Below, piece after piece: positions 1 through 64,000 of a DNA stretch of 64,000 nucleotides. The first letter of the stretch is position 1; every line of letters begins with the position of its first letter. This DNA is from Thermoanaerobaculia bacterium (GTDB lineage: Bacteria; Acidobacteriota; Thermoanaerobaculia; Gp7-AA8), in the NCBI GenBank assembly GCA_046260175.1, contig JBHEPS010000001.1, positions 3,502-67,501 on the forward strand, read 5' to 3'. The notes beneath the pieces are model-generated. The model saw only the letters and a program-made list of their open reading frames with translations, ran no database searches and had not been told where the DNA came from. The translations under genes were made by a program, and so were the position numbers.

Positions 1-1
1 C

Positions 2-391
2 GTCCCCGAGCTCGAGGAAGTGGTCGCGGCGCTCGACCTCTTCCTGCTTCCTTCGGAAACCGAGTCGTTCGGAATGGCGGCCCTCGAGGCGCTGGCCTCC
101 GAGGTGCCCGTCATCGCGAGCAGGGCGGGGGGGCTTCCCGAGGTCGTTGCCGAGGGAGAGACCGGTTACCTGCTGCCCGTTGGCGATGTCGATGGGATGG
201 CCGCGCGGGCCCTCGAGCTGGTTCGGGACGACGACCTGCGCAAGGAGATGGGCAGAGCGGGACGCCGGCGCGCGATCGAGCTCTTCCATGTCGACCGCAT
301 CGTTCCCCAGTACCTCGCCTTTTACGAGTCGGTCATGCAGGCCGAGCGACGGGCGGGCTCGGACAACCGCCGCGACCAGCCGGTTCTCTGA
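2..391 (+). CDS. Glycosyltransferase family 1 (GT4), C-terminal fragment; the gene starts upstream of the window
   Basis: The translation has the typical GT1 C-terminal motifs ([34 protein letters not shown]). The ORF has no start codon inside the window. Confidence 0.6.
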
Positions 392-427
392 AATCCCGGC
401 GAGGCGTGGGCGGTTACAATCATCCCA

Positions 428-946
428 ATGGGCACCAGAAAGCAGGCGCTGGAGCAGGAGGTCGAACGCTTCCGCGAGTATCTCCAGCGGCAGGGGCTCA
501 AGCTCACCAACGAGCGCGATGCCCTCGTGCGCGAAATCTTCTCGACCCACTATCACTTCGAGGCCGATGAGCTCCTGATCAAGCTGAAGGAGAAGACCAT
601 CAAGATCTCGCGGGCGACGATTTACCGTACGCTCGAGCTTCTGGTGAAATCGGGGATGGTCCGCCGCGTCCACCTCGGTGAAGATCACTACCACTACGAG
701 CGAGTGATGGGGGACGACGCTCACCACGATCACCTGATCTGCACCGCGTGCGGGGCCGTAATCGAGTTTCACGACGAGGCTCTCGAGACCCGCCAGCTCG
801 AGATCTGCGAGAAGAACCACTTCACGCCCACCTTTCACAACCTCCAGATTCTCGGCATCTGCTCGAGCTGCAGGCGAAAGGGTGAGGAGCCGGAAGCTCC
901 CGATCGGATGATGAAGTATCCGACCGCCGTGGATCTGCGCCGGTAG
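428..946 (+). CDS. fur: Fur-family metal-responsive transcriptional regulator (Fur/Zur/PerR)
   Basis: Winged-helix N-terminus (ISRATIYRTLELLVKSGMV). Metal-binding HHDH plus a CxxC pair (HHDHLICTACG; ICSSC). Length and layout match the Fur family. Which subtype (Fur, Zur or PerR) is not resolved. Confidence 0.8.
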   Translation: MGTRKQALEQEVERFREYLQRQGLKLTNERDALVREIFSTHYHFEADELLIKLKEKTIKISRATIYRTLELLVKSGMVRRVHLGEDHYHYERVMGDDAHHDHLICTACGAVIEFHDEALETRQLEICEKNHFTPTFHNLQILGICSSCRRKGEEPEAPDRMMKYPTAVDLRR

Positions 947-1050
947 GGACCGCCTGCGGCGCTCCGGTCGCCGGAGGCGACGGGTTTTCTTTTCGCCGCA
1001 GGTACGCCCGTCGCGCTGCGCGCGACCGGACCGGCGCAGCCGGTCCCTAC
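943..1050. repeat. REP/MITE-like 108-bp palindromic element (copy 1) with termini GTAGGGACCGCCTGCGGCG ... CCGGCGCAGCCGGTCCCTAC
   Basis: The terminal inverted repeats GTAGGGACC and GGTCCCTAC enclose nested hairpins (CCTGCGGCG/CGCCGCAGG; CTCCGG-TCG-CCGGAG). The element fills the whole gap between convergent fur and gltX. The TAG of each terminus is the stop codon of the flanking gene. A second copy lies at 3871-3979. Confidence 0.6.
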
Positions 1051-2462
1051 TCGGACAGCTCCGGCAGGCGGGCGATCATCCGGTCGAGGCGCTCGAGCGA
1101 CTGCTGCTTCCCGAAGAGGACCGCGATGTCGAAGATCGGCGGGCTCGCCGTCTTCCCCGTCAGGGCGACGCGGAGCGGGTGGATGTACTTTCCCGCCGAG
1201 TTGCCGCGGGATTCCGCCAGCTCGCGCAGGGCAGCCTCCGTGGTCACCGTGTCGAACGGCTCGAGAGCGGCGAAAGCGTCCCGCAGCTCCCTCATCCGCA
1301 CCTCGAGATCGTCGCCCTTCAGGTGCTTCTTCACGGCCTCGCTCTCGTACTCGATCGAATCGGCCGCCATGAAGAACAGCGCCGCCTGCTCGGCCATCTC
1401 GCGCAGAGTCCGCGCACGTGGCTGGAGGAGGGGAATCGCGCGGAGGAGCGTGTCCTGGTCGACGGGCACACCAAGGAATGGTTCCAGCTGCGCGACCAAT
1501 TCGGCGGGTTGTTTTGCCTGGAGGTACTGATGGTTGAGCCAGATCAGCTTATCCAGGTCGAAGACCGCCGCCGAATGGTTTACGTCCGCGAGGTCGAACA
1601 ACGTCTCCGCCTCATTGCGCGAGATCACCTCGCGGTCTCCCTTCGGCGACCATCCGAGAAGCACGAGAAAATTGAACAGGGCCTCGGGAAGAATGCCCAT
1701 CGACTGGTATTCCTCGACCGAGGTCGCGCCGGTTCGCTTACTCAGTCGCTTGCGGTCCGTTCCCAGAATCAGAGGAACGTGCGCGAACTCCGGAACAAGA
1801 GAGTCGAATGCCTGGAAAAGGAGGACGTGTTTGGGCGTGTTCGAGAGGTGGTCGTCTCCGCGCGCCACGAGAGTGATTCCCATGTCGATGTCGTCGACGA
1901 CGACCGACAGGTGGTAGGTGGGATTGCCGTCAGAGCGCAGCAGGACGAAATCGTCGATGAGGTCTCCCTCGAACTCGACGTTTCCCCTGATGTGATCCAC
2001 GAAACGGATCGGTCCCTCGGGGACCTGAAAGCGGATCACGTGCGGCCCATCGTCCTCACCGATCGTCCGTTGGCGGCATTTTCGGGAGTAGCGGTACTGA
2101 CCCCCGCGGGCCTCGGCTTCGGCCCTCTCGGCCTCCAGTTCCTCCACGCTGCACCGGCAGCGGTACGCGCGGCCCCGGGCAACCAGCTCGTGAACTCTCT
2201 CGCGATAGCGCTCGATCCGGTCGCTCTGGTAGATCGGACCTTCATCCCACTCGGCCCCGAGCCACAACAGCGAGGCGATGATCTGTTCCGCATGGTGCTG
2301 GCGCGAGCGCTCGACGTCCGTGTCCTCGATCCGCAGCACCATGCGTCCGCCGTGACGGCGCGCATGCAGAAGGTTGAATATCGCAGTCCGGGCTCCTCCG
2401 ATGTGGAGAAACCCAGTGGGCGAGGGGGCAAATCGAAGCTTCATCGGGCGGTCGAGGGCCAT
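1047..2462 (-). CDS. gltX: Glutamyl-tRNA synthetase
   Basis: HIGH motif (PSPTGFLHIGGART) and KMSKS-like motif (KRLSKR). The 471-aa length is typical of bacterial GluRS. Confidence 0.9.
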   Translation of the reverse strand: MALDRPMKLRFAPSPTGFLHIGGARTAIFNLLHARRHGGRMVLRIEDTDVERSRQHHAEQIIASLLWLGAEWDEGPIYQSDRIERYRERVHELVARGRAYRCRCSVEELEAERAEAEARGGQYRYSRKCRQRTIGEDDGPHVIRFQVPEGPIRFVDHIRGNVEFEGDLIDDFVLLRSDGNPTYHLSVVVDDIDMGITLVARGDDHLSNTPKHVLLFQAFDSLVPEFAHVPLILGTDRKRLSKRTGATSVEEYQSMGILPEALFNFLVLLGWSPKGDREVISRNEAETLFDLADVNHSAAVFDLDKLIWLNHQYLQAKQPAELVAQLEPFLGVPVDQDTLLRAIPLLQPRARTLREMAEQAALFFMAADSIEYESEAVKKHLKGDDLEVRMRELRDAFAALEPFDTVTTEAALRELAESRGNSAGKYIHPLRVALTGKTASPPIFDIAVLFGKQQSLERLDRMIARLPELSE

Positions 2463-2533
2463 CGGGCGGCGATCTTATGAGTACCCCCACCAACCGTCAA
2501 GAAAGCCCCGGGGCTACAATCCCCCCTGCTGCC

Positions 2534-2938
2534 ATGGCTTCGCAACGCAACCGCTCCGAGGGATTCTCCCTGATCGAGACCCTGATCGCCATCCTCATCC
2601 TCGGGATCGTGATCACGACCTCCCTGTTCGTCTATTACGAAAGGGAACGCCGGATGGTCGAGGCGGGTGAGGTGATGCTCGTCTGGCAGGTCCTCGGAAA
2701 CGAGGCCGAAGCGAGGCGCTACGCCTCATGGGCCATGCAGGCTCCAGGGTCGGTGCAGCCGTTCTACACCGATCTCGCGCTGCTCGGGCAGCTCGAAGGG
2801 GTCGTGGCGGAGGCCGCGGTCGAGCAGGTCGACTCCGAAACGCGAAGAATTCTTCTGCGGGTTTCGTGGCGCGATGGGAGGCGAGAGGCGATCGCGGAAG
2901 TGATCCGGACTGATACCGGGGGAGACACGCTTTGGTGA
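2534..2938 (+). CDS. Prepilin-type N-terminal cleavage/methylation domain protein (minor pseudopilin, GspH/I-like); an alternative upstream start is at 2477
   Basis: Class III signal peptide (MASQRNRSEG | FSLIETLIAILILGIVI) with E+5 and a hydrophobic helix. The protein is small, about 135 aa. Confidence 0.6.
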   Translation: MASQRNRSEGFSLIETLIAILILGIVITTSLFVYYERERRMVEAGEVMLVWQVLGNEAEARRYASWAMQAPGSVQPFYTDLALLGQLEGVVAEAAVEQVDSETRRILLRVSWRDGRREAIAEVIRTDTGGDTLW

Positions 2939-3414
2939 GGGTCTCCCGAAGTGGAATGACCCTCGTCGAGCTCGTCGTCGCGATGGCGGTCTTTTCGATT
3001 TTCATGGTCATTCTCGCCCTGATCGCGGCGGATTTCGCCAACCTGGAGCGAGGGGTTCGCTTCCGGTGGTTTCTGCACCCGGACGACACAGCCGTGATCG
3101 CTCGATTGCGCCGGGACGTTCTCGACAGCACCGGCTATCCGATCGAACACGCGGGAGAGATGCAGTCCCCCCGGCACCTGATTCTGTCGATGGGAGCGGG
3201 AAACACCGTGACGTGGACGTTCACGCAGGATCGCGCGGTGCGTGGCGAATGGAAAGGTTCGGCCAAGCAAGGGGAGTGGAGCGCGAATGCGACGCGAGAC
3301 TTCTCCATCGGATCGTGGAGCACCCCCAACGAGGAGACCGCGGTGAGGGTCTCGGGAAGGAGCAGCGATGGATCGCTCGTCGTCGATCAGGTCTTCGTTC
3401 CGAGGCCGGACTGA
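2932..3414 (+). CDS. Prepilin-type pseudopilin; TTG/GTG start overlapping the stop of the upstream gene
   Basis: Leader MVRVSRSG | MTLVELVVAMAVFSIFMVILAL is the prepilin methylation motif. The 4-nt overlap with the preceding pseudopilin gene suggests co-translation. Confidence 0.6.
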   Translation: MVRVSRSGMTLVELVVAMAVFSIFMVILALIAADFANLERGVRFRWFLHPDDTAVIARLRRDVLDSTGYPIEHAGEMQSPRHLILSMGAGNTVTWTFTQDRAVRGEWKGSAKQGEWSANATRDFSIGSWSTPNEETAVRVSGRSSDGSLVVDQVFVPRPD

Positions 3415-3787
3415 ACGCGGCTTTGCGCTGATCACCGCGCTGCTTCTCGCCATCCTCTTTCTCGGGATGATCGAGTTGGCTCTCGCAGACGCGACAGCGG
3501 CACAGCGAGAGGCGCGCCGCTTTCGGGAACGGATCTCCAGCCAGATCCTCGCCGACAATGCGATCGAGCTCGCGGCGGCGGGAATGCTGACCAAGCAGAG
3601 CAACAGCAGCGTCGAGCGCGAGACCGACGCCGGAACGATGAAGGGTTCCTTCAAGATACTTCCGGGCAGCCGATTCGAGCTCGTGGGCGATGGCCTGAGC
3701 GCGGGCCTCGAGGTTCGCGCGACGGTCGTGCTCGAGGGGCGGGTGGTCGGAAACCAGATCGTCATCCAGAAGAGCCGGACCCGTTAG
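3368..3787 (+). CDS. Prepilin-type pseudopilin (third of three)
   Basis: Leader ...RGRTERG | FALITALLLAILFLGMIELALA. It overlaps the upstream gene, so the three form one operon. Confidence 0.6.
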   Translation: MDRSSSIRSSFRGRTERGFALITALLLAILFLGMIELALADATAAQREARRFRERISSQILADNAIELAAAGMLTKQSNSSVERETDAGTMKGSFKILPGSRFELVGDGLSAGLEVRATVVLEGRVVGNQIVIQKSRTR

Positions 3788-3792
3788 AAGAC

Positions 3793-3828
3793 AGGGGCTA
3801 GGGGCTAGGGGTCAGGGGCTGGGGGAGG
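3793..3828 (+). repeat. G-quadruplex-forming repeat (GGGGCTAGGGGCTAGGGGTCAGGGGCTGGGGG); the G-rich strand is the + strand
   Basis: Five G4-5 runs with 3-nt loops, a canonical G4 motif. It starts 6 nt after the stop of the + strand pseudopilin gene. A near-identical copy lies in inverted orientation at 10527-10561. Confidence 0.7.
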
Positions 3829-3870
3829 TGGCGCCTCGTTGCGGCGCGCGTTTGATCGGGTGGATCAGAC

Positions 3871-3979
3871 GTAGGGACCGCCTGCGGCGGTCCGGCGGGC
3901 GAAGCCCGCGTGCCGGTGCAACCGCGTCCTCGTCCACGTTGCCGCCTGCGGCGGCGGGGCCGGCGCAGCCGGCTCCTAC
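3871..3979. repeat. REP/MITE-like element (copy 2), same termini family as 943-1050
   Basis: Starts GTAGGGACCGCCTGCGGCG and ends CCGGCGCAGCCGGCTCCTAC. Both ends are shared with copy 1. The interior differs but is again palindromic (CCTGCGGCGG...CCGCCTGCGGCGG). Confidence 0.55.
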
Positions 3980-4022
3980 ATCGATTCCTCGGTGATATAA
4001 GGGCCGTCGCCCCGAACCTGCC

Positions 4023-4844
4023 ATGAATTTCACTCGGATGACGCTCCTGGCCGTTGCGCTCATGTTGAGCGGCTGTATCGCGGGGGAGAGGTCCGTCCCG
4101 CGGGTCAGGATTGCGACCACGACGAGCCTCGAGAACTCAGGGCTTCTCGAGCAGATGCGGATCGCGTTTCGGTCCGACACCGGAATCGAGATCGAAGCGC
4201 ACGTGGTCGGATCGGGGAAGGCTCTTCAACTGGCCCGCGACGGAACCGTGGAACTGGCGATCACGCACGAGCCGGAAGGGGAAGCGGAGCTGGCTCGGAC
4301 GGGGCGGGTTGAAGAGCAGGCTCTGCTGATGGCCAACAGCTTCATTCTCGTCGGCCCGCCCGGAAATCCGGCTGGCGTTTTGCTGGACGCAACCGTAGTG
4401 GATGCGATGCGGCTCGTTCACAGCGCGGAAGCGATCTTCGTTTCTCGGGGAGACGAGTCGGGTACGCATGTCCGGGAGATGGAACTGTGGGCCGGTCTCG
4501 ACCTGGACCCCGAGAGGAATGAGGGATACCGCCGAATGGGGCAGGGAATGAGTGCGCTGTTGCGATCGGCGTCGGAGCTTCAGGGTTACGCACTCACGGA
4601 TGACACGACTTTCGAAGCGATGAAGCCGGTATTGCGGCTCGAGGAGTTTGCGGGTGGCGGAAACGGGTCGGCCAACGTCTATAGCGTCACCCTGCTTCGG
4701 GAGCGTGCAGGGCGCGCGTCGCCCGAAGCGAGGGCGTTTTACGACTGGCTGCTGTCGGAGAGAGGGCAGGAGCTGATCGGAGCCTTTCGCCGGGGATCGA
4801 AAGGAAGCTTTGTTCCGCGTGAAAAGGTTCATCCGATATCGTAG
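4023..4844 (+). CDS. Periplasmic substrate-binding lipoprotein, TupA/WtpA-like (tungstate/molybdate-type PBP); orphan, with no adjacent permease or ATPase
   Basis: Lipoprotein signal (LLAVALMLSGC). The conserved RIATTTSLENSGLL and GSGKALQLARDG motifs are those of COG2998 anion-binding SBPs. Confidence 0.55.
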   Translation: MNFTRMTLLAVALMLSGCIAGERSVPRVRIATTTSLENSGLLEQMRIAFRSDTGIEIEAHVVGSGKALQLARDGTVELAITHEPEGEAELARTGRVEEQALLMANSFILVGPPGNPAGVLLDATVVDAMRLVHSAEAIFVSRGDESGTHVREMELWAGLDLDPERNEGYRRMGQGMSALLRSASELQGYALTDDTTFEAMKPVLRLEEFAGGGNGSANVYSVTLLRERAGRASPEARAFYDWLLSERGQELIGAFRRGSKGSFVPREKVHPIS

Positions 4845-4929
4845 GATGGGGCGACCTCAGCGGCGGGAGAGATCGGTAGGTCCGGGGTGGAGATCGACCC
4901 GGCATACTCGGTTCTGAGCCGATTCTCGA

Positions 4930-6969
4930 ATGTCAGAAGCGAGCAGAATGATCTACGGCACCCTCATCGCCCAGGGGATCGGGGCGGTGGTCCTCGCCAT
5001 TCTCCTGCACAGTTTTCATCGCCATTACGGCAAGACCTATCTCCATCGATGGGCATGGAGTTGGTGGATGCTGGCGGTATTCGCCCTGGCGAGCGTCGGC
5101 GCGCGCTGGATGGCCCTCGACGGAGTTCCCACCATGCCGGCAGCGATCGGGCTTTCCGTCGCGCGCGGGGTGGCGGGCTATCTTCACGTCGGGTTGATGG
5201 CTCTGGGCGGGTGGGAACTGGCGCAGAGGAGGCCGGTTCGACTTCAGGCCACCCGGCGATTCCTCTGGGGTCTCGCGATCGCCGGCACCCTGTTGCCTCT
5301 GATGTTCGCGTTCGATCCCGAGGCGAGCCAGGAGCGGTATCACCTCCGATTCTCCCTTCAGGCGCTGGTCGCCGCGATCCTGCTGGTCGGGACGGGTATT
5401 GCCGTCCTGCGCAGGCGCGAGTCCGACGGCGGCCTCGGACTAACCGTCGTCGGCGTGGGGCTCGTCCTCTACGGTACGCAGCAGGGTCATTACCTTCTGA
5501 TCGCGGTGACGGGGTTCGGCCGGGAGTACGCCTCGTATCTCGCTTACATCGATTTCATTCTTCACAGCTTCCTCGGTCTGGGAATGATCACCTGCCTTCT
5601 CGAGGACGAGCGACAGGCGGCCGTCCTGGCGAGCAAAGAGATCGAGCACCTCGCCTATCACGACGCGCTCACCGGCCTTCCCAATCGCCCTCTCTTCATC
5701 GACCGGCTGATCGTCGCCGTCGCCCATAGCGCCCGACGGCATCAGACCCTCGCGGTGTTCTTCCTCGATGTCGACCGCTTCAAGGACATCAACGACACCC
5801 TGGGGCACTCGCACGGGGATTCGCTGCTCAAGGCCCTGGCTCTGCGGATCCGCCACTGCGTACGGGAAGAGGACACGGTCGCCCGATTCGGAGGGGACGA
5901 GTTCACACTCCTCTGTCAGCGCGTAGAAAGCGCGGAAGATGCCGCGAAGATCGCGCAGAAGCTGCTCCAGGCGGTCAAGCAGCCGTTCACCGTCGGTGAT
6001 CACGAGCTCTACGTTTCGGTCAGCGTCGGCATCAGTTTCTACCCCACCGACGGCGTGGATGCCGAGTCGCTCGTCAAGAACGCCGATACGGCGATGTACC
6101 GAGCCAAAGACCACGGCAGGGACAACTATCAGATCTATGCCCCCGCGATGAACGCGCGCGCGCTGGAGAGGCTCGCGCGCGAGAACCTTCTTCGCCGCGC
6201 GCTCGATAACAACGAGATGGAGATCTATTACCAGCCGCTCATCGACCTGCCGAACCGTCGGGTCTGTGGAGCGGAGGCGCTGCTCCGGTGGCGGCACCCT
6301 GAAGAGGGACTCCTCACGCCCTATCACTTCATCGGCGCACTCGAGAGCTCGGGGCTGATCATCCCGGTCGGCGACTGGGTTCTCAGGGAAGCCTGCCGTC
6401 AGGCAACCGAATGGAAAGCCAGACACGGTGTCGAGCTCAGCGTCGCGGTGAATCTCTCTGAGCGGCAGTTTCAACAGCCGGACCTGGTCGATCGAGTTCG
6501 AGCTGCGCTCGAGGAGACAGGGCTTCCCGCCGGGCAGCTGGAGCTCGAGATCACCGAGAACAACGCGATGCAGAATGCCGAGAACAGTATCCGGACCCTA
6601 TGGGAGCTCAAGCGCCTCGGAATCCGGATCGCCGTCGACGATTTTGGTACAGGCTACTCCTCGCTCAGTTACCTCAAACGATTCCCGATCGACACGCTGA
6701 AGCTCGATCAGTCGTTCGTCCGGGACGTGACCGACGACCCGGGCGACGCGGCAATCGCCACCGCCGTCATCTCGATGGCGAAGACCCTCAATCTCACGCT
6801 CGTGGCCGAGGGAGTGGAGACCGAAGGGCAGCTCGCGTTCTTCCGGGAGAGGCAATGTCCGCGTCTTCAGGGCTATCTCTTCAGTCGGCCCCTTCCGGCG
6901 TCGGACTTCGATATATTCGTCGGCCACGGGATGCCGATACCGGCTTTCGAGAACACCGGAGCGAGCTGA
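4930..6969 (+). CDS. Membrane sensor diguanylate cyclase/phosphodiesterase (multi-TM N-terminal domain, then GGDEF, then EAL)
   Basis: Five to seven N-terminal TM helices. GGDEF motif (RFGGDEF). EAL domain motifs (EALLRW, DDFGTGYSSLSYL, KLDQSFV). Confidence 0.85.
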   Translation: MSEASRMIYGTLIAQGIGAVVLAILLHSFHRHYGKTYLHRWAWSWWMLAVFALASVGARWMALDGVPTMPAAIGLSVARGVAGYLHVGLMALGGWELAQRRPVRLQATRRFLWGLAIAGTLLPLMFAFDPEASQERYHLRFSLQALVAAILLVGTGIAVLRRRESDGGLGLTVVGVGLVLYGTQQGHYLLIAVTGFGREYASYLAYIDFILHSFLGLGMITCLLEDERQAAVLASKEIEHLAYHDALTGLPNRPLFIDRLIVAVAHSARRHQTLAVFFLDVDRFKDINDTLGHSHGDSLLKALALRIRHCVREEDTVARFGGDEFTLLCQRVESAEDAAKIAQKLLQAVKQPFTVGDHELYVSVSVGISFYPTDGVDAESLVKNADTAMYRAKDHGRDNYQIYAPAMNARALERLARENLLRRALDNNEMEIYYQPLIDLPNRRVCGAEALLRWRHPEEGLLTPYHFIGALESSGLIIPVGDWVLREACRQATEWKARHGVELSVAVNLSERQFQQPDLVDRVRAALEETGLPAGQLELEITENNAMQNAENSIRTLWELKRLGIRIAVDDFGTGYSSLSYLKRFPIDTLKLDQSFVRDVTDDPGDAAIATAVISMAKTLNLTLVAEGVETEGQLAFFRERQCPRLQGYLFSRPLPASDFDIFVGHGMPIPAFENTGAS

Positions 6970-7697
6970 TGAGCAAACGAGCTCTCCGCACCCCTCTCAT
7001 CGCTCTCCTCTTCGTGGCCTGCTCGCACGGGGGAACCGCAATCCCCCCGAACGAGTACGGGCTTCCCGTCGTTGGTGAGCGCCGTCTGTACCACCGCCTC
7101 GTCGAAGTCGATCCGGATCAGGTCCTCGTTCCGCTGACGCAGGCCAGTCCGAATATCCAGCTCGACATCCGCTATGCGACCACCGACAACTTCATGAAGA
7201 CCAGGCTGTATCCGAAACCCGAGGCGTGGGCGCGCTGCGAAGTCGCTCTCGCGCTTGCCCGGGTCCAGAGCTCGCTCGAGCCGCGAGGGATCGGGCTGAA
7301 GGTCTTCGACGCCTACCGTCCCTACTCGGTGACCGTGGCGATGTGGGAGCCGATCCGCGACCCCGATTACGTCGCGGACCCGGCGAGAGGCTCTAGGCAC
7401 AATCGCGGCGCGGCGATCGACGTCACCCTCGTCGATCTGGCGACCGGGGAGGAGCTCCCGATGCCCACCCCCTACGACGATTTCACTCCTGCAGCGGGCC
7501 ACGAAGCCTCGGACCTGCCTCTCGCCGCGCTCCAGAATCGCGCCATCCTGCGCGGGGCCATGGAAGCCGAGGGATTCGAGGCACTCGGTTCCGAGTGGTG
7601 GCATTACGACTACCGGGGGTGGGAGAGGTTCCCTCTCATGAACCTTTCGCACAGGGAGCTCGAGCCTCAACGGGCGGCCTGTCCAGCGGCGGACTGA
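6969..7697 (+). CDS. D-alanyl-D-alanine dipeptidase (VanX/DdpX family, M15D), lipoprotein
   Basis: ATGA overlap with the upstream stop. Lipoprotein signal (LLFVACSHG). VanX signatures are DIRYATTDNF, GLKVFDAYRPYS, HNRGAAIDVTL and EWWHYD. Confidence 0.75.
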   Translation: MSKRALRTPLIALLFVACSHGGTAIPPNEYGLPVVGERRLYHRLVEVDPDQVLVPLTQASPNIQLDIRYATTDNFMKTRLYPKPEAWARCEVALALARVQSSLEPRGIGLKVFDAYRPYSVTVAMWEPIRDPDYVADPARGSRHNRGAAIDVTLVDLATGEELPMPTPYDDFTPAAGHEASDLPLAALQNRAILRGAMEAEGFEALGSEWWHYDYRGWERFPLMNLSHRELEPQRAACPAAD

Positions 7698-7709
7698 CCG
7701 GATCGACCG

Positions 7710-9875
7710 CTAATCGTCGCTGTCGAACACCCGCCGGATGCGGGCAAAAAAGCTCTCCACCCGCTGGCGGTTCTGGTCCACCTCGTGCGCCCAGCGGCGG
7801 AACTTGTCGAAGGTGATCGCCGCCGGCTCGTCGAACGACTCCTCGTCGAAGAGGATCTTCCGCGCGATCTGGCCGAGCAAACCTCGCGGGCACTCACGCG
7901 TGGGCGCGGTCCCGGATAGAAACACTTCGCGTCGGGGGCCGGGACATCCCTCGGCCCAGACCCAGCCCGATTGGGGATCGATGTTCCGGAAGACGACACC
8001 CTCCGGCGCGTCGATCTCCTTCCGGCTCGTCTTGATCCGGCTCATGTAGGTCCCCCAGATCGGGACCGCGGCCTCGGCTGACGAGAGCCGAAGCGGAGCT
8101 CCGCGATCGGTACCCACCCATACCGCCGTGACGAGGTCGGGGGTGTATCCGGCGAACCAGGCATCGCGGTAATCGCTCGTCGTTCCCGTTTTTCCCGCCG
8201 TGTGGCCGAGTCCGTATCGGCTCAGACGGCTCGCAGTGCCGCGTCGGACCACGCCCCGCAGCAGCGAGTGCATGACGTAGGCGACCGCCGGAGAAGTGAC
8301 CTCGATTTTCTGCGGCTCGTGACGGTAGAGCAATCTTCCGTTTCGGTCGTGCATCTCTGCGAGCAGGAAAGGATCGGTTCGCGTTCCAAGATTCGGAAAG
8401 ATCGTATAGGCACCCGCGAGCTCTCTCATGGACACTCCGGCCACTCCGAGGGAAAGCGCAGGAACCGCATCGATTTCGCCCTCGAAACCGGCTTCGCGTG
8501 CTCCCGCGACGACCTTGCGCAGACCGACCTCACGGCTGATCCGGATCGCAGGAATGTTCAATGACTTCTCGAATGCCTCGCGCAGGGTCACGCGGCCGCG
8601 AAACCGCTCGTCGTAGTTGTGCGGCTCCCATACGTCGTTGAGAGCGAGCTCGATGCGGAGGGGAGTGTCCTGAATGAGCGTCGCGGGAGTGAAGTTGCGG
8701 GATTCGATTGCCGTCAGATAGGCGAATGGCTTGAAGGCTGAGCCGGGCTGGCGCCTCATTGCCGACGTGCGGTCGAGGCTTCGCGAGCGGGGGTCGGCAC
8801 CGCTGACGAGAGCGCGTACGGCTCCAGTCTCGGGATCGATCGAGAGGAGCGCAGCCTGTACCCGGGCGTCGCCCGCCGCGTCGAGCCAATCGAAGCGCTG
8901 GCGAAGCCGGCGGGTTTCGATCCGGACGGCGCGCTCGGCTTCCTGCTGCATTGCGGGATCGATCGTAGCGACGATGCGCAGCCCGCCCTGGCGCAGAGCC
9001 TCTTCTCCGGCGCGTTCGGCGATCTCGGCGCGCAATGCGTCGAGATAATGCCGCCACGGCGTCTGCGGAAGCCCGCCTCCCGTGAACCGGGCCCGCGTCT
9101 TCAGCGCTTCGTCGTACTGCTCTTCATCGAGCCATCCTTCGTCCTTCATCCGCTCGAGGATGCGGTTCCGTCTCTCGCGGGCGAGCTCCGGGCGCTTCTC
9201 GGGCGTGTCGCGGTTCGGCGCCGGGACGATCGCGGCGATCAGCGCAACCTCGGCAGGGGTGAGTTTCTCGGGAGCCTTGTCGAAGAAGAGGCGGGAAGCC
9301 TCGTCCAGACCGCGGATCGAGTGGCCTCGCTGGTGTCCGAGGTAGACTTCGTTCAGGTAGGCCTCGAGGATCTCGTCCTTCGACATCCTCGCGTCGAGAA
9401 TGACCGCGAGGATCGCCTCGATCGCCTTGCGGCGGTACGTCCGCTCGCTGCTGAGAAGAAGCGACTTGACCAGCTGCTGGTCGATCGTGCTTCCACCCTG
9501 CCCGACCCGGCCCGAGCGAATATTCGAAACCAGAGCGCGCATGATTCCGATCGGATCGATGCCGGGATGGCGCCTGAAGCGAACGTCTTCCGCGGCGATG
9601 AATGCGTTCGGAACGTAGTCCGGGATCTGGTCGAGCAGCACCGGTTCGGTAGCCCGCCAGTCGCCACCGTAGAGCTCGAGAATCGGCTCTCCTTCGCCAT
9701 CGCCGTTCGCGAAGATCAGTGTCGGCGTCTTCCACTGCTGAGCGACGAGGACCTCGGACATCCGATAATTCAGCCATCCGAGATAGAGCGAGAAGAGCTG
9801 AATCGCGATCGCGATCGGCGTCACCGCGATGGCGAGCAGCGTATTTCGACTCATTCTCACGCGTGACATTTGCAC
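7710..9875 (-). CDS. mrcA: Bifunctional class A penicillin-binding protein (glycosyltransferase GT51 plus transpeptidase)
   Basis: N-terminal TM helix. GT51 motifs (EDVRFRRHPGIDPIG, RVGQGGSTIDQQLVK). Transpeptidase motifs SAFKPF (SxxK) and KTGTT. Confidence 0.85.
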   Translation of the reverse strand: MQMSRVRMSRNTLLAIAVTPIAIAIQLFSLYLGWLNYRMSEVLVAQQWKTPTLIFANGDGEGEPILELYGGDWRATEPVLLDQIPDYVPNAFIAAEDVRFRRHPGIDPIGIMRALVSNIRSGRVGQGGSTIDQQLVKSLLLSSERTYRRKAIEAILAVILDARMSKDEILEAYLNEVYLGHQRGHSIRGLDEASRLFFDKAPEKLTPAEVALIAAIVPAPNRDTPEKRPELARERRNRILERMKDEGWLDEEQYDEALKTRARFTGGGLPQTPWRHYLDALRAEIAERAGEEALRQGGLRIVATIDPAMQQEAERAVRIETRRLRQRFDWLDAAGDARVQAALLSIDPETGAVRALVSGADPRSRSLDRTSAMRRQPGSAFKPFAYLTAIESRNFTPATLIQDTPLRIELALNDVWEPHNYDERFRGRVTLREAFEKSLNIPAIRISREVGLRKVVAGAREAGFEGEIDAVPALSLGVAGVSMRELAGAYTIFPNLGTRTDPFLLAEMHDRNGRLLYRHEPQKIEVTSPAVAYVMHSLLRGVVRRGTASRLSRYGLGHTAGKTGTTSDYRDAWFAGYTPDLVTAVWVGTDRGAPLRLSSAEAAVPIWGTYMSRIKTSRKEIDAPEGVVFRNIDPQSGWVWAEGCPGPRREVFLSGTAPTRECPRGLLGQIARKILFDEESFDEPAAITFDKFRRWAHEVDQNRQRVESFFARIRRVFDSDD

Positions 9876-9966
9876 CGGCTTCGCCTACATTCTGATGGTT
9901 GCATCCTGTAAGCAACGTAACTGCCACGGGTCGAGATTGCAGGCGTCGAAAGGAGAGGGAAACCCT

Positions 9967-10437
9967 ATGGCCACCAAGAAGGCCTCCAAGAAGAAGCGTG
10001 CGGTGAAGAAAGCCGCCCCTGCGAAGGCCGGTAAGGCTTCGAGGAAATCCGCGAAAAGGAAACCCGCGAAAGCAGCATCGAAAAAGAAATCGACTGCTAA
10101 AAAGTCGGCGCGACCCGCCGCCAAAAAAGCCGGCGCGAGGCCGGCAAGAAAAACCGCTCGGAAGCCGGCCAGAAAGACCGCTCGGAAGCCGGCAGCCAGA
10201 AAGACCGCCAGAAAGCCGGCGGCGAAGAAGGCGGTTAAGAGACGCTCCACCGGGGCCTCGAAGCGCTCCACGAAGAAGGTCTCCGCCAGAAAGACCACCC
10301 GGCGAGCCGGAACGAAGTCACGCACAAAGAAGAAAACCGTGATTCAGAAGGCTCAGAGCGTAGTCGGTCGCGCGGTCGACGCCGTGAAGGAAGCCGCTTC
10401 CGACGTCAAGGATACGGTCACCTCGATCGTCACCTGA
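9967..10437 (+). CDS. Histone H1-like Lys/Ala-rich nucleoid protein
   Basis: Strong RBS (AAAGGAGAGGG) 8 nt upstream of the ATG. The 157-aa protein is about 40% Lys/Arg/Ala with ARKTARKP repeats and a C-terminal globular tail. A rho-independent terminator follows. The longer upstream extension in the six-frame track is not supported. Confidence 0.7.
   Translation: MATKKASKKKRAVKKAAPAKAGKASRKSAKRKPAKAASKKKSTAKKSARPAAKKAGARPARKTARKPARKTARKPAARKTARKPAAKKAVKRRSTGASKRSTKKVSARKTTRRAGTKSRTKKKTVIQKAQSVVGRAVDAVKEAASDVKDTVTSIVT
10144..10225. repeat. Tandem 24-nt coding repeat (AGAAAGACCGCTCGGAAGCCGGC-like, about 3.5 copies) inside the H1-like gene
   Basis: The direct repeats are seen in the sequence and encode the ARKTARKP octapeptide units. 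Confidence 0.6.
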
Positions 10438-10459
10438 ACCGCCGTTCCAACAAGTCATC

Positions 10460-10493
10460 AAACGTGAAAAGGCCCGGCTCGCAGCCGGGCCTT
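10460..10493 (+). terminator. Rho-independent terminator after the H1-like gene
   Basis: AAAAGGCCCGGCTCGCAGCCGGGCCTTTTCATG: a GC-rich 10-bp stem followed by a T tract. Confidence 0.75.
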
Positions 10494-10526
10494 TTCATGT
10501 TCACGGCAACGCCCGAATTTGCTTTC

Positions 10527-10561
10527 CCTAGCCCCTGACCCCTAGCCCCCAGCCCCTGCTC
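10527..10561 (-). repeat. G-quadruplex-forming repeat; the G-rich strand is the minus strand (inverted copy of 3793-3828)
   Basis: The + strand reads CCCTAGCCCCTGACCCCTAGCCCCCAGCCCCTGCTC. The reverse complement is GAGCAGGGGCTGGGGGCTAGGGGTCAGGGGCTAGGG. It starts 7 nt after the stop of the minus-strand gene 10565-11638. Confidence 0.7.
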
Positions 10562-10564
10562 TTA

Positions 10565-11638
10565 TCACTGGACCGTGGCGAAGAAGTTCTGAACGCGTTT
10601 CGGGAAGTAATTGGAATCGAGTCTTCCGTTGCCGTGCTGACGAGCTTTCCGGAAAGCGTCGATCGCCGCCTGCTCTTCCCGGTCGTTGGTCTGTCCGCTC
10701 AGGTACCAGTTGTAGTAATGGGACGCGCCGAGGAATGCCCAGAGCAGCGAGTTCTCGCGCTCTTCGTTCGCGAGACGGTCGAAGGCCTGAATCGATCGGG
10801 TGAAGTCTCCCGAAAAGTACGCCTCGACGGCTGCCCGGACGCGCTGCCTCTTCTGCGAAAGCGCATCCTCGGTTGCCGCAGTTGCGACTTTCGCCGTCGT
10901 CGGCTCCTTGCTCGCCTTCTGCTGGGCGATCTGGTTCTTCGTGATCGCGAGATTGAGGGTCGACAGGGCGCGATTGGCCGTCTTCTCAACCGCGATCCAG
11001 TCCGAAGCCGTGTCGGCCTGTGCCGAGTCCTGCTGAGCCGAGAGCATCAGGCGCTCCCCGTCGGCGAACTCCGGTTGAGAGCCGGCCCTTGCCCGGCGAG
11101 CCTTTTCGTGGGCATCGCGCGCGGCGGTAAGGGCCTCGCGCGCCCGCGATCGTGCGGGGGCGAGATTCGGATCGATCTGGGGTTGCTGGGTGACGGTGGT
11201 CGTAGGAGTGACCGGTTGCTGAATAGGCGGCTGCTGAGCGACCGTCGTCGTGGGGACCTCGGGCTGACTCTGCCTGGCGAGTTGCATCTCCGCGCGTCCG
11301 AGGATTGAATCAGGCGCGCCGAGCTTCACGGATCCCTGACCCGTCGCTTTGCGAAGGTCCTCGATCCCGGCTTCGAGATTCCCGAGCTCGACGTTCGCCA
11401 GCCCTCGGTAATAGTAGGGGTGGTAGGCGATGAACCCGGTGCCCGTCGTCCTCTCGCGGGCGTTCTCCTTCGGCCGCGCCTTGATGGCCGCCGACATCTT
11501 CTGAACCACGACCGACCACTGCCCGCTCTGAGCCGCTTTCAGCCCTGCCTCGTAGTCGTCGAGCCAGTCCGCCTCCGCCGGCGCGGCGGCGAGCGTGAGG
11601 AGCATCGCAGCGACGATCAGGATGCGGACACGAATCAT
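10565..11638 (-). CDS. Secreted hypothetical protein with TPR-like segments; last gene of the kinase operon
   Basis: Signal peptide (MIRVRILIVAAMLLTLAAAPAEA). A Gln/Pro/Thr-rich linker. TPR-like helices (YYYRGLANVELGNLEAGIEDL; WAFLGASHYYNWYLSG). It overlaps the upstream kinase stop by 4 nt. Confidence 0.5.
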   Translation of the reverse strand: MIRVRILIVAAMLLTLAAAPAEADWLDDYEAGLKAAQSGQWSVVVQKMSAAIKARPKENARERTTGTGFIAYHPYYYRGLANVELGNLEAGIEDLRKATGQGSVKLGAPDSILGRAEMQLARQSQPEVPTTTVAQQPPIQQPVTPTTTVTQQPQIDPNLAPARSRAREALTAARDAHEKARRARAGSQPEFADGERLMLSAQQDSAQADTASDWIAVEKTANRALSTLNLAITKNQIAQQKASKEPTTAKVATAATEDALSQKRQRVRAAVEAYFSGDFTRSIQAFDRLANEERENSLLWAFLGASHYYNWYLSGQTNDREEQAAIDAFRKARQHGNGRLDSNYFPKRVQNFFATVQ

Positions 11639-13398
11639 TGTCTGAGAATGTCCTCGACGACCTGATCGAGGTCGACCGGGGAACTGATGTCCGCATGGTA
11701 CGTCGCGGGAGCCCCGCTATCCACTTGAATCCGACGCGTGACGGGCCGCCCGGCGCGGTCGCGGAGGGTCACCTCGTAGGTTCCGGCAATCAAATTCGAA
11801 ACACGAACGGGAACGATTCTGTCGTCTTCGGACAGTTGCACCGGCTGCTCGGACTCGAGATGCTGGAGGCCCTGGATCTCGAGACCAGGGCTTCCCGTCA
11901 GCAGAAGGACGCTCGTGCGGTCGCCGGGAGCGGTCGAGGTGAGTGGAGTCACTCCCGTGATCGAGGCCATCGAGGTTCCGGTGGCCGAGTCGGTCGATGT
12001 CCCGCTGCGGCTGAACATGACCCCTCCGATGATTACGAGGACCAGTGCGGCCGCCGCTGCCCCGATCCAGATCGCGGGCTTTCGCCGGCCGGCCGCGGGT
12101 GAGGTGATCCTCTCGAAGACGGTCGCCGCGGCGGAGCTGCCCAGCTTCGGTTCCACCCGTGTCGGGGCGGCCGAAGCGCCGAGGGAATCGATCATCGTCG
12201 GGACGGCCGCGGCGTCGCCGGAGCCGAAGGCGGTGGGCGCACCGCCGGCCGTTCGCTCGACCACGGTTGGAGCCGCGCCACTCTCGATCACCGTGGGAGC
12301 GGCGTCGGCAGAAGTGACAGAAGTCTGGCGGGTCGATCCCGTGCCGGCGAACGGCTTTCCGTCCACGAGGGTTGGAGTTGCCGACAGGGTGATCATCCGC
12401 TCGCCGAGCCCGTACTTCGACTCCGGCTGAATCGAGGCGCGGACCGACTGGAGGTCCTCGATCAGGGCCGTCGTGTCGTGATGACGCGACTCGCGATCCT
12501 TCTCGAGCACCTTGAGAACGATGCTCTCGAGGGAGGCCGGCACCTTGACGTCCGGGTTGATCTCGGAAAACGAAAGCGGCTTCTCGGTGGCGTGCTTGAG
12601 GATGTATCCGTGAGGGTTGGTGGCGAGGAATGGCGTTCGGCCCGCCAGCATCTCGTAGAGGACGATGCCGAACGAGTAGAGGTCGCTGCGAGCGTCGAGA
12701 TGCTCCCCCTCCTTGATGAATCCGGCCTGCTCGGGAGAGGCGTACTTGAGCTTTCCGAGGAACATGCCGGTCTGTGTCAGCCCCTGGCCCCCCTCGCCTT
12801 CGGAAAGCTGTTTCGCAATCCCGAAGTCGATCACTTTGACGAGCAGCTTTCCCCTCTGGTCCTGGGAAAGCATGATGTTCTCGGGAGAGATGTCGCGATG
12901 AATGATCCCCATCTCGTGGAGGGCGCCGAGGCCGCCGAGCGCCTGGATGGCGATCTCCACCGCCAGGCGCGGGGGGACGGGACCGTTCGACGCGATCCAC
13001 TTCTGGATGTTCACTCCATCGATGAACTCCCAGACCATGTAGTAGGAACCGTCGTCGAGAGTCGAGAAGTCATAGAGCATCGCCAGGCTGCGATGCTTGA
13101 CCGTCGTCGCCAGCCGGGCCTCGTAGAGGAATCGCTGCAACGCCTGCTCGTCGGCGGCGATGTTCGCGCGCATGATCTTGATCACGCGCTGCTCGCCCAG
13201 GTGAATGTGGCGGACCTTGAAGATCTCGCCCATTCCACCGACTCCGAGCCGGTCCAGGATCTGGTACTTGCCGTCGATCAGCCGGGTCGAGTACGTGCGC
13301 TGAAAGTCAGTGACTTTCTCGCTGCACGAAGGACACGCCTCCGCACGCGGATCGAGTTGTGTTTTGCAGCGCAGGCAGATCAGTTCTGTGGGGGCCAT
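11635..13398 (-). CDS. Ser/Thr protein kinase: N-terminal zinc ribbon, kinase domain, Ala/Pro/Thr-rich linker, TM helix and extracellular C-terminal domain
   Basis: CxxC...CxxC ribbon (CLRCKTQLDPRAEACPSC). Kinase motifs GxGxxG (LGVGGMGE), HRDISPENIML, DFGIAK and SPEQ. TM helix AIWIGAAAAALVLVIIGGVMF. Confidence 0.85.
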   Translation of the reverse strand: MAPTELICLRCKTQLDPRAEACPSCSEKVTDFQRTYSTRLIDGKYQILDRLGVGGMGEIFKVRHIHLGEQRVIKIMRANIAADEQALQRFLYEARLATTVKHRSLAMLYDFSTLDDGSYYMVWEFIDGVNIQKWIASNGPVPPRLAVEIAIQALGGLGALHEMGIIHRDISPENIMLSQDQRGKLLVKVIDFGIAKQLSEGEGGQGLTQTGMFLGKLKYASPEQAGFIKEGEHLDARSDLYSFGIVLYEMLAGRTPFLATNPHGYILKHATEKPLSFSEINPDVKVPASLESIVLKVLEKDRESRHHDTTALIEDLQSVRASIQPESKYGLGERMITLSATPTLVDGKPFAGTGSTRQTSVTSADAAPTVIESGAAPTVVERTAGGAPTAFGSGDAAAVPTMIDSLGASAAPTRVEPKLGSSAAATVFERITSPAAGRRKPAIWIGAAAAALVLVIIGGVMFSRSGTSTDSATGTSMASITGVTPLTSTAPGDRTSVLLLTGSPGLEIQGLQHLESEQPVQLSEDDRIVPVRVSNLIAGTYEVTLRDRAGRPVTRRIQVDSGAPATYHADISSPVDLDQVVEDILRQ

Positions 13399-14633
13399 GG
13401 GTCGGTTCCTTCGTCCCGTCTGCGAGATCGAATCGTATAGCTGCAGGCGGGATCGGCGCCGAAGCGGACGATGTCCCCGGGCTGCAGTTTCGCGCTTTCG
13501 ACGCGAGCATTGTTCACATACGTCCCGTTCGCAGATTTGAGATCTTCAATGAGAAACGATGCGGGGGTAACGGTAATTCTCGCATGCCGCCGCGACACGG
13601 CGGGGTGAGGGACCACGATGGCGCAGGTACGGTCCCGGCCGATGAGAGCGCTTTCCCCGCTCACCGCGTGTTTCCCGCTGACCCCTTCGAGCAGCCACTG
13701 CAGGTCGGGAGCACCGCCGGAAGTCCGCACCGTGGCGTCGTCCGCGGCCACGGGAGACGGGGAAGCGGCAAAAATCCGCTGTTTGTAACTCTCGAGAGCG
13801 TCGCAGAGGTCCTGGGCGGTCTGGTAGCGCTTCTTCGGGTCGGGAGCCATCCCCTCGAGCACAATCGCGTCGAGAGAAGAATCGAGGGCCGGCCGAAGCG
13901 CGCTGGGCGGAGCCTTTCCCCCCTTGTAGATCGCCTCGATGAGCTTCGGAAGCGACCGCTGCGTGAATGGCAGTGAGCCCGTCAGCATCTCGTAGAGCAC
14001 GACCGAAGTCGAATAGATGTCGCACGACGCGCCGGCCTCTTTCGGGTCGCGAATCTGCTCGGGTGACATGTAGTGAGGCGTGCCGAGAAGGAAACCCGCC
14101 CTCGTCAGCACGGTCGCCGCCACCGCAGTCGCACCCGCATCTTCCTTGATCTTGGCGATGCCGAAGTCGGTCACCTTCAGTCCGCCCTCTTTCGACTTGA
14201 TGAGATTGGCGGGCTTGATGTCCCGGTGGATGATGCCGCGCCCGTGGGCGTATGTGAGCGCTTCGAGCAGGCACTGCGTGATCGACAGGGCGTCACCTAC
14301 GCTCAACGCGCCCCGTTGAGAGATCAGCTTGTCGACCGGATGGCCGTCCGCGAACTCCATCACGAGGACTGCCCCGGTATCCCTCTCGATGAATTCGTAG
14401 AAACGCGTGATGTACCGGTGGCGGAGCTGCGCGAGAATCCGCGCTTCCTTCACGAAGCGCTTGCGCGCCGTCACCTCGCCCGCAAGCTCGGCAGACATCA
14501 CCTTGAGGACGACCAGGTGACCTTCCGGCAGCAGGGGGGTCGCGCTCAGCGTGCGCCCGATGTAGACGTGACTCATGCCCCCTTCCGACAGGTCGCGCTC
14601 GACGCGGTAATTGCCGACCACCGTGCCGATCAT
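13380..14633 (-). CDS. Ser/Thr protein kinase with a C-terminal FHA domain (cytoplasmic)
   Basis: HRDIKPANLI, DFGIAK and SPEQ motifs. C-terminal FHA signature (ALIGRDRTCAIVV...VSRRHARI...SANGTYVNN). Confidence 0.85.
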   Translation of the reverse strand: MIGTVVGNYRVERDLSEGGMSHVYIGRTLSATPLLPEGHLVVLKVMSAELAGEVTARKRFVKEARILAQLRHRYITRFYEFIERDTGAVLVMEFADGHPVDKLISQRGALSVGDALSITQCLLEALTYAHGRGIIHRDIKPANLIKSKEGGLKVTDFGIAKIKEDAGATAVAATVLTRAGFLLGTPHYMSPEQIRDPKEAGASCDIYSTSVVLYEMLTGSLPFTQRSLPKLIEAIYKGGKAPPSALRPALDSSLDAIVLEGMAPDPKKRYQTAQDLCDALESYKQRIFAASPSPVAADDATVRTSGGAPDLQWLLEGVSGKHAVSGESALIGRDRTCAIVVPHPAVSRRHARITVTPASFLIEDLKSANGTYVNNARVESAKLQPGDIVRFGADPACSYTIRSRRRDEGTDPWPPQN

Positions 14634-15223
14634 GGGACGAGCCTCGGGTCGGTCCAGGAGAGGTCGAGACGGATGAAGACCAGACGTTGAGAGCCGACGC
14701 GGATGATGTCGTGATGCTCGAGATCGCAGCGCGGCTCGATCTCGGCATCGTTCACATAGGTCCCGTTGGTCGAGTTGCGATCCATCAGGATGAATCGTTG
14801 CTCCTCCGGCCTGTAGATCAGGTCGGCGTGATGGTTCGAGGTCTGATCGTCCGCGATTGGAACGTCCGAGCTCGGATCGCGACCGATCGTGTTCTTTCCG
14901 ATCCGGATCGTGAACGCGTCGCCCCGAATCGATGTGGAGATTCCGACCAGCCAGCCCACGACGAGCCCGGATCGCGTCGGCTCGAGGCCGAACGACGCCT
15001 TCGGCACTGCCACCGTCCGGCTGGGAGGCTCGGTCGCCGGCGCGCTCGAGGGCTCAGGACGCCTGGCCGTCCCCACGGGGCCATGCGGATTCGTCGAGCC
15101 TGCCCCGCGCGGACGAACGACCGGGATCTGACCCGTCGACACCTCAGGCGGGCAGAATGGGCAGAGATCCCAGCTTGCGTCGATCCGGTGCCCGCGAGGG
15201 CAGACTTTTTCTCCCACTTTCAT
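14630..15223 (-). CDS. Zinc-ribbon plus FHA domain protein (only the C-terminal 197 codons of the 492-aa six-frame ORF are coding)
   Basis: MKVGEKVCPRGHRIDASWDLCPFCP ribbon, a Pro-rich linker, and an FHA domain (TIRIGKNTIGRD...HHADLIY...STNGTYVND). The ATGA junction with the upstream gene fixes the start at 15223. Confidence 0.7.
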   Translation of the reverse strand: MKVGEKVCPRGHRIDASWDLCPFCPPEVSTGQIPVVRPRGAGSTNPHGPVGTARRPEPSSAPATEPPSRTVAVPKASFGLEPTRSGLVVGWLVGISTSIRGDAFTIRIGKNTIGRDPSSDVPIADDQTSNHHADLIYRPEEQRFILMDRNSTNGTYVNDAEIEPRCDLEHHDIIRVGSQRLVFIRLDLSWTDPRLVP

Positions 15224-16833
15224 CGGTGGAACGCCACCGCAATGGCGTTCCGGCCTCCAAAATTGATGATGTCGCCGTCGCGGAGCTCGTGATGCGCAAC
15301 GCGCTTTCCTCCCACCCAGGTGCCGTTGGACGAGTTCCGATCCACCAATAATACTCTCCCGCCGCTGCGAAGCACCTCGGCGTGCAGGCGCGAGATCCTC
15401 GGGTCCGGGATCACGACCTCGCACTCGTTCCGTTCCCTTCCGATCCGGATTCCGGAACCGGCAAGACCGATCCTCTCGCCCGCCCGAGGTCCGTTGAGGA
15501 AAGTGAGCTTCCCCGTCAAAGAGCTCTCCCCGGTACCCTGGATGGGCTCTGGTTCCGCCGCGGGTGAGCGCACGACCCGGAGCGGCCTCCGGCCGCGGAG
15601 AGCGGCGACGAGCAGGGTAACGACGATCAGGAGAAAAACAGCGGAAGCGACCGTGACGAGGGTCGTCTCGCGCCACCAGGGGATGGAGCCGAGTCTCCCG
15701 CGGACGTCGCGCCGCAGGCGCGAGACATCCGGGTTGCCTGAAAAAGCCTCTTCGGCTCGGTCGAGCTGCGCTTGAGCCTCTCGCCAGCGGCCTCCCTCGA
15801 TCGCGTCGAGAGCGGCGCGGTAGCGGGGCGAGAAGCTGCCGGTCTCCTCGAGCCTCAGATCGAGGTTTCTGAGGCGAGCGTTGGCGACATTGATCGGCAC
15901 GATGAAACGGATGGAGTCGGCGCTGGCGTGACCCCAGGTCACCAGGCCGATCGCGCGCCCCTGGTGATCGGTGACCGGCCCTCCGGACGTTCCCGGGTAG
16001 AGGGGGATATCGGTCTGAAAGACCGGGACGTTCGCGATGTTCTTGCGAACCGCGGTGATGCTGCCACGGTTCACGGTCGCCTCGAGGTCCGTTTCCTGCG
16101 AAAGCCACCCACCGATGGTTTCGTCCGTGCTGCTCGCGACCGATGGGTAACCGAATACCAGAACGGCATCCTGAATGCGCACTTTGTCGGAATCACCCAG
16201 AACCACGGTGGGCAGGTCGTGAGCGGCGATCCGGAGGATAGCGACGTCGTCCCCATGATCCCGAAGCGAGGGGGAGAAATCGAGGATCGAGAAAGGGACC
16301 GTCAGTCCGTTGGAGAGCTCTATCTCGCGCCAGGTGCGGATCTGGCGAAGCGAGCCGGCCTGGGCCAGCATCACGATCAGGGGCTCGAGGGCGGAGGTGC
16401 GCTCGAGCGTACGAAGGGAATCGATCGGGTAACGAGCCAGGAGCGCGGCTGCCGCGCCGTTGCGAGCGAGCTCGCGCTGAACGGCGGCAGGATCGCGAAC
16501 CAGGCTGATGACGTGCCCGCTGGTGAGGATGATCCCGTCCGGATGCACGGCGAAGCCCGATCCTGACCCGCCGGCGCCGGTATCGACCTCGACAGGACGG
16601 GTCGGCCACTCCTGCGGCTCGGCGAGGCCCCGTCGGACGATCCGGTCGTGCGCCGCCCCGGCGGCAGCCGCGTCGATGACGAAACGGGCGGTCGCGTAGG
16701 CGCGAACGCGGACCACCGCCGGTCGAACCTCGTAAACCGTGCGCTGGACGGGAGCGAGCAGCGGCTCATGATCCCGGCAGCCGATGAGAAGCGGAATCGC
16801 GATCAACAGTGCAGCGCGCACCGGGGAGGTCAT
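15220..16833 (-). CDS. Lipoprotein trypsin-like serine protease (periplasmic), one TM helix, and a cytoplasmic FHA domain
   Basis: Lipobox LLIGC. Catalytic His (LTSGHVI), Asp (DVAILRI) and Ser (GTSGGPV). TM helix TLVTVASAVFLLIVVTLLVAAL. C-terminal FHA (IRIGRERNECEVVI...SRLHAEV...SSNGTWVGG). Confidence 0.75.
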   Translation of the reverse strand: MTSPVRAALLIAIPLLIGCRDHEPLLAPVQRTVYEVRPAVVRVRAYATARFVIDAAAAGAAHDRIVRRGLAEPQEWPTRPVEVDTGAGGSGSGFAVHPDGIILTSGHVISLVRDPAAVQRELARNGAAAALLARYPIDSLRTLERTSALEPLIVMLAQAGSLRQIRTWREIELSNGLTVPFSILDFSPSLRDHGDDVAILRIAAHDLPTVVLGDSDKVRIQDAVLVFGYPSVASSTDETIGGWLSQETDLEATVNRGSITAVRKNIANVPVFQTDIPLYPGTSGGPVTDHQGRAIGLVTWGHASADSIRFIVPINVANARLRNLDLRLEETGSFSPRYRAALDAIEGGRWREAQAQLDRAEEAFSGNPDVSRLRRDVRGRLGSIPWWRETTLVTVASAVFLLIVVTLLVAALRGRRPLRVVRSPAAEPEPIQGTGESSLTGKLTFLNGPRAGERIGLAGSGIRIGRERNECEVVIPDPRISRLHAEVLRSGGRVLLVDRNSSNGTWVGGKRVAHHELRDGDIINFGGRNAIAVAFHR

Positions 16834-16840
16834 GGACGTC

Positions 16841-17743
16841 TCAGAACCCGATCCCTTGGCCGAAGTGGCGCCACAACCAGATCAGTGCGCCGGCGAAACC
16901 GAGCCCCACCAGCAGCCAGAGCCAGCCGAGCCCTTTTCCGGAGCTCGATGTGGGCTGGGCTGTCTCGATCCGGCAGACGACGGCGGTGACGTTATCGGGG
17001 GCGCCAGCGGCATACGCCAACTCGACGCAGCGGTCGACCGCCTCTTGAGGTGAGAGCTCGAGAGCTTCGCGGATCGAGTCGATTCCGACGAACCCGTGAA
17101 GCCCGTCCGAGCAGAGCAGATAGGCATCGCCCGGAACGATCTCCAGATCGCTGCCGCTGTCGACCTCGATGTCGGGTGTGACGCCGAGGGAACGCTGGAG
17201 CACATTTCTTCGTGGATGAACGGCGGCTTCCTCATCGGTGAGCAGCCCTTCCCGAACCATGCTCGCGACGACGGAGTGATCCTGGGTCAGCTGTTCCAGC
17301 AGCCCCTGGCGCAACCGGTAAATCCGCGAATCGCCGACATGAGTGAACCAGGCCCGCGACTCCCGCGCGTAGAGGACGGAAACGGTCGTGCCCATCCCCC
17401 GGAGCTCGAGATTGTCCTGCGCGTGGTCGAACACCGCCTTGTTGGCCCCCGCGATTGCGGCTGACAACGCCGGGCCGGGATCAACCAGCGGGTCTGCCGA
17501 AAAACGCTCCTGGACGGTCGTCGCGGCCAGGCGGGAGGCCGTGGCACCCCCGCGGTGGCCTCCCATCCCATCGGCGACGATCATGAGCGTTCCGCCTCCG
17601 GGGCTATCCGGGCCGCTCGAGACGAGACTGAAGTCCTGATTCTCGGTTCGAACCTTGCCGACCTCGCTCCGGTGGGCGACCTCGAGACGCAGTGATCCCG
17701 CGCCTTTGCGACCCGAAGGGGTGGTTTGGCTGTCGCTCTGCAT
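16841..17743 (-). CDS. PP2C-family Ser/Thr phosphatase with a C-terminal membrane anchor
   Basis: PP2C motifs (RTENQDFSL; VADGMGGH; DSRIYRL; LLCSDGLHG). C-terminal TM segment WLWLLVGLGFAGALIWLW. Confidence 0.85.
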   Translation of the reverse strand: MQSDSQTTPSGRKGAGSLRLEVAHRSEVGKVRTENQDFSLVSSGPDSPGGGTLMIVADGMGGHRGGATASRLAATTVQERFSADPLVDPGPALSAAIAGANKAVFDHAQDNLELRGMGTTVSVLYARESRAWFTHVGDSRIYRLRQGLLEQLTQDHSVVASMVREGLLTDEEAAVHPRRNVLQRSLGVTPDIEVDSGSDLEIVPGDAYLLCSDGLHGFVGIDSIREALELSPQEAVDRCVELAYAAGAPDNVTAVVCRIETAQPTSSSGKGLGWLWLLVGLGFAGALIWLWRHFGQGIGF

Positions 17744-17787
17744 CAGGTTAGCCCGAGGATCGTCTGCTGGATTCGAATGGAGATGCG

Positions 17788-17874
17788 CGGATTATACAGG
17801 AGCCGGGCTCCGGGCCTGAGGTTCCCTGAAGGCTTTCACGGACTCTGAGTCACCGGGCGAATGGATATAATCCG
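17788..17874. promoter_or_regulatory. Divergent promoter region with a perfect 9-bp inverted pair CGGATTATA (17788-17796) / TATAATCCG (17866-17874). Each gives an outward-facing consensus TATAAT -10 box
   Basis: TATAAT consensus elements are rare in this roughly 68% GC sequence. The minus-facing box sits about 45 nt upstream of the PP2C ATG. The plus-facing box sits 14 nt upstream of the second ATG (17885) of the cyclase gene. Confidence 0.45.
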
Positions 17875-19549
17875 GAAACCGGCCATGGAACAGTTCCAGA
17901 TCCACTACGTCGATCTCGGCGCCTCGAGAATGTATGACCTCCGGGAAAGCCCCGTGAGCGTCGGGAGGATCGAGGGAAACGAGATCGTTCTGAACCACCC
18001 ATCGGTTTCGAGACGACACGCGCGATTCGAGTTGCGTGGAGAGGAGTGGTGGATCGTCGACCTCAACTCCACGAACGGAGTGAAAATCAACGGATCGTCG
18101 GCGCCCGAAGCAGGCCTCAAATCGGGGGATCGCCTTCTGATCGGGTCCGTAGAGGCAGAGATCAGGTCCATTCCGGCGATCGGCTTCTCGGAAGAAAGCC
18201 CCTTCGACAACGTCTCGGGAACGGTCATTCGCCGCATCTCTGACTTCAATTCGGAATTCGGTCTCGAAGCGACTCCCCAGCCGGATCGGCAGGCGCCGGG
18301 GAAAGCGGACACCCGGGAAAAGATCTTCGCCGTCCTGGTCCAGGTGGCGAAGGTGCTGCTCGAATCGGACGATCTGAGCCAGGTGCTCCGCACCGTCATG
18401 GATCTGATCTTCAAGTACCTCCCGGTAGAGCGCGGGCTGCTCGTCCTGTTCGACGAGGAAGGGAATCCCATCCCGCGTACGACCAAGTTCAGCGAGGGGT
18501 CGGACGAGGAGATTCCGATCTCCCGGACGATTCTCAAGATGGTCGCGGAGCAGCAGGTCTCCCTGCTGACTTCGAATGCGCTCGAGGACGCCCGGCTTCT
18601 CGGAGGGAAGTCGATCGCCATCCACGGCATCCGTTCGGCGATGTGCGTGCCGCTCTGGAACCGGGGCCGGGTCATCGGGGCCGTGCAGGTCGACTCGCCG
18701 ATTCACATCGGCAGATTCACGGAAGACGACCTCGACCTGCTCACCGCGCTCGCGAACTTCGCAGCAGTCGCCATCGAGCGTGCGCAGCTTTCCGAGAAGA
18801 TCGAGGAAGAGCGAAAGATCCGAGGAAAGCTGGAGCGATATCACTCGCCGGCGGTCGTGGACGAGATCGTTCGCCGCGCCGGCGCCGCCGAAGAAAAGGA
18901 AGTTCGAAACGCCGAGCTGTCCATTCTCTTCGCCGATATCTGCGGGTTTACTTCGATCTCCGAAACAAAAAAGCCGGAAGAGGTCTCGGAGTTCCTCGCC
19001 AATTTCTTCAGCTGCGCGGTCGAGGCGATCTTCACATGGGGAGGAACGCTCGACAAATTCATCGGCGATGCAGTGATGGCATTCTTCGGTGCCCCTCTGG
19101 CACAGGAAGATCACGCGGCGCGCGCCGTCCGCGCCGGCTTGATGATGCGGGAGCTCGTCGACGAATGGAACGAAGAGCGCCAGAGGGAAGGGCTTCCTCC
19201 CGTTCAGATCCGGGTCGGCATCAATTCCGGCCCGGCGGTCGTCGGCAATGTCGGCACCGAGAAGCGCGTCGATTACACGGTCCTCGGCACATCGGTCAAC
19301 ATCGCGTCCCGCCTCGAGAGCGGCGTCGCCAAGCCGGGCCAGGTCGTCGTGTCGCAGAACACCTTCGACCGCCTCGCCACCAAATTCGAGTCCGTTCCGC
19401 TCGGCGAGTTTCCGCTCAAGGGTCTGCAGCAGCGCATGCCCGTCCACCAGATCGTTCGTGAGCTCGACGCGGCCACCAGCACCCTCCCCACGCGGAGCAC
19501 CCTGACCAATGAAAAGACGACACTCGGTCCTGACGATCGCGGGGAGTGA
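17861..19549 (+). CDS. FHA-GAF-class III adenylate/guanylate cyclase (the start may instead be 17885, MEQFQ...)
   Basis: N-terminal FHA (VSVGRIEGNEIVL...SRRHARF...STNGVKING). A GAF-like middle region. Cyclase motifs FADICGFTSISE and FIGDAVMAFFGAP. Confidence 0.8.
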   Translation: MDIIRKPAMEQFQIHYVDLGASRMYDLRESPVSVGRIEGNEIVLNHPSVSRRHARFELRGEEWWIVDLNSTNGVKINGSSAPEAGLKSGDRLLIGSVEAEIRSIPAIGFSEESPFDNVSGTVIRRISDFNSEFGLEATPQPDRQAPGKADTREKIFAVLVQVAKVLLESDDLSQVLRTVMDLIFKYLPVERGLLVLFDEEGNPIPRTTKFSEGSDEEIPISRTILKMVAEQQVSLLTSNALEDARLLGGKSIAIHGIRSAMCVPLWNRGRVIGAVQVDSPIHIGRFTEDDLDLLTALANFAAVAIERAQLSEKIEEERKIRGKLERYHSPAVVDEIVRRAGAAEEKEVRNAELSILFADICGFTSISETKKPEEVSEFLANFFSCAVEAIFTWGGTLDKFIGDAVMAFFGAPLAQEDHAARAVRAGLMMRELVDEWNEERQREGLPPVQIRVGINSGPAVVGNVGTEKRVDYTVLGTSVNIASRLESGVAKPGQVVVSQNTFDRLATKFESVPLGEFPLKGLQQRMPVHQIVRELDAATSTLPTRSTLTNEKTTLGPDDRGE

Positions 19550-20324
19550 CTCCGGAGGAGGAGCCGGGATTCAGGCCGACCTGAAAACCTTCGCCTGGTT
19601 CGGAATCCACGGATCGAGCGCGATCACCGCCGTTACTGCCCAGAACAGCCGCGAGGTGACGGCGGTGTTTCCGCTGCCCGACGAAATCGTCGAGGCTCAG
19701 ATCGACGCCGTGATGAGCGACCTCGGCCCGTCGGTCGTCAAGATCGGAATGCTGGGAACGACCCAGCTCGTGACGACCGTCGCGCGCAAACTGCGCGAGT
19801 GGAGGCCTCCCCAGATCGTGCTCGATCCCGTGATGATCGCGTCGAGCGGGGCGCGGCTGCTGACCGAGGATGCCGTCGCCGCGCTTCGTACCGAGCTCCT
19901 GCCGCTGGCGACGGTACTCACGCCCAACTGGCCCGAGGCGGCCGAGCTCATCGGCGAAGATCCGGGAGAAACCGCCGACCTCGCTCATTTCGCGAGCCGG
20001 TTGTCGGCGCTCGGCTCGTTCGCGATCGTTCTGAAGGGTGGGCACCTTCCGGGATCACCCGTGGTGGATACGCTCGTCATCGGGGAAGGGATCTGGGAGT
20101 ATCGGCACGAACGCATCGCCGGGGCGGAAGGGCATGGTACCGGTTGTGCTCTTGCATCGGCCGTGGCGGCCAATCTCGCTCTCGGGAAAGACCTTCCAGA
20201 AGCCGTAGCCGCCGCGACGGACTTCGTTCATCAGGTGCTTCTCGACCGATACTCAACCGGCTCCTCCAGGGAAAACTACCTCGGCATTCTCGCGGAACCA
20301 TCAGGAGCTGCCGGACGTCGATAG
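19509..20324 (+). CDS. thiD: Hydroxymethylpyrimidine/phosphomethylpyrimidine kinase
   Basis: VLTIAGSDSGGGAGIQADLKTF and the rest of the ThiD fold. It overlaps the cyclase gene by 41 nt. Confidence 0.85.
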   Translation: MKRRHSVLTIAGSDSGGGAGIQADLKTFAWFGIHGSSAITAVTAQNSREVTAVFPLPDEIVEAQIDAVMSDLGPSVVKIGMLGTTQLVTTVARKLREWRPPQIVLDPVMIASSGARLLTEDAVAALRTELLPLATVLTPNWPEAAELIGEDPGETADLAHFASRLSALGSFAIVLKGGHLPGSPVVDTLVIGEGIWEYRHERIAGAEGHGTGCALASAVAANLALGKDLPEAVAAATDFVHQVLLDRYSTGSSRENYLGILAEPSGAAGRR

Positions 20325-20340
20325 TAGGCAGTACCAGAGC

Positions 20341-20940
20341 ATGAAGGTGACCTTCTCGACCGCCCGAGTCCTTTTCCAGCCGCTGCTGATCGGCCTGGTG
20401 GCGGCCCTCGTCGTCCGCGCGACGCTGTTCCAGGCGTTCTCGATCCCTTCGGCCTCGATGTCGCCCACCCTTCAGCCTGGCGACCATATCCTGGTCACCC
20501 CGACTCCCCCGTTCCTCCCGACGCGCGCCCCCGAGCGGGGAGAGGTTGTCGTATTTCGCAATCCGGCTGCCGGGCCGGGATACTTCGTGAAGCGGGTCAT
20601 CGCGGTCGCGGGCGACCATCTCGAGATCCGGGACGGCCACATCCTGCTCAACTCCGGGCGGCTCGACGAGCGGTACGTCAACGGCGAACGCTCCGAAGGG
20701 ATGGTTGCCGAGATCATCCCGGCGGGGTACGTTTTCGTCATGGGCGACCACCGCTCGGACTCCATCGACAGCCGAAGCTGGGGATTGCTCGAGACGAAAA
20801 AAGTCGTCGGAAGGGCACGGCTCATTTTCTGGTCTTCCGCCTCGGTAGGGGCTTCGAGCGCAAGCGCGCACTCGGCCACGGGAGAACCCGTCGGTCCCCG
20901 CGGTCCCCGCTGGGACCGGATCTTCCGGATCATTCGCTGA
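20341..20940 (+). CDS. lepB: Signal peptidase I
   Basis: SMSPTL catalytic Ser box. GDHRSDSIDSRSWG (Lys box and D-box equivalents). N-terminal TM helix. Confidence 0.85.
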   Translation: MKVTFSTARVLFQPLLIGLVAALVVRATLFQAFSIPSASMSPTLQPGDHILVTPTPPFLPTRAPERGEVVVFRNPAAGPGYFVKRVIAVAGDHLEIRDGHILLNSGRLDERYVNGERSEGMVAEIIPAGYVFVMGDHRSDSIDSRSWGLLETKKVVGRARLIFWSSASVGASSASAHSATGEPVGPRGPRWDRIFRIIR

Positions 20941-20998
20941 TCCGCGTTGACTTCCACAGGTCACTTTCTTACTCTCCCAGCAAAAGGAGATTTTCTCT

Positions 20999-21358
20999 AT
21001 GCGCCGCTTTAGAGAGCGTGGCGAAGGTCAGTTCGGATGTATCGTCGGGTTGATCATCCTGATCGCAGCAGGGTGGATCGCCTACAAAATGATCCCGGTC
21101 AAAGTGAAGGCAGCCGATCTGCGGAGGACCGTAACCGATTCGGCCCGCTCCGCCGGGCAGATGAAGGATCCCGCAATCCGCGGCAATATCCTCAACAAGG
21201 CGAGAAGTCTCGAGCTCCCCGTCACGAACAGTGACATCAAGATTCAACGCGCGCGCGAGAGGATCCGAGTCGAAGTCGAGTACGTCGTCCCCGTCGAGTT
21301 CCCCGGTTACGTTTATCAATGGTCCTTCAAGCACGTCGCCGAAAACCCGATCTTCTGA
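20999..21358 (+). CDS. Small membrane protein (DUF4845-like), often found next to lepB
   Basis: AAAGGAG RBS. One N-terminal TM helix (CIVGLIILIAAGWIAYKMI). The family assignment is from memory of the protein pattern and could not be checked here. Confidence 0.45.
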   Translation: MRRFRERGEGQFGCIVGLIILIAAGWIAYKMIPVKVKAADLRRTVTDSARSAGQMKDPAIRGNILNKARSLELPVTNSDIKIQRARERIRVEVEYVVPVEFPGYVYQWSFKHVAENPIF

Positions 21359-21361
21359 ACC

Positions 21362-21772
21362 GTGCCCCACGCCCGTCTCACGATTTCCGACGTTCACCGG
21401 AAAACCGGCATTCCGGTAACGACGATCCGCTTTTATGAGAAGGAGCTTCCGGACTTCTTTCACGTCGAGAAAACGGCCGGGGGGCACCGCAGATACACCG
21501 AGGCGAGCGTCGCGCAGTTCCAGATGGTCCGGCGAATGGTCGAGCAGGAGGGCGTGCGGCTCGGCCAGTTGCGGGAGCAGCTCGCCCCTGCCATCGATCA
21601 GGCCGAGCTCCGACAGCACCTCGATCTGCTTCTCGATGTGCATGCCGGGATGACCGATGAGATCGAGCGAATGAGGGTGCGGATCGAAGCGCTCGAGATG
21701 GAGCTTGCAACTCTCCGCCGCGATCGCGCGGCGCGCAATGCGTCAGCCGACAAGAAGAAACGCTGGTTCTGA
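21362..21772 (+). CDS. MerR-family transcriptional regulator (GTG start)
   Basis: HTH_MerR signature (LTISDVHRKTGIPVTTIRFYEKE) and a C-terminal coiled-coil. Confidence 0.7.
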   Translation: MPHARLTISDVHRKTGIPVTTIRFYEKELPDFFHVEKTAGGHRRYTEASVAQFQMVRRMVEQEGVRLGQLREQLAPAIDQAELRQHLDLLLDVHAGMTDEIERMRVRIEALEMELATLRRDRAARNASADKKKRWF

Positions 21773-21822
21773 CCGCGACGCAGCACGCCACTTGCATCCC
21801 CGAAAGCCGAGGGAAACAACCA

Positions 21823-22032
21823 ATGACGATCCGGATCAAGGTCAAGACGAACGGCCCTTTCATCGTGGATGGTGAGTTCGTCCTCGTCGACGAACAGGGA
21901 AATGAGATCGAGCAGGTCAAGAAGGCGCTCTGCCGTTGCGGGGGCTCCACAACCAGGCCGTTCTGCGACGGAACCCACTCGAAGATCGGCTTCCAGGGAG
22001 CGAGCGAGGCCGTCCGCAGGGAGAATGAATAG
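21823..22032 (+). CDS. CDGSH-type iron-sulfur domain protein (mitoNEET-like)
   Basis: CRCGGSTTRPFCDGTHSKIGF matches the CDGSH motif C-x-C-x2-(S/T)-x3-P-x-C-D-G-(S/A/T)-H. Confidence 0.75.
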   Translation: MTIRIKVKTNGPFIVDGEFVLVDEQGNEIEQVKKALCRCGGSTTRPFCDGTHSKIGFQGASEAVRRENE

Positions 22033-22182
22033 GACGAATAGGACCTAGAGGACGAATAGGACGCATAGGTGGGACGGGCGGGGCGTCTACCCTGCCTGAA
22101 GCCGGAACCCGGTCTTGCCTGAAGTCCGCAGTGCCGGAGGTCTTGAAAGTCCTATGAGTCCTATAGGTCCTATTCGTCCTAC
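22028..22182. repeat. 155-bp structured element: imperfect inverted arrays of the heptamer ATAGGAC (left arm 22028-22068, right arm 22149-22182) flanking a 80-bp core with internal direct repeats (GCCTGAAGCCGG / GCCTGAAGTCCG)
   Basis: Seen directly in the sequence. The left arm is AATAGGACGAATAGGACCTAGAGGACGAATAGGACGCATAGG. The right arm is its reverse complement with 3 mismatches. The element begins inside the CDGSH stop codon. Confidence 0.65.
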
Positions 22183-22420
22183 CTGGTCTTTGAGCCAGAA
22201 TCATCCTCCCCTTCCGCGGGCTCGTCATCCAGATCGAACCGGACCAGGTCCCAGCCGGGATCGGCCTCCAGGCCGCGTCCGGCGCGGGAATCACGCTGCT
22301 CGTCGATGAATTCGGAAGCCTCTTCCATGGCGGGCGGGCATCTGCAGGGTGCCCGCCGGGCGGCCGTCTGGCTCTAACTTCATGAACCGTCTCAGCTTGT
22401 GAATCGCCACGGGCGCAAGC

Positions 22421-22471
22421 GGCGTCAAGAAATTTTGACGCCAGCCAGGGAACCTGGGGAACCTCCTGGCT
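22421..22471 (-). terminator. Two tandem hairpins downstream of the AhbAB-like gene (GGCGTCAAGAAATTTTGACGCC; AGCCAGG-N15-CCTGGCT); neither has a U tract
   Basis: Both are perfect stems seen in the sequence. They may be terminator or stabiliser structures. The second loop contains GGAACC twice. Confidence 0.3.
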
Positions 22472-22484
22472 TGTGCAAGGGATT

Positions 22485-23516
22485 CTAGGAGGCGGCGCTC
22501 TTTCCGGCCCCTCCCGCCCGCGTCGCTTCCCACGACTCGTAATCGGACGAGAAGAGGGGAACGCGGCTGCGCTTGAACTCGCGCACGGGGAAGAGTGCCT
22601 GCATGTCCGGCACGCCGGTCTGCTTGGAGAGCTCGGCCAGTACGGACTCGCATTCGTCCACGGAGCGGCCGTGGACGATGGTGAAGAGGTTGAACGGCCA
22701 GTCGGGATACGTCGGGCGGAGATAACACTGAGAGACCGCCTTGTGGGCGGTCATGATCGAAGCGACTCGGTCCACCTGATCGCCATCGACCTTCCACACT
22801 CCCATGACGCTCGCCGAGAAGCTCGAGCGCCGGAGCTGAAGGACGGCCCCATAACGCTTCATCTGCTGTTTGCGGGCAAACTCCCGCCCCGCTTCGATCA
22901 ACTCCTCGCCCGACATGCCCCCGGTCCGGGCGAGCACGTCGAACGGCCGCGGATGGAGCGGCAGTTCGGTCTGAAGCAGCTTGATGATCTCGATCTCTCT
23001 CCCGCTCGGCGCCTCGGCGACCGAGTCGGAGCCGTTGGACTCGTCGGCGCCCGATTCGGATGTTTCGGAAGACGCTCCGCGGAAGGAGCGGAGGGCCGGA
23101 AGCAGGCGGACGGCGTCGCACTCGGCTTCCTTTCCGAGAATCTCGACCGTGCGTTCCAGGCCGAGCCTGGAAGTCGGAGGCACCGCGATGGTGAACCAGA
23201 GGTTGAACTCGTGGTTGCGACGGTAGTTCTGGTAGACGCCCGGATGGGAGCTGATGATTCCGGCCGCCGCTTCGAGCCGCTCCTCATTCACGCGCGCGGC
23301 GACGAGCGAGGAACGATAGCCGAACGCTCGAGGGTCGAAAGCCGCGGAGATCTGGAGGAGGTGACCTTCCTTGCGCAGGCGGTCCGCGCGCTTGATCACT
23401 TCCTTTTCGGACATGTCGATCATCTGACCGATGATGGCGAAGGGGGTCGCTGCGAGCGGAACGTCGGCCTGGAGCGTGTTGAGAAGGTCCCTGTCCCGAT
23501 GATCGAGTTCCTGCAT
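22485..23516 (-). CDS. Tandem Lrp/AsnC-like fusion protein, probably a siroheme decarboxylase (AhbA/AhbB or NirDL type)
   Basis: Two repeated halves each carry an HTH (LDHRDRDLLNTLQ...; EIEIIKLLQTELP) followed by an AsnC C-terminal-like fold. This layout matches the AhbAB/NirDL family. The function is inferred from family only. Confidence 0.55.
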   Translation of the reverse strand: MQELDHRDRDLLNTLQADVPLAATPFAIIGQMIDMSEKEVIKRADRLRKEGHLLQISAAFDPRAFGYRSSLVAARVNEERLEAAAGIISSHPGVYQNYRRNHEFNLWFTIAVPPTSRLGLERTVEILGKEAECDAVRLLPALRSFRGASSETSESGADESNGSDSVAEAPSGREIEIIKLLQTELPLHPRPFDVLARTGGMSGEELIEAGREFARKQQMKRYGAVLQLRRSSFSASVMGVWKVDGDQVDRVASIMTAHKAVSQCYLRPTYPDWPFNLFTIVHGRSVDECESVLAELSKQTGVPDMQALFPVREFKRSRVPLFSSDYESWEATRAGGAGKSAAS

Positions 23517-23649
23517 ATCAGCTCTCCGTGATTTGCGAGGTCGATGGAAAGTACGACGTCCGCTTGCGCGGAAGCGGATTGTATCCCGACGAAGGGCGAT
23601 GTTTGAAGCTGCATTTCCCGTTTCTCCGGACGATCCGGGGAAGAGGACC

Positions 23650-24030
23650 TCAGAGCTCCCGGAGGCGGGGTCTTGGCAGGGTTTCCAATTGCTGGCCCCC
23701 TCCCTCGGCCTCCAGCGCGCTGCTGAGCCTCCTGGTCGCTTCCACCGCCACGGTTCGATCCAGGCGCCAGTAATCCTGCTCGAATGGCTCCAGACGCGCG
23801 AGAGCCCGGGTGGCGAGGCGCGTGGCTCCTATACGGTTCCTGCGACCGACGTGGTGCCATGCCGCCGCAACCTGGATCAGCCCCTGAACGAACTGCTTTT
23901 CAGGAGGAGCTGCCACGAGCCAGATCGCCTCCCACGCTTCATGAGCCTCCCAGAACAGCCCTTCGTTGAAGAGGCGGATGCCTTCACGCCGGGCGGCGGC
24001 CGCGTCGAGATCAGACGCGCTCGACTTCAC
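23650..24030 (-). CDS. DUF309 domain protein
   Basis: LFNEGLFWEAHEAWEAIW...QGLIQVAAAWHHV is the conserved DUF309 core. Confidence 0.55.
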   Translation of the reverse strand: MKSSASDLDAAAARREGIRLFNEGLFWEAHEAWEAIWLVAAPPEKQFVQGLIQVAAAWHHVGRRNRIGATRLATRALARLEPFEQDYWRLDRTVAVEATRRLSSALEAEGGGQQLETLPRPRLREL

Positions 24031-25018
24031 GAACGATCGCCTCGGTGAAAGCCGTGGTCGACGAGGAGCCGCCGAGGTCTCGCGTGCGGATCGATCCCTC
24101 CTCGAGCACCCGAATCATCGCCTCCTTCACCCGCCTGGCGGCGTCCCTCTCCTCGAGGTGCTCGAGCATGAGAATCGCGGACTGCAGGAGCGCGATTGGA
24201 TTGGCCTTGTTCTGGCCCGCAATGTCGGGAGCGGAGCCGTGTACGGCCTCGAAGACCGCGCCATGATGTCCGAGGTTCGCTCCCGCGACGACGCCCAGGC
24301 CGCCGACGAGGCCGGCAGCCAGGTCCGAGACGATGTCACCGTAAAGGTTCTCGAGGCAGAGAACGTCGAACTGGTGCGGGTTCGTCACGAGCTGCATGCA
24401 GAGGTTGTCGACGATCTTGTCGTCGGCCTGAATATCCGCAAAGTCCTTGCCGACCTCGTAGAACGTGCTCAGGAAGAGCCCGTCCGTCAGCTTCATGATG
24501 TTGGCTTTGTGAACCGCGGTCACCCTTTTCCGGCCATGAGTCCGCGCGTAATCGAACGCGAACTTCGCGATTCTTCGAGACGCCTTTTCGGTGATGATTT
24601 TCAGGGACTCCATGACGCCCGGGACGACCTCGTGCTCGATCCCGCTGTAGAGACCCTCCGTGTTTTCGCGGACGACGATGATGTCGACGTCCTTGAACGG
24701 CGTCACGATGTTCGGAAGGCTCTGGACCGGTCGCAGGTTGGCGTAGAGGTCGAGCAGCTTTCTCAGCCGGACGTTGATCGACATGAATCCCGTTCCGACG
24801 GGCGTGGTCACGGGGCCCTTGAGCGCGACCTTGTTTGTCCGGATGGAATCGAGAACTTCCTTCGGCAGAGGATCTCCGGCCAGCGCGATCGCTTCGGCGC
24901 CGACGACGTACCTCTCCCACTCGATCTCCACTCCCGCGGCTTCCACGATAGCGACGACCGCGGCCGTGACTTCTGGTCCGATCCCGTCGCCGGGCAATAA
25001 GGTGACTTTGTGACTCAC
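24011..25018 (-). CDS. NAD-dependent isocitrate / homoisocitrate / isopropylmalate dehydrogenase family enzyme (GTG start at 25018 with an AAGGAG RBS; the MRSS... extension in the six-frame track is not used)
   Basis: KVTLLPGDGIGPEV, NLRP, ENTEGLYSG and NLYGDIVSDLAAGLVGGLG are beta-decarboxylating dehydrogenase motifs. The longer ORF would overlap the downstream gene by 59 nt. Confidence 0.8.
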   Translation of the reverse strand: MSHKVTLLPGDGIGPEVTAAVVAIVEAAGVEIEWERYVVGAEAIALAGDPLPKEVLDSIRTNKVALKGPVTTPVGTGFMSINVRLRKLLDLYANLRPVQSLPNIVTPFKDVDIIVVRENTEGLYSGIEHEVVPGVMESLKIITEKASRRIAKFAFDYARTHGRKRVTAVHKANIMKLTDGLFLSTFYEVGKDFADIQADDKIVDNLCMQLVTNPHQFDVLCLENLYGDIVSDLAAGLVGGLGVVAGANLGHHGAVFEAVHGSAPDIAGQNKANPIALLQSAILMLEHLEERDAARRVKEAMIRVLEEGSIRTRDLGGSSSTTAFTEAIVREVERV

Positions 25019-25058
25019 TCCAGACTCCTTTCGTTCTCCGGCAGCGGCCAGCCCCGGA

Positions 25059-26039
25059 CTACTCTCCGATGCCGAAGGCGGCTCGGCCGCCCCTGGGCTC
25101 GGTCGGGAACTCCGCAAGAAGCCCCTCGTACTCGGGTAACTCCCCGATGCATGCCCGAATCGTGGTCAGCGTCGGAGGAATGTAAGCCAGATAGTGGTGG
25201 CGTCGGCGAGCGATGGATTGTCTTGCGAAGGTCCCCACGATCTTGATGGATCGCTGTAGCAGCGTCTCGGCGTACCGTTTCCGGAGGCCGGCGTCGCCGC
25301 CGGAACGCTCGCGATAATACTCGATGAGACGCTCCTCGGCATCCGTCCCGAGCGCCCGTACGATTCCGCGGTCGCGAAGAAGGGATGCGAGGTCGTATGT
25401 ATCCGGGCCCAATCTCAAGTCTTGATAATCGATAACAAATATCTCATCGTTAAATAAATGGATATTTTGACCATGAAAATCACGATGACATAAGACGTAA
25501 GGATGCCGGCTGATCGCGGCGCTGAGCTGGTCGAACCATTGGGTCAAACGGTCGAGCTGGCGGGGGTCCGAGATCGCGCACGCCTGTTCCACCCAGAACT
25601 CGCGGGTCATCGCGAGCTCACGCTGGAAGTCGTCCGCGGCGAAGGGCGGGTTGATCGCTCCGGCGTCCGATGAGCTCTGAAACCCGATTAGAAGGTCGAT
25701 CGCGCGGCGATAGAGATCCCGCCCCTTTTCGGGCTCGGTCTCGAGAATCTCGAACAGGGTGAGGTCGCCCACGTCCTGCTGGACGATGGCGCAAAGGCCG
25801 TGGTGGAGAATCCGTGGGACGCGTGTGACCGGAGAGAGGGCGCCGTAGGCTCCTACGAATCGCCGGATCTGCTCGCGCACCGGCTCCGGATAGTACGCCG
25901 CCATCAACCGCTCTCCCCCCGGGAGGGAGATGCGGAAGTAACCGCGCGTGGAAGCATCGCCGGGGAGCGCTTCGATCTCGAAACGCTCCCCGAGACGCTC
26001 GCGCAGGTAAGTTACGAGCTCTCGCGGCGTTTCGGCCAT
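25059..26039 (-). CDS. APH-family phosphotransferase (aminoglycoside-phosphotransferase / AmgK-like small-molecule kinase fold)
   Basis: Brenner motif HRDFHGQNIHL and DFG-equivalent VIDYQD. The N-terminal lobe carries a conserved Lys. The substrate is unknown. Confidence 0.7.
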   Translation of the reverse strand: MAETPRELVTYLRERLGERFEIEALPGDASTRGYFRISLPGGERLMAAYYPEPVREQIRRFVGAYGALSPVTRVPRILHHGLCAIVQQDVGDLTLFEILETEPEKGRDLYRRAIDLLIGFQSSSDAGAINPPFAADDFQRELAMTREFWVEQACAISDPRQLDRLTQWFDQLSAAISRHPYVLCHRDFHGQNIHLFNDEIFVIDYQDLRLGPDTYDLASLLRDRGIVRALGTDAEERLIEYYRERSGGDAGLRKRYAETLLQRSIKIVGTFARQSIARRRHHYLAYIPPTLTTIRACIGELPEYEGLLAEFPTEPRGGRAAFGIGE

Positions 26040-26097
26040 GGTCCGTCACCGGCCATAAATGCGGATTCGGGGCCAGTGGGGAAGGGCCGAACCTGCC

Positions 26098-26748
26098 TCA
26101 CTGCTGGTCTGCAGCACGGACGGCGATCGACTCGATTCGGACCGGCTCGTCCGGATTCTCTTTTCCCTTGCCGGCTTCGACGATGGCGTCGGCGACATCC
26201 ATTCCGCTGACGACCTCACCGAACACGGTGTACTGGCCGTCGAGGAAGTTGGAGTCCTTGACCACGATGAAGAACTGGGAGGAGGCGCTGTTCGGATTTC
26301 CCGCGCGGGCCATCGACACGATGCCGCGGCGATGCGGAGTGTCGTTGAACTCGGCGTCGAGGTAATTCCCCGAGCCGCCGGTGCCCCAGCTTCCGCGGTT
26401 GTCGGTCTTGGTGTTCGGATCGCCGCCCTGAATCATGAAGCCTGGGATCACGCGATGAAAGCGAACGCCATCGTAGTAGCCGCTCTCGGCCAGATCGATG
26501 AAGTTGCGCACGTGGTTCGGTGCTTTGTCGGGGAAGAAGCGGATCGAGATCGTTCCCTTCTCCGTCTTGATGTCGGCGATCTTGTCGGTGTAGTGGGACA
26601 TTGGTTTCTCCTCTTCGGCGGTTGCCGTCTCTACGGTGGTGGCAGCCGCGGTCTCGGTTTTCACGGCGGTGACCTCGGGAGGCGGTGCGCCGTTGCAGGA
26701 TGCAAACGCCATGGCGATCAGGAACGGGAAAAGGGCGAATCGAGTCAT
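26098..26748 (-). CDS. Cyclophilin-type peptidyl-prolyl cis-trans isomerase, lipoprotein
   Basis: Lipobox AFASC. Cyclophilin core motifs FHRVIPGFMIQGGD, GNYLDAEF, SMARAG and QFFIV. Confidence 0.85.
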   Translation of the reverse strand: MTRFALFPFLIAMAFASCNGAPPPEVTAVKTETAAATTVETATAEEEKPMSHYTDKIADIKTEKGTISIRFFPDKAPNHVRNFIDLAESGYYDGVRFHRVIPGFMIQGGDPNTKTDNRGSWGTGGSGNYLDAEFNDTPHRRGIVSMARAGNPNSASSQFFIVVKDSNFLDGQYTVFGEVVSGMDVADAIVEAGKGKENPDEPVRIESIAVRAADQQ

Positions 26749-26828
26749 GACGACCTCCGTCGATTGATTGTGTCGGCGCTACTCGATTCGATCCGGGGGG
26801 AAAAGTCAACCCGGCTGGAGCGTGGGGG

Positions 26829-28463
26829 TCAGCGCAGGACGCGAATCTGGATGGTTCCTTCGGTCGCCTTCAGCACGACCTTGCGCCCGCCCGAGTTCAG
26901 GGCGCCGGTGGCCCGGATCCTGATCTTGTTACCGGCCGTCTCCCGAACGATCGCGAGGCCGGCGATCTCCGAAGTGATCGCCCCGCCGCTCTGCGAGGTC
27001 GTCTCGAGGATCGCCTCGACATCGGCTTTGAATCCGGGCGGAACGAAGAGGATCACGTTTCCTCCCGCGGTCTCCGCCGTGATGGTCTCCGTCTGCACCT
27101 TGGGGTCGACGTAGATGACGACGTCGCCCGAGCGGGTCTCTGCCTTGACCGATGCCCCGGCACTCCTGAGGATCACGTCGCCTCCGCCGGAGCGGAGCGA
27201 AATGGGGCCGCCGGAGCGCAGGACCTGGATATTGCCTCCCTCCGTAGCGGCGGTTCCTCCAAGGCGTGCGTGGCGGACATAGATGTCGCCGACCGAGGTT
27301 CGAGCGTCGAGAGATCCGGCGACTTCTCCGACGTGGAGTGAGCCGCCGTCGGAGCGAAGCAGCCCTTTTCCGCCCACCCGCCCCAGAACGATCTCGCCGG
27401 CGCGGGTCGCCACGTTCACGTCGCCGGCCACTTCACCGACGAAGATGCTTCCGAGCGGGGCGTCGAGCCGGAAGTCACCCTTGACGCTGGCCTGTTGGGT
27501 GACGAACTGGCGGGCGCTGGGAGGCCGGAGAAGCATCGTCGAGGCGACGCGCTGATACGTGGCGCGAAGCTCGGGACGAAGGGGCTCGGGGCCTCTCGCG
27601 ACCGAAGTCGCCGGAGCCGGTTTGCCCCCAGGCGGGGGGACCAGCGCGCGGGCGGAGGCGATCGCCTCGTTAGCCGCGTTCAGGTGCGTGTCGGACATCA
27701 TCGCCGCGGTCCGGATGAACGGCGTGTTCGCCCGACGGACCACGGCCTGGAAGCGCTTGGTCCCTTCCTGATCCCGGGTCTTCCCATCGAGGGGGATCGT
27801 GGTGTAGATCCCCCCGCGGACGGTCTCGGCGACCCAGTTGAACCCGATCTCGCCATGCAGACGAAGCTCGATCGGCCCGTTCACGCTCGACAGACGCCAG
27901 TCGTTGGAGATGGCGGTGTTGAGGTCCGCCAGGATGTGGCCGTTGACGGTGTCGACGTGCACGGGGCCGCTCACACCGGCCAGGATGATCTTTCCGTTCA
28001 CGTTCCTGACGTTGACCGCTCCGCGGACGTTGGTGATGCTGATTTGTTCTCCGCTGACCGTGGCGACGGTCAGCCGGATTCCCGCGGGAACTTCCACGCG
28101 GTAAGAGACCACGCTCTGCCAACGGTCGTTGCGGAGCGGATAGGGAAGGCTGGTCTTGAGGATCCGTGTCTTGTGGTCTCCACCGACGGCAAGAGCCGTT
28201 TTCGAGCGCCCCTCCTGCAGGGCCTCGATGTCGACCGCGCGCACCGCCTTGATGGCCTCCCAACGAACGTTGGGCTGCGCGGTGCCGACGACGATGACCG
28301 AGCCGATTGGATTGTCGATCAGGAGCGAGCCGTCCGCCTCGAGCGACGCGACGCTGCGGATGCGTTCCGTGCTCACCTTTTCGGCGAACACAGGAGCCGC
28401 AACGATCGCCAGCCCGGCAATCGCGAGGATCCAGCGACGATTACCCGTCATGACGGATCTCAC
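26829..28463 (-). CDS. DUF4097-type beta-strand repeat protein (putative adhesin/YvlB-like), secreted
   Basis: Signal peptide, then a repetitive G-x-I/V-x-V pattern (GDVNVATRAGEIVLGRVGG..., SGGPISLRSGGGDVILRS...). It is co-oriented with, and overlaps, the upstream anti-sigma gene. Confidence 0.55.
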   Translation of the reverse strand: MRSVMTGNRRWILAIAGLAIVAAPVFAEKVSTERIRSVASLEADGSLLIDNPIGSVIVVGTAQPNVRWEAIKAVRAVDIEALQEGRSKTALAVGGDHKTRILKTSLPYPLRNDRWQSVVSYRVEVPAGIRLTVATVSGEQISITNVRGAVNVRNVNGKIILAGVSGPVHVDTVNGHILADLNTAISNDWRLSSVNGPIELRLHGEIGFNWVAETVRGGIYTTIPLDGKTRDQEGTKRFQAVVRRANTPFIRTAAMMSDTHLNAANEAIASARALVPPPGGKPAPATSVARGPEPLRPELRATYQRVASTMLLRPPSARQFVTQQASVKGDFRLDAPLGSIFVGEVAGDVNVATRAGEIVLGRVGGKGLLRSDGGSLHVGEVAGSLDARTSVGDIYVRHARLGGTAATEGGNIQVLRSGGPISLRSGGGDVILRSAGASVKAETRSGDVVIYVDPKVQTETITAETAGGNVILFVPPGFKADVEAILETTSQSGGAITSEIAGLAIVRETAGNKIRIRATGALNSGGRKVVLKATEGTIQIRVLR

Positions 28464-29449
28464 AGATCGATCTGCTCCAGGGCTTCGGCAGCCTTGACGC
28501 GGATGTGGAGGATTTCGTCGTCCTGCGACGCCTTCTGGCGAAGCCCGTCGACCATCGACGAATCGAGTGAACCTGACTGGGCGAGATTCGACAGAGCCTC
28601 AACCGCCTTCAGGCGCACTCCGGGGTTCGGGTCATTCCGGAGCGCTTCGACCAGGGCGGCCTGGGTATCGCTCAGGGGGTCCCACGGCAGCGACTTGAGG
28701 GCGTCGATCGCTTTCAGGCGAACGCCCTCGTTACGGTCGCTTCTGAGAACGCGCGCAAGAGCCTGGGTCAGCTCCGGGGTCGATTTTCCTGCCGCCGACC
28801 AGTTGTCGCTGACCCATTGAATCGTCGTCGACCTCGAATGCGTCGTGTTCTGCGGGCTCTCGAGAACGTAGGCGAGAAGGCGCCCGAGGCTCTCGTCGCC
28901 CGCCTGGCCCGTAACCGTGACGTCCGAAGTGATCTCGAAGGCCAGCTGGAGGCCCGACCCGTCGGGTTCCTGCAGGAAGCGGACGTTGTCGATCCTCGGG
29001 GCGCCCTCGATCTCAGGTGAGAGCTGCGAGGAAGGAATCACCCTGTGGGAGACGAGTTGGTAAGGCGTCTCGATCGTCGCAGGGGCCGCTGCCGTCTGGC
29101 CCGGTCCGACCGAAGCCCTCTGCCCCGCGAAGAAAGATCCTCCGACCAGCACGGCCACGGCGGCGGCCTGTGCCAACCATCGGAAGGCCGGGCGCTGAAC
29201 GAACGGCACGACGATTCCGCTCGTGCGCTCAACCCCGATCTCGTCGAGAAATGCGTCGCGCAACCCGGCCGGAACGGGCCTTTCTTCGACCTTGCCCAGG
29301 GTGGTCCATACATCGCGATGACCGGCCCAGGCCTCGCGGCAGGAAGCGCAGCTCTCGACGTGCAGGTGTGCCGACTCACGCTCATCGCCGCCGAGAAACT
29401 CGGTCAGCATCAGCGGCATCAACTCACGGACTACATCACATTCAGACAT
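28460..29449 (-). CDS. Anti-sigma factor (zf-HC2-like N-terminus, TM helix, periplasmic HEAT-repeat domain)
   Basis: N-terminal H/C cluster (HLHVESCASC). TM helix AVAVLVGGSFFAG. C-terminal HEAT-like repeats (VRLKAIDALKSL...; NPGVRLKAVEALSNL). It overlaps the sigma gene by 19 nt. Confidence 0.6.
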   Translation of the reverse strand: MSECDVVRELMPLMLTEFLGGDERESAHLHVESCASCREAWAGHRDVWTTLGKVEERPVPAGLRDAFLDEIGVERTSGIVVPFVQRPAFRWLAQAAAVAVLVGGSFFAGQRASVGPGQTAAAPATIETPYQLVSHRVIPSSQLSPEIEGAPRIDNVRFLQEPDGSGLQLAFEITSDVTVTGQAGDESLGRLLAYVLESPQNTTHSRSTTIQWVSDNWSAAGKSTPELTQALARVLRSDRNEGVRLKAIDALKSLPWDPLSDTQAALVEALRNDPNPGVRLKAVEALSNLAQSGSLDSSMVDGLRQKASQDDEILHIRVKAAEALEQIDL

Positions 29450-30039
29450 CGGTCGCCTCCCGCTTCATCCGCCGAGAGCACCTTCTTGAGGGTCTCCATC
29501 GCACGGAACACGCGCGTCTTGACAGCCCCCTCCGAGCAGCCCGCGATCCGGGCGATTTCCGCATAGGAGAGCCCCTGATAACGGGAGAGCAGGATCGCCT
29601 CCCTCTGCTCCGGAGTCAGCATCTGCAACGCGTTCTGCACGCGCAATTCGTCTTCCTTGATTTCCATGTTCCGCTCCGGCGAAGGCTGGCTGCTGTCCGC
29701 CAGGGTCAACAGCGTCTCTTCCGGTTCCTTCGGGCGGTTGTCCGCCTTTCGAAGATGGTCGCGGCAGTGATTCGCCGTGATCGAAAACAACCACGTCGAA
29801 AGCTTTGCGTCACCGTGAAACTGCTTCGCATACCGGATCATCTTCACGAACACTTCCTGGGTCGCATCCTCGGCCGCCTCCGGAGTCCTCAGAAACCGGT
29901 ACGCGAAGTTGTAGATCCGCGCGCTGTAGCGATCGAAGATTTCGCCTGCAGGGCTGAGGTCGCCTTCCTGGAGGAGTTTCATCAACTCCTGATCGCTCAG
30001 GCGCTTCATCCCTGACTCTGATTTGTTCGACGGACTCAT
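29431..30039 (-). CDS. ECF (sigma-70 family group IV) RNA polymerase sigma factor
   Basis: Region 2 (ATQEVFVKMIRY...WLFSITANHCRDHLR) and region 4 HTH (LSYAEIARIAGCSEGAVKTRVFRAMETL). Confidence 0.85.
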   Translation of the reverse strand: MSPSNKSESGMKRLSDQELMKLLQEGDLSPAGEIFDRYSARIYNFAYRFLRTPEAAEDATQEVFVKMIRYAKQFHGDAKLSTWLFSITANHCRDHLRKADNRPKEPEETLLTLADSSQPSPERNMEIKEDELRVQNALQMLTPEQREAILLSRYQGLSYAEIARIAGCSEGAVKTRVFRAMETLKKVLSADEAGGDRCLNVM

Positions 30040-30106
30040 TGCGGAAAGGTTACGGCCCCTGTTCCAGGGGTATGCGTGTCGAGAACAACCTCAACCGCGC
30101 TTCGAT

Positions 30107-31318
30107 TCACGCGGGCTCGCCGAGGGGGCTTATTCCCTTCTCCAGGGCGACCTCAGCCTCCGGGCCGCGGCCCGTCGCAACCAGCGTCAGGGCCCACACA
30201 TCGAGCATGTTCAGCAGGACTTCCGTGTCGCCGAAGTTGTACTCGAACAGGCCTGCCACGAACAGGCCGCAGGCAGCCGCGATTCCCCCCTCGGCCCACC
30301 CCCGGGTTCCTTCCAGCCTCCTCCTCCGCAGCGCGGCCCTCAGAAACTCCCACTGGAGCATCAGGTACGCCGCCAGAGCCAGCAGGCCCCTCTCTGCCCA
30401 GAGCTGGAGGACGTTGTTGTGGAGATGCGGAATCCGGAACCGCGGCGCGTCCGGCCTCCGGTAGAGGGGGTAGGTCTCCTTGACGTTCGAAGGTCCTACC
30501 CCGAGGATCGGATGGTCCCGGATCATCTCGATCCCCCCCTGCGCCATTCGGATGCGGTCGAGCACCGAAGTCTGCCGGAAGTCGAAACTGGAGATCAGCC
30601 TGGCGAAGACCGGAAGGGGCGCGAACGTGACCGCCAGGATCAGCAGCGGGACGATCCAGGCGATCACGCGCGGCTTCCACAGCAGGGCAAGGACGAAGAC
30701 CCCGGCCAGCCATCCGAGCCAGGCACCCCGGGTGAAGGTCAGAAGAAGCGCCAGGGATGTGAGCGCGGCGGTCACGGCGGCGAGCTTTCTCGTCCCAGCT
30801 ACCCGGATCGAGAGAAGCGAGAGCGGAAGAAGGATCCCGGAGTACGTCATGACGTGCGCGGTCGTCCCCGCGATGCGCCGCTCGATCTCGTCGCCCCCGA
30901 AAAAGCCGTACTGCAGCAGCCCGTAAGCCGACTGCGCAGCTCCGAGAGCCAGCAGTGCGGTGAAGGCGACGCGGGCCGAGCCCTTGACCGACGTATAGAG
31001 AATCAAAGCCAGAGGAAATGCGAGGAAGGGGAAGAACTCATTCGCCTGGCGGAGTGAGGTCAGCGGCCGGTACGAGGCCGCCGCGGAAGCGATGGAAGCG
31101 ACGACGAAGATGACGAGGGGGACGTAGATCGGGTGAAACGGGATGCGCACGTCGCCGCGACGCCAGGCGATGAAGGCCGCGATCAGGGCGACTCCCAGGA
31201 GGATCTCGGAGGTTGCGATCCACCCCTGCCCGAGGATGTGACCGACATAAGCGATCCAGGCAACCCGGAGAGGGCGGGATTCGGGAAGGAGGGGCTCGAT
31301 CCGGTCGAACAGACTCAC
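30107..31318 (-). CDS. O-antigen ligase (Wzy_C) family polytopic membrane protein
   Basis: About 10 predicted TM helices. A periplasmic loop with Wzy_C-like conservation (LGVGPSNVKETYPLY...HLHNNVLQLWAERG). Confidence 0.65.
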   Translation of the reverse strand: MSLFDRIEPLLPESRPLRVAWIAYVGHILGQGWIATSEILLGVALIAAFIAWRRGDVRIPFHPIYVPLVIFVVASIASAAASYRPLTSLRQANEFFPFLAFPLALILYTSVKGSARVAFTALLALGAAQSAYGLLQYGFFGGDEIERRIAGTTAHVMTYSGILLPLSLLSIRVAGTRKLAAVTAALTSLALLLTFTRGAWLGWLAGVFVLALLWKPRVIAWIVPLLILAVTFAPLPVFARLISSFDFRQTSVLDRIRMAQGGIEMIRDHPILGVGPSNVKETYPLYRRPDAPRFRIPHLHNNVLQLWAERGLLALAAYLMLQWEFLRAALRRRRLEGTRGWAEGGIAAACGLFVAGLFEYNFGDTEVLLNMLDVWALTLVATGRGPEAEVALEKGISPLGEPA

Positions 31319-31322
31319 CCGA

Positions 31323-31562
31323 CTACGATTCGAGAATCGCCTCCTCGACGAGCATCACGGGGATGTTGCTGACGACCGGGTAGATCCGGCCGCAGCGGAC
31401 GCATCGAAGACCTTCCTCGACGACCGGCTCTTCGCCGCGGAACTTGTCGCGGTAACGATCGCGCAGCTCGGTGCGCCGGGTCTCGTCGAGTGCGACGACT
31501 TTGACCTCGTCTTTGCAGAGAGGGCAGGCGAGAATCTCGAGAAGCTCCGTATCGACCGGCAT
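31323..31562 (-). CDS. Trm112-family small zinc-ribbon protein
   Basis: LLEILACPLCKDEV...LRCVRCGRIYPVVSNIPVML is the Trm112/DUF343 signature. Start chosen at MPVDTELLE. Confidence 0.7.
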   Translation of the reverse strand: MPVDTELLEILACPLCKDEVKVVALDETRRTELRDRYRDKFRGEEPVVEEGLRCVRCGRIYPVVSNIPVMLVEEAILES

Positions 31563-31641
31563 GGCGAGGCGTAGTTTATCATGCGGCCCTCCACGCAGAA
31601 GGCATACGAAACGGGGATCCGCCCGGGAGAAATCGACAGAC

Positions 31642-32733
31642 GTGGCAGCCTCCGCCGAGACCATCCTTCATCTCGCCTCGTTCGACCGGTGGACGGGAGC
31701 CGCCGCCCCGGCTTTATCCGAGGTCGAAGCGCTCAGGAGACGCGGCGTCGAGTCCCACTACGGATACGTCGGCGGCGGAGGGTTGGAACGAAGGGTGGGT
31801 GCGTTGCCGTTCACCCATCCCGTGCTCGGCCGGGAGCAGGACCCGGTCCGGGCCGTCAAGGCTGCGCGCCGTCTTCGCGACCTCATTGAACGAACCCGCG
31901 CGACTGTCGTCCATGCGCACCTGACCCATGATCACTGGATGGCTCGACTCGCCGTCCGCGAGCTCGATCAGGTGCTTCTCATAAGGACGTTCCACTCGAG
32001 GCGGACGATCCGGCGAGACCCCGTGACGCGGTGGCTTCTGGCCCGCTCGGCCGGGATCTGCGTCATCAACGCGACTTTTATGGGCGCCCCGGCCCTCGCG
32101 GGGTGGCCGGTGACGTTCACTCCCCCTCCAGTGGACGAGACCGTGTTCGTCCGGGGCCCCGGGGTTCGCGGCCGCTACGGGATCCCGGACGGAGTTCCGC
32201 TGCTGGGATTCATCGGGAAGGTGGCCCGCGACCGGGGATTCGAGGACGCAATCCGGATTCTGGTCCTCGTGCGGCGCATTCATCCACGCGCTCGACTTCT
32301 GATCATCGGGAAAGGTCCGCACCGGGCGGCGCTCGAGGAGTTGTCGCGAGCCCTGGGGGTCGCCGAGGCCGTGATCTGGGCCGGCTATCACGAGGAGGAT
32401 CTGGTCGAGCACCTCCGGACACCCGATCTGATGCTGTTCACCGCTCCGGGCTCGGACGAGGGTCATCGGGCGATCGTGGAGGCGCTGTGCTGCGGAATCC
32501 CCGTTGTGTCCTACCCGCTTTTCGGAGTGAGAGAGCTGATGGGTCCGCTCGGGGACCGGCTGCTGGCGCCGGAGTCCACTCCCGAGGCTGCAGCCGCCGT
32601 GTGCGACGCGCTGCTGAGCGGCCGGCAGGTCATTGATCCGGACGAGTGCGAGCGCGCGACAGAGCCATCTCGTTACCCTGCCGCGGCCGCGCGCCTGGCC
32701 GACTTCTACGCCGCGCTGCGCGCGAGCCGCTGA
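31642..32733 (+). CDS. Glycosyltransferase family 1 (GT4). The GTG start at 31642 is uncertain; an ATG at 31561 would overlap the divergent Trm112 start
   Basis: C-terminal GT1 motifs (LLGFIGKVARDRGFEDAIR, LLIIGKGPHRAALEEL, EGHRAIVEALCCGIPVVSYPLFGVRELM). Confidence 0.6.
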   Translation: MAASAETILHLASFDRWTGAAAPALSEVEALRRRGVESHYGYVGGGGLERRVGALPFTHPVLGREQDPVRAVKAARRLRDLIERTRATVVHAHLTHDHWMARLAVRELDQVLLIRTFHSRRTIRRDPVTRWLLARSAGICVINATFMGAPALAGWPVTFTPPPVDETVFVRGPGVRGRYGIPDGVPLLGFIGKVARDRGFEDAIRILVLVRRIHPRARLLIIGKGPHRAALEELSRALGVAEAVIWAGYHEEDLVEHLRTPDLMLFTAPGSDEGHRAIVEALCCGIPVVSYPLFGVRELMGPLGDRLLAPESTPEAAAAVCDALLSGRQVIDPDECERATEPSRYPAAAARLADFYAALRASR

Positions 32734-32797
32734 TTCGGTGGAAAGGAGCGCCGCAACGCGGGCCGGGGCCGCGCCCATGGGGTAGAATCCCGCCCGC

Positions 32798-34078
32798 ATG
32801 AAGCTCAGCGTAACGAGTGAAATCGGCCGCATCAAGACAGTCCTGGTCCACCTTCCGGGCCGGGAAATCGACCTGATGATGCCCTCGATGATGGAACAGC
32901 TGCTGTTCGACGACATCCTCTACGGGCAGGTCGCTCGCGAGGAGCATCGGAAGTTCCAGCAGGTGATCCGCCAGGTTGCCGACGAGGTCGTGGACATCAA
33001 GGATCTACTCGAGGAAGCTTTCGAGGACGACGAGATCCGGAAGGAGATCCTGGCCGACTTCGCGATGCGGGAGCCGCTGGCGAAAAAGACGCTCTCGAAA
33101 CTCCACGATCTCCCTGCCGGCGAGTTGGCCCATCTTCTGATCGCGGGCATCGAGGCACCGCGACGGAGCAAGACGCTGGCTCATTCGTTCGAGCTCGCGC
33201 CGGTTCCCAACCTCTTCTTCATGCGTGACCCGCAGGTGGTTCTGAGCGACGGCGTGGTCGTCTCGGCGATGGCGACCGAGGCGAGACGAAGAGAGGCGCT
33301 TCTTTCGCGCTACGTATTTGGATTTCACCCGGCGTTCCGGGAGCGGGATCTGTTCTGGATGGACCATCACGAGGATCCCTGGCCGAAGACGGCAGCCGCG
33401 GCGCGCCGGAGGCCGACGCTCGAGGGGGGCGACGTCCTGGTCGCGCGGAGGGATCTTCTGCTCGCAGGAGTGACCGAGAGGACCAATCGAGCGGGAATCG
33501 AGCGCCTCGCCGATTCGCTTCGCGAGAATGGCTCGGACGTTCGGACGATCATCGTGGTCGAGATTCCGCAGAAGCGCTCCTACATGCACCTCGACACGGT
33601 ATTCACGATCACAAACCACCACGAATGCCTGGTCTATCCTCCCGTCATCCTCGAAGGGGGAGCCGAGGAAGCAGACGTTTACGAGCTGGATCTGACTCGG
33701 AAGCAGCTCAGCTACAAGTCGGTTCCCTCACTGCTCGCCGCGATGGCGAACAGGGGTATGGAGCTCGAGCCGATTCCGTGCGGTGGCAGCGACCTGATCG
33801 ACCAGCAGCGCGAACAGTGGACGGATGGCGCGAATACTTTCGCGCTCGCACCGGGAATGATCATCCTGTACGAGCGGAACGTGAAAACTGCCGAGGAGCT
33901 CGATCGCCACGGCTACCACATCATCTATGAAGACGACATTCTCCTCGGCCGCGTGGAGCTCGAGACCTGGACCGACCGCAAGTACGCGATCCAGATCCAG
34001 GGCCATGAGCTCTCGCGCGCACGCGGCGGTCCCCACTGCATGACCATGCCGCTCGAGAGAGAAGTGCTCGAGGACTGA
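32798..34078 (+). CDS. arcA: Arginine deiminase
   Basis: N-terminal VTSEIGRIKTVLVHLPG, the amidinotransferase fold, and the C-terminal catalytic Cys in GGPHCMTMPLERE. Confidence 0.9.
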   Translation: MKLSVTSEIGRIKTVLVHLPGREIDLMMPSMMEQLLFDDILYGQVAREEHRKFQQVIRQVADEVVDIKDLLEEAFEDDEIRKEILADFAMREPLAKKTLSKLHDLPAGELAHLLIAGIEAPRRSKTLAHSFELAPVPNLFFMRDPQVVLSDGVVVSAMATEARRREALLSRYVFGFHPAFRERDLFWMDHHEDPWPKTAAAARRRPTLEGGDVLVARRDLLLAGVTERTNRAGIERLADSLRENGSDVRTIIVVEIPQKRSYMHLDTVFTITNHHECLVYPPVILEGGAEEADVYELDLTRKQLSYKSVPSLLAAMANRGMELEPIPCGGSDLIDQQREQWTDGANTFALAPGMIILYERNVKTAEELDRHGYHIIYEDDILLGRVELETWTDRKYAIQIQGHELSRARGGPHCMTMPLEREVLED

Positions 34079-34088
34079 CGGACTCCCG

Positions 34089-35063
34089 ATGAATCACGAT
34101 GCACCGATCGCCGTCATCGCATTCGGCGGCAACGCGCTCCTGCGCCCCGAGGACCGCGGGACCCAGGAGGAACAGGTCGGCCGGGCGCGCCAGGCGGCGC
34201 GATGGCTCGCCGAGATCGTCCGGCACGGCTACCGGCTGGTGATCGTTCACGGCAACGGTCCCCAGGTGGGAAACATCCTCATTCAGGCCGAAGAGGCCTC
34301 GACGAAGATTCCGCCCCAGTCACTCGACGTCGCGGTCGCGCAGACCGAGGGGTCGATGGGTTTCATGCTCCAGCAGGCGATGAGGAACCGGCTCGAATCG
34401 GTTGGCCTTCCGTCCAGTGTCGCCACGATCCTGAGCGAGGTCGAGGTCGATCCCGCGGACCCGGCCTTCAAGCGGCCGACCAAGCCGATCGGGCCATTTT
34501 TCACCCGCTATCGCGCCGAGGCGCTGGCCCGCGACTTCGGCTGGACCGTCCGGGAGGACTCCGGCCGCGGATGGAGAAAGGTCGTCCCCTCTCCCCGCCC
34601 GATGAGAATTCTCGACGTCGAGTCGATCTCCAAGGTCCTCGAGAGCGCTGCGGTCGTGATCGCCGCCGGCGGAGGGGGAATTCCGGTCGTGCGCGGCCGG
34701 GACGGTCAGTGGCGGGGAGTCGAAGCCGTCATCGACAAGGACTACGCCTCGGCGCTACTCGCCTCGGAGCTCGACGCGGCCCTCTTCATCGTCCTGACCG
34801 GAGTTGACCGCGTGTCGATCGACTTCGGCAAGCCGACGGAGAAAAAGGTCGACGTGCTGACCGTCGACGAAGCGGAGATGCATATGGCTGCCGGTCAGTT
34901 TCCAGCCGGATCGATGGGGCCGAAGATCGAAGCATCGGTCGATTTCGTGCGGAGGTCGGGGCGGGATGTTCTGATCACCGACGTCGAGAATCTCCGAGAA
35001 GCTCTCGACGGATCCGCCGGAACGCGCATCGTCGCTTCGGGCGCTCAGTTGCCGCCGAGGTAG
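34089..35063 (+). CDS. arcC: Carbamate kinase
   Basis: IAVIAFGGNALL, VIVHGNGPQVGN and AAGGGGIPVV motifs of the amino-acid kinase family, carbamate kinase type. Confidence 0.9.
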   Translation: MNHDAPIAVIAFGGNALLRPEDRGTQEEQVGRARQAARWLAEIVRHGYRLVIVHGNGPQVGNILIQAEEASTKIPPQSLDVAVAQTEGSMGFMLQQAMRNRLESVGLPSSVATILSEVEVDPADPAFKRPTKPIGPFFTRYRAEALARDFGWTVREDSGRGWRKVVPSPRPMRILDVESISKVLESAAVVIAAGGGGIPVVRGRDGQWRGVEAVIDKDYASALLASELDAALFIVLTGVDRVSIDFGKPTEKKVDVLTVDEAEMHMAAGQFPAGSMGPKIEASVDFVRRSGRDVLITDVENLREALDGSAGTRIVASGAQLPPR

Positions 35064-38000
35064 ACGGGGTCGCCCGAGATGCGATCGACGACCGAGCCGT
35101 AAGCGAAGAGAGTCGGCGCGCCCGTCGACTTCACGACGACGGTGAACGGGCCGGCATCGTCGAAATCCGCGGCCGGGAAGAGGGACGCCGCCGCCCATTG
35201 GGACTGCGACTTGGGCGGAAGCATCACGAACGCTTCCGCCATGCGCGTACCGTCGGCGCGGATCGCCCCGAGCGTCGCCCCGACGGCCGTCTCGCCCGCG
35301 TTGACGAGTCCGAGGTTCGTGCGGAATCCCGCGTCCGAGCGGAGGCCGGTGATGACCCATCTCGCTCCGAGCGCGGCCAGAGGGAGAGGCTCGATCGACT
35401 GTCCGAACGTTCCGCCGTCCGAATCCCGCACCGTGTACGTGCGGCTCATCAGCACGGGGCCTGTTCCGCGCCAGCGAAGCTCGAGAGTCCCGCTTCCGCT
35501 TCCTTCGCCGAGCCAGTCGATGACGTCCCGGATCGTGTGCGAGCGTCGCGGGGACAGATCGAGAGGCTTCCACGGGGCGGACCGGTTGTCCGAGTCCCCG
35601 CGCAGAAATCTCATCTCGACCCGGAGCTGTGACGCGTGCGGGTTGAAAACGGACAAGTCGCTGCGCCAGAAGGTTCCCCCACCCCCTGCGGTCTTTCCGA
35701 CGACGGGAATGAGGATGCCCTCGCCGGGAACCTGCGGCGTGGCGGGGATGAAGACCGGATCCTGAGAGCGGTTGTCGATCACCGAAGCGTAGCTGGTCAC
35801 GCCGCCCTGCAGGTCCGATGAGACTCGGAGAGTGAGTCCGGAGCGCTGCTGGGTCGAGAGAAAGTCGTAAAGTGAGGCCAGCGACGTCTGGGAGAATGAG
35901 CCCGGTGCGGCGTTTACGTTTCTCTCTCCGAGGTTCGCGCCAGTGGAATCGGTCAGCGCGAATGTGATCCGCGCGGGGTTGCTCGAGCGATTGACCCATC
36001 CGATGTTCGTACGGTAATCGCGACTCCACTCGAGACCGGTGAGCCACTCGTTCCCGGTTCCCGCAAACTCGCCCATCACGCCGACGGCCTGACCGTAGCT
36101 TCCGCCGGCGTCGTCCGAGGTGAAGGTACGGCTCGCAATGTGAACGTCGGGAAACTCCTGATCGGAGACTGCTTCGATCGTGATGGCCCCCCGGCCGGAA
36201 GCCACACCGAAAAGCTCGTCCAGCGCCCTGGCCCAAACGACGGTCCGCCCGGCCGCGACTGCGAGGCTCCGCGTCTGACCCACGACCTCCGGGTCGGGAA
36301 GCCAGGTGAGCGTGAGCTCCGTGGGCACCTCGCCGGCGTTGTGAATCGTCAGCTCGGTGCGCCAGTCCGTCCCTCCAGCGCCCGAGGTCTGAGCGCTCAC
36401 GGGGAGAGTTACGCGGAGCGGCCGCGCCCCTTCGCGGACGATGACCGAGCGAGCGCGCATGCTCGAGGAGGTCCCGCGCCGCGCAATGAGAGTGACGGTG
36501 TAGGTCCCCGGCGCGGCCCAGGCGTGCTCGGGACTCCGTAACGTCGACTTCGTTCCGTCGCCGAAGGTCCAGGCAAAGCTGTCGGGGTTTCCCAGGGACT
36601 GATCGGAAAACTGGACTGCCTGGTCGACGCGGGGAGTGAAGCTCGATGCGTCGAACTCGGCGAGCAGCGCGGGTTCCGCGCCGGAGCTGGCCGCCACGCT
36701 GACGGACCGCACCATCCGCGAGATCTGCAGGCCATTCGAAATGGTCAGTGCGACGTCGTGATTGCCCGGCGCGTTGAAAATCTTCGTCGGATTTCTTTCA
36801 ATCGAAGTGGTCCCGTCGCCGAACTCCCATGCCCAGCTCACCGCCGAGCCGAGAGAACGATCGTGGAACTGCGCGGGAAGGGATGCGACCACGAGGGGCG
36901 GAGACCAGGTGAAATCGGCGACGAGCTGGGGGGCCGGAGCAACCTCGATCGTCGAGGAGCTCGAGCTGGTCTGGCCATCGGGACTCGTCACCGTGAGGCG
37001 TACCGTGAAAGTGCCACCCTGCTGAAACGTGTGCGAGGGATTCGCCGAAGTGGAAGAGCTGCCGTTGCCGAAATCCCACTGTCGTGACGAGATAATTCCC
37101 TTCGACTGGTCGAAGAATGAGAAGAGCGTGATGCTCGCCGTGCCCGTCTTCGGGGAGACCGCGAAGGCAGCCTCGAGCTTCGGTAGGGCAACGGTGAACT
37201 CGATCGAGTTTGACGGTGTGGACTCGCCGGAAGAATTCTTCGCGGTCACGTGGACCCTGTAGGAGCGGCCGGGAGTGAGGCCAACCATGTTGGCTGCGAT
37301 GACATTCGGAGGGACATCGGAGAATTTGCGAATCGACTCGCCGGAAGGCTGAAAGTAAATGGTCTGATGGGTTTCGTCCGAGGCATTGTCGTCCCAGCGG
37401 ATCCGGACGAAGTCGCTCGTGGTTTCGATCAGCGAGAGGTTGGAGGGAGCTGCGGGAGGCAGCTGCGCCGGGGGAGGGGGCTGGCTCCCGTCTCCTGCCG
37501 GATAAAGCCACCTCGCCGCGAGCTGATCGTCGGACCGGAGGAAAACGCCCAGATCCTGCAGCGTGGCGTGCATCAGAGCGAGCGAATCGCTGGAGTGCCC
37601 GAGGCCGAGGGTGTGACCGAATTCATGAGCGAGGATCTCGGCGAGTGAGCTGCTGCTGATGCCACCTGCCGGGCTCACGCCATCCTGGATGACGAGGTTC
37701 CCCTCCACGATGTCGTACGCGCTCCAGCTCTTCTGCACGTGCGTAGCGTCCGCAGAAAATGGCGAAGTCCAGCTTTTCGGACCGATGACGGCGTTGAACC
37801 CCCCCGTCCCGATCACCCCATCCGACCCGTTCCACTTTCCGGGAATCTCACCGAGCGGGTCATTGAAGAGAACCTCGTTGATACCGTCGGCAACCGTGAG
37901 TCCACCCGGTGAGCCGGCCCGTTGACCGGCGTAGGAGTAGAGAATCTTCGCAGAGCTGTAGCTGGTCCAGGCCTTCATTCCCGACTGGAGCTCGGTCGTT

Positions 38001-38722
38001 CCTCCGTTCGGATATCCAGGCTGGGTCCCGTAGCTCTGCCAGCTGATGGTCTTGCCATCCTGGAAGGCGAACCAGCGATGAATCGATGGTTCGGATATGA
38101 GAGCGAAATCCGGAGCGACCAGATCCTTCGGCGAGAACGCCTCCGCTGGAGTTGGCTCTGCTGCCGGAATGCCCGAAGCGCGAGCCCGAATGAACTCTTC
38201 CAGCTCGGCGGCCACACGGCCTCCTGGTTTCCGAGCATGCGATTCGACGGCGGTCCCGTTCTCGATCACACGTACCCCGGTGACATCCAGCTGACGTTCC
38301 CAGAGCCGTCGACCGTCCTCGGTGATTCCTTCCGTGAACCTTCCCGCGGTCATGTCCGTGGTCCGGTATCTCCCCGACTCATCGCGGACGAGAAAAACGA
38401 GAACCCGCTCGCCGGGAGCGTACTGCGGGGCTCCGAACACGACCGTCAGCCGGGAATCGGTTCTTCCTCCCGGTTCGCTGACCGTGATCGCGCTGCGATG
38501 CGTTCCCTTGAGCGTCTGCTCGACAGCGATCTCGGAAAGGGTCCAGACACCGCGAGCCGATTCAATCGCCTCCGCTCTGGTCACTGTGCCGATCACGACG
38601 AGATCCGAGCGGTCGACCATTCTCCCGTCAGACGCGAGAACCAGAGTCGTAGCAGTCACAGGCGCGCCGATCATGACGATCAGCACGGCTGCGAAGAGGA
38701 TGATCGAGCGGATGGAAGTCAT
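35045..38722 (-). CDS. Large secreted metzincin zinc metalloprotease with one fibronectin-III domain, three PKD domains, and a C-terminal triplicated beta domain of unknown function (1225 aa)
   Basis: Signal peptide. HEFGHTLGLGHS...LMHAT (HExxHxxGxxH plus a Met-turn). FN3 (PSNLSLIETTSDFVRIRWDDN). Three PKD repeats (WDFGNGSSS..., WEFGDGTTS..., WTFGDGTKS...). Then three repeats around GG(S/T)(Y/F)GQ...TN(I/L)G(W/L)VN. Confidence 0.8.
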   Translation of the reverse strand: MTSIRSIILFAAVLIVMIGAPVTATTLVLASDGRMVDRSDLVVIGTVTRAEAIESARGVWTLSEIAVEQTLKGTHRSAITVSEPGGRTDSRLTVVFGAPQYAPGERVLVFLVRDESGRYRTTDMTAGRFTEGITEDGRRLWERQLDVTGVRVIENGTAVESHARKPGGRVAAELEEFIRARASGIPAAEPTPAEAFSPKDLVAPDFALISEPSIHRWFAFQDGKTISWQSYGTQPGYPNGGTTELQSGMKAWTSYSSAKILYSYAGQRAGSPGGLTVADGINEVLFNDPLGEIPGKWNGSDGVIGTGGFNAVIGPKSWTSPFSADATHVQKSWSAYDIVEGNLVIQDGVSPAGGISSSSLAEILAHEFGHTLGLGHSSDSLALMHATLQDLGVFLRSDDQLAARWLYPAGDGSQPPPPAQLPPAAPSNLSLIETTSDFVRIRWDDNASDETHQTIYFQPSGESIRKFSDVPPNVIAANMVGLTPGRSYRVHVTAKNSSGESTPSNSIEFTVALPKLEAAFAVSPKTGTASITLFSFFDQSKGIISSRQWDFGNGSSSTSANPSHTFQQGGTFTVRLTVTSPDGQTSSSSSTIEVAPAPQLVADFTWSPPLVVASLPAQFHDRSLGSAVSWAWEFGDGTTSIERNPTKIFNAPGNHDVALTISNGLQISRMVRSVSVAASSGAEPALLAEFDASSFTPRVDQAVQFSDQSLGNPDSFAWTFGDGTKSTLRSPEHAWAAPGTYTVTLIARRGTSSSMRARSVIVREGARPLRVTLPVSAQTSGAGGTDWRTELTIHNAGEVPTELTLTWLPDPEVVGQTRSLAVAAGRTVVWARALDELFGVASGRGAITIEAVSDQEFPDVHIASRTFTSDDAGGSYGQAVGVMGEFAGTGNEWLTGLEWSRDYRTNIGWVNRSSNPARITFALTDSTGANLGERNVNAAPGSFSQTSLASLYDFLSTQQRSGLTLRVSSDLQGGVTSYASVIDNRSQDPVFIPATPQVPGEGILIPVVGKTAGGGGTFWRSDLSVFNPHASQLRVEMRFLRGDSDNRSAPWKPLDLSPRRSHTIRDVIDWLGEGSGSGTLELRWRGTGPVLMSRTYTVRDSDGGTFGQSIEPLPLAALGARWVITGLRSDAGFRTNLGLVNAGETAVGATLGAIRADGTRMAEAFVMLPPKSQSQWAAASLFPAADFDDAGPFTVVVKSTGAPTLFAYGSVVDRISGDPVYLGGN

Positions 38723-38812
38723 CTGGGGCTGATCTGATAACGGGCCGGCGCGGGGTCACCTTCCCGCCGGTCTCAGATTAGGGGGTTGAGGCGGCGAGTA
38801 CGGTAAGAACGG

Positions 38813-39130
38813 TCACGCCGCCGTGCAGGCCGGACAGCTGCACTGGCGCCGCAGGTCGGACAGCGTCCAGATTCCGAAACCGTGCCCGTCCGCCCAGCGA
38901 ATCTGGAGCCCGTAGTTGCCGATCCTGTCGAGTCCGCGCACCTCGAACGATCGCGCGTCGTAGTGCGGGGAAGGGCCGCGGGAGACGTTGCCGAACAGGT
39001 CCGGCTCTCCGGCGCAGGCGGCGCAGGGACAGCTCCGGCGCAGGGCCTCGAGCGGATAGTACGATTCGTGGCCGTCGCCCCAGACGACAGCGAGCTCAGT
39101 TCCTACCACCTCGAGAAAGCTCATCTGCAT
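38813..39130 (-). CDS. DUF971 domain protein
   Basis: SYYPLEALRRSCPCAACAGE...RWADGHGFGIW matches the DUF971 pattern. Start chosen at MQMSFLEV. Confidence 0.55.
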   Translation of the reverse strand: MQMSFLEVVGTELAVVWGDGHESYYPLEALRRSCPCAACAGEPDLFGNVSRGPSPHYDARSFEVRGLDRIGNYGLQIRWADGHGFGIWTLSDLRRQCSCPACTAA

Positions 39131-39216
39131 TGAGTCAGGTCCTCCAACCCCCGGTTGTGAACTCGCGGGGAGGCTGCAAAATTCACTACCATTGCCGCGC
39201 ACGGGTTAGGAGAGAG

Positions 39217-40020
39217 ATGCCGGTTTACCGACTGACGATCGAATATGAGGGCACCCGGTACTCCGGATGGCAGACGCAGGCCAACACCCCGAAAACGATC
39301 CAGGGGCATCTCGAGCGGGCGGCCGCCGAAGTCCTCGGCGAAATTTCCCTCGGTGGCGCTGGCCGTACCGACGCCGGTGTCCACGCGATCGACCAGGTGG
39401 CTCATCTCCGCTGCAGGCGGGCTTTCCAGCCGGGGCGGTTGCAGCACGAGCTCAATGACCGGCTTCCTTCCGATATTCACGTGCTCAGGGTCGAGAAAGC
39501 GGAGGACTCGTTCCACGCGCGCCACGACGCGGTCTCACGCATCTATCTCTATCAGATCTCGCGAAGGCGATCGGCCTTCGGCAAGCCGTTCGTATGGTGG
39601 ATCCGCGATTCCCTTCATCTCGGAAGGATGGAGGAGGCGCTTTCTCTGCTGCCCGGACGTCACGACTTCGCGGCGTTCGCGGACAAACGGATCGCTTCGG
39701 AACCGACTTTGGTCGATATCGAGCTCACGGAGATCGGGGAGGACGGGGACCTCATCCTCATCCGGTTGGGCGCGTCGCATTTCCTCTGGCGGATGGTGAG
39801 GAAGCTCGTCGGCGCGGTCGCTGAGATCGGCCGCGGCTCCCTGAGCCTTGACGAATTCGGCGAAAGGTTGAGGAACGGGAAGCCTCGCTTTGAAGCGAGC
39901 GCGCCGGCGGCGGGACTTTTCCTCGAAGCCGTCCTCTACCCCGGTGACGAGTTCCGCCGTCCGCTGCAGTCGATCGTACCGGTGTGGAGTGCACGCCGAA
40001 AGCGAGGATCGAATGGGTGA
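39217..40020 (+). CDS. truA: tRNA pseudouridine(38-40) synthase
   Basis: GGTTAGGAGAGAG RBS. YRLTIEYEGTRYSGWQ...GAGRTDAGVHAIDQVAH (catalytic Asp). Confidence 0.85.
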   Translation: MPVYRLTIEYEGTRYSGWQTQANTPKTIQGHLERAAAEVLGEISLGGAGRTDAGVHAIDQVAHLRCRRAFQPGRLQHELNDRLPSDIHVLRVEKAEDSFHARHDAVSRIYLYQISRRRSAFGKPFVWWIRDSLHLGRMEEALSLLPGRHDFAAFADKRIASEPTLVDIELTEIGEDGDLILIRLGASHFLWRMVRKLVGAVAEIGRGSLSLDEFGERLRNGKPRFEASAPAAGLFLEAVLYPGDEFRRPLQSIVPVWSARRKRGSNG

Positions 40021-41041
40021 ACGGGAAGAAGCGCTGGTCGCCCGGATCGTCGAAGCGTTCGGGGCGAGTCGCGATGCTCTCGTCGGAATCGGAGACGATG
40101 CGGCGGTCCTCGAACTGGGGCGAACCGTGGTCACGACCGATCTGCTGATCGAGAACGTCGATTTCACCAGGGCGATCCCTCTGCGTTTCACGGGAGCGAA
40201 GAGCCTTGCGGCAAACGTCTCGGACCTGGCTGCGATGGGCGCGGTTCCCGCGAGTTTCCTGATGGCGTTGGGAATCCCGGGCGATCAGCTCGACGGGATC
40301 GACCGCCTGATCGAAGGGATGGCGGATGCTGCCCGGGCGTGGAGGATCGAGCTGGTCGGCGGCGATCTTTCCGCAGCGTCGGAGCTGACCATCGCCATCA
40401 CGGCGATCGGGTTGCTCGAGAACGGCGTCGCTCCTCTCCGGCGAAATGGCGCGCGCAGGGGAGAGGCCATCTTCGTCAGCCGGCCGCTTGGGGCGGCCGC
40501 CGCCGGTCTGCATCTGCTGGGGAGAGGGTGGCGAATCGACTCGTCGGGCATGGTCACACCTCCCGGAGATCTTCCAGGCGATGTCGGTTACTCGCAGCGC
40601 GAGTTTGCTGCGGCCGTGATTCGGAGACAGGTCTCGCCGGAACCGGAGCACCTTCTCGGTCCGGCCCTGGCGCGCGCGCGGCTGGCGTCGGCGTGCATCG
40701 ACATCTCGGATGGCCTGTCGACCGATCTGCATCGACTCTGCGACGCATCAGGCGTGGGGGCAGAGATCGAATGGGCGCGGATCCCGAGGTTTCCCGACCT
40801 CGAGCGGATCGGTTTTTCCCTCGGGATCGATGAGAGCAGCGCGGTCCTGCATGGAGGGGAGGAGTTGGCCCTGCTGTTCACATCGGCCGGGACCGAGTCC
40901 GAGCTGTCGAAGAAGCTCGGTCGCCCTGTCTACCGGATTGGCCGAACGACGGCCGCTCCGGGGGTGAAGCTCGCAAGGAACGAGAAGACCTCGGATCTTC
41001 CGCGAGGCGGATTCGATCACTTCGCCCGGCGAGAGGTCTGA
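40013..41041 (+). CDS. thiL: Thiamine-monophosphate kinase
   Basis: GIGDDAAVL...TDLLIENVDF...VSDLAAMGA is the AIR-synthase-related fold with ThiL N-terminal motifs. It overlaps truA by 8 nt. Confidence 0.85.
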   Translation: MGEREEALVARIVEAFGASRDALVGIGDDAAVLELGRTVVTTDLLIENVDFTRAIPLRFTGAKSLAANVSDLAAMGAVPASFLMALGIPGDQLDGIDRLIEGMADAARAWRIELVGGDLSAASELTIAITAIGLLENGVAPLRRNGARRGEAIFVSRPLGAAAAGLHLLGRGWRIDSSGMVTPPGDLPGDVGYSQREFAAAVIRRQVSPEPEHLLGPALARARLASACIDISDGLSTDLHRLCDASGVGAEIEWARIPRFPDLERIGFSLGIDESSAVLHGGEELALLFTSAGTESELSKKLGRPVYRIGRTTAAPGVKLARNEKTSDLPRGGFDHFARREV

Positions 41042-41042
41042 G

Positions 41043-41516
41043 TCAGCGTTTTCTCGTCGAGAGCACGCTTGCTCCCGCGGCGCAGAAGAACGCGGCGACT
41101 CCGAGAGCGGTTCGCACTCCGTGGGTACGAGCCCATACCTTCGCCGGGCTGGCTGTGATCTCAGTCGCGTAGTCGAGAGGGCGGGCTTCGCTGATCTTCC
41201 TGTTCAGCGGAACCGTGCCGAGCAGGGTGGTGCCAAGAACCCCCGCGAGACTCGCGGCAGCGCTCGCGTCGAGCAGCCTCCTGAGCACACCGCCGCTGCG
41301 GGACGCGACGAGTAGAGCAACCGAAGTCGCCAGAGCCGTGGGGCCGATGGCGTTGAACGCCTTCAGCGTTCGCGCGGCTTCGCTCTTCCGTTCGTTCGGA
41401 AGTTCCTCTTCCCATCCCGGCACGAGCGCCGACCCGCCGAAGCTGAGCGAGCCAGCCAGCAGGCCGGCTGAAGTGAGATGGATGAATCGGAGAGCCGATT
41501 CGAGCGAGCCGTTCAT
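41043..41516 (-). CDS. DUF1772 family membrane protein
   Basis: A 4-TM protein with the DUF1772-like pattern, assigned from memory. Confidence 0.45.
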   Translation of the reverse strand: MNGSLESALRFIHLTSAGLLAGSLSFGGSALVPGWEEELPNERKSEAARTLKAFNAIGPTALATSVALLVASRSGGVLRRLLDASAAASLAGVLGTTLLGTVPLNRKISEARPLDYATEITASPAKVWARTHGVRTALGVAAFFCAAGASVLSTRKR

Positions 41517-41538
41517 GAAACCTCCGGGTGAGCCTCGA

Positions 41539-41883
41539 CTAGCGAAGACTGAGCCACGTGCTCAGCGTCAAGAGAAAGAGTACACCGAGGCTCATCAGGA
41601 CAAAAGCGCGATCACGTTCCCGCCCGAACTGGAAGACGAGGGCGATGACCCGAAGGATTGGAGTGAGCAGGAGAATGACCAGTCCCGTATGGACGAGAGA
41701 GGCCGTGCGGAGATGGCGCAGGCCGCCGAGATCCGCGATCAGCCCTGCCGGGCTGATCCATGTCACCGGATCGGGAGCCAGGATCGCGTCGATGAGCCCC
41801 GCGATCAGGAACGCGGCGCTCGTGAGCACTCCGATCCGAAGCACCCAGGAGACAGGAGGGATCCGGCTCATGACAACCACCAC
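41539..41883 (-). CDS. DUF1634 membrane protein, the usual partner of TauE/SafE exporters
   Basis: Small 3-TM protein directly downstream of, and overlapping, the TauE gene, which is the typical arrangement. Confidence 0.5.
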   Translation of the reverse strand: MVVVMSRIPPVSWVLRIGVLTSAAFLIAGLIDAILAPDPVTWISPAGLIADLGGLRHLRTASLVHTGLVILLLTPILRVIALVFQFGRERDRAFVLMSLGVLFLLTLSTWLSLR

Positions 41884-42722
41884 CCTTGCGCCTTCATGAA
41901 CATCTGAACCGCGATGAGAATGAGTACGCCGGCGAACACTTTTCGAGTGTGGTGGGAGCCGATGCGACCGGCCAGGGATGCCCCGGCTCGCGAGCCCGCG
42001 AAGACGCCGAGTACGGTAGCGGCCGCGGCGAGGGGAGCGACCTGCCCGCGCCCGTAGTAGATCATCGCGCTCGCGGCTCCGGTGACGCCGATCATGAAGT
42101 TCGACGTCGCCGCTGCCGCTTTGATCGGCACTCCGCAGAGATGGACGAGCGCCGGGACTTTGATCAGGCCGCCGCCGATTCCGAAAAGGCCGCTGAGGAT
42201 TCCTGCGAACGAGGAAATACCCATCGCAAGGGGCAGGCGGCGAGGTTGGTAATGGAGCGTCTGGCCGAGGCCTGGATCGAAGAACGTGCTCTGAACCTTC
42301 GCCTCGAGCCGGTTGGCGGGAGCGATGGATGGAGGCACGAGGAAGTGATCCTCACTTTTGCCGCTGCGTACCATCACGATGGCAATGCCGATCATCGCGA
42401 TCGAAAACAGGGTCATCAAGGTCGAGCCCGTGAGGAAGCCGGCAACCAGCCCGCCGATGACGGCGCCCAGGACGGTCCAGAACTCGAGGCTGACACCCAG
42501 CCTGACATTGGCCACTCCGGTCGCGATGTTCTTCCAAGCCGCGCCGCTCGAGGTCGCGATGACGCAAAGAAGGGATGTCGCGACGGCGCTGTGCATCGGC
42601 ACACCCGCGGCCAGAACGAGGATGGGGACGACGAGGATCCCGCCGCCGAGGCCGAGGATGGAGCCGAACAGCCCCGCCGCCACCCCGGATACGAGGAGCA
42701 GTAGGATCAGGCCGATGTCCAT
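41868..42722 (-). CDS. Sulfite exporter TauE/SafE family (DUF81) membrane protein
   Basis: Internal duplication of 4-TM units with GxGGG motifs (GSILGLGGGILVVPIL; SGLFGIGGGLIKVPAL). Confidence 0.8.
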   Translation of the reverse strand: MDIGLILLLLVSGVAAGLFGSILGLGGGILVVPILVLAAGVPMHSAVATSLLCVIATSSGAAWKNIATGVANVRLGVSLEFWTVLGAVIGGLVAGFLTGSTLMTLFSIAMIGIAIVMVRSGKSEDHFLVPPSIAPANRLEAKVQSTFFDPGLGQTLHYQPRRLPLAMGISSFAGILSGLFGIGGGLIKVPALVHLCGVPIKAAAATSNFMIGVTGAASAMIYYGRGQVAPLAAAATVLGVFAGSRAGASLAGRIGSHHTRKVFAGVLILIAVQMFMKAQGWWLS

Positions 42723-42737
42723 GGCGATCAGGTGAAG

Positions 42738-45700
42738 CTACTGGCGGGCGACGTCTTCGAGCTGCTTGATGCGTTCGACGATGTCGCGGTAGTTGCTCTT
42801 GATTCCGTATACCTCGAGAAACGCCTTTTGAGCGTTCGGAGTATCTCCGACTTCGAGGTAAGCCGAGCCGAGGTCGTAGAGGAGCCCGAGGTGCTCGTCG
42901 TCGGTGATCTCCGGAGCTTCCAGCCCTTTCTGATACCACTTGATGGCGAGTTGGGGCATCCCCTTTTCCAGGAAGCAGAGGCCGAGCATCGAGCAACACT
43001 CGATCATCCGCTTCGGATCCTTCGCCGCGAGCTGGAATTCACCGATGGCCTCATCGATGAGCTCCATTTCCTTGTAGGCGATTCCGAGGTTGTAATGGGT
43101 GTCGTAGTCTTCGGCGTCGAGCTGCTGCTCGACCCCTCGCTTGAACTCTTTGAAAATGTGCTCGAGCGACTGCTCCTCTTCGGTGATGGAGAGTGGCATT
43201 TCTTCGTCGGCGAGCTCGCTTTCCAGTTCTGCCGCCAGATCGAAAAAATCATCCTCGTCCGCGAAAAGGCCGGCGTCATCGGTCGCCGCAACTGGAGAGA
43301 GGGAATCCTGTTCGACTTCCTCGCGGAGCTCCATGAGCAGATCCGGAGTCTCCTCCGGCTCGGGCTCGATCGTGGCGGCGGCGCGTGCCGAAGCCTCTCC
43401 CTGCAGCCGCTCGAGCTCGGTTCGCCGGCGCGTCACTTCTTCGTTGCCCGGGAACCGCATTTCCAGATTGGCGATGCGGTCGCCGGCATCGCTGAACAGT
43501 TCCTGCTCCAGATAGAAGTCGATTTCGCCGAGAGCTTCAACCGCGGGCTCGGTCGGCTCTGGCACCGGCTCGTCGAAGTCGAGGTCGATGGCGCCACCAG
43601 ACTCCTGATCGAGCTCGAGCACTTCCTCGGCCGCCGGTTCTGCCAGCTCCACCGAATCGGCAGTGTCCTCCGGCTGCAAGGCAGTCTCGGGCTCTTCCGC
43701 GGTCAGGTCAGTGAAATCGAGAGAAACGGCTTCGGTCGTGGTCTCGACCTCGTCAAACGGGACTTCGACATCATCCGCGGGTGCCGCTGCTTCTGCTGCC
43801 GGGGATGGCTGCTCGGGCTCCGACTCGACTTCGATGGCGGCATCTTCGAAATCGATCTCGATGTCCTCGGCCCCCGGCTGCGGAGACTCGACTGCAGCCG
43901 GCATCTCCAGGTCGAAATCGAGCCGGCCTTCCTCGAGGGGTGCGGAAACTCCCTCGACCTCGATTCCGGGCTCGTCCGGCGAGGGTGATTCCGGGGTCAG
44001 ATCGAGCCGGCCCTCCTCATCTGCCTCGGAAACTTCCTCGAGCTCGACCTCGATCGCGGTTTCGTCCGCCAGCGATGGTTCCGGGGTCAGGTCGAAATCG
44101 ATATCGACTTCGTCTTCGACCACCGGCTCGGGCGCAGCGGCTTCGACTTCAACCTCGGTCGCGTCTGGAGCGAGCAACTCAGGCTCGTCGAGGTCGGTCT
44201 CGAACGAGATCTCCTCGTCGATCCCGAGCTCGATCTCGTCCTCCGCGGCGACCGTTTCGAGTGCGCTGACACTCTCGGCCTCAGCATCGCTCACCGGCGC
44301 GGATTCGGGAGTCGAGTCGAGCGCATCGACACTGAAGCCGCGGCTGACGAGCTCCTCCCTTACCGTTTCCAGGGCTTCGAGATCCCCGCTATCCCGGAGA
44401 ATCGGAAGGTAACGCGCGGCGACTTCGCCGACACGGGCCGCTGCCCCCTCGTCCATGAGGATGTGAAGGAGCTTGTCGTGAGCCTGGATATTTCGAGGCG
44501 AGCGGTCCAGAACGGATTGGAGATGCTCGAGCGCCTTTTCGGTGAGCCCGTATTTGGCGAATACCTCGGCTTCGGTCAGCTGCTCGGTGATGTAGTCGAT
44601 GTCTTCCTCGTCCTGATCCGCTACGCGGCCGAGGGAGGGTTCCTCGATGGCGGGCGGAGGCGGAAGAGGAGGCGGCATCATCGCCTCGAAGTCGGGGGTG
44701 AGGCTGTCGGGGTGGGAAATCTCGGCATCGGGTTCGGCGGCCGGGGTGGCCGAATCGCCGCCCCCGAGACTCTCGCGAACGAAAGCGAGCTTTTCGCGGT
44801 GCTGCGCATTCTCGGGCTCGCGACGGATGAGCCGCTCGAGCACGGAGGCCGCCTGCTCGAAATCACCGGCCGAGATGTGAGCCTCGGCCAGGCTGTTCAT
44901 CGAGGAGAGGATCTTCGTTTCCTCGTTGAGTTTCTCGTAAACGGAAACGAGCTTTTCGAGGGTCGGGATATGAGCGGCATCGACTCGGGAGATCCGCTGG
45001 AGCAGTTCGACGGCGGTCCGGTCGTTGCGAGCGGCCGCGGCATCGACGATCGGCTCGAGGATGTTGAGCGCACCCGCGGTGTGGCCACGCCGGAGGAAAA
45101 GGTCGGCCAGCAACTCGGCGAGCTGCGGCTCGGAAGGATGCTGAGCGAGGGATTCGGACAGGAGCTTTTCCGCGTCGCCGAGATTCCCCTGGGCGATGTG
45201 AACTCGCCCCAGGAGCGCGTCGAGTTTCGGATTGTCGGGTTTCGATTCCCGCGCTCCCTCGAGGATCGAACGTGCGTTCGCGTAGTCTTTCGCTTCGATC
45301 AGAGTGTTGGCCAGGGACTCGGCCAGCTCGATGTTGCCCGGATCGATCTTGAGGGCCTTTCGGAAAACCTGGACGGCTTCTTCCGTCATCCCCCGCTTGA
45401 GCAGCATTCGGCCGACCCGGTCGTACTCCTTGAGAGCTTCGGCCGTGCGGTTGTTCTGCGAATAGAGGTCCGCGAGCTTGACGTGAACGTTGATCGAGTT
45501 CGGATCGAGCTCGGCGATCTTCTGGAAGGTGGCGAGCGCCTTGTCGGGATCGCCATGCTTCATGTAGTAGTCGGCGAGCACCTGGTACTGGCTCTTCGCC
45601 TCCATGGCGAGGCCCTGTTTGGCGTAGAGATCGGCGAGACGCCCGTAGATCTCGAGCCTCGAGGGATCGAGCTTGTTGATCTTCTTGAAGATCGCGATGG

Positions 45701-45932
45701 CCTTGAGGAAAAAGCCGTCTTTCGCGTAATGGTCTGCGATTCGCGTGTAGACCTTGACCGCTTCGTCGGTCCGGTTCACGCGCACCCACAGATCGCCGAT
45801 GCGATTCAGGGTATTGACGTCGTTGGGATTGTCATCGAGCAGCCGCTCGTACTCCTTGATGGCGGATTCGATCTTCCCTTTGCCGACGAGCTTTTCAGCG
45901 CTCGCTACGATCTTGTCGCGTTGTATGGCCAT
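42738..45932 (-). CDS. TPR-repeat protein (1064 aa): N-terminal TPR array (about 400 aa), an acidic low-complexity region of about 450 aa (Glu/Asp/Pro-rich, with repeated LDFD/IDFD), and a C-terminal TPR domain
   Basis: TPR consensus W-LG-Y-A-F-P is seen repeatedly (for example LGICYEKLGMPQLAIKWYQKGL...YDLGSAYLEVGD). The central region is more than 35% D+E. Confidence 0.7.
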   Translation of the reverse strand: MAIQRDKIVASAEKLVGKGKIESAIKEYERLLDDNPNDVNTLNRIGDLWVRVNRTDEAVKVYTRIADHYAKDGFFLKAIAIFKKINKLDPSRLEIYGRLADLYAKQGLAMEAKSQYQVLADYYMKHGDPDKALATFQKIAELDPNSINVHVKLADLYSQNNRTAEALKEYDRVGRMLLKRGMTEEAVQVFRKALKIDPGNIELAESLANTLIEAKDYANARSILEGARESKPDNPKLDALLGRVHIAQGNLGDAEKLLSESLAQHPSEPQLAELLADLFLRRGHTAGALNILEPIVDAAAARNDRTAVELLQRISRVDAAHIPTLEKLVSVYEKLNEETKILSSMNSLAEAHISAGDFEQAASVLERLIRREPENAQHREKLAFVRESLGGGDSATPAAEPDAEISHPDSLTPDFEAMMPPPLPPPPAIEEPSLGRVADQDEEDIDYITEQLTEAEVFAKYGLTEKALEHLQSVLDRSPRNIQAHDKLLHILMDEGAAARVGEVAARYLPILRDSGDLEALETVREELVSRGFSVDALDSTPESAPVSDAEAESVSALETVAAEDEIELGIDEEISFETDLDEPELLAPDATEVEVEAAAPEPVVEDEVDIDFDLTPEPSLADETAIEVELEEVSEADEEGRLDLTPESPSPDEPGIEVEGVSAPLEEGRLDFDLEMPAAVESPQPGAEDIEIDFEDAAIEVESEPEQPSPAAEAAAPADDVEVPFDEVETTTEAVSLDFTDLTAEEPETALQPEDTADSVELAEPAAEEVLELDQESGGAIDLDFDEPVPEPTEPAVEALGEIDFYLEQELFSDAGDRIANLEMRFPGNEEVTRRRTELERLQGEASARAAATIEPEPEETPDLLMELREEVEQDSLSPVAATDDAGLFADEDDFFDLAAELESELADEEMPLSITEEEQSLEHIFKEFKRGVEQQLDAEDYDTHYNLGIAYKEMELIDEAIGEFQLAAKDPKRMIECCSMLGLCFLEKGMPQLAIKWYQKGLEAPEITDDEHLGLLYDLGSAYLEVGDTPNAQKAFLEVYGIKSNYRDIVERIKQLEDVARQ

Positions 45933-45941
45933 GGCGCTATG

Positions 45942-46592
45942 TCAGTGACTCGATTCGAACAATCCCGGCTGGTTCACACCTTCGAACGAGCGCCGATGGA
46001 TCGGGGTCGGACCGAACCGTTCGAGCGCGCGATAATGGCTTTCCGTACCATAGCCGCGATTATTGGCAAAATCGTACTGAGGATAGCAGCGATCATACGA
46101 CTCCATCAAAAGATCGCGATAGACCTTTGCCACGACCGAAGCGGCCGCGATCGATATCGAGCGCCGGTCCCCATGGATCAGTGGGACCTGGGGCATCTGG
46201 AGTGACTCGATCAGGACCGCGTCCAGAAGCAGGATTTCCGGTCGGCAGGGAAGCCCCTCGACCGCGATCTTCATCGCCATCTTGCTGGCGCGAAGGATGT
46301 TGATCCGGTCGATGGACGCGGGTTCCACCACGCCGATTCCGACGGCCACGGCGCGCCCCAGGATCCGCTGGCAGAGCGGTACTCTCTCTCCGTGGCTCAG
46401 GAGCTTTGAGTCGTTGACGCCGGGCATCACGTCATCGGGAAGAATGACCGCTGCAGCGACGACGGGACCGGCCAGGCAGCCGCGCCCCACTTCGTCGGTG
46501 CCGGCGATCGCGCGAAACCCTTCGGCTCGCAGCGACCGCTCGACCACAGCCATCTCGGCGAGCCGGGCCAGTTCGCTCAGCAGAGCGCCCAT
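45942..46592 (-). CDS. rnhB: Ribonuclease HII
   Basis: IAGTDEVGRGCLAGPVVAAAVIL (the DEVGRG catalytic motif). The 217-aa length is typical. Start chosen at MGALLSE; the 296-aa six-frame extension overlaps rplS and is rejected. Confidence 0.85.
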   Translation of the reverse strand: MGALLSELARLAEMAVVERSLRAEGFRAIAGTDEVGRGCLAGPVVAAAVILPDDVMPGVNDSKLLSHGERVPLCQRILGRAVAVGIGVVEPASIDRINILRASKMAMKIAVEGLPCRPEILLLDAVLIESLQMPQVPLIHGDRRSISIAAASVVAKVYRDLLMESYDRCYPQYDFANNRGYGTESHYRALERFGPTPIHRRSFEGVNQPGLFESSH

Positions 46593-46635
46593 CTGACGCT
46601 CTGCCGAGCGCCCAGCCCTCAGCTCGAAAGGAACG

Positions 46636-46992
46636 TCAGCGTTTGCGCTTCTCTTCGATGCGGGCCGCTTTGCCGCGGAGGTTCCTGAGGTAGTAGAGCT
46701 TCGCGCGACGGACTCGGCCATGTCGTTCCACCTCGATCCGGTCGATCGTCGGAGAATAGAGTGGGAACATTCTTTCGACCCCGACTCCCCCGGACATCTT
46801 CCGGACCGTGAACATCGAGCGGCTTCCGCCACCCTTCCGCGAAATCACGATGCCCTGAAAAATCTGGATTCGCTCTTTTTCGCCTTCCTTGACCCGGACG
46901 TGCACCTTGATGGTGTCTCCCGGCTCGAAGGGGGGCATTTCGCGGGTCATCTCCGCGGACTCGACAATTTTCATCAGATCAGCCATGGTCAA
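46636..46992 (-). CDS. rplS: 50S ribosomal protein L19
   Basis: [29 protein letters not shown]...MFTVRK is strongly conserved L19. Confidence 0.9.
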
Positions 46993-47067
46993 CTACCTTC
47001 CACTTTCTTCCAGATGGCGAAGCTCTAGCATCGCTCAACTGTCCTTATCTTTCAAGCACTTCGACGT

Positions 47068-48447
47068 CTACTTCGGCTCCGGCCGACCCAGCGCCTCCAG
47101 CATGCGCTCGGCCTCCCGATCGAGCTCGACCCGTTTCAGAAGGTCGGGCCGCTTCTCCAGAGTTGCCCGGAGAGATTGCTCTTTCCGCCATTGCCGAATC
47201 TTTTCCGCGTGACCCGACAACAGGACTTCCGGTACTTTCAGCCCCCGGAGCTCGGCCGGGCGCGTGTAATGCGGGTGGTCGAGCAGCCCCGTATAAAACG
47301 AATCGGCCTCGACGGAATTCCAGTCTCCAACGACCCCTTCGACGAGCCGCGCGACCGCGTCGCCGATCAGCATCGCAGGAAGCTCACCCCCCGAGACGAC
47401 GAAGTCTCCGATCGACACCTCTCGGTCCACGAGTGCCAGACGGACCCTCTCGTCGAATCCTTCGTAGCGGCCGCAGAGAAAGATCAGCCATTGACCGGAG
47501 GCGAGTTCGCGGGCGATCTCGTGGTTGAAGACCGCCCCCTGAGGGGAGGGAAGAATGACGGTCGGGACTGCGCCCGGTTCTCCGGTCGCCCGGATGGCGT
47601 CGAGGCAACGGAAGACGGGCTCGGCGAGCATCACCATTCCGGCCCCTCCACCATAAGCTTCGTCGTCGGTCGAGCGGTGTCGGTCCGAGGCGAAATCCCG
47701 CAGATCCCAAACCCTCACCGTCAGGATCCCTCCCCCGATGGCTCGCGCCACGACCCCTTCCGCCAGGAGCGGCTCGAACATGGCCGGGAAAATCGACACG
47801 AAGTCGAGACGCAGCCGCGAGGCGCGGGGGTCGGGGTTCGATTCGGGATCGGGCTTCTGGCGAGGCTTCGGGTCGGGCTCGACCTGGTCGGCAGAGCCGA
47901 GGTTTTCGAGCCCCCCGGGGAGGTCGACGACGATCTCCCCGGCGGCCGGGTCGATTCGGGTGCAGATCGACGAAGCGAAAGGGAGATCGAACGTTCCGCC
48001 GTCCGGACGCCGCACGGCGAGCAGAATGCCGCCTCCCCCCTCGCCCGCGTCGGTCACTTCTCCGATCCGCCGGCCATCGGGAGCTACGACGGCGAGTCCG
48101 ATCAGGTCGTGAAGGAAAAACTCTCCCTCTTCGAGCTCCCGGGCCTGATCCGGCTCGACCTCGAGCGTCCAGAGCTGAAGCGGTCGCACCGCCTCGGGGG
48201 CATCGACGCCTTCGAGCTTGATGAGGACGCGGTCTTTGTGGTGGCGAACCGACTCGATCTCGACCCGGCGAAGCTGTTCCCGATCGGGCGAGACGAGCCA
48301 CGCGCCATCGAGCTCGTCGAATCTCTCGGGGGTGTCGGTCAGGAGCTCGACGCTGATCTCGCCACGGACTCCGTGGGCGCGACGAACCACTCCCACGGCG
48401 ATCAGATCGGCCGGGGAGACCGGGGAAGTCGAATCGCGGGGATCCAT
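47068..48447 (-). CDS. trmD: RimM-TrmD in-frame fusion: 16S rRNA processing protein RimM (N-terminal, about 175 aa) fused by a Pro/Asp-rich linker to tRNA (guanine37-N1)-methyltransferase TrmD (C-terminal, about 250 aa)
   Basis: RimM motifs (LIAVGVVRRAHGVRGEISVELLTD; PRC barrel). TrmD motifs (LRLDFVSIFPAMFEPLL; DDEAYGGGAGMVM; SGGELPAMLIGDAVARL). There is no stop codon between the two halves and no ATG at the TrmD boundary. Confidence 0.8.
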   Translation of the reverse strand: MDPRDSTSPVSPADLIAVGVVRRAHGVRGEISVELLTDTPERFDELDGAWLVSPDREQLRRVEIESVRHHKDRVLIKLEGVDAPEAVRPLQLWTLEVEPDQARELEEGEFFLHDLIGLAVVAPDGRRIGEVTDAGEGGGGILLAVRRPDGGTFDLPFASSICTRIDPAAGEIVVDLPGGLENLGSADQVEPDPKPRQKPDPESNPDPRASRLRLDFVSIFPAMFEPLLAEGVVARAIGGGILTVRVWDLRDFASDRHRSTDDEAYGGGAGMVMLAEPVFRCLDAIRATGEPGAVPTVILPSPQGAVFNHEIARELASGQWLIFLCGRYEGFDERVRLALVDREVSIGDFVVSGGELPAMLIGDAVARLVEGVVGDWNSVEADSFYTGLLDHPHYTRPAELRGLKVPEVLLSGHAEKIRQWRKEQSLRATLEKRPDLLKRVELDREAERMLEALGRPEPK

Positions 48448-48464
48448 CGAGCGCGCTCCGCGAG

Positions 48465-48695
48465 TCAGTCGAGAATGTCGAGAATGTACCGCTCGTCGCC
48501 GCGGGAAGCGGCAGCGGAGAGGATGCTGCGCATGGCCCTGGCGGTGCGGCCCTGGCGACCGATGACCTTCCCGAGGTCCGCGGGGGCGACCCGAAGCTCG
48601 AGAACGGTGGTCCGGTCCCTCTCCCGTTCGGTCACGCGGACGTTTTCAGGCTCGTCGACGAGCGACTTGGCGAGAAATTCGACGAGCTCGCGCAC
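48465..48695 (-). CDS. KH-domain RNA-binding protein (YlqC/UPF0109 family)
   Basis: [16 protein letters not shown] is the GxxG KH motif. It sits in the conserved position between rpsP and rimM. Confidence 0.75.
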
Positions 48696-48703
48696 ACCAG
48701 ACC

Positions 48704-48934
48704 TCAGGCTTTTTTCAGGAGCGACTTGACGGTGTCGGAGAGCTGGGCGCCCTTGCTGACCCAGAAATCCACCCGCTCGCGGTCGAGTTTGAGGTCGATC
48801 GGTTTCCTGGTGGGGTTGTAGTGGCCGATCTGCTCGAGGGTCGCGGCGGACGGGGTCCGCTGCGAATCGGAGACGACGATCCGGTAAAAGGGGGCATGCT
48901 TCGAGCCCTGGCGGCGCAGACGAATCTTCAGCAT
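48704..48934 (-). CDS. rpsP: 30S ribosomal protein S16
   Basis: [21 protein letters not shown]...GHYNP is canonical S16. Confidence 0.9.
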
Positions 48935-49032
48935 CTCGAGTAATTTCCTTCGTTGATCATCAAAAGTCGGATTTCGGGGGATCCGCCCACTGCGGGCAGT
49001 CCACCGTCATAACCCGGAAAGTAACGCCGGGC

Positions 49033-50376
49033 TCACTGGAACAATTCCGGGGGGAGACCTTTGGTCAGGCGCGCGAGCTTGCGGGGTCCCATCCCCTTCG
49101 AGAAAGTCTTCATCATCTTCTTCATGGCGAGGTACTGCTTGAGGAGGCGGTTGATCTCCTGGACGGTCGTTCCCGAGCCGCGGGCAATCCGCTTCTTCCG
49201 GGACCCGTTCAGAAGCTGGGGATGCTCCCGCTCGCGGGCCGTCATCGAGTCGAGAATGGCCTGCATCCGGACGATCGCCCCTTCGTCGATATCTTCTTCA
49301 CGAACTTTTCCCCCCAGGCCTGGAAGGAGTTGCATGATCTGGGACATCGGCCCCATTTTCCTGACCTGCCCGAGCTGTGCCCGGAGATCCTCGAGGGTAA
49401 AGCGGTCTTTCGCGACGCGGTCGGCGAGGCGAGCCGCTTCCTTCTGGTCGACCTCGGACTCGACTTTCTCGATCAGGGTGAGGACGTCCCCCATGCCGAG
49501 AATCCGGGCCGCCATCCGATCGGGGTAGAAGAGATCGAGATCGGCGTACTTTTCGCCGACGCCGACCATTTTGATCGGGCGATTCACGACCGATTTGATC
49601 GACAGAGCGGCGCCGCCACGCGCGTCGCCGTCGAGCTTGGTCAGCACGATGCCTGTGATCCCGAGGCGCGCGTCGAACTCTTTCGCCGACTTGACCGCAT
49701 CCTGACCCGTCATGGCGTCGGCGACGAAGAGAATCTCCGAGGGTCGGGTCTCGCGCTTGATCGCCTCGAGCTCCGCCATCAGGTCGTCATCGATGTGAAG
49801 GCGGCCCGCGGTGTCCAGAATGACCGTGTCGTAGAGAAGGGTACGCGCCTCTTTCAGCGCCTCGCGGGCGATCCGCAGCGGGTCGCGAAGATCGCCGATC
49901 TCGTGAAAAGGAGTCTTGGTGTCGCGGGCGACGACGCGGAGCTGGTCGATTGCCGCCGGGCGATAGACGTCGCAGGGGACGAGATAGGGCTTGCGACCCC
50001 GGCTCTTGAGATGAAGCGCGAGCTTCCCGGAGGTCGTCGTCTTACCGGACCCCTGGAGCCCGACCATCATCACGACCGAGGGGTCGCCGACGAGAGCGAG
50101 CGCGACCTGGGATCCCCCGAGGAGAGCCTGAAGCTCGTCCCGGACGATCTTGGTCACCTGCTGGGCCGGAGAGAAGGCCGTCAGGACTTCCTGTCCTACC
50201 GCCTTTTCACGGACGCGGGCGGTGAACTCCTTGACGACCTTGAAGTGAACGTCGGCCTCGAGCAGCGCGACGCGGATCTCCTTGAGCGCCGTATCGATAT
50301 GCCATTCGTTCAGCGCGGCTTCGCCGCGAAGGGTCTTGAAGACCCGGTCCATCTTGTCCTGAAGATTGTCGAACAT
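49033..50376 (-). CDS. ffh: Signal recognition particle protein Ffh
   Basis: N domain. G domain (GLQGSGKTTTSGKLA; DTAGR). Met-rich M domain (LLKQYLAMKKMMK). Confidence 0.9.
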   Translation of the reverse strand: MFDNLQDKMDRVFKTLRGEAALNEWHIDTALKEIRVALLEADVHFKVVKEFTARVREKAVGQEVLTAFSPAQQVTKIVRDELQALLGGSQVALALVGDPSVVMMVGLQGSGKTTTSGKLALHLKSRGRKPYLVPCDVYRPAAIDQLRVVARDTKTPFHEIGDLRDPLRIAREALKEARTLLYDTVILDTAGRLHIDDDLMAELEAIKRETRPSEILFVADAMTGQDAVKSAKEFDARLGITGIVLTKLDGDARGGAALSIKSVVNRPIKMVGVGEKYADLDLFYPDRMAARILGMGDVLTLIEKVESEVDQKEAARLADRVAKDRFTLEDLRAQLGQVRKMGPMSQIMQLLPGLGGKVREEDIDEGAIVRMQAILDSMTAREREHPQLLNGSRKKRIARGSGTTVQEINRLLKQYLAMKKMMKTFSKGMGPRKLARLTKGLPPELFQ

Positions 50377-50466
50377 ATGTGGAGTTCTGCTCCCGGGCTG
50401 GCGTAACCGGAGCCGCGCGGCGAATTATTCGCCCCGGGCAGAATTCCAGGATGCGACGTGGCTGGC

Positions 50467-51054
50467 TCAGTCGTGCGAAAGCTCGACGGACCAGTAGGCC
50501 TGATCGAGGAAGTTCTTCCAGATGTCCGGGTACGGCCGCCCCTGGAGGCGGTGGAGCGGATGCCATCGCGGCCGCTCGGGCCGCCGGATCAGCGCCATGT
50601 CGGATTCCGCCAGGAGCTTGTTTCCTTTCCGGACATTGCAGGGAAGGCAGGCGCAGACGACGTTCCCCCAGCTCGAGCGCCCCCCGCGCGAGATCGGGAT
50701 CACGTGATCGAGCGAGAGCTCCGAGGAGGAGAACTTCCTCCCGCAGTACTGGCAGCGGTTCTGGTCGCGGATGTAGATGTTCGCGCGCGAGAACTTCACT
50801 TCCTGACGCGGAACCTTGTCGAAGCGAAGCAGCTGCACGACCCAGGGAACGAGGATGTTGCGGGAGGGTGTAGTGATGAAAGCGTCGGCGGGCTGGACCG
50901 GTATGTCGCGCCAGTTCTCGAAGTTCCAGGTCGCGTAATCAGCCGAGACCGCCCGGACCTGACCCTTGTAAAGGAGCGTGAGAGCGCGGCGGACGGACGT
51001 TATCTGGACTACTTGAAAGAACCGATTCAGAACCAGAACGTGGCCGTCGAGCAT
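50467..51054 (-). CDS. HNH endonuclease family protein (stand-alone, 195 aa). Start chosen at MLDGHVL; the 311-aa six-frame extension is rejected
   Basis: CQYCGRK...LDHVIPISRGG...NVVCACLPCNVRKGN is the HNH ββα-Me motif with a Cys4 zinc site. Confidence 0.75.
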   Translation of the reverse strand: MLDGHVLVLNRFFQVVQITSVRRALTLLYKGQVRAVSADYATWNFENWRDIPVQPADAFITTPSRNILVPWVVQLLRFDKVPRQEVKFSRANIYIRDQNRCQYCGRKFSSSELSLDHVIPISRGGRSSWGNVVCACLPCNVRKGNKLLAESDMALIRRPERPRWHPLHRLQGRPYPDIWKNFLDQAYWSVELSHD

Positions 51055-51425
51055 CCTCACCCCGTAAACGCCATCTCCCCCCGGGCTTGTTCCTCGGGTA
51101 AACCGTCGTCGAGCAGGGACTTCCGCCGTCGACTCGATTGTAAGACTTTCCCCTGGAGCTTTCCAGAAAGGAGACGGGGGGCATCGGGAAGGACGCGTGC
51201 CCGCTCCGGGGGTGATCGGGCTCGCTCCCCCCGTCCGGCTTGAAAATTTGCCCAATTTCAGCCATAGTTCGCCCCAAAGACCCATGGGGAAGGCCAATTC
51301 GGCCGGCTCCCCAAGCGATTGAAAAAGAAGCAGAAGCCAGGAGCGGATGCTGGCGTACGACCCGGGCAGGGCGGCTGGAAGGCGCGGCCGGGCGCGGGAC
51401 ATCGGGGTGGAAACGGGAGGAATGT

Positions 51426-52901
51426 ATGCGCTTGATCAACCGGGTTGTCTTTCTCACGCTGCTGCTGGCTTTCGCGACGACGGGTCCTGCTCTGGCCGAG
51501 CACTTCGTTGCGGACTGTCCGCTGAGCCTCGTCAGCGGAACACCTTCCATCAGCTCGTTCGCCAGCTCCCCTCACGGAGTTTTCAAGAACGGCTCGATGG
51601 TCTATCTCATGCGCGGTCAGAACCTGACCACACTCGAGGCAACGGCTCTCGGCGATCTCAAGGTCGTTCGTGAAGACTTCCTCGACGAGATGGTCAACCG
51701 CGACCCGGATGGCGGGTCGGTGTATCACAACGGCTACCTCTTCGTGGCGGGCGATGCGGGCCTCGAAACCTGGGACCTGCGCAACGTTCGTCCGAACGGA
51801 ACCGCTCCGGTTCAGATCGACGTGATCCCCGGCGTTCACTACCGGAAGCTCACTGCGCGGGGCAACGTTCTGGCCGCTCTCTATCCGGCGACTGGCCTCC
51901 CCTGCGCTCCCAACGGCACGTCGTGTCAGAACTGGATTGATCTGTACAACATCTCGGATCCAGCGGATCCGCTGCTGATGAACCGGTTCAACGCGGGGCT
52001 GACCCACCGCGGGTTCAACGACATCCTCTTCGTTCGCGACTGGCTCGCGGTGACGGGTGTTTCGGGCACGAACCTGTTCAACGTCTCCGATGGAGGCGGG
52101 CTGAGCTTCGCCTCGAGCAGTTTGACCCGCGGCGAGTTCCTCGCCACCGACGGTACCGTCCTCGCGGTCGGACAGGAAGAGTTGATCGGAGTCTTTACGG
52201 TCGGCCCGACCGGCTCCCTCGGCTACTTCACAGTCTTTACCCTTCCTTCGATCATGAACGTGGCCAACGGCATGCGTTTCCATCCGGAGATGTGGGTCAG
52301 CAATTCTCGCCTGGTCACTCTGATCGACGAGCGCGATCCATTCGTGCCGGGCAAATCGGCCCGTACACTCGCCATCGACGTTTTCGATTTCAAGGTTCCC
52401 TTCTTCGAAGGCTTCGACGACCGCATCTACGAGAGCGTCTCGTTCATCGAAACGAACGAGAGACTCTACAACCCGGTCGCCGTCGGCCCTTACGTCTATG
52501 TCATCGGTGAGGTTTCCGGAACGCAGAAGTGGGGCGCCTGCGGCGCCATGGCGGGCGATGTCGAGCTCGATAACGTTCGCGGGCTGACCTGCGGCGGCGC
52601 CGAGATCCATGGATGGGTCACCGGCGCGAAGAGGATCGTCAACGTAGAGGTCTTCCTCGACGGCGATTTTCTCGGCAACGCCAATTTCGGTTCCGATCGT
52701 CAGGACACCATGATTACGCAGCCGGTTCATACCTGGCGGCTCCCCGTGAATCTCGACTCGGTCGCACGCAGCACGAGAACCCTCCGGGTGATCGGCACGG
52801 ACGTCGACGGCAACCGCTTCCAGTTCGCGAGTGAAGAGGTCTTCTTCCCGGGACCGGGAAGCAACTGCACCAACCGGCGCCGCACCACCAAGCGCAACTA
52901 G
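51426..52901 (+). CDS. Secreted hypothetical protein, possibly an LVIVD-repeat beta-propeller
   Basis: GGAAACGGGAGGAATGTATG has the RBS and start. Signal peptide VVFLTLLLAFATTGPALA. Repeated motifs (YLFVAGDAGLETWDL; ILFVRDWLAVTG) resemble LVIVD repeats. The basic C-terminus is NRRRTTKRN. A possible sigma70-like promoter TTGAAA-N17-CATAGT lies at about 51243-51271. Confidence 0.5.
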   Translation: MRLINRVVFLTLLLAFATTGPALAEHFVADCPLSLVSGTPSISSFASSPHGVFKNGSMVYLMRGQNLTTLEATALGDLKVVREDFLDEMVNRDPDGGSVYHNGYLFVAGDAGLETWDLRNVRPNGTAPVQIDVIPGVHYRKLTARGNVLAALYPATGLPCAPNGTSCQNWIDLYNISDPADPLLMNRFNAGLTHRGFNDILFVRDWLAVTGVSGTNLFNVSDGGGLSFASSSLTRGEFLATDGTVLAVGQEELIGVFTVGPTGSLGYFTVFTLPSIMNVANGMRFHPEMWVSNSRLVTLIDERDPFVPGKSARTLAIDVFDFKVPFFEGFDDRIYESVSFIETNERLYNPVAVGPYVYVIGEVSGTQKWGACGAMAGDVELDNVRGLTCGGAEIHGWVTGAKRIVNVEVFLDGDFLGNANFGSDRQDTMITQPVHTWRLPVNLDSVARSTRTLRVIGTDVDGNRFQFASEEVFFPGPGSNCTNRRRTTKRN

Positions 52902-52924
52902 CCATCACGCTATCCGTAAGAACG

Positions 52925-52956
52925 AAAAAGCCCCGCCGGAAGGCGGGGCTTTTTCT
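52925..52956 (+). terminator. Rho-independent terminator
   Basis: AAAAAGCCCCGCCGGAAGGCGGGGCTTTTTCTTG: an 8-bp GC stem, a GGAA loop, and a T tract. Confidence 0.8.
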
Positions 52957-53175
52957 TGTCATCCTGAGAGGCTGTGAAAGAAACCAGAGGGGCAGCGGGG
53001 CTTTTTTCTTGTCATCCTGAGGAGGCGCAGCCGACGAAGGAACTCAAAATGCGAGGATCGCGTTGGCCAGGGCGGGGGAAACGCGCGGGTGGCAGGATCC
53101 TGCCATTTTGAGATCCTTCGGTCGCGCTCGCGATTGTCGTGAAGTGATACTTCGGCGCGGCGCTCCCTCAAGATG
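52945..53175. repeat. Structured intergenic element: a direct duplication GGGGCTTTTT(T)CTTGTCATCCTGAG(A/G)GG (52945-52972 and 52997-53025), then an 17-bp palindrome pair CTCAAAATGCGAGGATC / GATCCTGCCATTTTGAG (53033-53111), then an inverted match of TCATCCTGAGG as CCTCAAGATGA at 53166-53176 that overlaps the pyrF stop
   Basis: All of the repeats are seen directly in the sequence. No ORF with a plausible RBS is present. It is a candidate sRNA, a decayed MITE, or a terminator duplication. Confidence 0.5.
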
Positions 53176-53896
53176 ACGGGCGCGAGATCGATGCGATGAG
53201 CGACACCGCGGCCTCGCGGCGATTCGGAGCATCGATGATCGGCCTGCCCACGACGATGTAATCGGCGCCGGCTTCCACCGCTTCCCGCGCCGACAGCGTC
53301 CGCGCCTGGTCGCCCGCCGCTTCGCTCGCGGTCCGAATCCCGGGCGTGATGATTTTCAGGCTCTCACCGCACGCACGGCGGATCGCGACGATCTCCCGGG
53401 GCGATGCGACGACCCCGCCCGCCCCACCATCCATCGCCAGATGAGCCAGACGGATTACCGCAGCTTCCGCCCCATCCCGCATGCCGATTCGTTCGAGCGA
53501 TTGCCCGTCGAGGCTGGTGAGCACCGTAACTCCGAGAATCATGAGCGATCCGCCGGAGCTCCTCGCGGCATCCGAGGCGGCCCGGATCATTTCCTCTCCT
53601 CCGGATGCGTGAATCGTCAGCATCGCAGCGCCGAGGCGCGCAGCTTCCTCTACGCTCTTCCTCACGGTATTCGGGATGTCGTGAAGCTTCAGATCGAGGA
53701 AAACCCGTTCGCCGCGATCGGAGATCTCGCGCACCAGAGATGGCCCGTTCGCGACGAACGACTGCAACCCGATCTTGAACAGACCGGCGAGGCCCGAGAG
53801 CTCGTCGACGATGTCGAGGATCTCGAGACGGTTGGAGCGGTCGAGAGCGACGATGAGGCGGTCCGAAGGTTTCATCAGCGAAGGATGATAAACCAC
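53168..53896 (-). CDS. pyrF: Orotidine 5'-phosphate decarboxylase
   Basis: LIVALD...FLDLKLHDIPNTV...IHASGG motifs of type 1 OMP decarboxylase. Confidence 0.85.
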   Translation of the reverse strand: MVYHPSLMKPSDRLIVALDRSNRLEILDIVDELSGLAGLFKIGLQSFVANGPSLVREISDRGERVFLDLKLHDIPNTVRKSVEEAARLGAAMLTIHASGGEEMIRAASDAARSSGGSLMILGVTVLTSLDGQSLERIGMRDGAEAAVIRLAHLAMDGGAGGVVASPREIVAIRRACGESLKIITPGIRTASEAAGDQARTLSAREAVEAGADYIVVGRPIIDAPNRREAAVSLIASISRPSS

Positions 53897-53913
53897 CGGG
53901 CAGAGCAGACTTC

Positions 53914-55665
53914 TTGCAGAATGATCCTTCGATGAGCGACCGCCGGGCCATCGCGAGGGTTCTCGAGGAGATTGCGCGCAGGCTCGCGATTTCCGAGTCG
54001 AATCCGTTCAAGGCGAGGGCGTACGAAAAGGCGGCCCGGGTTGTGGCCGGGGCCACCGGGCCAGTCGAGGAATGGATCGCCTCCGGCGAGATGGAGAAGA
54101 CGCCCGGCATCGGGAAGGCGACGGCCGGAGTGATTCGCGAGCTCGCTTCAACGGGACGCTCCAGCTATCTCGAGGAACTGCGGGGAGCGCAGCCCGAGGG
54201 TTTGCTCGAGCTGTTGAGAGTCCCCGGCCTCGGAGCGAAGAAGATCGCGATTCTCCAGGAGGCGCTCGGGATCGACAGCCGCGAAGCGCTGGAAGAGGCG
54301 GCGTCCTCCGGGCGAATCGCATCGGTGCGCGGGTTCGGTCCGCGAGGGCAGCAGAAAATTCTCGATTCCCTGCGGGAGGTTCGCGAGACGGGTGATCGAT
54401 GGCTTCTCCCCATGGCCCTCGACGTCGCCGAGGCTCTCCGGCTCGCAATCTCGAAGGTTCCCGCGGTCGACGCGGTCGAGATCGCTGGCAGCGTCAGGCG
54501 GCGGCTCGAGACCGTCGCAGAGATAGAACTGCTCGTCGTCTCCAGCCGACATTCGGCGGCGATCGCCGGGATCCGCCGGCTCGGGATTCTGGGCACGCTC
54601 GAGGCGGAAGGGGAGGTGCTCCGTGGCAGGGGAGCGGGAGAGATCCCGGTGCGGATCACGGTATCGGAGTGGGAGGAAGCGGGACTACGCCTGCTCCTCA
54701 CGACCGGATCGGAGGAGTTCGTCCGCAAAGTGGAGGAGCTCGCGCGGGGAACGAGCGGAGGGCGTGGTTCGGAGGGGGGTATCGGAAGGAAGAGTCTGGG
54801 AGCGGCCGAGAAGAGCGCGTTCAAGGCGCTCGGGATTCCGTTCGTCCCTCCGGAGTTGCGCGAGAGTGCCGAGTCGGCCGGCCGGCGAACTCCGTCGAAG
54901 CTGGTCAGCGCGCGAGACATCAAGGGAGTCTTTCACGTCCACACACTCTATTCGGACGGACGAGCCCCGGTCGCGGAGATGGTGGATGCCGCGGTCGAGC
55001 GTTCATGGCAGTACGTCGGCATTTCGGATCACTCGCAGGCGGCGTATTACGCGCGCGGCTTGAAGGTAGAAGATCTGAGAAGCCAGCAGAGTGAGATCGA
55101 CGAGGCCGCGCGGGCCCGGCCCGGTATCCATGTCTTCAAGGGAACCGAGGCGGACATCCTCGCCGCCGGCGAGATCGACTACGGGACCGAAATTCTGGCC
55201 GGATTCGATTTCGTCGTCGCGTCCGTCCACTCACGGTTCGGGATGGAGAAGGACGAGATGACCGAACGGATCGTCCGTGCCCTCCGCAACCCATTCGTCA
55301 CCTTCCTTGGCCACATGACGGGACGGTTGCTGCTCGAGAGGAAAGGGTACTCGGTGGATTTCGACCGAGTGTTCGATGCGGCGGCTGAGACGGGAGTGAT
55401 GATCGAGATCAACGGCAGTCCCAGGCGGCTCGACCTCGACTGGCGCTGGATGAAACGGGCGCTCGATCGCGGAGTGACGTTCTCCATCCATCCCGACGCG
55501 CACTCGGTCGAGGAGATGAGGTACGTCGAGTGGGGATGCTTCGCTGCCCGCAAGGGTGGTCTGGAGCCGGCGCACGTGTTCAATACGAGAGAGGTCGACC
55601 AGGTGCGCGTTCACCTCGCGAAGAGGAAGCGCCAGGCGGTGCGACAGGGAAAATCGCCCGTCTGA
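53914..55665 (+). CDS. polX: DNA polymerase X family protein with a C-terminal PHP phosphoesterase domain
   Basis: N-terminal HhH (GIGKATAGVIREL; GLGAKKIAILQEALGI). Pol beta-like palm. PHP motifs (VFHVHTLYSDGRA; GISDHSQAAYYA). Confidence 0.85.
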   Translation: MQNDPSMSDRRAIARVLEEIARRLAISESNPFKARAYEKAARVVAGATGPVEEWIASGEMEKTPGIGKATAGVIRELASTGRSSYLEELRGAQPEGLLELLRVPGLGAKKIAILQEALGIDSREALEEAASSGRIASVRGFGPRGQQKILDSLREVRETGDRWLLPMALDVAEALRLAISKVPAVDAVEIAGSVRRRLETVAEIELLVVSSRHSAAIAGIRRLGILGTLEAEGEVLRGRGAGEIPVRITVSEWEEAGLRLLLTTGSEEFVRKVEELARGTSGGRGSEGGIGRKSLGAAEKSAFKALGIPFVPPELRESAESAGRRTPSKLVSARDIKGVFHVHTLYSDGRAPVAEMVDAAVERSWQYVGISDHSQAAYYARGLKVEDLRSQQSEIDEAARARPGIHVFKGTEADILAAGEIDYGTEILAGFDFVVASVHSRFGMEKDEMTERIVRALRNPFVTFLGHMTGRLLLERKGYSVDFDRVFDAAAETGVMIEINGSPRRLDLDWRWMKRALDRGVTFSIHPDAHSVEEMRYVEWGCFAARKGGLEPAHVFNTREVDQVRVHLAKRKRQAVRQGKSPV

Positions 55666-55695
55666 CCGCGATCGATTGAAACGATCGCGGTCAGA
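55661..55695. terminator. Perfect 13-bp-stem hairpin (TCTGACCGCGATCG-ATTGAAA-CGATCGCGGTCAGA) between convergent polX and the minus-strand periplasmic gene. It has no U tract and is a possible bidirectional terminator
   Basis: Seen in the sequence. The polX stop codon lies inside the 5' stem. Confidence 0.45.
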
Positions 55696-55708
55696 ACGGA
55701 CGCGGCGT

Positions 55709-56386
55709 TCACTCCGACTGTTCGCCGCGCAGCACGATCATCAGGGCGCGTGTGCTGCCGGGATCTCGCGAGGCACCGAGGGCAACTGTCTGACCGAGAC
55801 GGAGGTTGATGGAGGTCTTGAGCAGCTGCTGGAGCTCGCCGCCGCGCTGGGGGACGCGTGAGAGCTTGAAGTCCTCGAGCCGCAGCGAGCGGCTGAGGGG
55901 ATCGTACTCTCCGAGGCGGAACTCGGCTCGATAGCCGCCGTCAATATCGATCAGGACCGGAGTACCCTCGCGGCCGGAGGTGACCAGCTCGCCGATCTTC
56001 TCGAACTGGTTGAAGCGAAGAACGCCGCCGAGCTTGGAGGAAATCTCCTTCAGATCGGGAGGGACGGGTGGGGGGTTCTGTGAAGTGGAAGCGGAGACGA
56101 GCTTGAGGTCGATCGTGAAGCTCTTTGCCGGAGCGTCATATTCGCCGAGGATGCGGGCGACGTCTCCGAGCCGCTCGGGGAGATCGGTCACGACGAGCGT
56201 ATTGGTCGAGGGCTGGATCGAGACCGAACCCTTGTCGGAGATGAGCGGCTTGATCACGACGGCGGCTCGGCTCGCGTCGCGGAACTGAAGCTGGAACGAG
56301 CGCGCGGCTACCGACTCGGCGGCATCGGCGTAGAGGCCGGCGGCGCAGAATGTGATCAGGAAGAGAGTGGCCAGAGATTTCTTCAT
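55709..56386 (-). CDS. Periplasmic hypothetical lipoprotein or secreted protein, third gene of the ECF sigma/anti-sigma operon
   Basis: Signal peptide MKKSLATLFLITFCAAGLYA. The ATGA overlap with the anti-sigma gene fixes the start at 56386. The 367-aa six-frame extension is rejected. Confidence 0.45.
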   Translation of the reverse strand: MKKSLATLFLITFCAAGLYADAAESVAARSFQLQFRDASRAAVVIKPLISDKGSVSIQPSTNTLVVTDLPERLGDVARILGEYDAPAKSFTIDLKLVSASTSQNPPPVPPDLKEISSKLGGVLRFNQFEKIGELVTSGREGTPVLIDIDGGYRAEFRLGEYDPLSRSLRLEDFKLSRVPQRGGELQQLLKTSINLRLGQTVALGASRDPGSTRALMIVLRGEQSE

Positions 56387-56886
56387 AGGTCCGCCGGCAG
56401 CGACTCGTCGAATACCATCACGATGAGGAAGTCGCTCGATGTCTCGGCTGCCAGCTCCACGATCGTGGCGCCAGCCGAGTCGTAACTTTCGATGGTCGGC
56501 CGATCCATGGACGCGACGATCGCGGTGGGGGCCGAGGGAGAGACGGGATGAACCACGGGATCCATGCCCTGCCATAGAGCGATGGAACCGACTCCGAGCA
56601 CGAGCGCCGCTGCCGCCGACCAGCGGAGGGCGAAGGGGATGCGCCTGGGCGAGGCCTTCAGCTCGCGCTCCGACTCGCGCAGATGGATCTGCTGCATGAC
56701 GCCATGCGTGAATGCGTCGAGGCCTTCGGGAGGGAGAATCTCTCCACCGCCGAGAACCCGAAAGAGAAGATCGGAATCGAGCTCGACTCCGGCGGCCATG
56801 CAGGCGTCGCATCCCCGGAGGTGGTCGCGGGTCTCGGCGTCATCAACGCCTGCGCGAATGTTTTCGATGAAATCGGCGCACTTCAT
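56383..56886 (-). CDS. Anti-sigma factor (zf-HC2 type) with one TM helix
   Basis: N-terminal H/C motif (DHLRGCDACM). TM helix AAAALVLGVGSIALW. It overlaps both neighbouring genes by 4 nt. Confidence 0.6.
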   Translation of the reverse strand: MKCADFIENIRAGVDDAETRDHLRGCDACMAAGVELDSDLLFRVLGGGEILPPEGLDAFTHGVMQQIHLRESERELKASPRRIPFALRWSAAAALVLGVGSIALWQGMDPVVHPVSPSAPTAIVASMDRPTIESYDSAGATIVELAAETSSDFLIVMVFDESLPADL

Positions 56887-57512
56887 TTCTGACTCCGCTC
56901 CCGCAACAGGCTCGCGTACTCGGGGTAGCGCCGCTTCAGCTCCTGCTGCATCAGCTTCCGGGCGTTGAACAAGTGGTTTCGGACCGTCGACTCACGGCAG
57001 CCGAGAACCCGGCTGATCTCGGCTGACGAGAGATCTTCCATCTCCCGCATGACGAAGATCGTCTTCTGTTTCGGAGAGAGGACCGACGAAACGTCAGCGA
57101 AGACGCGCCCGATCTCCTTGCGCTGGAGCGAGACGCCCTGATCCGCGTCCGAGGTCGTTTTCACCAGTCGCAGGTTCGAGTTCACGGCCGCGTCTCTCGA
57201 CTGCCTGCTTCGCAGCCAGTCGATCGCGACGTTCGTCACCATCCGGTACATCCAGGTGTCGAAAGCAAAGGCCGGATCGTAGCGCTCGAGGTTTTCCCAC
57301 AGCTTCACGAAGGCGAGCTGGGAGACGTCCCGCGCATCTTCCGGATTCGAAGTCAGCCGGTAGCAGATCGCATAGACCTTCCCGGTCTTCCGGCGGACGA
57401 GCGTCTCGAAAGCGTCCGTGTTTCCGCCGCAGATCGTCGCGACCAGCTCGCGATCGTCCGGTTCCGGAGTTCCCTCTGTTTCCTTCATCAATCGGACCAG
57501 TGCGCCCATCAT
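56883..57512 (-). CDS. ECF RNA polymerase sigma factor
   Basis: Region 2 (VSQLAFVKLWENLERYDPAFAFDTWMYRMVTNVAIDWLR) and region 4 HTH (LSSAEISRVLGCRESTVRNHLFNARKLM). Confidence 0.85.
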   Translation of the reverse strand: MMGALVRLMKETEGTPEPDDRELVATICGGNTDAFETLVRRKTGKVYAICYRLTSNPEDARDVSQLAFVKLWENLERYDPAFAFDTWMYRMVTNVAIDWLRSRQSRDAAVNSNLRLVKTTSDADQGVSLQRKEIGRVFADVSSVLSPKQKTIFVMREMEDLSSAEISRVLGCRESTVRNHLFNARKLMQQELKRRYPEYASLLRERSQK

Positions 57513-57746
57513 GGACCTATACGGCTCGGGAGGCTCGAGCGTCTAGGACCTCTTCCCCCCGGGCCGGCCGCCCACCCTCCCGGGCAGGCGCGTGTTGCGC
57601 CCTTCGCTGAAAAACCCCTAGAATCGCGTAAACCTTTCCACGAGGGTTTTTTACCCGCCAGGCTCGCGCCTGGGCCCGGTGGGGCGGCAGCAGCCGGGTG
57701 ATCCCGATGCCTCGGCGCCGGGGGCCGGCTCAAAAAGGGAGAGTGA

Positions 57747-59021
57747 ATGCGCGTTCTGGTGATCGGTCAGGGTGGACGGGAACACGCCCTCTGCTGGAAG
57801 CTTCGCCAGTCTCCCTCGGTCACCGAGCTCTACGCAGCCCCGGGCAACGCGGGAATGGCAGAGCTCGCGGACTGCGTCAACATCGGGGTGGCCGACATCA
57901 TCGAGCTCGCCGATTTCGCCGAGCAGTTGAAGATTGACCTGACCATCGTCGGCCCCGAGCTTCCCTTGACCCTCGGCATCGTCGACGAGTTCCGAAAGAG
58001 GGGACTGCTCGTCTTCGGGCCGACCCGCCACGCCGCCGAGCTGGAGGGATCGAAGGTCTTTTCGAAAGAGTTCATGCGCAAGTACGCGATTCCGACCGGA
58101 GCCGCGCAGGTTTGCTCGGGGCTGGACGAGGCGCTCTCGGCGGCGAAAAAGGGGAAGTGGCCGAAGGTCATCAAGGTCGACGGGCTCGCCTCCGGAAAGG
58201 GCGTCTTCATTGTGAAGACCGCACAGGAAGCGAAGGCTACGATCGAGGAGCTGTTCCAGTCCCGCAAGTTCGGCATGGCCGGCGACCGGGTCCTGATCGA
58301 AGATTTCCTGGAGGGTGAGGAGGTCTCGTTCCTGGTGCTGACCGACGGCAAGAAGGTCGCCCCGCTGGCGCCGACCAAGGATTACAAACAGGCGTTCGAC
58401 GGCGACCAGGGGCCGAATACCGGGGGAATGGGGTCGCATTCACCGGCAGGGGTTCTCTCCTCCGAAATGGCCGCCGAGATTCTGAAGACCGTGGTGCTTC
58501 CGACGATCCAGGGGATGGCGGCGGAGGGGCGCACCTACACCGGAGTCCTGTATGTCGGACTGATGCTCACCGCCGAGGGGCCGCGGGTTCTCGAGTACAA
58601 CTGCCGCTTCGGAGACCCCGAGACGCAGGTTCAGATGCTCAGGCTCGACAGCGACCTCGCGGAAATCTTTCACCAGGTCGCGCGGGGAGAGCTTACCGAT
58701 ACGAAGCTCTCCTGGAAGAAGGAGGCCGCTGCCTGTGTCGTGGTCGCCGTGGAGGGCTACCCGGACGACTTCTCGAAGGGTGCCGAGATCACGATCGATC
58801 CGATCGATGATCCGTCGGTGGTGATCTTCCATGCGGGCACGAATATCGAAGGCGGGAAAGTGGTGACCACGGCCGGCCGGGTGCTCAACGTATGCGCGCG
58901 CGATGCATCTCTTGGCGAGGCCTTGAGAAAAGCGTACGCAGCCTGCGCGAAAGTTCACTTCGAGGGGGCGCGCTATCGCGGCGATATCGGAGCGCGCGTC
59001 GTTGAGCAGCGGCGCGGCTGA
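57747..59021 (+). CDS. purD: Phosphoribosylamine--glycine ligase
   Basis: MRVLVIGQGGREHAL N-terminus, the ATP-grasp core, and a 424-aa length. Confidence 0.9.
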   Translation: MRVLVIGQGGREHALCWKLRQSPSVTELYAAPGNAGMAELADCVNIGVADIIELADFAEQLKIDLTIVGPELPLTLGIVDEFRKRGLLVFGPTRHAAELEGSKVFSKEFMRKYAIPTGAAQVCSGLDEALSAAKKGKWPKVIKVDGLASGKGVFIVKTAQEAKATIEELFQSRKFGMAGDRVLIEDFLEGEEVSFLVLTDGKKVAPLAPTKDYKQAFDGDQGPNTGGMGSHSPAGVLSSEMAAEILKTVVLPTIQGMAAEGRTYTGVLYVGLMLTAEGPRVLEYNCRFGDPETQVQMLRLDSDLAEIFHQVARGELTDTKLSWKKEAAACVVVAVEGYPDDFSKGAEITIDPIDDPSVVIFHAGTNIEGGKVVTTAGRVLNVCARDASLGEALRKAYAACAKVHFEGARYRGDIGARVVEQRRG

Positions 59022-59135
59022 TCGTCCGGTTCGCTGAATCGGGCCCCCGGGACCGGCCGCCGCCGGGCGCGGCATCTGACCGCAGGCGCATACGGCGGCC
59101 GCGTGAGCGGTTGACGGACGCGGGACGATTCCAGG

Positions 59136-60065
59136 ATGGGCAAATTTCACAGCGGTCCTGAACGGAGAACACGAACGAGCAGAAAGCTCGTGATCGCGAC
59201 GATTGCGACTGTTCTGTTCTTCGGTATCGAGCTCGCTGCGGGCCTGATCGCCAACTCGCTCGCCCTGATCGGCGACGCCTTCCACAACATCACCGACGCG
59301 TTCGCCCTCGTGCTGGCCCTCGTCGCCGTGAGTATCGCGCGTCGTCCCGCGACGGCCCGAAAATCCTTCGGCTACCGCAAGGCCGGGATCCTCGCGGCCT
59401 TCCTCAACGCCGCGATGCTGATCGCGCTGACGGTGATCGTGATCATCGAGGCGATCAGGCGCCTGCGGGAGCCCGAGCCGGTGGAGGGGGCGTGGATGAT
59501 CGGGGTTGCCCTCGTCGGGATCGTCTACAACTTTGGTGTGACCCTCTGGCTGATGAAGGAGGGGCGGAGGGATATCAACGTCCGGGGCGCGATGCTCCAC
59601 ATGCTCGGAGACGGTATCTCATCGGTGGGCGTGGTCGTCGCAGCGCTGCTGATCGGCTGGACGGGAACGACGATCTGGGATCCGCTCGTATCGATCCTGA
59701 TCGGCGTCGTCATCTTCTGGACGTCGTGGGGCATTCTGAAAGAGACGGTCAACCTGCTGCTCGAAGGGACTCCGCAGGGACTCGATCCGGAGCGGGTGAC
59801 GGTGGATCTTGCGGCCGATCCGGAAGTATTTGGCGTCCATCACCTCCACATCTGGGCGCTGGGGCCGGCGTCCCCGGCGCTGTCGTGTCACCTGTTGATG
59901 GGTGACGTCACGCTGCGGAGCGCGGGCGAGGTGCTCGATCGGGTGAATGCGATGCTGGCGGAGCGGTACGGCATTCAGCACACCACGATTCAGATCGAGG
60001 CAGCGGCATGTGCCGAGGACGATCCCGACTGCATCCCCTGCGAAGCGACGGTTCAGGGTCTTTGA
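59136..60065 (+). CDS. czcD: Cation diffusion facilitator family divalent-metal efflux transporter
   Basis: Six TM helices with HxxxD motifs (AFHNITDAF; LHMLGDGISS) and the C-terminal cytoplasmic domain. Confidence 0.8.
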   Translation: MGKFHSGPERRTRTSRKLVIATIATVLFFGIELAAGLIANSLALIGDAFHNITDAFALVLALVAVSIARRPATARKSFGYRKAGILAAFLNAAMLIALTVIVIIEAIRRLREPEPVEGAWMIGVALVGIVYNFGVTLWLMKEGRRDINVRGAMLHMLGDGISSVGVVVAALLIGWTGTTIWDPLVSILIGVVIFWTSWGILKETVNLLLEGTPQGLDPERVTVDLAADPEVFGVHHLHIWALGPASPALSCHLLMGDVTLRSAGEVLDRVNAMLAERYGIQHTTIQIEAAACAEDDPDCIPCEATVQGL

Positions 60066-60111
60066 GGCTGGACCCGATCCGATGTTCGTTTCTTCCGGGT
60101 GAGGGGGTCTC

Positions 60112-61470
60112 TCAGGCTGGACGGCGCGCCGCTACCGGAGGCGCCTGCGGGCCGACCACTCGGTTGCGTCCCTCTTCCTTGGCCGCGTAAAGGCGGCGGT
60201 CCGCAGCCGCGAAGAGGCTCGCCGCATCTTCCCCGTCCTCGGGATAGAGCGCTCCGCCGATGCTGCAGGTAATGGAAGCGCGGTCCGCGATCGCGGGCAT
60301 TGCCTCGACGGCGGACCGGACGCGCTCGGCGGTGACGGCGAGCGGCTCGGCATCGATCTCCCGGAGCAGGGCGACGAATTCCTCTCCGCCGTACCGGGCC
60401 GCGAAGTCGACGTCGCGCAGGTTGGCGGCAATCGTCTTCGCGAAATCGACGAGAGCGTCGTTGCCGGCGAGGTGGCCGAAGCGGTCGTTGAACTTCTTGA
60501 AATGGTCGATGTCGAAGACCAGCAGGCCAAACGAGTGCTGGCGCCGCGCGGCCGAGCGAATCTCCTTTTCGAGCTCTTCCTCGAACGCCCGGAAATTCGA
60601 AAGCCCGGTGAGCCCGTCGGTGCGCGAGAGCTCCTCGAGGCGCGCATCCCGCTGCGCGAGCGCGGAGACCATGCGGTTGAAATCGTGAGCCAGCAGCGCG
60701 ATCTCGCGATCCCCGGCGATCGGAACGCGCTCGTCCGCTTTTTCCTGGCTGGCGATTCGCGTCGCCGTGCGGGAGAGCTGCTCGATCGGACGCACGATCT
60801 TGACGAGAGCGATCCGGGCGAGCGCGATGGTCACGACGGCGATCATCCAGGTGACGCCGAGCGCGGTGAGCATCAGGCCGTCGGTACTCTGCTCGACGGA
60901 GCGCAAACCGACTTTCGCGTTCCTGTGGAGGCGGCGGTTCGAATCCATCGCCGCCACGATGATCGCATCCGACGCGCTCTTCAGGTGGGCTGAGATCCTC
61001 TCCCTCTCCTCCGGGGATGCCTCACTCCATCGGAGGGAAGTATCGCCGGCGAGACGGTCGAAATCCGCGATCAGCCCTGGGAGGCTTCCGAGGTCGGCTT
61101 CGCGAAGCTCGTCGGACTCGAGGAGCTCCCGTGTCGAGCGGTAGCGGTCGGCGAGGTCGCGGACCGAGAACGGTTCGCCCTTCTCCATCGCTCGCCAGCG
61201 ATCGTTCCAGGAGGACTGGCTCCCCGCAACCTGCTCGAGAGCGGCGGCGGCATAAAGGTCGCGGAAGACCACCGAGCTCAGCTCCTTCTGCGTTTCGCGC
61301 GCGCGCCACGTCAGAAGGAACGCGACCAGCACGAGCAGCACACCCCAGACGACCGAGAAGAGCAGGATTCTCGTGCGGATTCTCGTCCTGCGGAGAATAC
61401 CCTCGTCCGGGCTGTCGGCTGCCGGCGCGGCCGGACTCTCGCCGCGATCCTCTGGTCTCCTCTGGAGCAT
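60112..61470 (-). CDS. Membrane-anchored diguanylate cyclase (TM, HAMP-like segment, GGDEF). Start set at 61470 (MLQRRPE...); the upstream ATG at 61542 would abut the divergent glycerate kinase start
   Basis: GGDEF motif (RYGGEEFVALL), inhibitory I-site RxxD, and an N-terminal TM helix ILLFSVVWGVLLVLVAFLL. Confidence 0.75.
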   Translation of the reverse strand: MLQRRPEDRGESPAAPAADSPDEGILRRTRIRTRILLFSVVWGVLLVLVAFLLTWRARETQKELSSVVFRDLYAAAALEQVAGSQSSWNDRWRAMEKGEPFSVRDLADRYRSTRELLESDELREADLGSLPGLIADFDRLAGDTSLRWSEASPEERERISAHLKSASDAIIVAAMDSNRRLHRNAKVGLRSVEQSTDGLMLTALGVTWMIAVVTIALARIALVKIVRPIEQLSRTATRIASQEKADERVPIAGDREIALLAHDFNRMVSALAQRDARLEELSRTDGLTGLSNFRAFEEELEKEIRSAARRQHSFGLLVFDIDHFKKFNDRFGHLAGNDALVDFAKTIAANLRDVDFAARYGGEEFVALLREIDAEPLAVTAERVRSAVEAMPAIADRASITCSIGGALYPEDGEDAASLFAAADRRLYAAKEEGRNRVVGPQAPPVAARRPA

Positions 61471-61541
61471 GGCCGTTAGGATGAGGATAGCGGCACGGGG
61501 TCGTTTCGGCCAGCCGTTCGACCGAACACGGGTTTCCACCA

Positions 61542-62744
61542 TTGAGACACTCGCTCACAGACATCTACCTCGAGAGCCTGCGAAGGGTCGATCCCGCCGC
61601 CCGGATCGCGGAGCGATGGATCCGTGAGCCTCATCGCGGCCCTGCAATTCTTCTCGGCAAATGCGCGCGCAGAATGGCCGAGGGTCTCGCGCGGGCGGGA
61701 TGGAGCGATCGCGGCCTCGTGGTGGTTCCTCGCGGCTATGAAGGCGACGGGGACTGGCCGCCGGGGTTCGAGGTCCATCTCGGCTCTCATCCAATGATGG
61801 ACGAGGCGAGCTTCAACGCGGGAGATTCACTCTTCGCTTTCGCCTCGGCGCTCGAGCGTCCGGCGCTGGTTCTCATCTCGGGAGGCTCGTCCGCCTGCGT
61901 CGAAAAACCGGTCGATGGAATCAGCGCTGAGGATCTCGCCGAGATCAACCATCACCTGGTGAGGGCGGGCATTCCGATCGATCAGATCAACGCGGTTCGC
62001 AAGCACCTCTCGAGTATCAAGGGCGGGCGCCTCGCGCACCTTCTTCCTACTGGGAGCCGGTCGTGGATCTGGTCCGACGTTCCTCCGGGGCGTGCGGACC
62101 TCGTCGGATCCGGTCCGATGTCTGCCGACCCGAGCTCGCTCGAGGAGGCGGCCGCGATCCTCGACACCATCGGCAGCGGAATCGCTCGAGAGGTCGCGCA
62201 GAGACTTCGATCGGGCGCGATTCCCGAGACGCCCTCGACGATGGATGCGGAGCCGGAGCTGCTCGCGGATAATCGAACCCTTCTCGAGGCGGCCACCGCC
62301 GTCGCACGCGAGAGGGGAATCGGCACGACCGTCGACTTCAGTCAGCTCGATGACGACGTGGAAACCGTGGCCGGGCGAATCGTCTTCGAGATCGAGCGAC
62401 TCGAGCCGGGGACACTCGCGATCCGGGGGGGAGAGCCGACGGTGAGCGTGAGGGGCGAGGGACGAGGAGGGCGATGCAGCGAACTCGCCCTCCGGGCGCT
62501 GCGGCTCGCAGAAGCGCGCGGGCTGGCTTCGTTCGAGGTCCTGGTCGGCTCTTCGGACGGGATCGACGGGAACAGCGGCGCGGCGGGCTATCTGGTGCGA
62601 GCAGGGGTCGGGCTGAGGGAGAAAATCGACCGGGCGCTGGCGGTCTCGGACGCCCATACGCTCGCCGCCGAGGCGGGAGCGGCCATCTTCACGGGGGCGA
62701 CGGGCAATAACCTACGCGATATCATAGTGATGGCGCGGGGTTAG
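61542..62744 (+). CDS. Glycerate 2-kinase (MOFRL/DUF4147 family)
   Basis: LVLISGGSSACVEKP, HLSSIKGGRLAHL and a C-terminal MOFRL-like segment (VLVGSSDGIDGNSGAAGYLV). Confidence 0.7.
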   Translation: MRHSLTDIYLESLRRVDPAARIAERWIREPHRGPAILLGKCARRMAEGLARAGWSDRGLVVVPRGYEGDGDWPPGFEVHLGSHPMMDEASFNAGDSLFAFASALERPALVLISGGSSACVEKPVDGISAEDLAEINHHLVRAGIPIDQINAVRKHLSSIKGGRLAHLLPTGSRSWIWSDVPPGRADLVGSGPMSADPSSLEEAAAILDTIGSGIAREVAQRLRSGAIPETPSTMDAEPELLADNRTLLEAATAVARERGIGTTVDFSQLDDDVETVAGRIVFEIERLEPGTLAIRGGEPTVSVRGEGRGGRCSELALRALRLAEARGLASFEVLVGSSDGIDGNSGAAGYLVRAGVGLREKIDRALAVSDAHTLAAEAGAAIFTGATGNNLRDIIVMARG

Positions 62745-62802
62745 CAGGCGCTGCTGCGGGTCTCCGGAGAGCGTCACGCGTTCCGGCTCCCGCCGAAATC
62801 GG

Positions 62803-64000
62803 ATGGACGACACTCAGGGACATGCCGGAGGCGAGGCGCCCCGCCGGAAAGAGACCAGTTTCGAGCGGCAGAAACGCCGCCCGATCCGCGGTTGCATCCG
62901 GCGGCTGGGCATCGCGCTGCTCGCCCTGCTCGTCATCCTGATTCTCGTGATCGTCGGCACCTGGTCGTACTTCGGGTCCGCCAGCTTTGCCCGATACGTC
63001 GCCACCAAGGTCGAGAATTTCCTCGAGTTCAAGCTCGGCCGCGACGTCACCATCGGGAAGGTGATCGTCTCGCGCGACCCGATCGGTCAGATCACCCTCC
63101 GCGACATCACGATCGCGAATGTTCCCGGAGCGACCCGCGAGCACTTCGCCACGGTCGACGAGGTCGTGATCGTCGGGGGCATCGAGTCGTTCTGGACCCG
63201 TACGCTCCGTCTGGGTCGCGTGGACGTTCGCGGCGCGCGACTGAACATGGAATTCTTTCCCGAGGGATCGCCGCTCTCTCACAATTTTCCGGGGTGGACG
63301 CCGGCGCAGCCACGGCGATTTCAGATTACAAGGGTCGAAGTCGACAAGATTTTCATCGCCGACGCGACGGTCGAGCTCCTCGACGGCGCGCGGGATCTCG
63401 AGATCCTCGCGCGCGGGATCTCGTCGGAGCTGACGCCGACTCTGAAGGAACAGATTTACGAAGGAACGGCAACGAGCCCCAGCGTGCTCGTGCAGTTCCG
63501 CGACTATGAGCGGCTCGACCTGACCATGAGGGCGGGCTATCGGTACGTCCCCGGCGTGCTCGTTCTCGATGGTGTGCTTCTCGAGCAGGAAGGCATCCGC
63601 CTCGCGCTGAGTGGCAAGGTCGACCCGCTGACCGAAGCCGTCTACCAGTTCGATCTCGAAGGCCTTCTGGAGCTCGCCGAGGTCCGCCGCATCTTCGCGC
63701 TCGATTCGGAGCTCGAAGGAACCATGGCCTTCGACGGGGGGCTCGAAGGTGAAAAGGGATCCTTCCGTCTGATTGGCGATTTCAGCATTCCCGAGCTGAT
63801 CGCTGACAGCTACGACCTCAGCGCGATGACGGGATCGCTGATCGCGACACCCGACCAGGTGTCGGTCGATCTCCAGGAAGCTCAGTACGGAGGAGGAACG
63901 CTCGCGGGCGATTTTCTGCTCGCGGACTTCGGAGATTCGTTGCCGATGTCGGTCAACCTCCGCTTCCGCAACGTCGCGCTCGAAAAGCTCTTCGGGGATT
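62803..64000 (+). CDS. AsmA/TamB-like outer-membrane biogenesis protein, N-terminal part; it continues beyond the window
   Basis: Basic N-terminus, one TM anchor (LGIALLALLVILILVIVGTW), then a long beta-rich region. The ORF is open at the window end. Confidence 0.55.
   Translation, partial: MDDTQGHAGGEAPRRKETSFERQKRRPIRGCIRRLGIALLALLVILILVIVGTWSYFGSASFARYVATKVENFLEFKLGRDVTIGKVIVSRDPIGQITLRDITIANVPGATREHFATVDEVVIVGGIESFWTRTLRLGRVDVRGARLNMEFFPEGSPLSHNFPGWTPAQPRRFQITRVEVDKIFIADATVELLDGARDLEILARGISSELTPTLKEQIYEGTATSPSVLVQFRDYERLDLTMRAGYRYVPGVLVLDGVLLEQEGIRLALSGKVDPLTEAVYQFDLEGLLELAEVRRIFALDSELEGTMAFDGGLEGEKGSFRLIGDFSIPELIADSYDLSAMTGSLIATPDQVSVDLQEAQYGGGTLAGDFLLADFGDSLPMSVNLRFRNVALEKLFGD

Follow-up and report, generated by a model that had tools for sequence, protein, structure and literature searches.

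A short AT-rich island lies over the active-site loops of a predicted phosphotransferase gene in the window, the 64,000-nucleotide stretch of Thermoanaerobaculia DNA analysed here. Judged from comparison of sequences, it is very probably a selected, lineage-wide element at the nucleotide level, present in more than 100 related GC-rich soil bacteria. That this element works on DNA or RNA, and not through decoding speed, is slightly favoured; that it is specifically a putative transcription-start region is a tentative suggestion. As a compromise across these three nested claims, the probability of the best explanation overall is put at roughly 0.45. The island would then be an old feature of one clade of Thermoanaerobaculia (Acidobacteriota), in which an AmgK-like kinase gene stands between genes for a cyclophilin-type peptidyl-prolyl isomerase (PPIase) and an NAD-dependent isocitrate dehydrogenase (NAD-IDH). 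The main features of the locus are:

24011–25018, minus strand: NAD-IDH gene, 40 nt past the kinase stop, with its own AAAGGAG Shine-Dalgarno sequence
25059–26039, minus strand: APH-family (AmgK-like) kinase gene, 326 amino acids, carrying the island (from the ORF list and Pfam PF01636)
26098–26748, minus strand: cyclophilin-type PPIase gene with NCBIfam PPIase A/B matches, separated by a 58-nt gap from the kinase gene, to which it lies upstream
25407–25508, minus strand: AT-rich synonymous island, codons 178–211, its core noted earlier at 25411–25502
25464–25487, minus strand: Brenner catalytic loop HRDFHGQN, codons H185–N192 (H185-R-D187-x4-N192)
25428–25430, minus strand: GAT codon of D204, the Mg-binding Asp of IDYQD (DFG-equivalent), invariant and aligned to IDFQD of PDB 3csv

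By both profile and motif, the kinase is assigned to the APH/protein-kinase-like phosphotransferase family. It matches Pfam PF01636 (APH) over residues 21–247 (E-value 3.8e-21; 76.4 bits against a cutoff of 23.2) and aligns over residues 6–296 with PDB 3csv, an 'aminoglycoside phosphotransferase' (E-value 2.4e-40); a 100% identical protein is found in NCBI, from a Thermoanaerobaculia MAG. Residues H185, D187, N192, D204 and D207 are invariant in the ortholog alignment and match HRDFHAQN and IDFQD of 3csv. The sequence-only reading had placed the patch over the Brenner catalytic loop and the DFG-equivalent, with which the 3csv alignment and the Pfam match agree. AmgK, of AmgK–MurU peptidoglycan recycling, has the same APH-type fold family and motifs, and some sources label close relatives of the present kinase 'N-acetylmuramate 1-kinase'. 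AmgK, however, pairs with a MurU-type nucleotidyltransferase, whereas the kinase here is flanked by PPIase and IDH; no MurU-type nucleotidyltransferase stands beside it in the window or in nearly all of the orthologous loci checked. The two AmgK equivalog profiles were missed by a wide margin (NF045759, 87 bits against a cutoff of 550; NF045698, 59.9 against 500), and outgroup kinases that do lie beside a nucleotidyltransferase have no island.

The limits of the island, at residues ~178–211, were set from the ortholog comparison and are slightly wider than those first noted. A low-GC patch of rare codons over the catalytic motif had been described, and this is borne out, with the listed codons exact on the minus strand; the figures differ, in that the patch (25411–25502) is at 30.4% GC rather than 28%, and the gene at 61.8% rather than about 68%. 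The whole window is at 64.0%. No other 92-nt stretch of the 64 kb is as low in GC as the patch, which lies 6.7 SD below the mean; the next-lowest minima are at 43–45%. Over 40 nt the island falls to a GC of 0.23, against at least 0.38 in all other ORFs and intergenic gaps. Amino-acid composition alone was rejected as a cause: the amino acids with window codon usage predict 51.8% GC (sd 2.6), against 31.2% observed (z = −7.9), with none of 100,000 simulated sequences as low, and other conserved or AT-rich-residue stretches keep a GC3 of 0.84–0.91. In the patch 22 of 31 codons end in A or T, compared with 65 of 295 over the remainder of the kinase gene. The local codon adaptation index (CAI) is 0.27, against 0.5–0.88 elsewhere, and the codon log-likelihood per codon is −1.08, against +0.30. 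By CAI, log-likelihood and GC z-score alike, the island is a rare-codon cluster significant against the genome's own usage.

Some other candidate causes were examined in the window and its orthologs. An overlapping ORF in another frame or on the other strand was rejected, with alternative frames across the island interrupted in most orthologs, as was a replication origin, terminus or dif site, there being no GC-skew switch and the island lying inside a conserved gene. No convincing match to Fur, DnaA, IHF, sigma-54, LysR T-N11-A or H-NS boxes was seen in the island by eye.

The ortholog set consists of 96 distinct Thermoanaerobaculia sequences, forming 48 clusters at 80% identity and with pairwise identities down to 47%; the assemblies are independent and come from NCBI, JGI, ENA and Logan. 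Altogether 19 genome loci and 80 metagenome loci display the island. Over residues 179–211, 95 of the 96 have a lower GC3 than elsewhere in the gene, with means of 0.42–0.44 in the island and 0.82 outside it, and the island is also present in two deep members, L102 and L103, at 43–44% identity. The patch does not belong to this genome alone; the alignment places it at the same position throughout the clade. The single exception, L084, encodes the same motif at a GC3 of 0.88 with gene order unchanged, and by this comparison is a loss of the island, a natural recoded variant.

Seven outgroup kinases (L100, L101, L104–L107 and L109), in DNA of 56–69% GC, show no dip at this position; five of these are nearest-neighbour family representatives with a near-identical motif of the LCHRDxHxxN...IDFQD type. 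A tblastn search of PLSDB returned distant homologs only, two of them usable as outgroups, and a scan of viral contigs gave no further relatives. Among outgroups with a known downstream gene, none has a kinase followed by IDH; the neighbours are a nucleotidyltransferase upstream together with CYTH (L104, L105), a nucleotidyltransferase downstream (L100), or otherwise unrelated genes. Since L084 and the seven outgroups all encode the motif without a dip, the AT-richness is not forced by the protein. Synonymous turnover leads to a second point: the fraction of identical synonymous codons between orthologs is 0.55 in the island and 0.54 outside it, and with turnover thus equal, the A/T composition reflects an equilibrium, kept by selection and not by inheritance.

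Read from these codon comparisons, about 34 codons over the catalytic and Mg-binding loops are held at an A/T-rich synonymous equilibrium within GC-rich genomes. Among the orthologs, A/T log-odds at codon position 3 climb from codon 178 and are back to zero past codon 212, and the shift spans codons of at least twelve amino acids. The most constrained synonymous sites of the catalytic loop are D187 (GAT in 86 of 96), F/Y188 (TTT or TAT; T-ending in 88) and N192 (AAT in 95), and the strongest sites overall reach 99% for AAT, 90% for GAT and 92–93% for TAT. Preferences are specific to the site. H194 is CAT in only 46% of orthologs, unlike the AAT site; L183 is TTA in 44, CTA in 33 and CTT in 10 of the 96, while L200 is CTT in 58 and CTA in 6; V182 prefers GTT over GTA; and R186 is CGC or CGT only, never AGA, AGG or CGA. 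Inside the island G190, I203, Q206 and D207 are neutral, though rarer synonyms exist for them.

In the same alignment the pressure is towards contiguous A/T tracts, and it drags freely varying residues towards AT-rich codons. The mean log-odds at position 3 is ~4.5 where both flanks are A/T and ~2.2 otherwise (a hand tally). A genome-wide codon-context bias was rejected: the window's other genes show no rise in AT3 next to A/T, and their AAY before A is AAT in only 20%. Variable residues have a GC12 of 0.36 in the island and 0.60 elsewhere (p = 0.006). The tracts themselves are arranged at a regular spacing:

25425–25480, minus strand: array of five A/T tracts, each of at least 5 nt, spaced about 13 nt apart

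In codon.position notation, their places in the alignment are 187.2–188.3, 192.1–193.3, 196–197, 200.2–201.3 and 204.2–205.3, each occupied in 61–91% of orthologs. The best period is 13.0 nt, with a power of 1.61; under a null with amino acids and island-wide codon usage fixed, the power was 0.65 +/- 0.08, and none of 200 draws came as high; codon log-odds have a period of 4.3 codons (permutation p about 0.005). A and T are used about equally where both are allowed. The outcome is a stretch that melts easily and lacks structure, the only one of its kind in tens of kilobases: the 60-nt minimum free energy of the mRNA is about −7 to −8 kcal/mol in the island and −15 to −25 elsewhere. No conserved RNA structure was found, the RNAalifold consensus over the 96 sequences being empty, and an Rfam search of the island gave no relevant match at E ≤ 1.

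We infer that the constraint is at the level of DNA or transcript and not on the protein or its folding, and that the island may serve expression of the PPIase–kinase–IDH gene string. The catalytic loop would have been chosen because its H, D, N, Y, F and I residues offer the gene's sole place for a long, enzyme-neutral A/T run. The gene order DUF4097–PPIase–kinase–NAD-IDH is near-universal in the clade: of the orthologous loci, 85 of 86 have IDH as the next gene downstream of the kinase, and 84 of 87 have PPIase as the next gene upstream. The IDH itself scores 450.5 bits against a cutoff of 432.4 with TIGR00175. Between kinase stop and IDH start lie just 40 nt, or else the genes overlap, which leaves no space for an intergenic promoter; the island lies ~390–490 nt upstream of the IDH start. 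Our preferred guess is that it is an internal transcription-start region, a 'promoter island' of AT tracts in the sense and/or antisense direction, through which transcription of the downstream icd gene would be supplied or tuned separately from the genes upstream. More tentatively still, it may be an undescribed embedded cis element, with ~5 A/T tracts ~13 nt apart written in the synonymous and partly non-synonymous freedom of the catalytic loop and kept throughout a class of uncultured Acidobacteriota. It would form a putative loading platform for a DNA- or RNA-binding machine (RNA polymerase, Rho or a nucleoid protein), and this machine would control central metabolism, through NAD-IDH, from within the neighbouring gene.

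Promoter-like motifs give this guess a mixed reception. A consensus promoter scan of 24900–26200 returned nothing. On the sense strand 95 of 96 orthologs carry CA[G/A]AAT, with A at −11 and T at −7; the best candidate, aTGTCA-16-CA[G/A]AAT, scores just 8–9 of 12 and is largely fixed by the amino acids; position 3 of L183 is A in 81%, though T would better the −35. On the antisense strand the −10-like GATAAT/GAAAAT is found in 83% of orthologs against 55% in the null (z = 5.3), and TATTCT and TATATT are likewise above the null, with the limit that the same test also gave depletions of similar size; antisense GATAAT (5 of 6) is present in 56 of 96, with a poor −35. The lineage's tRNA-Ser(GCT) gene has a canonical TTGACA-N16/17-TAACAT promoter upstream, and it follows that a good promoter could have been written here and was not. 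The promoter-bearing gaps elsewhere in the 64 kb all fall well short of this AT content, and 100 nt at 25–30% GC is more than a promoter alone needs. A role in the operon is also opposed by L084, which dropped the island without a change in gene order; the link between island and IDH gene order is confounded with clade membership, and no informative gene-order breaks were found within the clade that would separate an 'IDH promoter' from a 'kinase-intrinsic' function.

Bacterial coding DNA has been described as containing intragenic promoters and AT-rich 'promoter islands' (for instance Singh et al. 2014, PMC3923964; Warman et al. 2020, PMC7229825), and the present island resembles them in being an AT-rich intragenic stretch with several −10-like hexamers on both strands. 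It resembles them also in lying upstream of a gene that has no space for its own intergenic promoter. The cases described are mostly spurious, silenced promoters in horizontally acquired AT-rich DNA, whereas this one is native, conserved and in GC-rich DNA; it also has no good −35, although the lineage uses TTGACA. Our literature search found nothing on this element or on codon usage in Thermoanaerobaculia, and only general work on rare codons and intragenic promoters.

The main rival to a nucleotide-level element is a translational pause, which we regard as a minority possibility. A conserved rare-codon cluster would slow ribosomes at ~178–211 and allow the emerged N-lobe or helical region to fold, or a partner to bind, before the catalytic core is made. 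The programmed slow-down proposed from the sequence alone survives in this general form; its TTA-specific version does not, with TTA anywhere in the island of only 60 of the 96 orthologs. The low local CAI is as a pause would have it, and the rarest codons stand at fixed positions: TTA or CTA at L183 in 77 of 96, ATA commonly at 193 and 195, NTA at 196, and AGA at 209 in 48 of 96. From the 3csv alignment, the island would begin ~30–40 codons past the N-terminal half, the classical distance for a folding pause. Rare-codon clusters conserved in position among homologs are a described phenomenon (Chaney et al. 2017, PMC5438181), and like these the island places non-optimal codons at one alignment position in many homologs, within a domain rather than between two, with codon class kept while codon identity turns over. 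Unlike these, it occurs in a single clade and is lacking in the nearest outgroups, the five with a near-identical motif among them, and it follows A/T contiguity and specific bases rather than rarity, with amino-acid choice pulled too. The most constrained codons—AAT, GAT and TAT—are only mildly non-optimal, and are read by the same tRNA as their C-ending synonyms. Base identity and not rarity is chosen, as the site-specific synonyms show (CTA at 183, CTT at 200, CGY at 186). Variable residues have moved to codons that are AT-rich at positions 1 and 2, and the effect of tract contiguity is not predicted by decoding speed.

We consider it unlikely that the island is an RNA landing pad, an A/U-rich unstructured entry site for an RNase E/Y-type endonuclease, Rho, Hfq or S1; the putative bound factor would give the upstream and downstream parts of a polycistronic mRNA different levels or lifetimes. 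The island is the transcript's sole weakly folded part, is tied to an operon-like gene string, and has a length of ~80–100 nt with pyrimidine-containing tracts ~13 nt apart. The RNA site size per Rho protomer is reported as about 13 nt, and in Rhodobacter capsulatus, also GC-rich, a coding region of the puf operon contains a cleavage site of the RNase E type that is rate-limiting. The likeness to AU-rich endonuclease or Rho entry sites is that of an unstructured, G-poor stretch within an operon ORF of a GC-rich organism. The sense strand is A 28, C 22, G 15 and U 35%, with C/G above 1 in 95% of orthologs; against the criteria for a rut site, it is weakly folded, G-poor and has C over G, yet is U-rich rather than C-rich. 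Unlike such sites, the island shows no U-over-A preference—there is no strand-specific base preference at all, A being about equal to T where both are allowed—and its high C/G is not specific to it, being equally high at residues 264–282, which have no island. T in place of C at position 3 makes no YC dinucleotides, and the site would be covered by translating ribosomes.

Quite improbable is a nested expression unit, in which the island would be a promoter and 5'-UTR-like region for an in-frame start at its 3' edge:

25410–25412, minus strand: candidate internal start at codon 210, TTG here and ATG in 71 of 96 orthologs

Its product would be a C-terminal fragment of 117 amino acids, or else the start would serve to retain ribosomes on the IDH leader. 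The geometry is suggestive, with CA[G/A]AAT at −57 to −52 and AGGA at −11 to −8 from that ATG, the island ending exactly at codon 210, and the kinase stop and IDH start close together or overlapping. In 23 of the 96 orthologs, however, there is no ATG at codon 208 or 210 and the islands are just as strong, including those with CTG, CTC, CGC, GAC or ACA at codon 210; an internal start there is not required. The window itself has TTG, and its CAA-GAC destroys the AGGA. Q206 as CAG and D207 as GAY occur at genome-default frequencies, and M or L at these codons, even AGA-ATG, are also seen in outgroups that have no island.

An unameliorated low-GC mosaic (from horizontal transfer or gene conversion, recent or ancient) or a neutral local relaxation of the force favouring GC is very improbable. 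The composition contrast in this single genome resembles a foreign insert, and a mosaic patch from a low-GC homolog was what the sequence-only reading first offered; the same residues are, however, written AT-rich in 95 of 96 orthologs and in the members at 43–44% identity, the kind of outcome that the sequence-only reading had itself named as refuting, and the recent version is rejected. Synonymous turnover is normal, and an unselected composition would have reached a GC3 of about 0.8. The edges are sharp, the length of about 100 nt is below that of a typical conversion tract, and the site-specific preferences (AAT at 99% against CAT at H194 at 46%) are not expected of a mutational process.

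Less probable again is a bldA-like control, in which expression of the kinase would depend on a regulated tRNA-Leu(UAA) reading TTA in the active site. TTA codons with their bldA tRNA act in this way in Streptomyces, and the likeness is that a high-GC bacterium has a gene with A/T-rich Leu codons that are otherwise very rare: two TTA are in the island of the window, against 5 in the 17,965 codons of its other ORFs. Unlike the Streptomyces case, TTA is here interchangeable with CTA (33 orthologs at L183) and CTT (10), which are read by different tRNAs; the island lacks TTA altogether in 36 of 96 orthologs, and ~34 codons of many amino acids take part in the shift. No tRNA genes were found in the 64-kb window.

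An assembly chimera or sequencing artefact, which the sequence-only reading had asked to exclude and which is favoured only by the abrupt change in composition, is rejected, since the island is at the same codons in about 100 independently assembled contigs from NCBI, JGI, ENA and Logan, with the reading frame and catalytic motif intact.

As a natural case of strong selection on synonymous sites the island is unusually clean: a reversal of composition across 100 nt (GC3 about 0.3–0.4 against 0.8) has been kept through saturating divergence in more than 100 lineages, with controls provided by nature in the recoded L084 and the outgroups. An active-site motif can also carry a nucleic-acid signal, because its residues permit A/T-rich writing, and calls of transfer or mosaicism from composition can mislead at sub-gene scale. 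The element offers a defined target for the study of gene expression in Thermoanaerobaculia, for which experimental genetics hardly exists; codon optimisation of these kinases for heterologous expression would remove it. As a separate observation, a second AT-rich dip, ~2 kb upstream in some of the loci, is a tRNA-Ser/tRNA-Ser spacer and is unrelated to the island.

The 92 nt at 25411–25502 are 30.4% GC, in a gene of 61.8% and a window of 64.0%, and form the deepest 92-nt GC minimum in the 64 kb, 6.7 SD under the mean; the next minima are at 43–45%. The 40-nt minimum of the island is 0.23, and nothing else in the 64 kb, ORF or intergenic gap, falls under 0.38. The sequence-only reading had described an AT-rich patch unlike anything else in the 64 kb, and this description holds; its codon list matches the minus-strand sequence exactly, and only its GC values, 28% for the patch and 68% for the gene, need correction to those given here. 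The residues H, D, N, F, I and Y reduce GC by themselves, to the 51.8% (sd 2.6) expected from the amino acids and the codon usage of the window and no further; the observed patch GC is 31.2% (z = −7.9), and none of 100,000 simulations was that low. Codons ending in A or T make up 22 of 31 in the patch versus 65 of 295 in the remainder of the gene, and the local CAI is 0.27. The sole other 60-nt stretch of the window below 42% GC (0.417) is at 48915–48982, in a 303-nt gap between convergent ORFs.

By sequence, the product of the gene is a kinase of the APH fold and of an AmgK-like group, with PDB 3csv as its nearest solved relative (E 2.4e-40). The available tests do not place it in AmgK itself: its score is far below both AmgK equivalog cutoffs, and no MurU-type gene adjoins it among the neighbour genes checked. 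Gene order in the clade is essentially invariant – DUF4097 protein, cyclophilin PPIase, kinase, NAD-isocitrate dehydrogenase (IDH) – with IDH directly 3′ of the kinase in 85 of 86 loci and the PPIase directly 5′ in 84 of 87. In the window, 40 nt separate the kinase stop from the IDH start (25016–25061), with an AAAGGAG Shine-Dalgarno as the only feature of the gap, and the two genes overlap in some lineages, among them L097 and L084 (1094–1127, the IDH ATG at 1094 lying within the 3′ end of the kinase ORF, which stops at 1127). The short gap and the overlaps suggest co-transcription of the kinase and NAD-IDH, and possibly their translational coupling. Three further genes with very short gaps lie on the same strand 5′ of the PPIase, and this entire string, as far as the AhbA/B fusion, may be one long transcription unit.

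Kinase gene and its neighbours in the window
25059–26039, minus strand: APH-family phosphotransferase, 326 aa (Pfam PF01636, E 3.8e-21)
within 26829–30039, minus strand: DUF4097/LiaG-like protein, 544 aa, upstream of the PPIase
within 26829–30039, minus strand: anti-sigma-factor-like protein (NF052375, weak match)
within 26829–30039, minus strand: 202-aa ORF, which may be the sigma factor of the neighbouring anti-sigma-like protein
22485–23516: siroheme decarboxylase AhbA/B fusion, downstream end of the string

A one-genome-per-species scan returned 19 orthologous loci, all from Thermoanaerobaculia or Acidobacteriota MAGs (49–87% identity, 61–68% GC DNA), and in all 19 the island stretch is at 36–51% GC with T-ending codons; a metagenome scan added 80 loci. 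The codon alignment covers 96 distinct genes, which group into 48 clusters at 80% identity, the least similar sharing 47% pairwise; in it, GC3 is 0.44 within residues 180–212 and 0.82 outside, with a floor of 0.30 over HRDFHGQNIHLFNDEIF, and it is lower in the island than in the remainder of the gene in 95 of 96; stretches of like conservation, or of like AT-type residue content, hold GC3 0.84–0.91. The island is a 60-nt region below 42% GC in 97 of 99 loci, and in most the sole such region in ~7 kb. Among the 96 orthologs N192 is AAT in 95, residue 188 TAT or TTT in 88, D187 GAT in 86, Y205 TAT in 84, H179 CAT in 81 and L200 CTT in 58, and L183 is TTA in 44, CTA in 33 and CTT in 10. The protein does not force this composition, since one ortholog, a natural 'recoded' control, encodes the same motif with an island GC3 of 0.88, equal to the remainder of its gene, and retains the PPIase 5′ and IDH 3′:

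L084:105–1127 (locus 1–1390): kinase gene without the island, the sole ortholog in which it is lost

A profile-free search, run exhaustively over 1.84 billion cluster representatives, found a gap, with orthologs down to 43–44% identity (E ~1e-76) and the next families starting from 35–39% (E ≤1e-40). The two deepest clade members, L102 (island GC3 0.30 versus 0.78 in the remainder) and L103 (0.21 versus 0.69, on a 57% GC contig), have a strong dip, with IDH downstream in both. The dip is absent from five representatives of the nearest other families, in 56–68% GC DNA, in which the motif is nearly alike (LCHRDFHSRNL...IDFQDARLG) and GC3 in the island equivalent and the remainder is 0.85/0.81, 0.82/0.90, 0.82/0.65, 0.87/0.79 and 0.74/0.75; it is likewise absent from a Halomonas homolog and from a Sphingomonas homolog that has tsaE on one side and a nucleotidyltransferase on the other, an arrangement with the canonical AmgK-MurU-like pairing. 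With the dip in deep members, none in outgroups and an essentially invariant gene order, the island goes with a single clade and a single gene arrangement, the two being inseparable on the available data. These comparisons show an old, clade-wide A/T-tract feature that is kept by selection, written into catalytic-loop codons and tied to a single gene arrangement.

At codon position 3, the log-odds for A/T at each site, with the same amino acids in the rest of the gene as reference, range from ~0 to +7.5 and peak at residues 179, 183, 187/188, 192, 196, 200 and 205; where both A and T are permitted, their use is about equal overall. The mean is ~4.5 at sites with A/T on both flanks versus ~2.2 otherwise (means tallied by hand), and no such flank effect is seen in other genes of the window, where AAY followed by A is AAT just 20% of the time. 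These site preferences, including the hardest push on A/T-flanked sites, produce A/T runs of at least 5 nt at five fixed places (ATTAT, AATATW, TWAAT, TTTAT and ATTAT), ~13 nt apart, in 61–91% of orthologs. The 13-nt power is 1.61 versus 0.65±0.08 under a null that leaves every amino-acid sequence, and codon usage across the island, unchanged (0/200), and the codon log-odds show the same period (4.3 codons; permutation p ~0.005). The spacing is due in part to the positions of AT-permissive residues (D-Y, N-I, x-N, L-Y, D-Y), so selection for contiguous tracts may have produced it as a side effect, and no spacing requirement need be assumed. Variable residues in the island have a GC12 of 0.36 versus 0.60 in variable columns elsewhere (p 0.006), with the caveat that they occupy beta-strand positions, and island GC12 is 0.40 in the clade versus 0.45–0.56 in three outgroups. 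Taken together, the log-odds pattern, the flank effect, the tracts and the GC12 shift favour a constraint acting on nucleic-acid composition and tract contiguity over one acting on decoding speed.

We propose that the island acts as a DNA- or RNA-level cis element for expression of the PPIase-kinase-IDH string, a reading to which, all its forms together, we give a probability of about 0.55–0.6; its position would reflect that nowhere in the gene but in the catalytic loop do the residues permit a long A/T run. The concrete mechanism that we prefer, tentatively, is an internal transcription-start region, sense and/or antisense. An IDH-specific promoter would need to sit in upstream coding DNA, because the gap holds the Shine-Dalgarno alone and is an overlap in some lineages, and the island is the sole easily melted DNA near IDH. 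The sense strand has aTGTCA-16-CA[G/A]AAT in 95 of 96 orthologs (score 8–9/12), largely a consequence of the residues C-H and Q-N; as its −7 T this candidate would have the T of AAT, which is near-invariant, and position 3 of L183 is A, whereas T would better the −35. On the sense strand, −10-like hexamers are no more frequent than an amino-acid-preserving null predicts. Antisense GATAAT/GAAAAT (from GAT-TAT/TTT-C) is 'good' in 83% versus 55% expected (z 5.3), and antisense TATTCT and TATATT are enriched too; the same test shows depletions of similar size elsewhere, and no good −35 lies beside the antisense −10-like hexamers. A consensus promoter scan of 24900–26200 returned none. A promoter is physically plausible as a prediction; a promoter alone needs no 100 nt at 25–30% GC, and among the promoter-containing gaps of the 64 kb none comes close to the island in AT content.

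The main rival, which we consider doubtful, is a pause at conserved rare codons such as Chaney et al. 2017 (PMC5438181) described. The island is like a conserved rare-codon cluster in outline, but its strongest constraint is on AAT, GAT and TAT, mildly non-optimal codons that share a tRNA with their synonym, and G190, I203, Q206 and D207 are neutral despite rarer synonyms. Also against a pause are the contiguity of the tracts and the site-specific choice among equally A/T-rich rare synonyms: CTA/TTA at 183 against CTT at 200, GTT rather than GTA at 182, CCA at 180 against CCT at 212, with residue 186 exclusively CGC or CGT. In physical character the island is like an intragenic promoter island; it differs from both known kinds in being clade-specific, in tracking A/T contiguity and not rarity, in also shaping amino-acid choice, and in being native and conserved, not foreign and silenced. 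It belongs with synonymous-constraint elements embedded in coding sequence, and no account of it was found in the literature searched. The island gives a very strong, clean signal and comes with natural controls, and its function can be tested directly.

A landing pad on the RNA for RNase E, Rho or Hfq is unlikely, although the island would suit one in being the only part of the mRNA that folds weakly (mean 60-nt MFE −7 to −8 versus −15 to −25 kcal/mol elsewhere). It has no Rfam family match and no conserved structure by RNAalifold across the 96 sequences. There is no alternative-frame ORF conserved across the island and no GC-skew switch in the window. We give little credence to a nested unit with an in-frame start at codon 210, where an ATG preceded by AGGA stands at the 3′ edge of the island in 71 of 96 orthologs, a suggestive layout that the island does not require: islands are equally strong with CTG, CTC, CGC, GAC or ACA at that codon, the window itself has TTG and lacks AGGA, and the AGGA-making CAG-GAY is at its default frequency. 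In 48 of 96 orthologs the preceding Arg209 (window 25413–25415) has the rare codon AGA, which pairs with an A/T-starting next codon (AGA-ATG, AGA-TTG, AGA-TTA), and CGN pairs with CTN; this may be a separate codon-pair effect, and AGA-ATG is present in the outgroup kinase L105, which has no island.

A neutral or mosaic origin is highly improbable. A patch acquired by HGT or gene conversion, as had been suggested from the sequence, is refuted, on the condition set with that suggestion, by the same AT-rich codons in the orthologs. Orthologs sharing an amino acid share its codon in 55% of cases in the island versus 54% outside, and likewise in each divergence class, so synonymous turnover is normal and settles at an A/T-rich equilibrium, whereas the equilibrium elsewhere in these genes is G/C-rich. 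Anything frozen in from an old transfer would be gone by now. This genome uses TTA very sparingly (5 in 17,965 codons), yet the proposed bldA-like control is scarcely credible, the island having no TTA in 36 of 96 orthologs and L183 alternating among TTA, CTA and CTT; no tRNA gene is found in the window. Mis-assembly is ruled out by the number of independent assemblies (NCBI, JGI, ENA, Logan).

A terminator-like hairpin with a T-rich tail is at 26134–26157 (plus strand), antisense to the PPIase 3′ end and, read in the antisense direction, ~650 nt beyond the island; two hairpins of this kind were found versus 0.7±1.1 expected from shuffles, which is not significant, and it may lack conservation, given that the PPIase 3′ end encodes a different protein sequence in locus L054. 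In a sub-lineage (seven loci) a second AT-rich dip lies ~2 kb 5′ of the kinase island.

Second AT-rich dip, by locus
L054:1442–1576, from tRNA calls
L057:1377–1493, from tRNA calls
L086:1361–1481, from tRNA calls
L065:1100–1223, from tRNA calls
L029:186–282, read by sequence only
L051:287–417, read by sequence only
L099:115–246, read by sequence only

The tRNA calls place it just 5′ of tRNA-Ser(GCT) and 3′ of tRNA-Ser(TGA). It is a long inverted repeat of heptad-like repeats, (GAATGTT)n in L029, L054, L057 and L086 and of differing units in L051, L065 and L099, and in the former four it carries a canonical TTGACA-N16/17-TAACAT promoter-like site. Such sites precede tRNA-Ser(GCT) in several loci, which indicates that the lineage uses standard sigma-70-type promoters.
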